Below the pieces are notes generated by a model. The model saw only the letters and a program-made list of their open reading frames with translations, did not search any database and had not been told where the DNA came from. Of a stretch of 64,000 nucleotides of DNA, positions 1 to 64,000 are shown piece after piece (the first letter of the stretch is position 1; every line of letters starts with the position of its first letter). The translations under genes and the position numbers were made by a program. Source of the DNA: Tubulanus polymorphus (taxonomy: Eukaryota > Animalia > Nemertea); contig NC_134027.1 of NCBI RefSeq assembly GCF_964204645.1, positions 9,704,485 to 9,768,484 on the forward strand, read 5' to 3'.

Positions 1-1008
1 GAACTACGTATTCAGACATCGCAAATAAAAGCCACCATAGGTGCCAGCAAAAATGCTTGTACCTCATCGGATTTCCTTTTATGCAATCTACATTTAACTG
101 GCACAATTTCTTTACGGCCTTTCAAAAACCATTGAACGCGCGATCTATTCCCTCCCATATCTTTTCGACATCGTTCTTTTTGCTTGTAAACGAACGTACG
201 TATATATTCTTGATTTAAAAAAGACGCTCTAAACGAGGAAAAAGAATTAAGATACTATACGCCCAGAAATGGATAAAATGCGAAGAAACATGTCATTTTG
301 TTATCAGCGATCGAATTTTAGTTTTCATTTTTGTTTTTGCGTCTTCGTTGCGTGAGATTTGATCAATCTTTCCGGTTTCCAAATACTTTTTATTCAATAT
401 GAAGTCAGAGCCCATATGATTCAACTTGGTAGATTTTCTTTCGTCATGATATCTGTCTGCTGTATGTCTCCGCAACTGGTGAGTGGCCGTTTCGCGACAT
501 GTCGTTTTGCACACGGTTTTTCGAGAGAGTTCTGCAACCTTTCCGCGCGAACAGATCATTGAATACGCCCCGTTATCGCGACGGTCGCTCCGCCTTTTCT
601 GTCACGCATTGTCCTACGTCGAAATCAGCATATGAAACGACGGCGAACGATTTGAGCAGTGAATGCGCGGTCGTCACAGCGTGTCAACACTGCCGATGCG
701 CTGATTCGCTGCCATCGTAGAAAAAAATTGATCATTCACAGCAAAGATCTAATTCAGCCGGCGTTTAGGCCTATCGCAGGGCAGGCAGAGGGTTGGTTTT
801 TGTCTGTTTATGCTAGACTGCCAAATGGTGATTAAGCCCAAAGTTTATTAAGCGCTTTATATGCGGTGTCATCCTCATTTGCAGGCAGCAAATAAAACGA
901 GTTAGACTAGGGATGAGCAAGAAGAAGTTTACTCTATACCGATTCATATAACAATACGTAACTATCGGCTTCGTATATAGCGAAAAGGTTATCACAGACA
1001 CTTTCCAG

Positions 1009-1414
1009 GTAAGATATATCAATCATTTTATTTCAAAGTATATTCTTTTCAATAGATTTGTTGTCGTTTATCATTTAAATCTTACAAAAATAGCGGCAAC
1101 AACGAAAATACTCGATGCGACTAGTTCTGAATTGTGCTTTTCACTTTTGTGCTTTTGGCAATTTTGCAATGCTTCCCTTGTAATCCATATATTCTTATTA
1201 CAAATTAGTACTTTCACAATTCAAGCACGTTTTCTTACATTTTGCGAAGGATTTGCTCAATCGACATCGGTTTCAAGCACTTCGCACGCATATTCATTGT
1301 TCGTTTTTGTCACGAACGACACCTTGCGGTGTAATGTACAATGATGTAGTATATACGTATTCGCGTTTAACGTTGACGTTTCTGATGTTTGGCCGAATTT
1401 ATTGTGTTTTACAG
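1009..1414 (+). other. Probable 5'-UTR intron of Fezf
   Basis: Strong donor CAG|GTAAGA at 1009 and acceptor TTGTGTTTTACAG ending at 1414, 10 nt before the ATG. A second ACAG follows at 1415-1418. Confidence 0.5.
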
Positions 1415-1424
1415 ACAGCTGGCG

Positions 1425-3038
1425 ATGAGAGAAGTGGACGATCACGACCAAAGGATGTCCTCGTCACCGGATTTGCAGGATACATCAAGCATGGACCACT
1501 GCGACTCGCCAATACGGGTAGATTCGCCCGATCCGACCGACGATGACGTGCCGAAAAGTACCCGTCATGACAGTCCACCGGCGCAAACTTCACCGCCGCC
1601 GAGAACCGAGCGTATATCACTGGCGTTTTCTATCGAGAGGATCATGGAACCTACGCCGAAACGATCGCCGCCCCAGCGTGAACTATCGCTGCGGTCCGTC
1701 GTGGACGATTTCAAACGTAAAATGCAGGAACCGTCGTCGATGGGCTTCCCACCGGTTTTAGGGATCCCTGCACCGAACATTGCCACAGCGTTTCAACTGG
1801 GCGTTTACAACGACCAACACAGACCGGGACATTATCCATCGCCGAGGGACTTACAGGATGCTATGAAGTACTTTCCGTACATGCATCCTGCGTTTCTTAT
1901 AGGAGGACTCAGCGAATACAATGCCAACCTATTTCGCCATTACTCAAACTTACAATTGAATGGATTAAGCGCTTTCACAGGTACTAAAGAAAAGACAAAT
2001 GTCGAAGTTCTAAAGCAATCTATGGATCAGCACCTCGGTCAACAATCTGAGCCTAAAAAACCGGCGGTTTTCGTCGATTCGCCTCCACGACCGAGCGAAG
2101 TTTTACCTCGGTCGCCGGACGTTTTAAACGGTAGTTCATCCAGCACCCATTCCGTAGACGAGACGCTCGATTTATCGGTACGAAGTCGAACCAACGGTAC
2201 GAACAATGCAGACACGTCAAAGGACAGTATAGTCAGCTCGGACTCACCTGGTGATACGAACAAAGGGTGTAAAAAGACGGTCAGCAAATCGCAGAAAACG
2301 TTTACGTGCAACGAATGCGGGAAGGTTTTTAACGCGCATTATAACCTGACCCGGCACATGCCGGTGCATACCGGGGCCCGGCCGTTCATCTGCAAGATTT
2401 GCGGCAAAGGGTTCCGTCAAGCCAGCACCTTGTGCCGACACAAAATCATTCACACACAAGAAAAGCCGCATAAATGTAACACTTGCGGCAAAGCGTTCAA
2501 CCGCAGTTCGACATTGAACACGCACATGCGAATTCATCAGAACTATAAACCGTTCGTGTGCGAATTCTGTGGAAAAGGATTCCACCAGAAAGGTAACTAC
2601 AAAAATCATAAACTGACGCACAGCAGCGAAAAACAGTACAAATGCAATATATGTAACAAGGCTTTCCATCAGGTGTACAATTTGACATTCCATATGCATA
2701 CACACAACGAAAAGAAACCGTTCACCTGTCCTATTTGCTGTAAGGGTTTCTGTAGGAACTTTGACTTGAAGAAGCACATGCGGAAACTACACGACGGAGC
2801 GCAGCTCACTTCGACCAACCAAAGTGCAAATATGAACTTGCCAAAACTGGGGGATACTTTGTATTCAAGTGCGCCGCAAGGCCCGTCAGTAAGTTGTTAT
2901 AACCCGGTTCCTTCGCTACCAACGTCCAGCTACCTCCAACGGTCCCCGTTACTGGGGCATCCACTATCTTGTCAGCCAAATCCATTTCTGATGCCCGGCG
3001 CCCCTTCTATTTTACATAAGATTCCATCTATGATTTGA
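1425..3038 (+). CDS. Fezf: Fez-family zinc-finger transcription factor (Fezf1/2, earmuff orthologue), single coding exon, about 537 aa from the first ATG
   Basis: ORF 1389..3038, first ATG at 1425. N-terminal eh1 motif LAFSIERIM. Six C2H2 fingers with the diagnostic Fez sequences [80 protein letters not shown] and [16 protein letters not shown]. Confidence 0.97.
1626..1646 (+). other. eh1 (Groucho/TLE-binding) motif FSIERIM of Fezf
   Basis: Translation FSIERIM matches the eh1 consensus FxIxxIL/M typical of the Fez N-terminus. Confidence 0.9.
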
Positions 3039-3803
3039 ATATTAGTCAATATTACACATTGTGCGTTGTATTTTATTATGATGTATTGAATGGAACCTAA
3101 AACCGACTGATCGATAATAACGGTGCATTTTCACGTCACGGCGATGTATGTACAAGCGAATTAAATCCGATTAAAATCAGATGTCAGATGTTTTTGGCCG
3201 GAATTAATCGGATTTTAAATCGTTCGTTCGGTTAACAAAATCCGGCCAACGATTCGCAAAAAAAAAATTCTTTCCACAGATCGCACGTTCGCGTTACATT
3301 TGTATCTCGACCCACTAGAATTGATATAACATGTAATGATATATACGAAAGTCTATAGACAAATATGAAATTTGCCAGCTGGGTACTTCGTTTAAACAAG
3401 CGAAATACGTCTATGTCCATTTTTCGAGCCACGAACGGTACGTTATGGAAGAGCTAGACTATGATTTTATCCGTACAAATGACCATTTTGTAAAAAATAC
3501 GTCGACTATCTGAATATGCATCGTTTGAAAAATTACATCCGAAAATGAATGGCACAATATGTACTTAGCACATTACTTACATACTACATTAGTATTCGGT
3601 ATTCAAATTATCTTCTAATCACAACGTGTCGCATGTCTGGACAATTTCGATACATTACGTAATTAATTCAAGCATTATTTCGTTTCTCATTCGAGTCAAT
3701 ATTTTGAGTTTATAGGCGGTGAATTTTTGAAAAATTCCATCGTACCTTTTTCCTAACATCAATTCCAAGTTTGTTCCGATCGACGTTGGTTTTATTTTTG
3801 TCG

Positions 3804-3809
3804 AATAAA
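3804..3809 (+). terminator. Candidate Fezf polyadenylation signal AATAAA
   Basis: First AATAAA I found downstream of the stop codon; another lies near 4103. Confidence 0.35.
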
Positions 3810-6800
3810 GCGTAATCCATTTAGAAAAAAAATAACTAATTTCCATCTATTTACATATAGGACCTTAATTTTGAAAGCTTCCATTAACATTCGGGTAGGA
3901 TTAACATTTGCCATCTCATAACATAGGTAAAAATGTATTCGTCTGTGGAATCTGTTGTAACTAGTCGAAATGTAAAAATGATTGCTTTCCGTATATTGTC
4001 CGCTACGACAAATGTTCGCTATTATTCGATAACTTATAGTTCAATATCTGTTAATCCGAGTCTCTAAAACCGAGGATTATTGTGCTTATCGAGACAAAAT
4101 GCAATAAACCTATCCATCGTTTTGAAAAAATATTACAATTGCCCCTTTTGTCAGTTTGTTAATCCTACTATACAGTCCTTTTTGAAATTGATTTTCACTG
4201 CCCTGAGCAGAAAATTCTAATATCTATCCTAACGTTGTAGTCTTGCGCGAAATATATTAGAGATGACGCCGGTAATTCCGGGGCTCCTATTGTGGTTAGA
4301 TTTCAAATCGATTGACTTCCGCAGAATTGATAAATTGATGTTTTATCTAGGCACACACGTGATTAGATTTAAATCAACTAACGTAATGAGGGACTTAATT
4401 TATATCAACGTGTACCCTGGATTGATACATAAATATATTTCTTCCTAATCTCCCATCTTTCTAATAGTATCTAATTAATCAAATTCTACTGATATTCTAT
4501 ATTTTCGGAAAAAAATTGAGTAATTAAATTCCCTAGGTCAGGCAGGGTATCTAAATAATTGGCAATAGTTGGCCGTATCGAAGGATATTGTTTTCTGGTG
4601 GCTTTATATTTAATATCTTCATGCATTTGTAGTCAATTCGGAATAGAATAGTCGATCAATACTGCGAGAACGTGCTAATATTAAACGATGCCTTTAATGG
4701 TAATACATTTTCAATTTAACATTTCTTTGGTCATCAGCAGTATTTAGTTGTTATATTGCAACTGATAGCCGAACTGAACCAAACCAAATGAGATGTTTGC
4801 GATAAATGATTAAACGGGCAGGGTTCGAGTAGTAGGCTTCCTCGGTTGAACAAGGACGATCGTTTGAAAACCAATTTTTGTTCGTCGTCTTGATGCTTGA
4901 TTTCCATGTTTTCCTATCATTACGATTTTGACTTGTCGTTATGCATCTTCAGCGGACAATTTGCAGCTATTGCCACGAACTCTTCGAGTGTTTTTGGTGG
5001 TTTGACTCTTCCGTAATTACCGAGTTAATCTAATCCCCTGAGTCATTCGCAGCGCGGCGCGCAAGTCATCTTTCCATATTATAAAAACAACCGGAGACGT
5101 TTTTGTACTTGGCTGGGGCCTTGTCTCTTCGTTCAGCTGTCGATGATTAACAATATGACTCCATCGTCCTTGCATGTCGTTAGATGAAATATCCTACTTA
5201 AGTCCTCCTCGTCGACTCATGTGTAAAATACTCATCTTCATAGACTCGATCGACTCGACTCGACTTTTTCGACTGCTTGCCTTGCTCGCTCGCAGACGAG
5301 ACGGCGAGTGTCTTTCTTGTCATCAATTATTACATGAATGATATTCCACTAGCTACAGTGCATACGAAATCAATTAGCAATCGATGGAATAAACATATGA
5401 GAAAACGAATGCCTTTCTAATTACCGATAACCAATATATTAAAAAGCCAATGTTTGCGAAACTGGAGAACGTAAGCAATTTAATGACACGAATGAAATGG
5501 ATACTTAGTATCGAAATGTGCAGTCAACATCTCATCATATATTGGGTTCTTCGTTCTCTTGGTTGTCTTATTTAAACTATAATTTTGTGAATCAGGCTGA
5601 AACGGAAGTCAATAGGTAGTCAACGTTACGTTACCTGTTTTTACATACGCTTAACCTTCGCAATTGAATACTCTGGCTCTTCTTGCTCATTAGCGCGGTA
5701 TTAATTTCACATTTGATTTAGAATCAAGTCGAATTATCATATTACGGTTTTCGTATTATTGGCTTGTTTAACTGAAGTACCCAGGCACGTTTTTCAACCG
5801 TTTCTTTCTAAGCCAATTAGTAATTTAAAGAAATATCGAATATCTAATCAGTGCGATTTTACAACATCGCAATTTGCATCGTCAGTTTTGCCCAGGGACT
5901 CTTCGTTTTATAGTACATGGATAGCATAAGTGTCCCTGGTTATTGGTATAATTAGTTCTTGACGGGGAGGATATTTCATGAAGGGAGGGCCTTAGCCCAG
6001 GGTATACCCAGCCATCATCGTCACCTTCGATGGTCACATACTCAAAGCCCTTCGGGCGCTGCCTCGCAACGTTTTAATTGCTATGTAAAGGTCTCGTTAA
6101 TGCCTGTGTAGAGAAATTGGACGTGTCTAGTTAAATTCTTAATCGCATCGCAGTTGGCAATTTAGGCGGATGTGTTTAACTCACCGTGAATGAAACCTTT
6201 GTTAGTTTTAAACGTGTTCTCACCTTTCTGAGAGTTGGATTGTCATTTACGCTTAATGATGAACTACTACTGTAAGGAAACGACTACGGATGGCACTTCT
6301 ATTAACTATAAACCGTATGGATAGAGATTTCGAATACACATTCTCGTCGTGGTGATGATAATGAAAGCATTGTGCCCAAATACATAGATGATATGTACGT
6401 CGATATACGGAACTCTCAGAAACTGCGTGTAGTAAATGATAACGTGTCTCACATGAAATTATTATGTTGTAAAATGATGTCATATCACAAAGTCGAAGGT
6501 TTTTACGATTTTGCCGCATATTTCTCTCGTGTGGTGAATTATAGGATGACGGGTTTCACTTATCAGTTCTATGGGCATACGACTTCGCTTCGGGCTCCGA
6601 TTTTCGCCTTTTTTACATAGTGTATAATCATGGTACTCGATACCGTGAATATAAATATGTAGTCCTATGTCCGTGTATTGCCAAAGAGTTGATAGGTACA
6701 TTAAATATATTATATATATTAATCATAATTATTTATACGCAGATTGTAAATAGATATAAATTATTTCGAAGAATTATATCTCCTATACGGACAATGTATG

Positions 6801-8106
6801 ATTTGTACATCTCATATGTACATCTTCTCGAGAAACTGGCCAACGGTTCTTGCCCGTTATTACTCTATCAAACTGTTCCAGCTGTGATATATATATACAT
6901 TATATGTATAATCATTATCAAATCATAGGCAATTCCCGACGCGACCTGCATATACGAAAAATATATGGTCAGTGAAACAAAATGTGTACCGACTGACCCC
7001 TTCCTTGATCGTCGACGCAAAATAAGTGTGGCTCGAAACGAATTAGTCATCAAAAATATCTCTCAATAATCAACCACCCACCAGTTAAATCAGCCCCGGA
7101 GAAAATGAAATATAGATTTGTTTTGCGTGTTTGTATGCATATATATGTATGTATATATGTTTTGTTTTTTCTTTTGAATGAAAACTCATGGCGTATAACT
7201 GTGTTATTTGAAGCACCTCTAGTTGGCAAAATATACAACGTCATCAATTTAAAATCAAAAAAGGAAATACCGATGATCATAGTTTGTACTTCAATGTTGA
7301 TCTGTTGTTGTTTTTTTTTTGTAATTGTGTACGACATCACCTCATACACCTTATAAATTCACCCCGATGATGTTTAAACATATAGGCGAATATTTATGGT
7401 ATAAATTGGAGTATTTTGTTTAGCTTAACTATGTAACATTCATTGTTATAGTAAAAGTTCCTATGTGATTGGTTTCGTGTGTGTGTGTGTGTATATAACT
7501 GTTTCCAATGGATAAAAAATCTTATGATAGGGAAACATTGCATTTAAATCTAATGAACGTCTGTGATCTTCGCAATTTAGACGTGTGCTTGAAAAGAATG
7601 AACCGAAAACCAAAACGTCACGACAATTCATCTCTGTTTTTGTCATGCATTAAGAAAGAAAAATGTTTGCAGGGAAAAAAGTGTACGGAAAAGGATTCTC
7701 ACACGCAATAACTGTCTATTTCATATGATCGTATACATTGCATATTGTTCGATTCGTCAGTGGAATTCAGTAAAAATATCTATAATAACGTGTTAATGTT
7801 GGTGAAAATTTAAAAAAAAAGAAATGAACGGTTATTCAAACGTGTGTCAGTTCGCCGATAATAGAGAAGTTGAATGTGTGTGTACGTATAGCCTGAAGAT
7901 GAAGCCCAGAAACGAGAATTTTAATACTGTCTGTACAATTTCTCAAGGAGATCTATCTCGATCGATAATTCGTCACTCTCTCTCGTTCGTCTTTCGTATT
8001 TTCTTATGACAAATTACGAATAGATAATTAACAAATAAAGAACTGTGAGGCCTCTTTACGCGCACGTTGTATGCAGAAATGATGTTCTTTATATATTGTT
8101 CGATTT

Positions 8107-8133
8107 CGCGCGCGCGCGCGCGCACACATGTGT
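8107..8133. repeat. (CG)8 followed by CACACATGTGT, an alternating purine-pyrimidine tract
   Basis: Read directly from the sequence. Confidence 0.9.
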
Positions 8134-9560
8134 CGCGCATAATATTTCCTAATCAGAAAGTGTGCGTCAAAAAGTTCATTCTTCGTTTATTTTCAAGGGG
8201 CACTGGTGTTTCGTAATTTTTCCTTGTAACGTACCACATTTTGTGCTAAAACGTGTATACACAATGTTGAAACCGTCGATATCATATGAATATTAAAATG
8301 CTATACCGATTATATTAGTGTGTTGTTTCGTTCGGGTATACTATAGATACACTACGTAATATATCTATATACATGTGACAGGGTTCTATGTACAGAGATG
8401 AAATAAAAGTCATCGTAAACAAAATTCATTACGCAGTATTCGTAATTTCAATTTTCGTTTTTGTTTTCCACATTTTCTTCGACGGGTGGCGGCTGTTCAT
8501 CGAGGAAGTGCAGCTGACATCATTGTTGTATTCATGATACCCCTTGCTCCGCGAGAATAAAACACCGTTTGCAGCAAAATTGAGAAGATTGTACGTTTGA
8601 TTGACAAATGACCATTTATATACAGAAATGACGAAATTGCAAATATTACGGATTAAAACTGAATTTCGCAAAAAGGTTGGCCAAAAAGTGCCACATACGA
8701 ATACAGTACCACAGTATGCAAATTAGCGAGGACAAATACTGGAATAGTATTTTGCAATTAATGATTCCCAAAAGAGATGGGGCCGAATAAGGAATTAGTG
8801 ATATCTCAATTGGACGAAGTAAAGAAATTAAGTAAAGATTTTTTAGATTTGTAAAATATGTTTGAGATTTATGTAGGCGCATGATATGCTTCTGAATGAT
8901 TCGTCGAAGATTTCTCTGTCATTAGTTGTTGGTGTGATCGCGACCTCTCTGTCAGGTAATAACCGGTGTACTGAGTGCACATTTCGATGAACTACTTATA
9001 AAGACTAAAAACTAAATTACTAGTACCGTGCTGTGACTACACGCGGCCAAATATTAGCCCTAATTACCAACTGACCTCACTACGGGGTGCTTCGTTAATA
9101 TATTAATAATCGTGGCAACGATTCACAATGACAACGGTCATTGCTCCAGCCAACTGGCCACCGTCTAGGTTTGCGTGACGGACGATTTATCAACAAACAT
9201 GATATTTGTCCCAGCGCATGCTAAGCCAGTGCACCAAATGGCCTTTCAGACCTATTGACTCGATATAAAATGACAGGTAGACTCGGCACGCAAGCGCAAT
9301 CCGTTGGACGTCGTATTACCGGCTGGGTCGTGGCGCTCAGTGATACACAATATCTTTTCATGCGTGGCATGCAATCAATCAGTCATGTCTGTATAGTACT
9401 GCTCACTTCTGGCTTCGAAAAAAACCATTTTTAATTTTTCTAACGATCGATTTGTATGGTTTCCACAGCGATTGGAAACGGAGGTCGCCTGGATCGTGGA
9501 GGTGTCTCTATCACCTCTGGGGTGAAACTTGGTATTTTATACTTTGATAAAGAATAATTA

Positions 9561-9710
9561 TACAATAGACTTCGCTCAAGTCGGATATTTTGGGACCGTG
9601 TAAATGTGTCCGACTTGAGTGATATCCGAATTGGATGTTAAGTATTTCATATAAAGCGTCACAAAAAATTTCAAAAAACATCCGAGTTGATCGGATCCGA
9701 GTCTACAATA
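9561..9710. mobile_element. Degenerate MITE-like element
   Basis: Ends tacaaTAGACTtcg ... ccgAGTCTAcaata, with an internal inverted pair ctcaagtcgga / tccgacttgag. Confidence 0.4.
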
Positions 9711-12700
9711 CGTATTTTTCCAACGGTAAAAAGTATTGATCACCCAGAAATTCTACACGCTGATTATATAAACTACATAATCCACGTTCAAATGATTTCA
9801 ACAAATGTTTTATTTTTGAATTCGTAGCTTTTCATACATCATCACATTAGAGATCGAGAGTCATTATACGAGCCGTGGTTGTACTTGCACCGTATGGAAT
9901 TCATTAAGCCCATTTATATTACCGCGGCAAGGGGCAAGGTCCTTTCAACCCGCAACGTGCATATCTATCATTGTATGAAGTGAATGTCGCATAAAATTTT
10001 ATCACATTTATCATTAATAGATTCCCCCAGCTTGCCGCGGAATGAAAATACGTGTAGCTCGGATTCATATGACCGTAACCCATCCATGCCAGTTTCTCGA
10101 CAACAATGCGTGTCACACTTTTTATTCGCCGGCGAATTGCGAAGCTATTTCTAACGCGACGAGATAAGCTGCATAATTATCGTCGCCGAGAGAATGGCCA
10201 GAAATGCACCCACACGGTGCTTAATTATCGGGTGTCATTGTATCTATCGGGGATCGCAATATTTCGGGAGAATCATTATATCCGATGCAAGGATGCATTC
10301 ATCGAAAACCTGTTTCTCGGCGGATTTCAAAATGAAAATTCAACCGTGGTGTATCATAAACTACTGAATATGTACATAAATATATACACGCGAATCATGT
10401 TCGCGCATTCACTAATGCTAACTTCCAGCCAAGTGGGTACGAAAATACTATTTACTTTATTCCACACTGGTCGATAATACAATTCAGTTTTGTGCTGCAT
10501 CACATCAAAAATGACGCATAAAGAACGCGCAAAATCATTTAATACGCAGAAATATTGACTCGCGTATTGGCAGCAAAAATGCACATCGAAATAGACAAAC
10601 AGCCGTAGGTTAATACGTCCAGTAATATTGATGCGCACATTATTCTTACCGATTCACTGAAATTCGATATCTGCTTCGAACGAATAAAGCATCGATTTTG
10701 TTAACGTAAGTTGTTACTATACCCGGTACTCGATCGACGTCAAAAAAGTTACCGTTTGTGTCGAATCAAAGCGCGGCATAAACAAGGTGAGGTTGCCGTT
10801 TTACTGCTGCTGATCGGGGAACAACTAGGTCAGCGCTTCCGGTCGGCTCGCAACCAATCAGCAACAACGACAGAGCATTTCGCGCGAACAAAATGCAGGA
10901 AATCGTACGAACTCGCACAGTCCTGATTATATTACACATATATACGCGTTGGCGTGTTGAATTATTTGCATATTTCATGGATTAAAAAAGCTGAAGCCGG
11001 TATTGACTACTCAGTCTGTATCAATTTTAACAGCTGATACACACGTTAGGCTGAAGTAGCGCGATTGTGTATACTTCGGGCACCATTCTGACCAGATACG
11101 AATATTGAATGCCTTTTCTGCAACCGCAATTTTGAATTTGTGCACGATCTTTACAGATGTGTATCTTGTGTATCGCCTATTTCTTTTCGGATTGGATAAA
11201 ATCAATGAATTAGAAATTACTCAAAACAATATTACAAACTCACATAGAGTATTCCAAGCACCACCAAAATGATATGAATGATGTTGGTGAGTCGTGTCTA
11301 TAATCGGCACTTTTGACATCATTTTCAAGTTATCTTGACAAAGTTTCCACGAAATCAATGTAAACATGAATAGTCGTTTGACTTGCTCAGTATCTACACG
11401 ACGGCCTAATTAACTCGAAAGTCTAACCCTTTTCTTATTAATGCCTGGCGCCAGTTTGTCGCGGCTAGCGCGCCGGTGAGGACCTCAAGTGGGCCCGTTA
11501 AAAACGGAATATTAGCATTTTCATGCCCGACCCAGTAAATTCGTGTACGGTTGCTCTTATTTTTGCGAATGTATACATAATATAATATACACGTAGATAT
11601 ACACACTCATTCTATATGCCTAGATTCTTATATGTTTCACTTGAAATATTTTTTCTACAAGAAGGAATTGCGTGAAGTGACATTAATCAGCAAACGATTC
11701 AAATCGACCACGTATAAAGGAATATTTTGCCAATTTATACATTTCGCTTCATCCATTTAAGTCTTTCTTTAATCTGATCCGTTGGGCTGGATATTTTTGA
11801 TTTTTCCATTGTAAAAAATATCAAAACTTGCCATCAAACGCCTAAAAGAGTATTACAAGATTACACGTTGGCGTTAATTCGACTCTATGTTTTACAATCG
11901 TTTTTACAGGTGGCTTTTCTAGATTTATATCGGCTTGAAATATAGGTAAAATGAGCAGCTACGCTGAGTACCAGTTACAAACAGCTGCTTACTGTACAAC
12001 AGAGGATGAATGGCGGATCCTATTTCGTGAAAATCGTATATTTGATAACAATTGAAAGGGCGTCATTTTTTAAAGCGAAACGTGAATACTTTCGTCGCGG
12101 AGCAGATGTTTCTCGTCCGGTCTAGGTGCCGTAAGTGCAAGGGCTGAAACCAAATCCAGATTAGCGAAAAACAGCCTGACGTATATGTATATAAGACAAT
12201 ATATCTATATATGTGTGTATCTGTGATTGGCCCAGTAACTATCAGTTTATCACCAAATTAAAACTAACGACACCGCTCTCATGTCCAAAATATAGAAATG
12301 ATATGTATGTATGTATGTATGGTACATATCACTGAAATACTACGATATACAATGCGTATACGTATTTCTATGGAAATCGTCGGAATACTTTATCTTACAG
12401 ATCTTTCCACCTGTAGACCATAGAATGTTTCAAAAATTAATAGATCTCGTACATCTACGGCTGTATTTTACATCGACACATAGCGTGACACGTGTGTATG
12501 AACTGTTACCGGGCATATCAGTGTAGACTGCGTACGAGGTGATATCATCATATCATCATGATCATTATCACAACAATCGATCATCGATCGAGCATTGTTT
12601 AAAAGAAAGTTTCATTCCCTATGCACGTTGTAAAATGTCGTCGCGCTTATGTGATCACTCATCTTGCCAGGGAGCACCTCGCAGTTCTCGTTATCAGTCC

Positions 12701-15700
12701 GCAGTACACCTACGTGACGTATGGTCGTCGGAAATAAAACGTTTTACTTAATACGTACATATGCATATGCATTTCATAATTCTACGTGTCCTCTGAGACC
12801 GGGTTGACAAAACATTTGCATCTGTGTCGAAGAAATCAATGCCCCCTGTAGTTTGTACGCGATGCGACTTTTAGACAAAGGAAAATACGTCATTTCGAAT
12901 CGGAGATCATTTCTCTGGCAGAACGTTATAAAAAACGAATAGTCGTGTTTCCTGAGTCAAGTTATCTATATGATTTTCTCCTGCATTGTCCAAACAGATT
13001 GAGTTACCTATAATTTTGGTGCCGTAAATATTTTGTACCAGCGGGAATTTTTATTAAAAAATTAAAAACTCTTCCAAATAAAGATAATTCATCGTTTATC
13101 TAAGGCGAGAAAAATTGGTACCTCGCTTTTGCTTTCCTCTTAGCTTAAAAGCTCACCCGACCGACCGCCTATCTACCCCGTGCATTACTATTTTTGAATA
13201 TCATGATCAATTTTACCATAATAGACCCGGCATCTATGGGAATGAACTTACAAATGGTATTGCAGTTTACGAAATGATACGGCCGGTTAGGAGAAACAAA
13301 AGGTATTATTTTTCAGCCGAAGAGTGACGTTTTGGCGAGTGTGGCCGTCTGCTTAATGCAAATCGGTCATCTGCTGTCGATGATGACGAATAATGATGAG
13401 CTTTATTGAAAAAAAATACGTGGAAGAAGAGCTCATAGACGTGTGCGGATGCTGGTCAGATACGACATCTGTATGTATTCTTGTAGTTAAAAGTAAACAG
13501 ATTTGCAGTCCTAGTGCCATCGAGAACTACAGCTGACGTACATAATATTCAGCCAACGCAGTAAAATAAAACCGATAGCCCCTTCAACTGAAATAATTAA
13601 ATTCGCACGACGTGTACCTTTTCATACTGGAAACCGAGGTTAAACAAATTTTTGTGTGATTAAGTACAACGAGGTATATAAATAAATTCATCTGGCCTCT
13701 ACAAAACGACGAAACACTTATCTATTCACTGATATATAACCGATACCAAAAGATATTATATTTCCAACTCCAACATTTTTTGAAATATCATACGTCAAGT
13801 TGATGTTCAACAAGTTATCATGTTCGAGTTAAGTTGCCTGAATTTTTATTTTTAAGTTGACATATGATGGATATGCACTTTCTACAATTTCAGCAAATTT
13901 TAGGTTTCATGTTTATACATATGTATAGGCTGATGGAGTCGCATTCAATTTCCGGCGATCTAAACGTGTTTCAAAATTCATCAGGTATATCAGATGAGAG
14001 ATTACCAAATCTTCATGAAAATTATTTCGAAAATGATCAGAAAACATGCTAGCCATGTGCAATCATGGTACTTTTTCTGCCCTTAATGGTAGTATGTCCT
14101 ATTTATCATGGTCCCGCAGTCAGGTTTTTGATTGACAGGTCCTCTCACCCCGTCTATATGGCACATAATAATAGCGGTTAATGGTAACCTGAATAGCCAA
14201 CCTGAACTGAACAACTCGATCTTTAGTTCGCGTTCGCTATTCACAAAATGTCTTTTCAGTTCCTGACCATATAGGAGGTCCCAACATTTTGTCTGGTTAC
14301 ACTAGACTTATTGTGTCGAAATCTAAATAATTGAATGGCTAACATTTAGAATTTATTGATTGCTCTAAAATAATCACCGAGACTAAAATAACTGTGTATT
14401 TATCGCTGTGTTCGTTTGGAGAGGGCCCAGCGAGGTGATTGTCATAGAGGCATACAATTTCAACGTTGCGAGCCTTGCTTGGTGATTACCGCGGTTTTTA
14501 ACAGAATTAGTTCTAATACGTGAATAGCACCGATGTCGTCCCATTGTCGTGTCGCTCGTTCTTAGCCAAACTTCTCTAGACATTTGGGGTCCACAAGGTG
14601 CGAGTCCATTGAAAAGACGCCTCGATGGTGCGATATTTCATATGCTTGTTTAAACCGTATATATAATATGGGTTCATTTTGTTAAATGAACAGCGCAGTG
14701 TGATATAATTTTAGTTTTCAGAACGGCCACAACAAATTGAATGCACAGATAATATCAGTGGCGTCTCCTTAGTATTGACTACACGTTTTTATTTCAGTTT
14801 TAAATGAATATGTACGTGTGCATGCTCTCAAAAGTTTTATTTTGTAAATCATGAAGGCAGTTTTCGACACTAAAGATTTAGTTAGATAACGATTCAAATA
14901 TATGTTTATATGAAATAGAGTGAATATCTGCTAACTAGAGACATATAAATCAGTTTTTCTGTCTGAGAATGTTTTTACGATGCTTGTTCAGCGTCAGAAA
15001 AAAAATATAAGCTCAAACACTAACCGGCCTGAAATTCTTAATACATCATCCTTAGATTAATTTTCAATCGAATTTCTTTTTTTTAAATCTTATTCCATTT
15101 CATTTCGTACTGCGCTATTCTTATCTATAAATTCTTGTTTACTTTTAGATTTAGATTTTCTTTTATTCAATTATATTTCATTGTTTGGTAAGTGTTATAT
15201 TTCATTTATTTCATTCTACTTTCATCTTTATGCCATTCTTATCACTTTTATTCGATAACTTCACATAACTATTTTAGAGTTACATTCCAACGATAGTTGT
15301 AAGAACATTTAAGTATAAACAGAAGAACTTCAACGCCAGTTTGGGCAACGTTTTCGATAATCATTTTCACGATGAGACGCAGCTCAATAGGCAGATGTAC
15401 ATTTTGCAGGGATGTAAAGAAATCGACCTAGGTCTCGATATGAATAGGCGACACGGCGAGCTCTGCCATCGAATGTTGGAAGGTGTTCCACTTCTATGAA
15501 AAGCCCCTTCATGGTTGACTGCGATCGACTGTGATTCAAGTGATACGCTATTTTGTCCGAGAAAAAATTGATTTCGTTGTGCGATAGAATTGCTTTGTGC
15601 ACGGAATCATTCACCAGTAGTGGAGGCAGACGATTACACCAGCAAAAACCCCCATTATCACAGTACATATTATGCATATGACATGTGTGTTAGTGGGAAT

Positions 15701-18700
15701 CTCCTGAAAAAAAACCCCATGAATATACATCACTCCACGTGATGTTATGCATGATCCATAATTACAAAGGTATATAAACGCAATACTTCCCGGATCAAGT
15801 GGTATAATATTTAGATAACGGCATGTGTTGGATAGTACTGGTAATCGAATAGTTTTTCAAACTTGTTTAGTCCGTTTTAAATTGATCATATCATGTGCAC
15901 AGGTCAAATGTGAAAAGTACAAGAATGGAACGTAACAAGAAATGAACGGAAAGATGAAACAATTACTCGAAATAGATTTTAAAAACCGAACATTCACGGC
16001 GAAATTCGGTTTTCGTAGTTAGTCAACTAGTGATCGGAACTGATAACCAGATAACGCATTTTAGTTCTGTCGTCACGCATTTCACAGTGTCAACCATCTT
16101 GGTAATAGGTTCGAACTTACAACGACCGTGCTCAATCCCGAGGTCGCCCATTTTCGGACCATAGTTCCGTCTAACTGACATTCGGTTTCACTTCGCGAAT
16201 AGTCGACTAACTCCGATAACCGAAGTTATCCCTGGAATTTTGAATATCATCGAGATAAAAAATGACAATGGAGATTCACACATTAGCATTATGATAAGAG
16301 TTCTAAGTAGCTTGTCAACGAAAATCGTATTGAAGAGAGCTTTGTCGGCATCAACGAAGATTATTTCAACGCCGATTAGGTAAGAATAATGATACGGTAA
16401 CGCATTTTCACTTCGATCCCGTCGACTCTGACATAAAACGTCGTATCATGTTCTTATCGACGTTTCGGTATACGAAGTTTGCAGACGACTACTGATTAGC
16501 CAGCTTGACTGATTATCACAAAAATGGCAAGAGGATTTTCCTTCGGTCAGTCTCTGTCTCCTCCGTGATATATGCAACCTTATACCGGCTTGTTATTCGA
16601 TACCCAAAAGACGAAAAATCACGCCGGCTAAAATATGACAATATAAAAACCGACGACGAATATTGCGGATTTATTTCTGGATAAAACACGCTAAGTCGAG
16701 AACATGATTCTGTCTTTTTTTATGAATGAGTTATATATCTTCGACGATGATGCTGGAGGAATAGTCTTGTCGTCAAAAATGTGTACCCAAGAACAGAACA
16801 GTCCATCTGGGATCGTAATTTCTTCTAGCAAAGTATGAATATTACACGATAATAATATATCGCTTCGGTCTAGTCGTTTATGGCCAGTGCCGAGTTTCTT
16901 TGAAGGGCAGTTCTATTTCAAGAAAAGGAAATTTTTCACCGTGAAAAGGGGCACTTTCCTATTGAAAAAGGACAGATCTTAGGTATGATTTTTCGATAAC
17001 CTAAACTTAAACAAAAATAAAACCTGAGTAACTGAATAAACCCTTTGAGAATGGATTACTTATTTTCCAAAACATGAATATTGTATCCAAATTTCGAAGA
17101 ATCTTGAGCTGAATTTTTTATACTGACTTTTTGTAGGGGACTTCAAAAATTTTAAGGGGTTCGTTCGCTACCGGCTTGTGTACGTATTCGTGCAATGCGC
17201 GATGTTCGTAAAGATGCAATAACGATGCTTCTCAGCAGACGAATGGTTTCTATTATCATGGCCATATTACGGAAGAAGACATAATTATGCAGAGGACGCA
17301 CAGTTGTTCTAATGGGGAAACGAGTAATGTTTACAAATTTTGTATCGTCGGAATGCGCTATGATAATTCTAATGATAATAATATCATTGATAATGATGAT
17401 GATAATTCATAAAAACTTTATTTTTCGTTGAATAGTACGTACAGACACAATTATACAAAATATCATAAAAAGATAATATCATAAGTATGATCATGAAAAA
17501 CCAGAGTCTGTCCATGGTATGATATTACAGGGTCTATACACTATGCATTACTCCTGAAATTATTAACCACGCTTTCACAAATTCATCTCCAAATCGGAAT
17601 CTATCTAAGCTCTCAGTCGGGCTTACCCGCTATCATACAACCATTCATAGGTAGTGGTTTTAGGAACGCAAAGATTTGCTTTCATCTGTTACATCTGTTT
17701 CGAGAGAATTTAGACTCTTGCGAGAAACGAGTAAAATTCATGGGAAATACAATAGCGTATGCAGCGGTTCATTCGGTAGCGATTTGTCTTTGAGTTATTG
17801 CCTTTTTAGTACGAATGGAATGTTTACCGGTGTTTAATATACGCGCAGACGATTTTGCAACCCGAATGCGCTCATCTTAATAGCTAGAAAATAGCATCTC
17901 CACACAACGTAACATGCTATGAGTGGATTAAATGTAAACACCCATCCTTTTCCAATTAATTAGTTCTCCGATTGCCGACTGTGCACTATTGCTTTTTAAT
18001 TTTCGTCGAGTTACATTGCGACCGCTCGGGAGCAATCGTTTGTTTGACAAATGGGGCTACATTTTCCAGGCGATGACTCCGAATCTAGCATCTTTTATCA
18101 TTTTGGAGAAATAATAAGTTCATTCGCTGATTAATCTTGGCAAAATCTCCACGGATTGAATCCCCGGGAACATATGTCAATGAATTGTAATCTGTCGAAC
18201 GACAACATTTTCCTCCCAATTCGTTGATTACACACGTGCGGAGAGGCGAAATCGGCGCAATCCCGTGGAAGGCCATTTACAAGAAATAAAAACGCGATAA
18301 TGGTGACGTCTTCGGCATTTCCCGGGAGATTAGTGGCTCGGTAATATTCGTTCGGCGGTGGTAAAGGCCGCATTTACAGATAATGTCTGTCGCTCGGGGA
18401 AAGACTGTAAATTCGTCATTTCCACGCGAAAAAGAAAACTAGCAAATTGTTGATACATCGATGTAATGAACATTTAAGTAAACGTATATACATTATGTAT
18501 TAGAAGAGAATCGATATTTTTCAGCCAGCTTATTTTTTATTTTATAGCAAACATAATATCTCCATCGCAGTGAGTGAAACAAATGAGAAAAAATTTAACG
18601 GATTTGACGAAAGACCAGTTCAATCTTTAATTTTGTATTTGATTCGTAGAATATTTTTGATTTTTCTTAAAACTTTGAAGATTATCATTCAGATTCGATA

Positions 18701-21700
18701 TTTTGATTTGCTTCAGTTATAGAGGACTTGACACGTACACGCGTAGAATTTGAAATCTTCTGAACTTCAGCTGTTTCAGGGTTGAAAGTGATCAATCTCA
18801 GACGCCTATTGATGGACAACAACTGTTTCCTATGTCACCAAAAGGCCAAATCATCTAAGCGAATCGCCGGCTGTGAAAACCAACGTATCATTGTCAACCG
18901 TGGACAGCGTCTATCCATCTGGCACGCGTAGTTCCCCTCTACAGATGGCGCTGGTTATAACCCGTGACGACGAGTCTAACCGCCCTAGCCGATGCTACAG
19001 ATGTAGCCGCGGTGGCCTGCTGCTATCACCTTTTGTTGAATAAACCGATTGAATTGGGTCGCCTGGCATATGGATTTTCAATAAGTGACCACTGTTGTCC
19101 ATATCGATGAATGTGCACGCTAATTGGCGAAACAAACCGATGACGTTCGATCCGAGCGTCCCGTCTAATTGACAAAACGACCCGTCAGCTGGCCCGGGTT
19201 CCCGATCAAAGTCTTTCGTATATAAAGGATCAACTAAGATGCCTGAATGAAGCAACTTAGGTATTGTAAGATTCTCGTTGTTGTTACACAACGCGTCAGA
19301 CCGATTGTAGCTGTTGAACTGTTTGAAAACAACGGAGCAAGAGTAGTGATTAATACTAGCAGAAGAATCCATACATTCATATTAATTCATATAAGTGTTG
19401 ACAGCCGATCAGTCGGTTTCAAATTGTATTGAAGAATGAATACATTTTATGTAACTATGTAAGTCGTGTGAATCAATGTCAAGATTCTCGTAATCGGGCA
19501 ACTACAGATAAAAAACCGAAATGCATGTAAAATATCCTATAATTTGAAATTTTCTAAAGATGTGGTTGTTAAAACTTCAAAGGGAAATTCTGTACACAAG
19601 TGAATCAGCGATAACTTTTGTGAATGATGTTCTTGTGATTGGTGAACACCATCTTCCCTGAATTGATTTTTCCAGAAAAATATGAATAAATGCTGGCGAA
19701 CTTAAAGCAGTACGATATGTAGATGTGACGATGCGATTTACGATAAATGATTGATCTACGTTGCAAAACCATTAGAAATCGCACTCAATTTCCAGCAGAT
19801 ATTTGTTGAATTTCTACTTCAATTGCATCTGCTTATGGTGGTTTTCTCAGCCACCAATTTGAATCATTGTTTATTGATATGTTCGTTTGACGCTTGAGGG
19901 CATTCGTTGGATGAATTTTCGTCAAGCTCTCAATATGCGTAACACATCCCGGCGATGGATCCTTTTTTCGACGCGAAGCCTGAAAATGCCGCCAGCCGAA
20001 ATTAGACAACCACGCCTAGGCATTCTATACTTTCTAAATGATATCACACTGAGTGGCGGATCTTTTTTAAGGCAGGTAATATCACAATTAGATATACAAT
20101 ATACACACGTGTTACAAAAGCGGTGAGAGTATCGATATTTGGAGCTTATGTGTACGTCTGCGATAATGACACCGGTATCGGTTTACTTGCGCGGATAAAA
20201 GGCTGCTTGAAAATTGCGGAATTCGAATCGTGCAAAACAGCGGTCAACCCGAGGGCGTAATGACTTTGAAATCGAATAAGGTCGCGATCGTTAATTTTCG
20301 TTGAAAGATTCAGATGAGGCAAGAAACTTCTGGCATCAGGAGATCAATGGATAATGTCTTTTACTGGCGTGCTACGCGTGTATCGAGGTCGAACGAAAAT
20401 AACCCGAATGTCGATCCATCGCTCGACTACGTGTTTCGTGTTTAAAACGTGAAAAATTGATATGATATGCTAGATATAAAAACGAGATGGAAATAGATAC
20501 AAGCCCACACGATAGAGTAGAGAGAGGCTTGTCGTCCGTAAAATAAACAATTTTGTTTTACATACATCAGCTAGTTTTGTGACCTTGAAAATCGATACTA
20601 CGAGGAGCACAGTAGTTTGAACTCGTCACGTAGGACCAGACAGACAGGCAACAGCGCAGTTTCTTGTCATTCGTTCCCATAATGTCGGGAATATCGGGCT
20701 CGCTTACGTATTCTACTTGAGAGAGTAATCGGACTTCGTCTGTATAGTAACTACGGATCGATAGCAGTTAATTGAATTTCCAGATTCTCGAACTTTATAA
20801 AAAAAGTTTTCAAGATAATCACTTCCCTTCGAATCCGAAACGCTGGCGGGTAATTTTAAGTGCTTGTTTTTAAAGCGACATGTAAATGAAATAATTTTAA
20901 ATGAAGAAGAGTATTAATTTGATTTCCCCATTGCGCAAAACGGCAACCGTCTCTTTGATCTTAACTTCAAGTATTGCAACGTTTCAGAGTCCGTGGTTAT
21001 AGCGAGGATAGGTAGATTCTGTGAGAACACGCAATATGCCAGACAGACAACAAGTATGAACCGATTTGACAGTCTGACATAACAAATCGTATAATACGCA
21101 TATTCCATATGTATGATAGGATTTATTTACATAAAAGATTGTTACAGAGTTTACATTATGAATAAATAATTTAAGCAAAACAATGTACCGATGAATTATG
21201 CGAGGAATTACAAGAGAAGCCATAATCCCTCGTCCATACACTGTCACATATACGCACACGTATACGTTCTGTTTTCTGTAGATCAACATCTAAAAAATCC
21301 TTCTATGTACATATATCAAAAGAAAAAGCGTAGCAAATTAATTTGGGTCTTCATACTATTATCAGGCGACACAAATCGCTTTACCAGACGATAATCAAAA
21401 CGGTCGTTTTAATGACAGATGAAATAACAATTCATTTTTATACCATCATAGTTTGTTTTCAATTTTATTCAGTTTAGATATGTATTTCATTTTCTATGTT
21501 TATTCTGCGACAACATGTTAGGGAACTAGTTACGTGTTTACAATTTAAATCTACTTTTTAATGAAAAGTTTGTCATGCAACGACCGATCGAGTCATATTT
21601 TTTTTCCTTTGGGTAATACGCGGTGGATCGCCTTTTCGACTTTCATTGATTTTGGCAGCTATCGCGTGACTCGTTCGCAAGAATGGTCATCGTGTAAACT

Positions 21701-24700
21701 GAGAACGGATCTGCAACCGCCACTGAGTCTGGGCTGGAGAATTCATATGCATACAGGATGCACGATACCTGAGGTAAAATCGGTACATTCTAACTGTCTC
21801 CCGTTTTTTTTTTAGATGAATAAAAAGCAGCCCCGTTCGCGGGGCGATGTTATTATTATGCCAGCGTGTACTACAGAGACACAACTTATGTTTTATAATC
21901 AAATCCTGGCGAAGTTTTTACTCCTAGTGGTCACTGAAATCCTGAACCTGGAGCTCAACTAATCAAAATCTATCATTCATTCTTTGCATCGATGCATTAG
22001 GCCTGTTTTTCGGGTACCGGATTGAAATTCATATTTCTTCGCAGCACATCTTCCCTATGTCGTATAAATCTAAAAGTTTTTTTCGGTGTATTTTGGTAAT
22101 TGCTTTGTTCATTCGAAACTTTCATGTGAAAATCGGACGCATTCTTGTCGATGCAGTGAACCGCACATGTCCCTTTGTCAAGCGGCATCCCTCTCGTTGT
22201 GAGAGCTCTCCAGATGAACCGTATACGGAAGCGTCCTAATGAGGAAATATTAACTGCCACGATGGCCGACGTCTCCAATAAGTTTTTTTGTAAACAAAGC
22301 CCGACAAGCTAACCAACCATTTGTCCGTCCATATTGTCTGCCGATTTATTTACCAATAGATTATATAATGGCCATTTTGATGGACAATAAGTATCGAGTA
22401 GCTCTCGTAAAGGTTTTTGAGGATACTACAGTTGACAGTTAGCCAATCAATAAACATATGGACACCTCAGTCTGACCAGTGGAAACTGGTACTCGAGTAG
22501 CGAGTAAATATGAAACTTCCACACTTCCTGAATACAAATGAGAGAGAATCCGAGTTCGATAATTCATTTGATATGTATAACAGGGGATATATTTTCAGCT
22601 TTTCAGCATCGGTTACAAGTGTGAAGATATGTAACAATTGGCCACTTTTCCTCGGATTTTGGATGATATTTCATAGACGAAGCGAACATAGTCCTCAAGT
22701 TATCGTTGCTCATGTTCTTTGTCGACAAAAGGATGTCGATTGCCGCTAGATTTGAACCTGAGGGGTTCACTTCGACCCTTATCAGTGATTATCAGACACT
22801 TTCGCCCCGTTGTAAGATTTCGACACACACACCTAAGTCTTTATTGTGGAACAAGGCCCAAAGTCTAATTCTTCACTCGACTGCTGTTTTTTTTTTCAAA
22901 TATGGGCGTTCCTAGAATTTTTGACTGCAGGAGAGAAATACGCTTAGGCCGATTATTCTGGACATAACTGTTCTGTTCTTCACTATCTTTAGGGTACATC
23001 ATTTCAAGAATAAAAACTGATGATAAAGTAGGACTAATGAATCTTGAAAATATTGGAAATGAGGGTTGTCGTGAACCTTACACGAACCTTAAACTCTCTG
23101 TTAGACGACCAACGCCTGCAATGCGATGGGCCAAGCGAAACATTCATTATGAAGTCATATCTAATAATCCCCGCTGCATAGAACCCACTCAACAATTGAA
23201 CAAAATGACGACTCAAGACATTCATTTGAAAACACATTTGCGAAAAGCTAACCGGTTTCTGTCCCTATAATGCCACTCGCAACGGGCAAAAAAATTTACG
23301 TGAAGATATTTGGACTCGCGAAAAAGGTTACGCGTTTGTTATCCGTTCATTTCAACGCCAGAAACCTGTTATACGATACGTACGCCATAAAGACAGCTAT
23401 TGGGCAACGTGATTGCCTTCTGGGTTCTTCTGATGAAGAGCCACGTCAGTGACGAGGTGAGGGCCCTTCACGTGAAATCGGAAACCGTCTTTTGCTTGCT
23501 TAAACCTCGCAAGATATGTGTTAACACCAAAAACACAAGACTCATCCTATCTGGTCGCAATCAACGAACCCTTGACTGTCAAGGGGATCATCTGTCACCA
23601 ACAGTCGAGCCTACTCACTGTCACAGTACGCGAACACCTAGACAAAAAAATCGGGATTTTAGGATTAATGAAAAAAATATCAATCTTACGTCAATGCAGC
23701 AAAATGATAAAAACGCCTCGTGGTGAAGATATATCTAATCGTATCTAATTACATATCTTTGGTTGATTCGAAAAGACGAGCTCGCTGTCTGCATTTTTTC
23801 ATATAGTTATCTTAACTTCTTAGAATCAGTAACCGATAGATGCAGCGACAGTCTCTATTTCACACCACAGCCAGCGCCGAGATAAAATCTCAATTTGTCA
23901 GTAGAGGATGCAGGTAGCCCGAGGACCCAAGGCGCACGTTATCGTGGTCTGTGCAATAATTCGAGTATATCTATAATGGTCTATGTAATATCATAGTCGA
24001 TATGATGAAAGTGTATCTATCAATTACGTAAGTCTTCAATTAAACGGGTCACGGATCATCTGTGACTTCAAATCTCTCCCCAGCAGAAGTAGCAACGCTT
24101 TTGAAAGTGCTACGTATCGACGAGTACTTATGATAACGTAAGTAAGATCAATTTCCACCACCCGAACCCAGGTGAGTTCATTCCCAACAAGATTAACCGA
24201 CAACGCATACGTAATGATTGGTCTTAAGGAAGAGAAAAAAGAGAACAAACAATGCGTACAGCGTTTCAGAGTTGGACATTTTTATGAAGATGAAGAACGT
24301 AACAATTAAAATTCATTTTTCCAAACATGTACAGCCTCGGGACGATTTGGTTTTTCCAGCGCGGGAGACGATAATGTATGCCTGATCTAGACCTCATCCA
24401 AACGAATTTAATGCAGGTCCTAATTGGAAATGTCATGATCATACCGTGTCGAGTGATTTTGTTCATTTGATTTTCAAATTTCACCTGACTGCCGGAGAGG
24501 ATGGCTTAACATCCTCTAAATGACTGCCCCGCGGACATGTCAGCTGTTAGGATATCCTCGACTGACGACTTTTACTCCAATTATCTCAGAACCGATCATA
24601 TTTGGCACATGCTTACATTCCTTTCGCCCCGGGGGCTGTCATGTCCGGCCGATGGGTTAGCCCGGAGGAACTCTGAAACCGACAAGAGCTACTTGTCCTC

Positions 24701-25010
24701 GATTGGTGATTCAAATCGAAAAGGAATAGTTCTATACGCTTAGTTATCTTTCGACGCTCTTCGACCTAATGGGCTCTCTTCAATCAATGCGCGTTGAATT
24801 TGTTTTAATTTTCTGTCGGTGCTCTTTCATTTGTCTAATGCGAATGAGAACTCGCGCGTATTTGGCAGATGATTCTCCGGCTGAGAATCAATAAAGTTCC
24901 GGCTCTTAATGGATGCTAATACGTATACTTCGCTCTATTCTGAACGGGAGAGTGCGAATTTTCAAACTAACGGTAAAATCGGACACCGATATTCTTTGTT
25001 CGTACATTTA

Positions 25011-25337
25011 GTGGTTGTTTGTCTTCATTTTTGACGCCGTAAAAACCTTTACAACACTGTTTATCTATTTTTTTATACCTAGTAAGTGTTAGAGGTTCTG
25101 CTTGAGTCGATGTGCACACGTCATCTATATTGTTTCAAAATGAGTTTCAAAATAACAATGGCAATGATGAATTTTGGCGTTTATTTCATAATTGCATAAC
25201 TATTATTCTGTATTTGAATGATATCAATGATCATTTTTGAGAGAATGTGCACTACGTCATCGATATATCGGGGTTAGACTGGTTGCCGGTCAAATCAATT
25301 ATCGATATATTCAAAACCAAAATAACATTGATCCTTG
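25011..25337 (-). repeat. Dispersed repeat family A, copy 1 (inverted)
   Basis: gtgcactacgtcatcgatatatcggggttagactggttgccggtcaaatcaattatcga and tgacgccgtaaaaacc are reverse complements of blocks at about 36420/36677 and 40029/40296. Confidence 0.85.
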
Positions 25338-28300
25338 AAAATATACAATTCATATTATATTCTTCAATGTCGACATTATTGTAACGCAATATATGGGTGT
25401 TATTTTTCAAGGCGTTAATAAACTTTCTAGTTAGTTTTCTTGATAAACATTTTCACTGCCAAACTGCATGGAATCTGAAAAAAAAGAAAAAACAGCGACA
25501 TTCCTTGGCAATAAATTACCAGTGACCCGTTGGCAAATTCACGTCAAATCAAACGGTACTAAAAACAATGACGAGCCGTATAAACAGCAAATGCGTTCAT
25601 CGGGTTGATGGGTTGTGTTCATCCGCGTGTAATAACAGGTAATCTGGCAACAAAACCAAAATCAATCAGCGCAACGATGAAATGGATCTCCGCGCGTCGA
25701 AAGAGGTGACAATTACGGCGAAAAAATGTGTTGATTAATTAAAATTAACTCATCACAAAATTCCGCATACATCATCAAAATCGTTAATCGAGAATTGCCT
25801 TCGATTCTGAATCATCAGAGCGGAAGTTAAACGGCTATCTATCGTCTGGTGACGACAAAGTCAGACAATAATGGAGAAGACTATGTTGGCGTTTTTTGGC
25901 GGCGCATTTATAACTCGGCTGCCCACGAACGCGGCCAACCTTCCCTTAGGCTATATACATAAATACCATTCATCATCGGTGTTCGATTACGATTTGAAGA
26001 ACGTTAATTCAATTCGATATTTCCGAGCCTTAAACATCGCAATGTGCAAACTATCAACGGTGAAACCCGTATTCGTGAAGGAATGGCTTTGACTATATTC
26101 TAAAATTTTGTTCTTGTAGAAAAGAGATACTATTATGTTGTGGTTTTATCCACGTATATGAATATATGTGTTATTTTTGTAATCGAATACCGAGATACAT
26201 TGAGTGCTTTAAAAGAGGTCAATAATGTGAGAGGTAAAAAATATGTATTTTCCCCTAAATATTCACCGTATTCGAATTTCATCGTTGGAATAGGACTCGT
26301 TCAGCTTCCAATTACTTTATTGTATAAGTTTATCCCCGAGGAGGATTCGTCGAAACATGTGACACATGTAATTTAAAAGAAAACGTTGTTCTGACGCACG
26401 CTTGCGTGTTGTGACCTATAATCCACACAAGTCAGGCTCGATTTGAAACCGATTTGACTTTTTATCGGCGTAAAAAAAACTTAGAATGCTTGGATATGAT
26501 TGAGATTCGAATGGGTGATAAGTATTTGGATGTTGGAAAAAAACAGTAAAAGGTAAAACCTAGCACGCAAAGAAAGACATAAACCAGAAACGCGAAACGG
26601 AAACAAACTTTTTTTCTGCATTGATTTCTTATTTCACTCTTAGGTGTGCATACATATAGAATTTGAGATTCGTCCAAAGAAAACTAATCTCAAGTGATAT
26701 CGTTTCAATCCACATGTGATTATCTACATATCTAGAAATACGTGTGTATATACGTATGTCCGAGGGAAGGCCCGGGCAAGGTCGAAATCCGGATTGTTTG
26801 TTAACAGATTGCTTCGTCTTGAAATCGACGGTAGTTGACGCAGTGTTTTTATGGCTTATTCATATAACAGTAAACCTCGCCCAACTCGGACAAACTGGGA
26901 CCGGCAAAATTGGACAAGCAAGTGAAGTCCAAGTTAAGGATAGGAAAATATGTTTGCAAGTCATAAATTAATCATTAATTATATTATCGAGTTGGTCATA
27001 AGTCCGAGTCGTCATGCCCGCCGAGTAAGGCGATGTCTACTGTAATTGAAGTCGATGCCTCAAAAGTTGTACCATCCATTTCAATTTGATTTTTATTGCA
27101 CCGTAATATATGGATAACATTATGGTCTTTTTACAATAAAGAGGAAAAGAGATAAGAATCTTCAAAAAGGAATATATGAAAAGACGGAAGAAACAAATAA
27201 AATTTACCTGAAGAAAGAATATTGTTTAAGACAATGCGAGATACGTAAATATATATTTTTTTTCGAGATGAAAAAATCGCTGTTCCTGAGTTCGTATAAT
27301 GGTAATTGTGATCGGTTTCACGGCTGAAAGGTTGAATCAGACGATGCGAGGAAATCTATTCACATCTTCACGTCGACCCTCGGGCGCAATCGGCGAAGAG
27401 ATTTCTCATTCCGTAGCATACCCGAGAATCCGATAAATAAATAATTTTACGCGCAAGAAGGCAAGCGAAAAATAACGATCTAAACGGGTCATAGTCGGTA
27501 AATTCGAGATGAAAAAAATTGATAACCTGAGGTTGTGAATCGTCACGTCTGGTGTCCATCGAAAACACGGGGATGCTATCGATGTTTCCTGCGAGGGGAT
27601 CGGCTAATGAGGGTTGTTCTATACCGCGCTAGCCCCCGGGCATCTCTCTCAGACCGATCAGAGGCGCGCGCTGCTTAAGATGATTTTTATGGACAACAAA
27701 ATGAGTCTGTTGTATTACCGCTATTATAAGGCCTCTTGGATTCAAGCGGCGGCGAATTAGCGGAAGATTACGAATAATTGGGCGCGTTGACCACCGCACT
27801 CGTTTCATCCACCTCGGGCTACAGCGTGGCTGCAATTAATAGGAGATTATTTTTTATTAAGGAGTTGACCCATCACGAAGTCAAACGTAAGGCTAATTCG
27901 CCTTCAGGGATACGCGGATGATCACCGCCAAGTCTTAAAGCTGAACCGACGGCGGTTGAAATTCTCCAATGCGCAACGTTGTGTTTGTGTTGCGCGGGCT
28001 CAACGGTCTTATCTTTCTTTCAGCGTCGCCTGCCGCCTGGTATCAGAAATTGATAGTCTCTTTAGCTCTCAGTTCACCGTTGAATCGATTGTACGTAAAC
28101 TATCGAAGTAACGATAGTTCATTTTTTTCGTTGCAGTGAAACAGGTCGATAAGGCATCGCACAAAGAGCACCGTTCAAGTCATCAGACGAAATATCCCAA
28201 CGTGAGTTTTTGTCTATCTTCTTTTTGGGGGTGGCCATTGTGCTCAGATTATACCCTGTAAAGTATAGTTCCATCGCCATAACTCCATACGCAACTAACC

Positions 28301-31300
28301 GGCTGTCATATGGCTTCGGCTCGAAATTTTGTTTGCCAGTTCGGTATTTTATGTAAATTGAATGATTAATCCGGTAAATGCCGATATTCGTTATTTGCAG
28401 TGCAAACGACAGATCGCGAGGAATCCGTGCCAATTTGATTCGCCTCGCCGCCAGCTCCCACGATGTTGAATTTGTCTATACACGGTTCACATTTTCCCGC
28501 CTGATTTATATCGACTCGGAGGCAGACATTATAGGGTATCGCTCGTGGAAGTTATCAGGAATAAAGAAATAAGGAGAATGATATCGCTGGGCGTCACTCG
28601 GTCCATTTTTGAAAATGGTCCATAGAATTGGGTCGAAACGTCAAATTCCCATTTAGTTCTTTCATTATATTGTGGGTTTCTACTTCGTCAATCAGTCTTG
28701 TTCGCCAAACGAAAATCTCCACTGTATTTATTTCTAATCGTGTACGTCATGGGCTAGCAGTATCAACTTCATTCAACGTATTGCGAACTCTTATCCTCTT
28801 AACTATTAGACTTTCTCGACTATAGATTTATTGATCCAGCCAAGTTGATTGGTATGATTTGGAAGCTGTTTGAAGTGGTCAAAATGGGAGAAATAGTTTT
28901 TGGCACCTACATGTTTCTAGAAATCAACCACGGGCAACTCCTCCCTCGGTGATACAAGCAATTCTATTACCATAATCTGTTGTGGTAAAGCGTCTAGTTT
29001 GGCCTGTTGTTTGGATAATCACTGTGTATACAAATGCTCAAAATGCCCCGCCCAAGCATCATTGATTGCCCTGGATTGTTTTTTGTCCGTTGTATCGGAG
29101 TCGTAGTGCGGCATGACTGTTTACATATCTGTGGATGGTCTACAATAGATGGGGATCAGACCGGTCGACGTCCGCAGATTGCAAATTTTCACCAAAAAAA
29201 TATCGTAAAATGATTTATATATAGCGTTCGTTCTACTATCGAATGTCCTATACAGTTCAATATAGCTCTACGTGTATTTGTAAAAACCCGTGGGTGGTTT
29301 AATCTCGTAAGCAAAATTGGAATAGGACGGCTGTGAAACTTCAAAACCACCTGTAAACGGAAAATAAAGTACCGGGGTACTTTTTACATAGAAAAATATA
29401 AGCTTATACAGCGAGCAATGGTCTAGTTAAAATCAATTTGTAGTAAAACTGTACGCGTGTACGGGTGTATTGAAAAATAGGTAGAATTTGTTGATTCGCA
29501 AGGTTTTTCTTGCAACAGTTTACCTATATGATATTTGTTATAATGTATATACATGTTTTAGCATGTCTAAACGATAATGTTCTGGAATATCTGTTGTCCG
29601 TCAACAAAATTAGTGGTGAAGTTGACAAAGATGATTGTTAATGTAAAGGTATAAGCGCCCTGGAACACTGCCGGCACCAATACACCCGCATTTTACGCAA
29701 AAACCATACATAATTTATCCTCGGTTGACCTATGCTCACAACACGACAATTGTGGTGCTAGTCTAGTTACGCCGGCGTTGGTCTCAACTGAATGCGAACT
29801 ATTTAATGAACATCATCACCGACCGAGTACAGCATTGAGGATTGTAAAATGGATGTGCAGCGGGCTGTTAATTATTCATGGTTTGCCTTTTGGCATCCTG
29901 AGCGCTGCGCATACGCGGTTGCGTTATCATTGACATTTCAGTAGCATACGGGAAAAACGCGCACATCGTCCATGCGGTTTAAAAGTTTGAAAAGTACAAG
30001 TCATCGGAACATTGGAATCATTAAATATATTTGATATAATATATTTTACAAACAGAGATAATGTCGAAGGTTACGGTCGAGGTCCTGTGTCAATCATTTG
30101 AACTGGAATTCAAGTAACTTCTTACTCAGTTATACGCTTCATCGACGACTTCATACTCGTCGCTCAAAAGATAATGGTGCCAAGAAGCCATGAAATTACC
30201 GAATAACCCTGTGGATGCTGCGCGTATTCTGAAATGTTTAAATGTGTCACTCAGATCAACGCAGTGGTAGAATCAAATCCGTGCTGACAAAATGAAAGTC
30301 GTAATTACTTTTTTCAGCTATGCAATTTGCAGCATGTCTTTTGTTACAGGCTGATTGGCCAATCAGAGCAAAGGTTACGGAGAACAACGTATAGCGGATA
30401 ACCAACCGTATATCTTTGCAGCGTACAACAGCTTCAATTTTATCCTTAATCGTTTCTCCGATATTTTGTACACAAACGCAGAAGAACAGATAACTATTTG
30501 AATGCGGAGATAAAGGTTCACGCAGTACAACGAGATGCGACACCATTACGGGAGATTCGGGAGATTCCCTGTTACCAATTTTACAGCGTTTAACGCCGTC
30601 AGAGTATATTACAGCGTTTTTACACATATATGTAATTTCTGATGCATTTACCTGGGAGCAAATTGGTTATTGCGAATATTTCAAAGTAAATATGAAACCA
30701 TTCCCAATAACAAATTTGTTCTACGAAAAGAAGACACATAGGTATCTGGAGTAACTTTTTGTCACAAATTTCTTTTCGACATTGTTTCAAAAAGGAAGAT
30801 AGATCTTTATATTGGATATCGATAAACATTTTGTCGAAAAAATACAAATTGAGTGCGGGTACAAATTTTTTGTATTATCATCGTCCCGAAAGATGACGTT
30901 GCACTCAATGATACAATACATGCGTTTTGTATACGTTCAAATCAAATCTCAAAGTTGGATTCATTTCGTCTTTCCCCGATTGTCAATCGGGGATTTGATA
31001 GCCTGCAGGTATGGATATTGCTGAAAATCGATTTCTTTTCGAGTATATTAATTTTAAGCGTATATGTATATTTTTATATATACATATGACGGATCTCAAA
31101 TGTCGGCTCAAATTCTCATTATCGATTTATCAGATTTTAGGCTTCATATTTTCGAATCCTAATTAGAAATAGAATATGGGGAAAAATTACCTCGATACAA
31201 TGATATGCGGTGATATCGTATCATCGCGCGTCAATCAATTATAGCTCGTTTTAATCGAAGATATTCGATAACCCGATCAAAAAATGCCGAAAGTTTCAAT

Positions 31301-34300
31301 GTCATGAGATATCTTTTTCATAAGAATCCTCGTCGTATACGCAATATCTAATTTCGTTGTCGGAAAGCTGTCAATTTCTTTAGAAAATAACAACGTATTG
31401 TATAGGAAGTTAGATATATTACTATCGTCTGCCGAAGTTGGATATTATTGGGATATTCAAATTGGTGGAAATTAAATGAAATGGATCGAAATCCGCGAGA
31501 AAAAAAGAAACACGTAGTTCTGCGTATGATTACAAATTCTGTGGAATCGATATAAGAGTTCAACAAATCAGAACTAGCCGCCGTGTGCAGGCCTGTAATG
31601 CGCAAAACGTCTCTACAGATCAGTATTTAAGGGATTGTAGAGTGATGTCTGAAATTAATTAATACATTGAACGGGAAAATATGCATATAAACTCCTCTAC
31701 AATTTGCATTCGAAATCCATGTAACTTTTTCCGATTTTAAAGGCTAATTTCTCATCGGATGCATCAAATTTTTTTTTTCCTTCACCAAAATTTGCGAACC
31801 CGATCAATTCAATACGCTTCTGTTACTTGGGTTCATTCTATCGCAGTTATTTTGTGAATATCGATAGTAAGCAGACAAAGGTTTGTCAGCCACCCTCCTT
31901 TGACGAATCATAGATTGTTGTTATCAATCTAAAATCAAGAACACCAGAACACTTGCTTGAAATTGCTAAAAGAAATATACATGTTAGAAATAGAACCCTT
32001 TACAAGTTTAGCGAAAATCTATTGTAATTTCTAACTGAAAACTGAATGAAAACTAGAATTTGGTGTCCGTGGATCAGGCTAAATAATTGGATAAGATTGG
32101 ATAAGAATTATTTGCTTGATCTAATTCAATGTCAACAGTTGCAGACACGGAATAATTTAAATAATATATATACATATTCTCAATTTTTTATTCTATCAGC
32201 ATAAAATATAAAATAGTTGTCGATCATTTTATCTAACATTTTTATCTATCATTTTATCAGTTGATCTAAAATATCCCAATGTGTCTGACTTAAAAAGATA
32301 TAAGTTCATATGGATGCAGTTAAAATCACCTAGAATAGACGTATCGCCACAAGATGTGAAACGCATAAAAAGTCGTGATATTCAGGTTTGGTGCTGGTAT
32401 TGTTTTCGGGCTACAGATAATGCTTTCATAACGTGTTACAACTATTGTAACGCATCAAAATGTCCTGTGGCTGCAACGTTAGAAATTGATTTGATTCGAT
32501 ATTTTCATTTCTCATTTTGAACGTTTTAACCCATTAGCTATAGCTGACTAAACGGGCGGGGGTAGAATCGAACATTTTTGAAATGTTCAAAATGGTTTCT
32601 TCACTTGTGACTTCATATAGAATTTTATATTTCTTTGTTTTTCGATGATACAATTTATTGACGTTTGGATACATTATAAGTCTGAACAAAAAATCCTTTC
32701 AAACACGCAATCGATAGGATAAACTTATCACGTTTACCGCAGGTACAGTAGACATTTGGCATTTATAATATTTGTACTTTACAAATATGTAAAATTAATC
32801 AAAATGGAAAAAATGTATACTTTTTTGTTTCTATCTCATAATTTGAATTTGTCGCTGCCCTTTTCGAAGGAGCAGAATCATATAAAATAGACAAGGATAA
32901 TACAAATAATCACTTATGATAATCATAATAATCAGATGTCGATATTTACTTTTGAAAATGAAAAGAAAGATAATCCAAAATACTTCCAATCGACGATATA
33001 GAGATAGAAGTAACACCAGATAACCTCAAACAAGAAATTCATAATTTCCATTCAGTACTGTAGTATTGATTGATATCGTATCGCAAACGTTTTAGATATT
33101 TCACTCGTTTTTTTTGGAATGTTTTTCACTATTCCTGACCTTACGCACTCGTCGTTAATACAAAAAACGTATCTAGTACGCTTATCTGTACGCGTCTTAT
33201 ACCGAATAATACGGCAATTCTCTGCGATGGTGACGGTGACTTTTCGACGACTCTTGATACCACAAAGAATTCACGAGGAATATTATTCAATAAGGTTCGA
33301 ACAAAACTCGTCCGCTCTCGTCACAATCATTACGGAGAGATACAAAGACGTTTAGGACACAGCTCGCCGCATGGTGCATCAATTCTTTTTTGCATATGTT
33401 GTTGGTATCATCTATAACACAGATCTGGTAAAGCACTTGATGACCCAGCCGCATAATAGGTAATCTGCAACCCCGCCATCTTGAATTCTAGCAGAGAAAA
33501 TGACATCGCTTTGTTTTTTTTCTCTAATTTCCGTTGACAGCTTTTTTAAAAGCAAAACTACGCGAGGGCATCGTATATGAATAGGAATTTTTATTGTCAT
33601 AAAAGAATATCTGCATTATGTGAACCATTTTATCCTGCTTTTTCCAAAGACTAAATGAACGGGCACTATTTTGTTTCGCGGTTGAGTAGTACGGAAGTAA
33701 GTACGCTGTTTTTATTAATGCTCTAACTTTCCGTGGTTTACAAAACATATTCAATTGTAATAACAACCAGCCGAACGCTAATTTTTCGGCAAATTTCGAG
33801 TTATTAGTAATATTTATATAAAATAGTACGTTCATATGTACAGAGTACTGTCATCGCACTCCGGGAAGCAGTGCCATATGACCTACATTCTGCCGCAGCC
33901 GCATACGTAATCATTATGATAATAACTTCGATGCGCTTTTCTGAAAATTGCCAATGGCAGCCGCTGTCTGTGGCACGTCAAAATATTGTGCATCCAGCTA
34001 AAGAGAAAAAGCATTGCTGAAATTACGATGACATAATCGGGTATGTGAGTCACGGAAATAGATCGTTTTTATGAATGAGAATACTTCGGCAGAATTTGGA
34101 TTAAATTCCTTTTGTCAGTTTATCGTAAACTCGCTGAAATTATTCCCGGATATGTGCCAAAACATCGTTGCAGCTTATATATGATTTGCCCCCTCCCCTG
34201 GATATACACCTGCCCCCCCCCCCCCAAAAAAAATAAAACTCTGTATTGAAAAACATTTTCCAAATTCGCACGAACTACAGACTTCCATAATTCAACACAA

Positions 34301-36384
34301 GACAGAGGAAAATTTTGTATATGAAATGTGTTTATTCCATTAACGTTTGTAAAACTAATATAGTATCGAAATTTCAAGATTCTTAAATGTACGTGTGTGA
34401 CAAAATTGAAAATCTCATTTCAAAATATTAATAAATGTCGTAAAAAATCTTACATATAAAATTGTCATTGACATAATGATTATTGAAAAAATATCTTTAC
34501 ATCATTTAGTTCTGATGCGTGAAAAAGCAAATATATGATCACATTATTTGGGATGTCAACTGGATCCAATCAATATATTATTTCGTGTTTCATTACAGTG
34601 AAAATCTCTCTCATGCCCAATTTGGACCAACGTTTAAAAGATATTTCAGTTTTATCATGATATATTGTAACCAGAACTGAATGAATTCTGCTAAAATCTA
34701 ACTCGACGCAAAATTTAAATGACTTTTCAACAGTATCGGCATTCACGTGGGAGTCATGGCTGCCATTTACAAACATTCGTTGCTTGACTGTTTTTTTTTT
34801 CTTTCTGTTATTTTTTCACGATTGCACTGAACGGCTTTTGACGCAAATTCGCTTTAAGTACTGATTGCAAAAAATGCGACGAACACACCAAACAGGCCCT
34901 GTCACTTTGCATTTGAACGGATAGCGAAGCTACGGTCGGGCAAGAAATGAATATCGAATTTATTGCACCGATGTCACCTCGTGGTTGAATAGAAATTCAT
35001 TACGGGCTGGCAACCTTAGAGCAGATCTTACCATAGCGTGGCTGATTCGTTTGTTTAGAGGTAAAAGGCTAATCAATGGCGTACTGTTGGCGCGCTGTTC
35101 GGGGAAACGAACTGCAGATTTGCACTCGATGACCGCTTTCAATCGGCCAACCAAATCGCATGACACTCAGTCGGTAACGTGTAAAAATACGCACGCATTT
35201 TCCAGCCAAACTGTTCAATATTTGGCTTATCGTCAACACGGCAACCGAAACTCGTGATGAATATAAAGCAGTAAATGCAATTACGAATCGACGACAGCCG
35301 GGTGGTTGCGTTTTAATAATAATGCTTCGCCATCGGTATACTGGGAGCCCGACAATCAATTAAAATAAAATTTACTTACTATGATACACTGAATGGGGTT
35401 ATACAAGTAAGGCTATCCGCATTCAGGCGAACTACGTAAACTGCACCGTCGTCTGAGTTGAACAACGCAACAATATTCAGATAATCCCATCGGATTTATT
35501 CGTGACTATTCAATTGAAACTGGGAAGGCCGTGTTAAAAAGCATGGCTTGTATACCGATGTAGAAAACGTATACCGATATAAAACAAAACATGGCAGGGG
35601 ATGGTAGCAGTTTGGAGAATGAAAAATAAAACGCTTTGAATGTAAAAACGTTCTTGTATTGGTTGGGTACCGGTATTGTATGATGGCCGATGTGTGTATG
35701 TATGTATATGTATATATATTTCGGAATATCTACCCTCATATTCCGAACGATTCGCGTTTTATTTTTGCTTGTAAAGAGGCCTGCCACTGGGGCTATCTGG
35801 TGTCATGTCGCGATCGTTAACAATGAACCTGCCTAAAAACGCTTGACGGACACCTATCAATCATAACACAGGTATTTTATCACCCTCATGAAAGGGCCTA
35901 TTGTCAGCGAGGCTCATTTCAGTTTAAACCTCACGGCAGGGTTTTCATGATCTTGTCTTCGGACAATGAAGAATTGTTACCGTGTGTTCAACGAAAGATA
36001 AGTACCCTAAGTCGACTATAATACAGCCCCATACTCTAGTTATAAGATATCACAGTCAGACCAGACTGTACGAAATCGTCTATCCTCATTTTTTTGAATG
36101 GCATCGTTCGTGCAATTACTGGACACACATGACTACGGGATAACCCATTATATACCCTCAAGACCGGAGTCACTTCGAGGATGCGATGATCCCTGCACGG
36201 ACACCTGAAAGCTAACGACTCAAGACGATCATACCAGATGATCGTGCCATTTACACGAGCGAAACACGTCAATTTCGAGCAGCGCTTAAACTAGCAAGAA
36301 CAAGAAAAGTTCATTGACGCCTTGAAAAAAATAACACTGAGTGAATAATATAACAATGAATAATCTAATATGAAATATATAATA

Positions 36385-36708
36385 TTGAGGATCAATGAAG
36401 TTATTTTGCATTTGAATCAATCGATAATTGAATTGAATTGACCGGCAACCAGTCTAGCCCCGATATATTGCGCGCACATCCTCCCAACAATAATCATCAA
36501 AGTTCAGCATAAATAAAATACGAGTTATGAAATACATTCAATTACAAGATCAACGCCAAAATTCATATAATTGTGATTTTGAAACGCCAATATTGATGAC
36601 GTAGTGCACATCAGCTCACACAGAACCGTTTATATAATGCATTCTAGGTATCAGTGTATATAATCACTATTGTAACGGTTTTTACGGCGTCCAAAAAAGG
36701 ACAACCAC
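36385..36708 (+). repeat. Dispersed repeat family A, copy 2
   Basis: tcgataattgaattgaattgaccggcaaccagtctagccccgatatat ... gatgacgtagtgcaca ... aacggtttttacggcgtc, shared with the other copies. Confidence 0.85.
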
Positions 36709-39700
36709 GCAATTCAATAAAAGAACCTATCAAACATACTACTGTACCTATCGAATATTCAAAAAAGAAGTATCAAGAAAGTACATTCCACAAAGAGAAA
36801 AGTTTTTGAAAACAGATCCATACGAATGTCACTCATTCTAGACGTTCCATTACGTGGGTACAGACGTGAACTGATGTTTTAGTTTGAAATAATTGATTGT
36901 GAAAATGTAGAAAGAAAAGAAAAGACTCGCCATAAGGGCGATGCTAATTTACGTGGAACCGATTATCAATGTATCGCTGTTGTTTCATCGCGTTGAAAAA
37001 GAACTAACCCTTCAACGTAATTAATTAAAAACTAAACGTTATGAAGGACAATTAATAACATGTTATATGTTCTACCGGTAACTCATATGCATTAAGCCGA
37101 TATTAGTTCTGTGTTACGCGTAAGGACACTAATGCAAAATATACTATTATACGTAAAACAGTTAAGTAAATGTGTTTGTATGCTAAAGAAGACACGCAAA
37201 GTATTTCATTTATGACTTTTTTCGCGAAGAAAAATTGTACTTACTACTGTCAAGGTTTAAAAATCGCTTGATTTAACGTTCGGCGTTTGGTATATGTAAA
37301 GGCATTACATTTAGAGGGCAAAACACGATGCGACACGTATCTTGCTGTAATCACATACTATAGCTATTGATGTTTTCAAGTTTTTAGGTTTGAACTGGTT
37401 GCTGGATTAAGAGATCAAATATATACGTATCAAGGGCGTGTCCAGACGATCAAGCATATCGTTTATGATATGATCCGAAAATCGTGGAAGGTTTTTAGTC
37501 ATCTCAGTATAGGATAATATGAATTTATTGATACGATAGATCGAATGCTCGGAATAAACCTTGAGAAATGCTTCTGCTTTCTACGTTCCATCGGTGTCAC
37601 CAAATTGATTTGCCTTTTGTGTATATGTTGATTATCAGGTCGATCGCGCGGCGTATTTCGTGAAAACTTCAATGCTTTTGTACCCGATGATCTGTGTAAA
37701 AATAAGCAAATGAGTATAGATAACAGATATACAGCGTTGTAAACAAACAATCATCAGTAAAATGGATTTTGGTCATGCATTAATTCATCAAGTGGCATTT
37801 AGTTTTCCCGCGGGCTAAATGAAGTTGTACTGAAGAACCCACTATACAATTCGTAGCGTTATATTTCCTAGTTCATTCGGGCAGGTGAGAAATCCTTACA
37901 AATCCAATGACGCCTCGAGCTTTGCCGCGGGAAAAGACGCTTCGCTGGCCAATTCCACCACAGAAGCCACGGACCCCGAGACCTTACGTCGTTTGTCTGG
38001 GGGCTAAACAGTGGCAACTGCGAGTTAATGACGAAGCCATCAAGCATCGACTGTGGATTGAATGGTTATTTGCCAATTATCAGTTTTATGGAAGTTTACC
38101 ATTTGATGATACGAATAGATGCGTGATCCAAAAGTTCAGACCAGTTACACCACTGAAAAGTTCGTCTCTCCGAATGTACTATTGCGCCACGATATCTCTT
38201 ATGCGAAGTTTGAATCAAATTAAATCATAGGCCTACGTGATGCTCAGTAACATCATTGAAATAAAGGAAAGTATCAGTTATTCCTAGGTTCCGAGGCACA
38301 TTTCGTAGGTTACTTTAGATAGTGCATATTCAGTTTTGTCGCATTCAGCGAGAAGTGACGTTTGCTAAATTTCTGTTGCGATCTGCTCCTTACATCTTAT
38401 ACAGTCGCAATGGAATCTATCACGGCGCATCGTCATTCTTTCGCTACCGGAAATTTTAACAAACAATCATTCGGCTCGAACTCGAGAATCTATCTCTATT
38501 ACTCCGGTCTCGGGCGTCAATAGCCGCGTTTTGTCAGTTGAGACAAAGCTGCTGGGGCTCGACGAGCATCTCGCACTGAAAGGAACTCCGGGATACTCGA
38601 GGCGATGACATTGCCGCGCCTAGAGAGAAGCGCGCCCAATTATCGGGAAAGCCGTGAAAAAGAAACAAGAAGACATCCGTGTCTCAGACCGGTAAACAAC
38701 GCGGCTGGTTCATTACCGAAACCGAGCAGAAGTCACGTCTTATTTCCTGGCGCTGTATGAGAGGGTATTACACCATTACACATGGATTATGCCAACGATA
38801 ATTGAATAGGAAACTTTACATTCCTCATAATATAAAGACACGTCGATTCAAAGAGAGAAAATGTTCTGTATATAATGAATTTGGGGATGTCGTCGATTTT
38901 TTCTTCATTAGCCAATTTCTATTACTTTGACAGAGATTTTTTCTAGTAGATTTGTGAATTTCAGTAGATAGAATTAATAGAGCTTTTGATATTGACAGAT
39001 AGTGAAATCTCGGGACATGGGGTTCAAAAGTCATATAGCATCATATTGTAACATCATATTGTCGCACGCGATCTTTTTGTTAGCTGCGGCATACGCAAGT
39101 TGTCGACGTATTTAGTATAGACACTCACAATAGATTTTATAGTTCAATTTCCAAGATGATTTTCGTTTCGCCCAGAAAAAGTTGTAGCATCGCTTCATAC
39201 AGTCAATGTCAATAACGATTTTTTAACGATCCCATTAAATGCCACTACTCTCTAAACGCCGATATTTTTCAGCGAAAGAATTTGCTCAATCTAACTCAAA
39301 TTCGATGAAAATACCATTCTTTATTACGCCAAATTCGTTATAAGCACCATATTTTTCATTTTTCATTATTTAGGACTTTCACTGTATTTCAAGATACATT
39401 TCATATTTGATTTGGCAAATGAAGAAGCATAAATGGATTTAGTATACAGTAATCTACACCCGAAGTCCATAAACGAACCTTTTTGGTCAATTCTTCGCCG
39501 CAGCGTGGAATGTGGGATATCGCGGCGTCAGCTGCGTACATCAATCGACCGTCTGGGAGCAAGTGGTAATCTTCGATACTGGCGCTGTAACCGGCTCTCA
39601 TCAGGGCGACAGAAAGACATCCGAACGTTTGATTATCGATACGGTTAAGTTGTTTCTTTCGACGGATCGCGACACCTGACACGGCAAAAACTGATAATTT

Positions 39701-39992
39701 TACAGCGCAGATGCGCCTCGTGTGAAAGGTCGTAGACACTCGATCGACGCCGAACACACCGTTTTTTACATCGTTTCGCTAAGTGCAATTCCCCGTTTTC
39801 GTAAGACAACAAAAAATCTGAATCAAGACGTTTCAAGGAATGCGGGTAAGGTAGGCACAAAAAAGTGTGCATATTACACGTTTTCATTTCAAGCCAACGC
39901 TCAGATTCATTAACAAGGAAACTAACTTGAAGGTTTATTGACAACATGAAAAATAACACATATATTGCTTAATATTTGCTACAATACAATAT

Positions 39993-40315
39993 CAGGGATC
40001 AATAAAAGTCATTTCGAATATGAATACATCGATAATTGAATTGAATTGACCGGCAATCAGTCTAGCCCCGATATATCGATGACGTAGTGCACAGCCTCTC
40101 ATAAAAAAGCCTATTTGAATTTATCAAATATGTAATAAGACTTATGAAATAGATTCAATTACAAAATAAACGGCAAAATTCACAGTCTTAATCGTTATTC
40201 TGCAAACGCAAATATTGATGACGTAATGCACATCGACTCATATAAAACCCCTTTAATAACTAATAGTTATCAATGTATGTAAACATTATTGCAACGGTTT
40301 TTACGGCGTCAAATA
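39993..40315 (+). repeat. Dispersed repeat family A, copy 3
   Basis: tcgataattgaattgaattgaccggcaatcagtctagccccgatatatcgatgacgtagtgcaca ... aacggtttttacggcgtc. Confidence 0.85.
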
Positions 40316-41200
40316 AAGTGAAATGCAAAAACAAAACGTTCGAACATAGGAAACAAAAACGGTGATTATACAGGACTATATTTCTGCAAAAGTACGTAGA
40401 AAACTATCTAACTTGAAATTGGTTCTAGCAATAATCCCCGTAAGTACTCTTATTGCTTATAGTATTATGCATGGGGAAAACGGAGAGCGTAAATTTGTAC
40501 GAAATCAGCAGGGAAAACGAAGTTTGAAAAACTGTCATAATCAATCAGCGGGAAGATGACCAAATTGGCACGCAAGCGGTTGCTCAAGCAGAATGGAAGC
40601 TTCTCCATCAACAACATGATTTCTGCTGTCACGAGCAAACTTCTTCACGATCTGTCCCTCCGGTGTCATCGCTAGATTACTTCGGTCTACTTCAGCGGAA
40701 AGCCAATCTTGCTGAAAGATGTTCGCCGTGTCAGTTGGGAGTAAATGCGTCGAATTGAAAGGTAAATTAATTGCGGATCATCGTCGCTAAAACGCGTCGC
40801 AAAATGAGACCTGAAAATACTACGCCGCGCTTCGTTGCCTGCGATGGTGTCAATGGGACAATCGGTTAGTGAAGGGTCGATGAACGACGCGTTGCCGATG
40901 CTGTATCGAGCAACCTAAGAACTAATCGAATGAAACCGCGGAACAGGCTTTTTACTGGACCGGCCAGCTTTTTGTGAGACGGTATTTCACAGAGATGTGC
41001 AAAACAGATAACGGACAAAATAAACGCACTTCAAAAAAATAACTATAATCGGTAGTCTCCATGCGCGTATAGCTAAGCAATCCAGGGGCCAAGTTGGTAA
41101 GAAGATACCCGGCGGATGAATAAGATAGTAACGATGAACTTTTAATAGTCACTATGTCATCTATCCGCTGGTTAACTCTAACCAACTTTTGGGTAACTGC

Positions 41201-41268
41201 CCCCTGTCCTGTTCATTAGCATATACATGTGTACCCCCTGTCCTGTTCATTAGCATATACATGTGTAC
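41201..41268. repeat. Perfect 34-bp tandem duplication
   Basis: cccctgtcctgttcattagcatatacatgtgtac occurs twice in tandem. Confidence 0.95.
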
Positions 41269-43703
41269 AAAACGATATGTAGATCACGTCAGAAAGTACT
41301 TTCATTCGTTTGTGTAATAACGGTCGGTTTATCGCGTTAAGGTCATTTGTTTGGTCATCTTTGCGCAAGTATCGGAAGTAGATGGACAAATCTTCGTCTA
41401 AGGGGAAATGTTATCGCAGTCGATGAAAGCATATGCCAGCAGATCATAACGCGCGAATAGCGCACGTCCCACGATTTCTAATCGCAAAATCTTAACTAGA
41501 TACATCACTTATCTTTCGTTGATCGTTTCGAATTCAACAATATGCACATGGCGCGGTTTATCTGATTTCGATATAGATTTCGACAAACTTTCGCCCGCCC
41601 ATTAGCACTTTCGTCTGCGATAATATCGAACAATGGAGGGGCTTCCTTCACGCCACAACTAGGAAGCCTACGGCACTCGGAGTGGATCGTGTTAGAAAAG
41701 GGCAAGTTTTAACGTTGTTCCCCTACGGCAAGGCACGACCCCGTGCTATGTTTGGTTGTGGACAATTACATGGTGTATTAGCTATTGACTGCCATTAGGC
41801 GGCGGAAGGAACATGGAAACATCAGTGCGCCGGGCGGTGGAACCCTCGCGTATCCTCTTAGGACTGATGTAAGAGTGCCGCGAGATAGCGTTTAATGATG
41901 TGAAACTTCACAACGCCTCGCCTACCAAATTCGTAGGCATTCCTTTAAAAATACTATGATGAATTTCAAAGCAACGAATTCATCAAGAAGCAGTTGATTG
42001 TCAAATCGTAAAAAAGCTCTTTCGTTAATCTTATGCGGTTTTCGTTTAATTGCTCTGGTTAAAACAATCTATCGCAAGGCGCACTCATAAGTATATATGT
42101 ACCTACTAGTGCCATCTATCCATACGGTTTACGGGCATAAGTTCAAAAAATATTAATCGTTTAATTTACCTATAAACCTATACATTGGATTGCCTTTATA
42201 CATAAGGTATAACATGAATTTTTACACAATAACGAGCGTTCTAGTTTCCTTGATCAAATTCGTGAAACATTTCAAGAGGTCTTGTGCATTGTAATGCAGC
42301 TCATTGCTGGCGCCAATGAAGCCACTCGAAGTCCGAGTCTTCACTCGCTGAGTTCTCGCAATCGTCTGCCCGCTTTGTACCACCTGCTCTTAAACCTCTC
42401 CACAAGGCGAAGAATCGTTACAAAAACCACATTCTCTATGGCCCAAATTGTTCATTTCCAACTTTTCTCATTTCAAGTATGTGTATGTTTTGATTGTCTA
42501 ACGTGGAAATGCTAGCACTGTTTACGACGCTCCATTGACTCGATAAAGCCCGCTATCTGTCTATTCCTAAGCGCCACGTAGACAACGCTTTCGTAAATAT
42601 TTAATTCGAGTTAGGCGAGCAATAGCTGCGTCTGATTTTTCATAACGGAAGAATTGTTTTCGGTTCGACGTCTGAAATTGAACCAGGTATTGCATTAAAC
42701 ATTGGCATTAAACAATCGAAACCGCAAATATCCATCAAGTTTCCTGATTCTATTTTTACAAATGAGCTACTAGGAGCTATTCCCCATATCGTGTGTCTTA
42801 CATAAGCCATCAGAAATCATTTGTTTGCTCCAATATCACTTGAGTTCCTTGAATAGCTAAATGAACAACGCTCTTATCCTGGGGGCACAATTTACTTTTA
42901 TAAATTATACTGATTTTAACATAATTTGGAAGTCCTCGAAACTGTTCGCTGAAAACCCCACGAAGACGGCGATCGGCTTCTCGCTAAGCCGTCCCAATAT
43001 CCAATTATCGACCTCCAGCCGAGATGTCCATTCCCGTACACACTTTTACAATGAAGGCTTGAGAACTTCGGGGGTCTCGTACAATGCCAAATGACGTCCG
43101 TGGTGCAAAAACTTTCTTCTTGCTCAATTGCACCATTTCATTACGCATAAGTGGGGGTCTTCGTTGTTTGACACTTTCTAACAATAAAGTAGCGAAAATC
43201 CTTATTCAAACTGTGAATAATTACACTTCATATTCGCGGTGCGGCGGGCATGTCATAATTTCGAACGATGTCATTTAAATTTGTCGCCGAACGAGTCTTG
43301 ATAATTTGGAAAAGAACTGAATGACCCGTTTTAACGTTCAGATTTAGGTTGGCTGTTAAATTCCAACGCGTGCGTCAAAATGGTAGAAATAACCAATTTG
43401 TTTGTCACGTTGAATAATTCATAGACTGGCAAGAAACCCGTGGAAACCATGGGTGTTTTCTTTCTTAACTTTTCGATTCATTGCACGTAAAATTAAGTAG
43501 GAGCATTCTATAACGTATGAATATCATGCGGCATTTTATCTCGTGTCCGTAGAGACCTAGCGGAATATCAGAAGAGAAATCCACGATATCGATTAAATTG
43601 TTTTTTACATTCAATTTTCATTTCAAACAGAAAAACTAAAATTTTCACAAAAATTGCACGCGCCTTACATTCATCATGCAGACATTATAGCCGGACGGGA
43701 TAA

Positions 43704-43859
43704 ATCGATTCAAGCTGTAGTACTTTATTACTGAATTTTCGGGCATAATTCTTCCACCCATCCTCAGAGTTTATTTCATTTTCAAATAAACTCTGAGGAG
43801 GGATGGAAGAATTCTGCCAGAGACGCCAGTAAAAAAGTTCACAGCTTTAGTGAATCGAT
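43704..43859. mobile_element. About 155-bp imperfect palindrome (foldback/MITE-like)
   Basis: Nested inverted blocks atcgattca/tgaatcgat, agctgt/acagct, aattcttcca/tggaagaatt and tcctcagagtttattt/aaataaactctgagga around a 7-nt loop. Confidence 0.7.
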
Positions 43860-44083
43860 ATTGTGGGTTCTCATATATTATTCATCGGGGCTGTGACTAA
43901 TCTCAACTTCCATGTGGAATGTCGGGAATAAACTGTGCCCGTGGAAACCGGGCCCTTCCTACTAATGATGTGTTTTATGACACCCCCTTATTAACTGGTT
44001 CTGAGGCGTTCCGTCACTATCTCCATATTCTATCGCTTCGGGTGAAAGCATCTTAAAGGCTTGTGTCACAGACTGGACTGGAC

Positions 44084-44129
44084 CTACGAGCAATCATCTC
44101 AGCTGATATGTTGAGATGATTGCTCGTAG
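44084..44129. repeat. 46-bp near-perfect hairpin flanked by direct repeat ACTGGAC
   Basis: ctacgagcaatcatctca pairs with tgagatgattgctcgtag (18 bp). ACTGGAC at 44077-44083 and 44130-44136. Confidence 0.85.
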
Positions 44130-45149
44130 ACTGGACAAACTAATATTTCTTCATTTTATGCATAGGCTTCGTAGCTATGGCTCTATATCTCTAGTGAATA
44201 TGATCTTCATCATCTGTTAACCTATCAATGATACAAGTAGGGTACCATCCGTAATTCGTGGGAACGCAACAGTCCTTCGGTGTGTGTTAACACGTCTCTA
44301 GCAAATTCTTAATAAAAGCTTCCTTCAAATGACTTTCACGAGATTAACCTTTTACAATTGACGCAGGCGACATTCATACTTACAAGATACATAGAGGACC
44401 GCGGTGTGTATAGAGATGACAATTTTGGACAATGACGACGGCAGAGTTTCGTATTGTCTGCCAACACGATTATGCGATATGAATACATAAATCGAGGCGA
44501 CGCGGCTGTAGCCAACGTCCATAATTACGTATGCATCAATAGAGCCACTGATTTGATTAATACGACCGATGTCGATTTCAGTGCAAAAATGGCCGCCAGA
44601 GCCACAACCGTTGGTAAACAATTACATGATTCTTGCTTGATTAGTCCAATTTGAGGTTAACAATTCGGACCTAACAATTATATTCAGTGCGGTGTGAATC
44701 TCGCAGCCCCCGATGATATCAATTTATCAAAATTAATATGCGCACCATGAAGCCATAACGGCATGCCTACCGTCATTCACAGTAATAATATTTTTGTTTT
44801 TGTATACTTGTATCATTTCGATCATACCATATAAACGTCTATTTAGAGATATAAATCCAATATATACGTATTCAGGCTTTATGCAACCCCACAAAAATAA
44901 TCGAAATTGGCTCCACGATGTCTTTCGTAGTCCCTGGCGTCCGTCAGAGGGAAAGATAATGGAATTAATTTTCGGACAATGAAGTTTATATACATTGTAT
45001 TTCATGAGAAGTATAAGTTAAAATTGAGATTAAAGATTACGAAAAAGCCTATCGATTTAATTCGTATAACGACAAGTCTTTTCAAAGAGAAGAGTTCCGG
45101 AAAAATCGAGTAGTTATCATTCTATTTTACGTAGACAATCTTGTGATAC

Positions 45150-45228
45150 TGGAGCGGAGTGTCGGACTCCGAACCTATCACCTCCGGCATGCCAGTCGAG
45201 CACGCTTACCACTAGGCCTTCTTCGACC
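45150..45228 (-). mobile_element. tRNA-derived SINE head or tRNA pseudogene
   Basis: Minus strand reads GGTCGAAGAAGGCCTAGTGGTAAGCGTGCTCGACTGGCATGCCGGAGGTGATAGGTTCGGAGTCCGACACTCCGCTCCA. It has A-box-like GGCCTAGTGG and B-box-like GGTTCGGAGTCC, but the acceptor and anticodon stems do not pair properly. Confidence 0.6.
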
Positions 45229-46399
45229 GCAAAGTGATGCCGTGATTAACAACGATAACGGTGAAAAGGTGAACTAACCTTCTACTCGCATGCCAACATG
45301 ACGCTATGCAGACCGGACTCAGAGAAAATTCTGAAATTCTCGGAACAGCTTTGAAACTATGCGACTAGCAGTATTTCTATCAAAAAATTAGTCGAAGCAA
45401 AATGGAAAAAGTAGAATTTGTATCGGGGAATTTGTGTTTTTGTTGGGGAGAGGTAGGAAAATGTTTTAAAGAAAGAATAAGATATTTAGAAATATCACTT
45501 AGAATTTTGGAATGATCCAGGGTATCGGTATCATTTATATCTCAATAAGGCGCTACATTCGGTCAGTAGGCCTTTTGTACTAAACATTTAAAGTCCGACG
45601 GTAGATGAGCTACTACTATATTAGTTCACAGATATTCCGCTATAATTATTCGTAGGGGCAGCACTGAATGGTCGAAAGCTGACTAGTTATCTCAGCGTGA
45701 GATCGGACCGCAAGCGACCAAACATCTTAGAATATACAGAACTAGCGAATTACAACAACAAAAAAACAAAGAGTCCGATTAGATTAACGGACTCTTTATC
45801 CTTTTCATCTTTATCTTGTTGAATCAATTTATTCTCATCACTCTACATCAACATGGTATAATGATAGTTAAGAGCCGCAATATCTAGAGCAACGTATCTA
45901 TTTTTCTCAAAGGCAAAATTGTTTATTGATATACAAATGTACAACTTCTTTTTAATTCCATTATTCTTGATCTCCTTATACTATAATTTAGACTGGAAAA
46001 ATAAAGTTACATCTTATCTTATGTCCCTCTGTATATCTGACTCATGTTGATCGGAGTGTCCAGTAAATGGATTCATCAACTTTGCATAATTTCTGGCACT
46101 GCCCGCTGGAAAAATACTATCTTCACATCCTATATTTTCACCAGTCCTGTAGTGTGGCGAGTCCACAGTGATCTCCGTCGATCCTAATTAGTCTACCCGT
46201 GGTACATACAAAGGTGCTTGGTGTACCTATATTATGATTATTTTCTAAATTCTTTGCAATAAAACGATTACCAGTAGGTTTCTTGGTGTTCTGCTCCACC
46301 TTGAAGGCACCTGGTGTCGCATGTGAGAGCCCCGAATACTTGAATGCATCGATTAAGAATTTCGGGGTTGATCATTGAAAATTGAATTGTAAAAGCTTA

Positions 46400-46490
46400 C
46401 CGTGGCAAGCGAGGGGGCGCTAGCGGCTGGTATCGATTCGGTGGCCGCATCGGATGACGTCACACGTCAATCGCGTTCAGCCATTTTATG
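46400..46490 (+). promoter_or_regulatory. Putative RBM5/10 promoter
   Basis: GC-rich patch with AGGGGGCGCTA (CTCF-like), TATCGAT (DRE-like), TGACGTCA (CRE) and GCCATTTT (YY1-like), just upstream of an AAG|GTAATT donor at 46541. Confidence 0.6.
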
Positions 46491-46540
46491 AGTGGAAGAC
46501 AGAGAGAAAATAGAAGTGTTATACCCGTTGAATATTCAAG
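46480..46540 (+). other. Putative first exon of RBM5/10 (5' end approximate; contains an ATG at 46488)
   Basis: Donor CAAG|GTAATT at 46541 directly downstream of the promoter motifs. Confidence 0.5.
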
Positions 46541-47146
46541 GTAATTTCGAATTTGCCATCGATTTAGTAACGTTCACAAAGAGCCAGGGCCAGTGAATGT
46601 CCGTAGAAAGTGATTGATTGTCTGCTGGATTTCTGAATAAATGTGTCGTAAAAAAGCAGGAAATCGTTGACGTTTTGCTTGGCCTTGTTCGTTGTGTGGA
46701 AGAAAGGTCAACAGGACGTTGTGGTCTCAGTCAGTTTTTTGTAGGTTGTACAAATCTGATATATGTCTTAAAAGGACGAGAATGGATAACAGTCGAACTA
46801 AAACGCGGATCACGAATTCCTTGCATACTGTCCTGTATTGATTGAAGGATTTATGCATTTTTGGTTCAAGTCACAACAAGAACTGTGTAGAACAACAAGC
46901 GAAGCAGATCAAAATGCCAAAAGCTTAGGCATCCAAGTGCAATATTGCAGTGTGGTCATTCACAGATCCTATTTTACATATTGTGTGGTGTATATTTATC
47001 AAAATATGCCTCATTTTTATTAAGGCACACAACCTGTACGGAAAGGACCCACCAAAAGATTATTCAAAAATGCAGTTGTTAGGGCTGAAAACCCATTAAC
47101 ATTGCTCCTCCATACCGCGGCTTTATTATTTTGATCAATATTTCAG

Positions 47147-47319
47147 ATGATGAACCATCACCCTCATCAACCGGCTGCGTTTATCCAATACGTGTTGCCA
47201 CACCCACAGTTTGTAATGCAGCCACCACTCGACCCTGCGGCATACACGGCCTTGGTCACTACTGCGGCGAACAGCGTCGCTGTTCCACCACCTGAGTTCA
47301 TACAGAAAGAAAGAGACAG
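47147..47319 (+). CDS. RBM5/10: RBM5/10 coding exon 1 (MMNHHPHQP...KERDR)
   Basis: tttcag|ATG and CAG|gtatgc; phase 2 fits the next exon; no recognisable homology. Confidence 0.65.
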
Positions 47320-50300
47320 GTATGCATTACCTCTTAAAACTTATTCTCACAGGTTGCTGCCATGAATACCCGGTAGTTCCTAGTGAAAAGAATTCAATAA
47401 ATGGGGTAGCTTTGAGCTCAGAGACATCAGTGCGTGTACACACTGGAGTCCTTGATTTCGGCCTACAAGCTTTTGTTCTGCTCAGTCCATTTACTGTAAT
47501 ATTTAAGTTTTAATTCATTAGGGATGATGCTTTCCCATTTACAGTAATACAGTGGAACCTCGCTATATTATAAGGAGGTTAAATTCCGAGGTCTTTATGA
47601 TAATGACCTTGGAATTTAACAATTTATCTGTTATTACAAACGTAGATTTTCACACCGGATACATTATTGTCTGTCACACCTGCTCTTCGTGCGACGTTTT
47701 GATCCGTTATTTCGTCAATAAACTGTTGATTTACCTTTATTATGCATCAATTTGTTCAGTAAGGAATTTGCATTCAGAATTAAACAACAATTTTCCCTAA
47801 AGTTGTTTTTGTTTTCATTTATGAGCGATAGTTTACTCAGCATACGATCACGTAATGCTTAAAAATCCGCTACGCAGACACTCGGAAACGTTACAGTGAC
47901 GTCATCATCTGCTCATTAGCATAACAAAATACAGTAGGTGGCGCCACGTGACGGGCCGGAAAAGCCGTTTTTCGGCATTACGCGAGCGTATGCTAGGTAA
48001 ACAATCGCTGATAAATGAAAACAAACAAATTTATGCCAATTCATAATTTATTTCTGAATGCAAATTCCTTACTGAACAAATTGATGCATAATATTCGCAG
48101 ATCAACTGACTATTAACAAAATTACGGACCAAAACGTCGCACGGAGAGCAGGTGTGACAGACAGATAGGCTACTTTCAATAATTTCAAACTGGATAGGCC
48201 TATAACAAATTATTGGTTAGGACGAACATATTTTCTAGTGCTCTGAAGTTCCAAAAGTTCCACTGTACTCAACAAAATGTTGGGGATGCTTTCCCAGTGA
48301 TTTAAAAACATGACGTAATGATATTTTCAGGGATTTAAGGAGAGAAGCCGCCGTTGCTCACATTGATCTGTTGCATGAACGTCGACAAGATGTAGATTAC
48401 AGAATCTTGGAAGAGGTAATGAATGCGTTTCAGTTAGTTTTGAGATAGCCGCCATTTTTAGAATAGATTTTCTGGCGTCAGAATCCTGTTGTGATGTCAC
48501 GTTCTCAATTATCCCTTTAAGTGCCGACAAAGAGATAATTTTAAAGATTTTTTTGAAATATTCCACTTTGTGTGTTGAATAGCGGGCATACTGCTATAGT
48601 GTGTCTACACCGTGGTGCGGTGTATTGTTGCATATTTCTCTATGTACAACAGGCGCTGCCATCTTTCAAAAGAGATAAAAACTAATGTCTAATAACATCA
48701 ATACATCGCGAGCCCATCACTGATATATATGCCGCATTGCGGTGAAGACGCAATGAAAGGGTTAAGTGTGATATTTCGCTTGAATTCATTGTAATCATTT
48801 CAGATTCATTTCCAGTTAATTTTCTATTAAGCTTGTATTTCTTGTAATGACTGAATAGTCGGTTCAGATTTTTTTAACGTGGTTAATTTCAGAATCGCCA
48901 TATCATCGACGACGGTTTACGTGAACAAGACCGAGGTGGTGGGGACAAATGGATGACTGACACGCCGACGAACACGATTCTCCTGCGCGGCTTACCCCAG
49001 GAAATCGACGAAAAAGATGTACGTTCTGAGTTCAGACGATGAACCTAAAACAACAGTTTGATATAATATTGGGGGGAATGCGCATTTGTTTCTGTTCAAA
49101 GGCTTGAATTTTAAAATTAAAAGAAAAAAAACTTCTTTTTTTGGTCATCCTAATTTTAAGTATTTATTACAGATAAGAGCTGAATTGATGTTATTTGGTG
49201 CTCCCGTCAAGGATGTTCGTTTGATGAAAAATAAATCAACAGGTAAGACACTTCGGTTCTGACGTCGTCGTTGACGATGACGTCAGTTCTCTTCTGAGTT
49301 TACTTTGGTTTAAACAACCCGGGGTCGACCTCACTGGAAGCTGGAAGCGTAACGGCAGGGTTTTAGCCTAACTATAGACGTGAAAAATCTTACGTATGAG
49401 ACGGGTGGGGAACACTATTTTTTTGGACATTCGTTGAAATCATTGGAAATAAATTTACGAGCTTCATCTAATATGCAGAGCTTTGAAACAGTTATTGACT
49501 CCAGAGAAATAATGTGTCTTCATTATCTTCATCCAATTTTGAGGACTTCCCTCAAACATGTTTGGATGTGGCACAAAGATTATTTTCCATGAATGAAAAT
49601 TGCATTTAGGATGTATGATGTAACAAAGGTAAAAATAAAAAGAATAATTATTGCAACCCTTGGATGCGTTGTGAGAATGGTAGGTATGGTATTGGTAAAA
49701 CCGGCATGCAGCTGCAGACAAATGAATGCCGCGGTAAGTATGAACAAGGCATGATAGGGTTGCAAAGGATGGTATGAACTTGTGTACATTTAGGTGTGTT
49801 GATATTCTACAAATAAGTCACAAATTATGATATATAGTTAAACCATGGCTGCGCTATGATACCTTCAAATTCTGATGTTGACAAGAAGATGTTAACATAC
49901 AGTTCATCTCGACCATTGATCTCAAGTTAGACAAGGCTTTACTGTGGTTACTGGTTACTGGTGCTACTAACTCTAGAAATGGGGCTTTTAAAGCTCTGAA
50001 GATTCATTTGAATTTTACCTGGTTTAACTATATACGTATTTTGTGACTTAAATTTAGGTAACCATATATTTTGGCGTTTTATTTACCGGAATACAATGCG
50101 ACTGCCTGTAGGTTTCACAATTATGGATGTTGAAGGTTACGCTTCCAGTGTCGGATCGGGCTTCCAGTGAGCGTCGCGGTGACCGTACGCGCACGAGTGA
50201 GAGGGCAAAAAAAATGACGGCAACAACCCAAACAACCGAAAGCGTTTTGCGGGTGTTAAAATTGTGTACGATATTTACCAGTGAACTAACTGAGCATTGT

Positions 50301-53300
50301 TAATGTCATGTCCAACAGGTGCGTCCCGGGGCTTTGCTTTTGTGGAGTTTCAGAACATTGACGACGCTCAGCGATGGATCGCAAAGAATCAGGTTTATCT
50401 CATTTATACACTACTTCTACTACACTCGACGGTACAGTAAATTCAGTGATCAGTCACGTGGAACGAACAGTCCACGTCAGGGGGGTCGGTTTTTAAAAGT
50501 GCGCTGGGAGCGAGCATTTCGCCGCCCGCTGCTACACCGCTATTAGTACCCGAAATTGCAGGGGAGCGGGGCTGTCGAATTTGTATGTATCGACAACGTT
50601 GTAGAAATAAAGAAAAAAATAAATAATCCGGGATATAAATACAGCGTGATTTCTAAGGAGGTAACAAGAACTGGATTTGAGGTTCCTGTTAAAGAGAGCC
50701 AGTGCTCTCTTGTCCTCCCTTGCAAACTTTTTACATTGGCTTTTATAACACAACGTACAATGTAACTCGGTGCACGCATTGTTTAACTGGAAGGCTCCTG
50801 ATGAAGGAAGGGAAAACATTGTTCGCCGTTAGATTCTGTAGTACGGGGCATGCTTATTACAATTATTATCAAATTCCAGTCTCATGTTTCTTTCCATATG
50901 TCCCTTGTTTTCGTGTTGAGCCGATTTCTCTAAAAAAATTTTTTTTTACGCAGCATGATTATTTTGCATATATTCAAATACTACGTCTTTTATATCACTG
51001 TTATTTCTACTACTTGGCAATAACCTCATCATCAGACATTCATAATACATCGGCTGCGTTTTCTTCGAGCACACGCTGTGGACGTTTTGCGCTTTTTTTT
51101 TTTTAAACGCACAAAACCTTTCGTCGACGAATTCAATCTAGCCGCTAATTAACGTACATGATCGTCGTTTTAAAGGAAATCATTCGACGCCTCCTGATTT
51201 GTTGATTATAGTCAGTCGTAACTGTAAACCATCCTCCTTCAGTTTCGGATTTGAACCTGATGGCTAGACTCGGCGACGGCTCGAAACCCTGCTACACTAG
51301 ATCATGTGCGCAGGTTTGTCAAAAGAAAATTTGCGGCACCAATCATGTCGCCCATTACAAAATCGCTAGGCAAGTTTCGTGGATAAACTTACTATAAATT
51401 GAAAAATTCGGGCTAGAATAAAATGGGATATCTGATTGGTTAATCATGATATCATCTAATCTTCACACTTGTACTAGTCAGTAAGGGTGGTGAGTCTCGA
51501 TGCTATCAGGTTTGAATTTCAGCCATGGGAAGACGCTGTGCACATTAAAAAATAGTGTTCATTAAAAGTGAGCCAATCGTATAGATATTTAAACTGGCCA
51601 TAGGATGATTAAGATTGCTCTTAGAACAGCCATCCTTGGCAGTCGCGTAAGGCAACCAATCTGGCGATAAGGGTGGTCTTCAGGTTCAGGAGGCCTCGAT
51701 ATGATCAATTCCTCCATTCGGCTTCGATTATGATATTTAAACCAGTAATTATTCGAAATAACGCAACGATTACCTCCGCGTGATCCCATCATGAAATATT
51801 GGCATAACTAAGAAAGAAACATTTCAGTATGGGGTGGTTCGCTATCAAATCGACGAAAAAGCGGGGGTGGGGTTCATATTTGAATATCACAGCTCTAATC
51901 AAGAAACAACAAATGAATGAGTGCTTGCTATACCAACCATTCTCTCCGAACATTCATCTATTTTTTACCGCAAACATTCTTCAAAACTGGTTGTCGGAGC
52001 TCCGTTTTCGCTGCATTTAGTAGATTTTGATATACATATATATATATATATAGTTAGAGAACCAATAATTGCGTACTAGTTTGGTGTGTAAATGCAAACT
52101 GTTCACATATATAATATCGTAATATATCTATCGCTATTTTCTTCACCGACCGAGTTTCTCCGATTTGAAAAGTCATTCGAATTAACTCTCGGCTCGGAGA
52201 AAGTCGGAGAAACTCGGGAAATTTTGTGATCATCATCGTCATTTCGAGAGTTCCATTGTTTGTGTGTGTGTGTTTGGCAGGGTCGTAACCCCCGGTCGGA
52301 GCGAGAATTTGACTGTGGCATTGGTCTGATTTCAGGGCATGTTGCGGTTGCTTAACCAATACCAAGTGACGATGTACTACAGTTCGCCGAGAGGCAACGA
52401 CCATAACAGTAAGAATTCCGCGTATAACAAGTCGGATTGGACGTGCACGAAGGTAAGAAAATCAAAATCCCCTCTGCTTCGTCGCGCATAGTTTTTCTTC
52501 GAAGTCACCATCAGGTCGTTGAGTCTTTACACGTGAATGCGCCTAAAAGTTGATTTTCTAATGGGATGATTACCGGTGTCTTTACGCGACGCAATCCACT
52601 TCGATCGACTTTTATTTAAAAAACTGATTCCCAGTCCCATCGAAGACAACGGTTTCCTTATGTAAAAAATCTCCATGGTCCAGTTCCACCGTTCCGAGTT
52701 AAGATTTAACTCTAAGTTAACTCATTGAAAATGAACTAACTTAAACTCTTCTAACTCACAACCGTGGAACTGGGGCCATACTACTCATTTATTGATCACC
52801 TTTAGCAATTACGCATCTGATGAAGTATGGTGCATTTCAATGGAGATTTTTTACCACGCGCGGTGCCGCCCCATTTTTTCCTAGAAAATATGAAAAAATC
52901 TCAAGCTTTCATTTCTGTAACGAGTGACTGATATTCCGATGAGAGTTGCGGAAACTCATTGGTCGTGTATTTGTTGGGTTATTTCGTTGCTGATTTGCCT
53001 GTATAACTGATTTCAGTGTGGGGTACAAAACTTCAAACGCCGTGACCACTGTTTCAAGTGTAATCTATCGAGGGAAGGTAGGTCGTCGTATTGTATTGAA
53101 TGAATCGAAGCTACTAGAGAGTTCTTTTTTTCCGGCCAAAAAACTCCGGTACGAGGTGAAAACACATTCGCCGAAATGGATCTCCGCGGAAATACGTACG
53201 AGCAACTTCGAATACGTATGAATGTAACTAAAGTCTAGTTATTTTTGTCTGGGATTGATTTTTTGCTTAATACTTTGAAAATGTACAGTACTCTGTACCT

Positions 53301-56300
53301 CTAAATGGTCTTAATACAACCAGTGAAACTGTGCAGTCGAGAAAAACTATCATTTTTATATCCTTTTACACTGTATCGAAGGTGTTTCCATTTTCTCGTT
53401 AAAAAGAGAAAAGATCAGCGTTTTGGCAATCCTTCAATAGAGAGCAAAACGGATATAAAAATGATTATTCAGACTGCACAGATTCGCTGGTCGTAATAAG
53501 ACCAAATTGTGGTATTCATTCATAATGTTAGGCAAAATATCCTCAAAAAATCTGTCCTAGATGAAAATAGATGGACTTTAGTGGAATGATATTATATTGA
53601 GAGACGTTGTCGAGCGAATGAATGAGTGTGTGCATCTTTCTGGAAGTCTGCATCTCGTCCAGTTTGTCATCATACTTCTACGCATGTAAAAGGTTGCTCA
53701 AAACTCATGAGCGGTATTCATCGTCAAACAACCGAAATCACACAATTTCATATTGTTGTTTTCTTTCATTTTGCAGCTTCGGAACGCATTCCAGACAGCG
53801 ATGGTTTTGACCAGGTCGGACAAAACCCGTGCAATAGTATGTATTCTATTCGTCGACGTAGTTCTCGTGGGCATGTGCATACCCTGAAGGCGTTCAAAGG
53901 TCTGGGGGTGGTGGGCCTAGGCTGTCGATGATGCCTGAAACAAACTGACTCTCTTCTATTTGAGAGTAGTTTGTACTCTTTTTTACAAGCTGAACATCTC
54001 CCAAATATATCAAAATTCTCTAAAAATCAGAATAATATCTCAAGGCATTCAAACTTCTAAGGGTAGTGGGCCTAGGCTGCAGAAGATACCTGTAATAAAC
54101 CTGACTACTATTTGAGAGTTCATGTAGTTTCTTCTCATTTTATGAGCTGAACTTCTCCCACAATAACTATTAATTTTGATATCAAAATCATTCTCATTTA
54201 TGGTGAAAACTACTACAATTAGGATATCAGAATGTCTGGTCTTGTGTAAAATGAATTTCTCGGCTTTATTAGGATTGAGTGTAAATCATGTCGCCATCGT
54301 TTCAGCGTTGATTCTTCGCGGTTTGGATGCCCTGACGACCGAGGACAACATCTGCACGGCGTTGGCGAAATACACGCACAACTCGCCGAAAAATCTGACC
54401 ATCGTGAAAGACTCGGCGAGCGTATCGAAGGGTTTCGCGTTCATGGAATTGACGTCAATTCAAGAGGCGTCGCAGCTGATGGAACTGTGGAGTTCGAGTT
54501 TGAACCCGCTTGAAGTCGACGGAAAAGCCGTGATGGTGAACTACGCGAAAAACACTTATAAAACATCGTTAGTATTTGATGGTTCTGTTATTTCGCTGTT
54601 ATTCATTGGGGCCCTCTTGATTTTTAAAAACTCCTTGAAAATGGAAAATGCTTGAAACTCTGTTGATTTTGAGAAATAGGCAATTAGAAATGTTTGTCTA
54701 GTTTGAAGTTGTACACAAGACTACCCCTAGATTGGTACAGTTGTGGGACCATAATTTTTTTTCCCTAATTAGGCGGTTACCAAATTAGAAACCGAGTTGT
54801 ATCGGATAGAAATTTGCTTACAAAACCATCAAATTAACAGTTTATTGAGATTAACTATATTGATTTAGGAGGAGTACAGTAATTTGGATATGAAATTTAT
54901 GCAGACACTCATCGAAATTTGAAATTTTCTCCTTTAAAACTCTCTATATCTAGGAATGACTGATCTGTAGTGACTCTGTTTATACAGTTTATGTAGTTCT
55001 TACAAAAAGTCCTATAACAGCCTAATATTTTGATGTTTGATTTTTTTAGGATGGCCCAAATGGCAGCTACTAATGAACAGGTAAGAAGAAATTCGCCAAT
55101 TTTTGTATCCCTGCTACTTAGATTAGGCTAAGATATGTTTGTAACGTGAACTCAAACGATAATTTTTCTTCAAAATCTCTCAAATTCAACAATAACGTTG
55201 TTGATGTTATTTTGTGTTTATAGCGTTGGGATTACAACAGTCCTGAATATCAACAATATTATGATCAACACCAGCAGCAGTTCTATGATCCGAACAGTCA
55301 GGCTTATTATGACTACTATTACGGACAGGGTTATTACCAGCAGCAGGACACGAAAGCATCGACGCAAGGTATGTCTTATGTATTATGAGTTTAGTTGAAT
55401 ATCAATTTTTGCAGCCTGAAGTAAAGGCTAATTACAGACCATTGATGTTTCACAATAGATTTGCATATATATGATTAGACATAATTTACATATAAAGAGA
55501 GTAACTAGTCCCATTTGTTTTGAAAACAGCAAATTGAAATCAATCCTCTCCATATGCTGGATTTTAAAGGGGTTGCATTATGAAATCTCAGCTGCTGGAG
55601 TAGCAAGGCTTTCGATCCCCCCAAAAAATACAGAAGATTTAAGCTAGATTCAGTATAATCTTCTAGCTTTCACATTAGTTCAATATATTTAGAAAAAAAG
55701 CAAATAATAATATCAGCATTGATAGAATATTTGCATCCACTCGGGTAGTGGGAGAAGATATTTATAACGGGTGGATATAAAGATGAAATGAATGACTGCC
55801 CCTCAATCCTGTTGTGGATACTACTGGAAATACCAGCTAGTCGGGTCTGCATATATTTATGTCGGTGATTATTTGATTTTCAGCGGATATCACTAACGCA
55901 GCAGCCGCGGTTGCGCAGGCAGCAATACGACAAGCACAAGCGACGAAACAATATAAAGCGCAGGAAGAATTGAACAAGCAACAGATCATGGACAACAATA
56001 AAACAGATACCGATAAAAAACCGGCAGCAGCAGCAGCGACGACGGTTTCATCGGCCACGGCGACGACCGCCACAAATAAGAACCTACCAGCGGCGGCATC
56101 AACGGCTACTACGGACTCGAAAAAATCTGATTATCCTAAATATCGTAAGTTGTCGCAATGTTGAAGAAGCATCTACTTGATAGGGTTCCGCAGATTAAGA
56201 AACTTAGATTGTAATTAGGTCCCTATGTCGGAGAAATTATTATAATTTCTCAAACATTGGTTCTCATTGTCAGGGACAAATCTGCCCGATATTGGTTTCC

Positions 56301-59087
56301 TCAAGTTCACTTCAATATCACCTCGCGCATCAATTTCATTCTACATCCCTATCTTTGATGTTGAGCCGATATTTTGATGAATACCGGTATGTTCATTTCT
56401 TTAATTTGGTTCATCCTGCACAGCACCACCTGATGTCTCAAAGTATCAGTACGACGAATCGACGGGATATTATTACGATCACTCAACCGGGCTTTACTAC
56501 GACGCCAACTCGCAATATTACTACAACGGTGAAACCGGGCTGTTTATGTACTGGGACGTGGATCATTCGACCTATTTGCCCGCGCCGGACTCGGTCAACG
56601 AATCTCTCACGCAGAATAGCAGGAAAAAAGAGGGCAAGAAGGACAAAGTGAAAATAGCCAAGAAAATCGCTAAGGTTCGTTTTCAAACCCACTTGGGAAG
56701 CAGCGGGCTATTCCATTCACTTTTCCTATGTTCTTTCGTTCATCTATCGGTGGACAAGACAATATCTTGTTATATTGGGAGTCTTCAATCGATTTTCTTG
56801 ATATTTGGTTAATATATCTACCCAGACGCATCTTCGGTCCAAGGCTGACTAGTGGCCATTGTTGTTCCCTGAAATCAGCTCTTCATGCATTTATGAAATT
56901 TTACGGTCATTTTGGTTCTAAATACATTCACCAGGGGTGTTGAATAGCGCAATAACATGGCATTTCGGTATAATGGTAACAATATAGGCACCTTTGCCTA
57001 ATTTGCAACGACAATCCGTAGCAAAATTGTACACCTTTAACTGAAAATAAGAGAATGCATTATTGTGCTAGTAAAGGCTGACACCTCTTGGTGGTCACGT
57101 TAGATAAAACACTATATCCGTGTTGAAGCGATGTAGAGAGAATCCCACAATAATAACGAAAATATATACAATCCAGAGACAAAGAGACTAATTCAAGTAA
57201 TTAATGGGATTCTCTCTACACCTCTAGGGGGATTTGCAGTAGTAGAACTCTCCAAATATTGACTTTACTGAACCTTCTTTAAACGATTTCAGGATATGGA
57301 AAAATGGGCAAAAACAATGAACAAGAAGGAGCAGCGTCGAGATCCAGCTAGAAAATTATCATTGGTGCCGGACATGTCGTCTAGTCGGACTGCAGACGCA
57401 GGTTTCGCTGTTCTTGAGAAAAAGGTTCGAAAAACCCATTCATTTTGAATTTAACATTTACCTACGCATAGAAAAAATATGACGATAAATGAAATACATA
57501 TAAAGCCAAAACTATAATGAAAGTGTAATACTCTCACCTAGGACCTCGTCTCGATGAGGGTGGTCTTATTGACTGTATAAGCAGAGTTATTTGATGTATC
57601 ATTTCAGTACGCAACTCCAGAGGCAAGCAATGACCATCCACTGATGCCGCCACCGCCTACGGTAAGCTAATTGAAATCTGATAAAAGAAAATGTCCTATT
57701 CTTTGAAAAAGAATACTTGTAAATGTATTTTGCTGAAATTGCATTCTTCGTTAACAGCCGAGCGGTGCGAAGGATTCGAAGACCGGTTTAGTCGCTCAGT
57801 ACGGAGGTGACAGCGACGACAGCGGCGAAGAGGATAACGAGGACGTGAACGACGAGAAGTTCGCCGATTATAAGAAGATGGCGTGTCTGTTGTGTAAACG
57901 ACAGTTCCCCGATCGAGAAATACTAGTCAAACATATGCAGTTCTCGTCGTTACATCGCGAAAACATGGATGCGTACAAAGCGAAAATGGGAACGGTTTCT
58001 GGTCAGAAAAAAGAACAGGTACTTGCTATTCATTATACGAATGTGATAACAGATGAAAGAAGGCAGATATGGGCAAACCCTTATATGTCTGGCAATGGTC
58101 TTACTTAAAAGCTTAGACGTACAGATTCCGCCTGAAATGTTTTTCAATTCGCAAATTTCCCTGTTTGTAGAATTACCGAGACCGTGCGAAAGAGAGAAGG
58201 GAGAAGTATGGCACTGATGGCCCGCCGCCTCCGAAACGTCGCGCTGGACCGATAAAACCCGCAAATATTTCGTGAGTTGATTTTACCTGAATAGGTTTTG
58301 ACTTCATCAAGAAAAGAATTGATGGAACACCGATCTCTTGAAACGATTGAACAAAAATTGTCTTTTCTGCGTCTGGAATTCTGAAGAAAAAGCTATTTTC
58401 TTTTTACCCTTATGGCTTGCTTCATGCAATGTTTTCGTGACGTTTTGTAGATATGAGCAGCCAAACAATAAAGGTATTCAGGAGTCGAACATCGGAAACA
58501 AATTACTGCAAAAAATGGGCTGGAATCAAGGCGAAGGATTGGGCAAGAAGAAACAAGGCATAACCGATCCTATTCAGGTAATAGTTGGTTTTGTGTGCCA
58601 GTAAACACCGTGGAAATTACCTGTCACAGCATTATATTAACTAATTGACAAAATCACCATATGATGAATTATCTGTCCACTTGATTCAAAAGACTCTTTA
58701 ATTTCATAGCCATCCTAGTGTCACATTAGGTGTGGATTAGGCTTACTTGATATAATCACTGGGTAATAGGATTGTTATCAGCAAGATACTTGATGCTTAT
58801 ATTCATTAGCCATTTCAAAGCTTTCCTAATATATATTGGGCTTACCTAATATAAGAAAATTGTTATATGCGCAAGAAGCTTAAGACCCTTATAGATGCTT
58901 ATATTGTTATTAGAATATCTCAGCACTGAAGTAAACTAAAATATCATTGATGTTTTAGGCAAAGAGTCGACAGAAAGGAGCGGGACTAGGCTCTCGTGGA
59001 AGTAACTACGACATCGGACCTACCGAGTCATATAAGGAGGCTGTTAAGAAAACAATGTACCTGCGATTCCAAGAAATGCACGAATGA
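47147..59087 (+). CDS. RBM5/10: RNA-binding protein RBM5/RBM10 family, 19 coding exons, 839 aa (whole gene span)
   Basis: Manual splice assembly with GT-AG boundaries and consistent phases: 47147-47319, 48331-48415, 48893-49018, 49173-49242, 50319-50392, 52336-52452, 53017-53077, 53777-53836, 54306-54567, 55050-55080, 55224-55368, 55884-56144, 56424-56674, 57293-57424, 57608-57661, 57758-58018, 58171-58271, 58451-58577, 58959-59087 (2520 nt). Domain order RRM, RanBP2 ZnF, RRM, OCRE, C2H2, G-patch is diagnostic. Confidence 0.93.
47550..48265. mobile_element. TA-flanked CAGTGGAAC-TIR MITE (Tc1/mariner-pogo type) interrupted by a foldback element
   Basis: TA|CAGTGGAACCT at 47550 and AAGTTCCACTG|TA ending at 48265. 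Confidence 0.65.
47668..48163. mobile_element. About 500-bp foldback element with roughly 190-bp inverted arms
   Basis: tgtctgtcacacctgctct..gtgcgacgtttt pairs with aaaacgtcgcac..agagcaggtgtgacagaca. A long perfect block ttatgcatcaatttgttcagtaaggaatttgcattcagaa recurs as its reverse complement at about 48052-48091. Confidence 0.9.
48331..48415 (+). CDS. RBM5/10: RBM5/10 coding exon 2 (DLRREAAV...RILEE)
   Basis: ttttcag| ... GAG|gtaatg; open in the required phase. Confidence 0.7.
48513..48761. mobile_element. Possible TTAA-type (piggyBac-like) MITE
   Basis: ttat|CCCTTTaagtgc ... gcaatgAAAGGG|ttaa; left target site is degenerate. Confidence 0.45.
48893..49018 (+). CDS. RBM5/10: RBM5/10 coding exon 3, start of RRM1 (TNTILLRGLP)
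   Basis: RNP2-like ILLRGL; canonical splice sites. Confidence 0.9.
49173..49242 (+). CDS. RBM5/10: RBM5/10 coding exon 4, 70 nt (IRAELMLFGAPVKDVRLMKNKST)
   Basis: DVRLMK motif shared with RBM5/10; ttacag| ... CAG|gtaaga. Confidence 0.92.
50319..50392 (+). CDS. RBM5/10: RBM5/10 coding exon 5, 74 nt, RNP1 of RRM1 (GASRGFAFVEFQNIDDAQRWIAKNQ)
   Basis: RGFAFVEF RNP1; ACTAAC branch point at about 50285; equivalent to exon 6 of mammalian RBM5/RBM10. Confidence 0.95.
52336..52452 (+). CDS. RBM5/10: RBM5/10 coding exon 6 (end of RRM1, DWTCTK)
   Basis: tttcag| ... AAG|gtaaga; W-x-C start of the RanBP2 finger. Confidence 0.92.
52677..52777. mobile_element. About 100-bp MITE family B, copy 1 (PIF/Harbinger-like TIR)
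   Basis: TIR ggtccagttccac / gtggaactggggcc; body similar to 60943-61052. Confidence 0.8.
53017..53077 (+). CDS. RBM5/10: RBM5/10 coding exon 7, RanBP2 ZnF (CGVQNFKRRDHCFKC)
   Basis: C-x3-NF-x5-CFKC motif; canonical splice sites. Confidence 0.95.
53777..53836 (+). CDS. RBM5/10: RBM5/10 coding exon 8 (SERIPDSDGFDQVGQNPCN)
   Basis: ttgcag| ... A|gtatgt, phase 1-1. Confidence 0.88.
53887..54158. repeat. Diverged tandem duplication, about 155-bp period, intronic
   Basis: gtgggcctaggctg, ctatttgagagt and gctgaac.tctccca each occur twice at about 155-nt spacing. Confidence 0.8.
54306..54567 (+). CDS. RBM5/10: RBM5/10 coding exon 9, RRM2 (LILRGLD...SKGFAFMEL...LEVDGK)
   Basis: RNP2 and RNP1 motifs inside ORF 54176..54655. 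Confidence 0.95.
55050..55080 (+). CDS. RBM5/10: RBM5/10 coding exon 10, 31-nt microexon (MAQMAATNEQ)
   Basis: tttttttag| ... CAG|gtaaga; needed to restore frame between the phase-2 and phase-0 neighbours. Confidence 0.85.
55224..55368 (+). CDS. RBM5/10: RBM5/10 coding exon 11, Tyr/Gln-rich
   Basis: RWDYNSPEYQQYYDQHQQQFYDPNSQAYYDYYYGQGYYQQQ; canonical splice sites. Confidence 0.88.
55884..56144 (+). CDS. RBM5/10: RBM5/10 coding exon 12, Ala/Thr-rich (NAAAAVAQAAI...DYPKY)
   Basis: AAAVAQAAI motif; C|gtaagt donor. Confidence 0.9.
56424..56674 (+). CDS. RBM5/10: RBM5/10 coding exon 13, OCRE domain and KDKVKIAKKIAK
   Basis: PDVSKYQYDESTGYYYDHSTGLYYDANSQYYYN is the OCRE octamer repeat. Confidence 0.96.
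57132..57220. repeat. 16-bp perfect inverted repeat (MITE remnant or hairpin)
   Basis: tgtagagagaatccca (57132-57147) and tgggattctctctaca (57205-57220). Confidence 0.85.
57293..57424 (+). CDS. RBM5/10: RBM5/10 coding exon 14 (DMEKWAKTMNKK...TADAGFAVLEKK)
   Basis: DME.WAK and ADAGFA motifs conserved in RBM5/10. Confidence 0.95.
57608..57661 (+). CDS. RBM5/10: RBM5/10 coding exon 15, 54 nt, symmetric (YATPEASNDHPLMPPPPT)
   Basis: tttcag| ... ACG|gtaagc; frame-neutral. Confidence 0.8.
57758..58018 (+). CDS. RBM5/10: RBM5/10 coding exon 16 (GLVAQYGGDSD; C2H2 finger ACLLCKRQF...HMQFSSLH)
   Basis: Family-diagnostic motifs. Confidence 0.96.
58171..58271 (+). CDS. RBM5/10: RBM5/10 coding exon 17 (YRDRAKERREKYG)
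   Basis: YRDRA.ERR.KYG motif. Confidence 0.95.
58451..58577 (+). CDS. RBM5/10: RBM5/10 coding exon 18, G-patch (NIGNKLLQKMGWNQGEGLGKKKQGITDPI)
   Basis: G-patch consensus. Confidence 0.96.
58959..59087 (+). CDS. RBM5/10: RBM5/10 last coding exon (GAGLGSRG...YKEAVKKTMYLRFQEMHE*)
   Basis: GAGLG motif and conserved C-terminal helix; TGA at 59085-59087. Confidence 0.95.
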   Translation, partial: AKSRQKGAGLGSRGSNYDIGPTESYKEAVKKTMYLRFQEMHE

Positions 59088-59511
59088 ACATTAATCTCGA
59101 ATCTTGTTTCGTATCGTCATTATTTGATCGGACTTGTTTGTCGATTGTGTTAGTCATAAGTTTAACAAGAATCCAGTACGTTTATCGAATGCTGGTACCC
59201 AAAGTTGCAGACCCGATTGATCATTGGTAAAATTGTTGGAAAGTACCGTATAGTAGACTGTCTTCACTGCCTTGCTTAGGTAGAGATGGGACTGTGTGAA
59301 CGAGGTTTAGTTTGCCCATAGATCGTGCGCAACAAAAGGATAGATATGTTCGAGGAGTAACCTCTAGACAACTTTAAAATGATATGTACATAATGTAAGC
59401 ATGAAACGTGAGAGTGGATCTCAGACTTTTTAAAAGTTTGTCGATTAATGTAATATTCCAGTTGACTCCTGTGTAAGATGTATTTATATGAAATATATAT
59501 ATGATTGTGTA

Positions 59512-59517
59512 AATAAA
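59512..59517 (+). terminator. RBM5/10 polyadenylation signal AATAAA
   Basis: About 425 nt after the stop, preceded by TGTA motifs and followed by a GT-rich stretch. Confidence 0.7.
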
Positions 59518-60465
59518 ATTTTATTTAAAAACGATGCAATCGTTCGGTTTGTCATTATTTCAGTTCAGATTGCTTTGTCTCTTTAGCCCACTTGGGGAAG
59601 TCGTTATGTAATTTGGGAAGTTTTGAAGAGGCTTCCATTGATTGTCTCGAATGGTAAATACATGCATCTACCCTAGACTCACCAGCCCAGTTTTCATGGG
59701 AAGATGTAGTATGGAGGATCGATTTTGGGTCAAGGTCAATGGTGCAAGGTTCATAGAAGGTCCTTTTAAGTTTGAAATGGGAATGGTTCAATTCAAGGCC
59801 TCGAGTATCATGGAATGGTCTCCAAAGTCCTGGTCCTCGAATGGCATCAGTCATTAGTTATCATCTGCAGATCCAAGATAAAAGTTCACTGTTGCAGCTC
59901 TTAAAATCTGAAGAATGCCTGGAAAATGTAAATTCAGGACGAAAGGCATAACTATCATATCCAAGTTCTGGCATCTTGAGCCAAAAAAATCCTTCGAAAT
60001 GATAAAATAAGATTACATTCTATGAACCCCGATAATGGTAACCTTTATGAGTTAAAAGACGAGTCCTGCTTTGATGTTAAAAGAAATTCCTCTGGGAAAG
60101 GACAGGGTATAACTGAAAATTGGATTGGCAAAATTTTTGATGGTTGTATCAAAGTAGTGCGTAGAATACTAAACAATTAACTGATTTTAGTAATAATAAT
60201 ATAATCATTTATTTTACCATAATCTATTACCAGTAGAAAGTTATGTATCACCTTATTTGTTCACCAATTGAATTAAGTATGTATGAGTATCATACATTAT
60301 GAAACCATTAAAAAAGCCACCATTTTTAATGTATAATCTGGCTAGGAAGGACCATTATACCAACAATAAGTGAGTTCCATACAGATTAGCGATATAAAAA
60401 TTTTTCAAGTTGGTTGAAATAGCTGCTTGTGGAAACAACCAATGGATACCAAACGTTTAGAAATA

Positions 60466-60639
60466 CAGTAAAAGTCCTTTATAATGCCACTGTTGGGACC
60501 TTGGCATTATAACGAATTTGGCGTCATAAGGTAGGTATTTCAATCGAATTTGAGTTAAATTGAGCAAAAGTTTGTTCTCCAAAAGATTTTGGCCTTAAGG
60601 GAACATTAAAAAGGATGGCGTTATAACCGACTTTGACTG
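60466..60639. mobile_element. TA-flanked CAGT-TIR MITE
   Basis: TA|CAGTAAAAGTCctttataatgcca ... tggcgttataaccGACTTTGACTG|TA. Confidence 0.75.
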
Positions 60640-60942
60640 TACGTGAAGATTTCATCCCTCAGAGAGCTTACGCATAAACCATTTGATAACATCATGAATA
60701 TATTTTAGTTTCACAGAATAATTAATTGTTGTTTAAAATATGGATATACGTTCAAGTTCAGATATGTTTTCAATTAGTAAAATCCAATCAAATGCGATAT
60801 TACTACGATAACTTTTGACAGCGCCACAAACAATGCACAGTAAGTGGAAAGGAAATCAATATCAAAAACACAAAAAAAAACAAATAAGAAATGACCTATT
60901 GACCAACAGAGGATTGTTCATGTTCGCAGTTTTAAAGACCAG

Positions 60943-61052
60943 GTGCCCAATTCCACAGTTCTGAGTTAAATTTGACTCTGGAGTAAAAACATTGGAAATG
61001 AACTGACTTTAACTCAGAGTTAACTCTAACTCACAACTGTGGAACCGGGCCC
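60943..61052. mobile_element. About 110-bp MITE family B, copy 2, in the SLC35A2 3' UTR region
   Basis: gtgcccaattccacagtt ... aactgtggaaccgggccc, flanked by CAG/TAG. Confidence 0.8.
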
Positions 61053-61132
61053 TAGGGAACACTTTAATGTAAATCTTCTCATGAATATAGAAATATAACA
61101 ACTCTTTTAACAATACATCGTTACCACAGCAG

Positions 61133-61807
61133 CTACGATTTCGACATTCCATTCATAATTGACGACAGTTTTTGCGGCTTCGAGACAGTCGCGAAACGAC
61201 TGTACATATAGACGGACGACATGACGAGCGACGCGCCGATAACGAACTGTAAACTAATGATAAAATCGAAGAAATACATCGACGCTATACACGAGATAAC
61301 GATCGCGGCAGATGTCGCGAATCCTTTCAGGATGTTGTCCGCGTACTTGACGACGACGGCAACCATCAATCCGCCGAACGACTGTAAAAAGATCACGCAC
61401 CACACGAGATAGTTATAACCAAAAAAGAATCCCTTGTCGTGCACCGCGGCGCCGTCGTTCAGTTCCATCGTGACGAGGCCGAAAATCACGCCTAGAAATC
61501 CGAGCTGCACGTTACGCAGCCACAGCGATTGCACCGTACCTTTCAGGATCTTCTCGAAATAAACGCCCGCGAATCCTGACATGACGCACGACGCCAAAAC
61601 GGCGACGAGGCCCAACAGCGGGCTTTGTTTGACGGATTCTTCGGCGGACGTTTGGCTCGTCGGTTTCGCGATCGTCGGCTGCAATTGTACGATCGAAATA
61701 CCGACGAACAAGATCATCAACGCAAACCACTGCATCTTCGTTAGACTCTTACGCAGCATCACAACGGAAAATATCGCGGTCGTCAACAGCTTCAACTGAT
61801 AAGTTAC
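61133..61807 (-). CDS. SLC35A2: UDP-galactose/UDP-sugar transporter SLC35A2-like, last coding exon
   Basis: VTYQLKLLTTAIFSV...SGFAGVYFEKILKG...SLWLRNVQL...GGLMVAVVVKYADNILKGFATS; acceptor ttttcag at 61808. Confidence 0.93.
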   Translation of the reverse strand, partial: VTYQLKLLTTAIFSVVMLRKSLTKMQWFALMILFVGISIVQLQPTIAKPTSQTSAEESVKQSPLLGLVAVLASCVMSGFAGVYFEKILKGTVQSLWLRNVQLGFLGVIFGLVTMELNDGAAVHDKGFFFGYNYLVWCVIFLQSFGGLMVAVVVKYADNILKGFATSAAIVISCIASMYFFDFIISLQFVIGASLVMSSVYMYSRFATVSKPQKLSSIMNGMSKS

Positions 61808-62112
61808 CTGAAAATGATCGGAAGAACATTAAGCGAAAAAACATTAAGCGCATAGGCAAAATTAAATCAAAAGTATTTATTGAAACATTGGCAAATTGGA
61901 ATGATTTCAAACCTAACGATTTATCGGGATACCTACAACCAGTAACAAACGAACAATTTTCATCCAAATTAGAATCCACACTAGATATCATGAATAACCC
62001 AACTGAATAGGAATTTTAACTTTCGACTATTCCCATCCCTTATGCCAGACATTTAACCAATACATAAAGACAAGGTCCTAGTTATCATACCCAGTATGGT
62101 TGTAGGTACTTT

Positions 62113-62317
62113 CAGGGTTCATAGTGTCCATGACCAATCTCGTTTAATGACGTTCAGGGACTTTTGTTACTCTAAATCTACATTTATCAGGCATTCTTAT
62201 AGGACCATGACAATGATTCAAGGATTTTAGCGCCTGTTCCATGATAATTACGACCTTGAACTGAATGATTCCCATTTCAAAACTTTTAAGGAATTTCAAG
62301 GACTGCTATGAACCCAG
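62113..62317. mobile_element. CAGGG-type MITE in an SLC35A2 intron; related inverted fragment at about 59745-59830
   Basis: TIR cagggttcatag / ctatgaacccag. Internal ccttgaactgaatgattcccatttcaaa matches the reverse complement of tttgaaatgggaatggttcaattcaagg (59771-59798). Confidence 0.65.
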
Positions 62318-62406
62318 TACTTTAATTTCAAGAAGTTTGGTGTCTGAGCTTCGCAAATCATAAGTAGTGTTCAACTATGAACTACGAGTTGAAGGTGACT
62401 GTGTAC

Positions 62407-62741
62407 CTGGAATGTCGCCGCATCTAGATTCGACACGGCTACGTAAAGCAAGTTATTCTGCAGAACGTATACAATGGATGGCACCGATATCTTCAGACAA
62501 TCCCACGGCTGACAGATCGTGTTCTGGTAAAGATGTCGCAGCCACGCGCGCGCGCTGCCTTCCTGGAACAGTATGATCACGAGACACGTCGTGAATTTGA
62601 TCGTTTCTGACATGATGACGGCCGTCGACGATTTGAACATGTCGCCGGTGCGCGTACGCACGTAGCGCATGAGCAGAATGAGAGCAGCATTCTGCAGCGT
62701 CAGCAACACGAGACTCACGTACTTTAACAGTTGAGCGCTAC
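62407..62741 (-). CDS. SLC35A2: SLC35A2-like internal exon, 335 nt (LKYVSLVLLTLQNA...QNNLLYVAVSNLDAATFQ)
   Basis: SLC35A motifs; AATFQ followed by one large final exon favours A2 over A3; canonical splice sites. Confidence 0.92.
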
Positions 62742-63634
62742 CTGAAAAACATCAATCAGAACGGAATTTAGGCGCAAGAAAAATATATGTTAAATACCAA
62801 AATTGTTGAAAAACTTAACAAGTTTATCTAAAATACTGGAAATATTTCGGGTGGTACCTGCCACCAGACCAGTTAACTTTTCTCATTTTGGCCAGGATAC
62901 CTTTTTTTCTCATTTCTGCTGAGCTTAAAAGTTGACCCGGCCGGCCGCCTATATATACCCTGTACATTTTTTTTTTCAATTCGTGCTTAAGTTAATCATA
63001 ACAGAACGGGCAGTTATAGAAATGAACTGATTACAAATCTTATTGCAGTTTACAAAATGATTAGGGAATTTGAGACTTATCATTCATTGGGTAATCATAT
63101 CAATTATAATCCTTAAATCATCAATCATTTCAAAGCATTATAAAGATTATACTGGACTATGGAGATGGCGTTTTGATCCAAAAAAAACTCCATACATCGA
63201 AGGAACTCGGCCTTGATCGCCTTGATTCGAATTAAAAAGGTGAATTTTCTTAAACTTTTAAAGCAGTAATTATGGTTGCCGGTATTCATGTAGAGGTTTT
63301 TTAATGATCTCAAGATTATCATCAGCAACTGTGACTTGAATAACTGGACTGGAATCATCAAATATAATACTAGTATGAGATATTTCATTCTTAGAAGTTG
63401 CCACTTATCCTCATTGCCTCTCTTATCCCAGGAGTAAATGCGCCTAGCAGCTGCTCGGATTTTACTTCTCCCCAGGGAGAGATGACTGATAAATGGTCGG
63501 AGGGGTAGGCTAGGGCTATAATACCACTTCAATGGAAAGCGCTGTTGAACATTTTATCACAATGAAAAGTGTGCTACAGAAATTACATTCACTAAATGAC
63601 TACTATCTTAGCCAAGGAACTATAAATGACTTAC

Positions 63635-63659
63635 CGACTAACATCATGACTCGAGACAT
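63635..63659 (-). CDS. SLC35A2: Probable first coding exon of SLC35A2-like (MSRVMMLV-G)
   Basis: Minus strand AAAAA ATG TCT CGA GTC ATG ATG TTA GTC G|GTAAGT: A-rich start context, consensus donor, and phase 1 matching the next exon. An alternative first exon outside the window cannot be excluded. Confidence 0.55.
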
Positions 63660-64000
63660 TTTTTACAAAAATAAATACACCATTATCTATAATAGGCTGC
63701 TATAGTCCCATGTGTTACATGCAGGAGTGACTGTCATGGTTATGAACGTCAGATTGTCTGTAGGCTGAAACTAATTTGCTCAGCCGTCAAGCGTCAACCA
63801 ACGATTCATTGTAGCAGTTGCCACAGATAATTACATTTTTGATCAAGGAATCAATTCAACCCAGCTGCGTTATATTGGAATGAATCTCGTATGCAACAGT
63901 AACACACGTGAATATCAATCGATATACCAAAAATGGCCTTAATTAAATCATCGACTAGAGTCCATGATTCAATCAAACCTCAAATTAGATTGTCTATACA

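Follow-up and report, generated by a model that had tools for sequence, protein, structure and literature searches.

Intron 5 of the RBM5/RBM10 gene of the nemertean Tubulanus polymorphus is predicted to fold into a stable long-range helix around two strong internal donor sites, it is found whole in RNA-like contigs beside its spliced form, and a predicted helix close to the donor recurs in the same intron of distantly related animals. Our working hypothesis, which we think has slightly the better chance of being right, is that intron 5 is retained and that the helix (helix A) is a fixed clamp around the two donors, which act as decoys that tune retention. The gene lies in a window of 64,000 nucleotides (contig NC_134027.1), by which we mean the whole stretch of DNA analysed.

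A preliminary description of the window had assigned the gene to RBM5/10. This assignment is borne out by a protein, P0001 (source name RNA-binding protein 5-like, T. polymorphus), which matches the RRM2 exon at 99 %, maps exon by exon to 47147-59087 by tblastn, and unites in one protein the RRM, RanBP2 zinc finger, OCRE and G-patch domains that define the RBM5/RBM10 family (PF00076, PF00641, PF17780 and PF01585). Spliced joints are present both at the proposed donor (49243) and at the proposed 74-nt exon. From their sizes, we take the 70-nt and 74-nt exons to be the counterparts of human exons 5 and 6; the helix-bearing intron corresponds to human RBM5/RBM10 intron 5. Retention of intron 5 leads to a stop after 157 codons, the same count as skipping of exon 6. 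Further along the window, coding-looking exons at 61200-62750 (- strand) mark a neighbouring gene, presumably, as judged by eye, for a nucleotide-sugar transporter-like membrane protein. The features of the intron 5 region are as follows.

49173..49242, + strand: coding exon, 70 nt, RRM1 (tblastn of P0001, spliced joints)
49243..50318, + strand: intron 5 of 1076 nt, kept in RNA-like contigs (spliced joints; X2 contig 49215-50342)
49259..49286, + strand: 12-bp hairpin just behind the donor, pair probability 0.98
49326..49353, + strand: 5' arm of helix A, CGAC plus 24 nt, holding a tandem CTGGAAG duplication
49495..49504, + strand: candidate cryptic acceptor TTGACTCCAG (prediction), like a motif in five arthropod-type introns
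49677..49687, + strand: internal donor ATG/GTAGGT, GT at 49680, U1 pairing -10.7 kcal/mol, candidate decoy
49731..49741, + strand: internal donor GCG/GTAAGT, GT at 49734, U1 pairing -11.2 kcal/mol, candidate decoy
49814..49845, + strand: 5' arm of helix B, nested, AU-rich, about 30 bp, pair probability 0.97-0.99
50020..50050, + strand: 3' arm of helix B
50136..50176, + strand: 3' arm of helix A (inner part 50136-50149, 12-nt bulge, outer part 50162-50171, GTCG 50173-50176)
50286..50318, + strand: branch motif CTAAC at 50286-50290 (branch A predicted at 50289), weak pyrimidine tract and exon-6 acceptor
50319..50392, + strand: exon 6, 74 nt, frame-shifting, with RNP1 motif (tblastn, spliced joints)
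50393..52335, + strand: intron 6 of 1943 nt, which RNA-like contigs likewise keep; no comparable helix

In helix A, 49330-49340 is the reverse complement of 50161-50171 and 49341-49353 that of 50136-50148, giving 24 Watson-Crick pairs with one 12-nt bulge and arms about 780 bases apart, exactly as first described. Folding of the intron predicts these two segments with pair probabilities of 0.97 and 0.91 for the intron alone and 0.99 and 0.94 with the flanking exons included, and the adjoining CGAC (49326-49329) and GTCG (50173-50176) pair with a probability of 0.85. The outermost extension proposed earlier, 49309-49321 with 50250-50260 (TTTAAACAACCCG/CGGGTGTTAAA), does not survive: its probability is 0.00 at all 7 pairs tested, and the outer TTTAAAC/GTTAAA pairing was rejected on this prediction. 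End-to-end pairing at the intron termini in isolated folds is likely to be an end effect. Helix B and the hairpin behind the donor had both been overlooked. The best two-stem composite in 2000 dinucleotide shuffles reached 19 bp, whereas helix A scores 24 and helix B 26, and among 126 real tiles of the window five reached at least 18 bp (two in this intron, two in an inverted repeat of intron 1 and one scoring 18). Donor-proximal pairing in intron 5 had a z score of -9.6 against 30 block shuffles, whereas none of nine other introns of the gene reached -2.5 in the same test. Rfam gave no match within intron 5 in a search of 47000-64000. Five within-species variants all fall outside the helix arms, which chance would give about half the time, and the variant rows listed hold no A-to-G differences in the arms.

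The helix had been seen as a potential structural switch for autoregulation. The equilibrium prediction gives a single dominant fold, with a probability of 0.0 for an alternative register of helix A; because no competing fold is predicted, helix A does not appear to be a two-state switch, and a static clamp is the best reading of the modelled structure. Opening of its 5' arm would cost 23.8 kcal/mol and is predicted to lower the accessibility of the branch point from 0.74 to 0.45. A branch point had been placed at about 50285, and CTAAC lies at 50286-50290. The suggestion that the helix brings the donor near to this site holds for the present species, in which the effective donor-to-branch distance falls from 1076 to about 200 nt, but not for arthropod-type orthologues, in which 270-460 nt are left.

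Both internal donors are comparable in predicted strength to the real donor of intron 5 (U1 pairing -11.0), most closely the one with its GT at 49734. Among the 17 other introns of the gene a strong internal donor occurs in intron 6 only, in scans of donors and of other introns (and, likewise, in the Smith-Waterman comparison below) in which two intron borders were a few bases off. Further candidate acceptors are predicted to end at 49366 and 49609. Those at 49504 and 49609 score poorly, on a scoring in which two training rows were a few bases off. All nine candidate cryptic exons tested bring an early stop. The donor of exon 6 (CAG/GTTTAT) has a U1 pairing of -5.6, which is nothing unusual in this genome, where 5 of the 17 others compared are weaker. 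Near the end of intron 6, 55 nt upstream of the exon-7 acceptor, a well-scoring AG follows a TG repeat at 52281; its use would shift the frame, and it is not seen spliced in the contigs.

Two runs, X2 and X5, have spliced joints at the expected borders and are treated as RNA from these joints alone, no run being recorded as RNA. In X2 the whole of intron 5 is present as one unbranched contig (49215-50342) at a depth of 142, beside a spliced joint at 228, and the whole of intron 6 as one contig at 288, beside a spliced joint at 214. Bin depths in X2 imply no retention of introns 4 and 13, and intron 9 has a depth of 14 against 1173; introns 7 and 8 (52453-53776) are partly present at 172 and 139, so that retention is not confined to introns 5 and 6. 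Intron pieces also occur in a second RNA-like run, and X3 and X4 hold intron pieces without joints. Since levels are poorly reflected by contig depth, the X2 data speak for the presence of retained forms and not for their rates. Two further runs with the same species label, X7 and X8, contain only a diverged spliced contig and no intron; this contig differs at 11 of 66 and 5 of 79 bases and, on that account, probably comes from a sister species or a mislabelled sample.

Orthologous loci were sought among metagenome contigs with an exon 6 pattern and its flanking AG and GT; the same pattern had no match among the genome contigs and viral contigs searched. The 51 loci recovered form 29 groups by exon identity, and 30 of them have a complete intron 5. 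Twenty-one representatives were chosen, of which three, with introns shorter than 320 nt, did not enter the helix test, leaving 18 lineages. By exon peptide L001, L006, L009, L049, L019 and L051 are of lophotrochozoan type, the last two being closest to a Dreissena protein, and the arthropod-type loci have insect proteins as their closest named relatives. From their residues, we take two loci to be of vertebrate type (L012 RBM10-like and L038 RBM5-like). The window intron has no blastn match below E 1.7 in any of the 51 loci, and in whole-intron multiple alignments of the orthologues the 3' arms did not align.

Pairing of the region +21 to +152 with the rest of intron 5 nevertheless reached z of -2.5 or lower against block shuffles in 10 of 18 lineages, and in none of 17 intron 6 controls (Fisher p 0.0003), a test in which the lineages are related rather than independent and the 5' window was set after stems had been seen in the orthologues. 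The other eight lineages gave no signal. Two other statistics are weaker and point in the same direction: a position-free test went beyond z -4 in 4 of 13 introns 5 and 0 of 12 introns 6 (medians -1.9 and -0.8, p 0.02, with eight shuffles each), and a Smith-Waterman statistic was passed by 6 of 18 as against 2 of 28, as well as by 16 of 158 arbitrary tiles of the window. The presence of the architecture in other animals extends what had been described from the nemertean alone. In the fish-type L038 the arms lie at +112 and -154, and in arthropod-type orthologues 270-460 nt separate the 3' arm from the acceptor. Unlike L038, L012 has neither a donor-proximal helix nor an internal donor in intron 5.

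When arms were exchanged in a 15 by 15 matrix that included the window, the own partner came out on top of its column in 9 of 15 cases. The 5' arms of L009 and L006, aligned by eye on shared flanks, differ at six positions, and give -24.2 and -24.4 with their own partners but -7.1 and -6.8 when swapped; in this model neither arm pairs with the partner of the other, which amounts to compensatory change between relatives. The arms of L009 and L001 are 93 % and 86 % identical, compared with 66 % for the rest of the intron; in two other pairs (L005 with L022, and L016 with L047) conservation of the arms does not exceed that of the remaining intron. The window and the bivalve-like L051 have in common an arm, CCTCACTG(G/A)AA (a 10/11 match to a paired arm of L051), in which one G-C pair is replaced by A-U and whose partners lie at -160 and -154; as we estimate about 0.4 such matches by chance in the 52 kb scanned, this similarity is suggestive only. 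We propose that the fold has been kept by selection while the arm sequence has been replaced lineage by lineage, the nemertean arms having been compared with those of distant animals only.

Strong internal donors are present in 16 of 21 orthologous introns 5, as against 7 of 20 introns 6 (p 0.012) and 5 of 21 reverse strands (p 0.002), and their count modestly exceeds that in block shuffles (19, compared with a mean of 11.6 and a maximum of 22). In the 14 helix-bearing introns listed, the window included, 16 of 17 strong internal donors lie inside the span of the helix; the product of the enclosed fractions over eight loci is 0.007 if kinship is ignored. Five arthropod-type introns (L023, L028, L030, L033 and L047) have a common cryptic acceptor motif at +86 to +154, upstream of the internal donor, which would define exons of 19-102 nt. 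For L033 the prediction (p 0.99) has the acceptor tract base-paired to the donor, and for L030 a helix arm is predicted to cover the acceptor. A YTAAC motif lies at -24 to -43 of the exon-6 acceptor in 20 of 28 lineages, together with a weak tract; in 17 other introns from the window gene the motif is absent. Five cDNA-like contigs (L017, L020, L024, L032 and L025) keep introns 5 and 6 and then run uninterrupted for 610-718 codons, one of them ending with AATAAA and a short A run, unlike six DNA-type contigs, in which further introns are present. On the strength of the long unbroken coding run we read these five as retained-intron transcripts, intron-poor genes being an alternative, although in L011 exon 5 is joined to exon 6 and intron 6 is kept; the search pattern itself favours contigs that keep the flanks of introns 5 and 6.

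Could the helix be a neutral remnant, left by decayed foldback or MITE ends or by local duplications and without function? The genome is rich in hairpin elements, with repeat bins at 340-1900-fold read depth. A long MITE-like inverted repeat with a 42-bp perfect stem lies in intron 1 (47661-48163) and contrasts with helix A. A short hairpin repeat has two copies, at 52677-52772 (about 1900-fold depth) and at 60938-61058 (weak miRNA-like Rfam matches, far under the gathering score). Both arms of helix A also contain short tandem duplications, GCTTCCAGTG being present twice in the 3' arm. However, in the DNA reads of run X6 the region 49203-50406 has a depth of 8-10, the single-copy level, so that the intron is not a multicopy transposon, and the 5' arm occurs once in the window with up to three mismatches allowed; the many genomic copies expected of a MITE or foldback element were thus not found, as the preliminary description had anticipated. 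This depth rules out a repeated element that fills the intron; a 24-nt end common to elements with unrelated interiors would be compatible with it and with searches confined to the window. The 12-nt bulge that splits the 3' arm and the helices in the same intron of distant animals further count against a remnant, which we consider improbable; the window helix is probably functional. We give marginally less credence still to a constitutive splicing aid that merely shortens the intron and hides cryptic sites. The shortened donor-to-branch distance would fit such a role, and conserved complementary regions are reported generally to obstruct cryptic sites (PMC8052449), but longer or similar introns of the same gene lack such helices, intron 5 is poorly rather than well spliced in X2, 270-460 nt remain before the acceptor in arthropod-type orthologues, and the strong internal donors have been kept rather than lost.

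Alternatively, the helix could set the inclusion of a cryptic exon (for example 49505-49679 or 49505-49733), with NMD to follow, as in BRD2 and BRD3, whose poison exons are under helix control (PMC10789245, PMC11062102). A looped-out decoy or poison exon had been part of the original suggestion, and the loop does enclose cryptic splice signals. The early stops in all the candidate exons are in keeping with this explanation, as is the TTG(C/A)CTT..CAG acceptor motif of the five arthropod-type introns, which, although derived from these same loci, does not occur in intron 6 or on the reverse strand in the 30 loci scanned; moreover, NMD would hide the transcripts. Against it, intron 5 forms one unbranched contig in X2, a poison-exon joint is absent from X3, X4, X5 and X8 and from the 15 joints listed (contigs drop rare forms), the window acceptors score poorly and no alternative fold is predicted. 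We therefore regard poison-exon control as rather unlikely here, and favour retention tuned by clamped decoy donors.

Under the latter hypothesis, helix A would form in vivo and U1 would bind the looped donors; the helix would likely keep these donors unspliced, making them decoys that set how often intron 5 stays. RBM5/10 protein may then act on U2 where a strong branch point precedes the weak acceptor of exon 6, so that intron 5 stalls, and a stalled intron 5 would close a negative feedback loop through which the gene limits its own output. Autoregulation of this gene is suggested by analogy with human work. Human RBM5 has +5+6, +6 and delta-6 forms (PMC2174484), RBM10 drives exon-6 skipping and NMD in both paralogues (PMC5737846) and binds RBM5 introns 5 and 6 (PMC5737846, PMC10445532), and RBM5/10 act, and repress, within branch-site U2, which they are proposed to stall or dismantle via DHX15 (bioRxiv 2023.09.21.558883, PMC13041897). 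The nemertean gene shares with this human system its family, the 74-nt exon, the flanking introns and the retained pair, whereas the accessible text of the human studies mentions neither RNA structure nor an internal donor (PMC5737846, PMC2174484). Exon-6 skipping, described in human, is not among the nemertean contig joints listed, contigs being prone to lose rare forms.

The arrangement, with its candidate exons, resembles BRD2 exon 3b and BRD3 exon 5b, where a long-range duplex within introns encloses a cryptic exon with a stop and sets unproductive splicing, and where different sequences arrive at the same design (PMC10789245). In the BRD paralogues non-homologous introns are used and the exon is spliced in (PMC10789245), whereas in RBM5/10 the design is maintained in a single homologous intron of different phyla, and what is seen is retention. 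SF3B1 intron 4 is likewise a retained intron of more than 1 kb in a splicing-factor gene, with cryptic splice sites rarely or never seen spliced (Parra 2018, PMC6097662), and decoy sites are known to promote retention (PMC6097662). At 1076 nt, with a whole-intron contig beside spliced joints, the window intron is also a large retained intron; its donors are candidate decoys, and the accessible account of SF3B1 intron 4 mentions no enclosing long-range helix. Like human PCCRs, helix A is stable (24+4 bp, p 0.85-0.99), long-range and intronic, lies near splice sites, avoids the branch point and encloses cryptic sites (Kalmykova 2021, PMC8052449), and looped-out exons are reported to be less included and complementary regions to obstruct cryptic sites (PMC8052449). 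PCCRs are defined by vertebrate sequence conservation, whereas the window arms could not be aligned with any part of the 51 distant loci; the RBM5 PCCRs listed in the accessible data (at least four) enclose a 61-nt exon and not intron 5 (PMC8052449). The element would work like known helix-controlled unproductive splicing, and is not a PCCR conserved in sequence across the species compared, a demonstrated poison exon or a switch. In the literature searched, which included few subscription papers, we found no paper on RNA structure in RBM5/10 intron 5 and none on invertebrate RBM5/10 autoregulation. What is new, as judged from the sequences compared, is that a helix, a donor inside it and retention of introns 5 and 6 recur in distant animals while the sequence is rewritten.

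It is interesting to speculate, as a possibility to which we give somewhat less than even weight, that intron 5 holds a module as old as the bilaterians (a helix around a decoy donor, together with a consensus branch point and a weak acceptor) in which the architecture has been kept and the arms rewritten, and which underlies RBM5+5+6 transcripts, those of human included. Both RBM5 and RBM10 regulate splicing and are tumour suppressors; forms of them with retained introns are known, with no cis-mechanism given in the accessible literature. A helix-plus-decoy module found from nemertean to arthropod- and fish-type genes would offer specific elements to mutate or to block with antisense oligonucleotides, and may represent a class of regulatory RNA structure that is missed by catalogues resting on sequence conservation.
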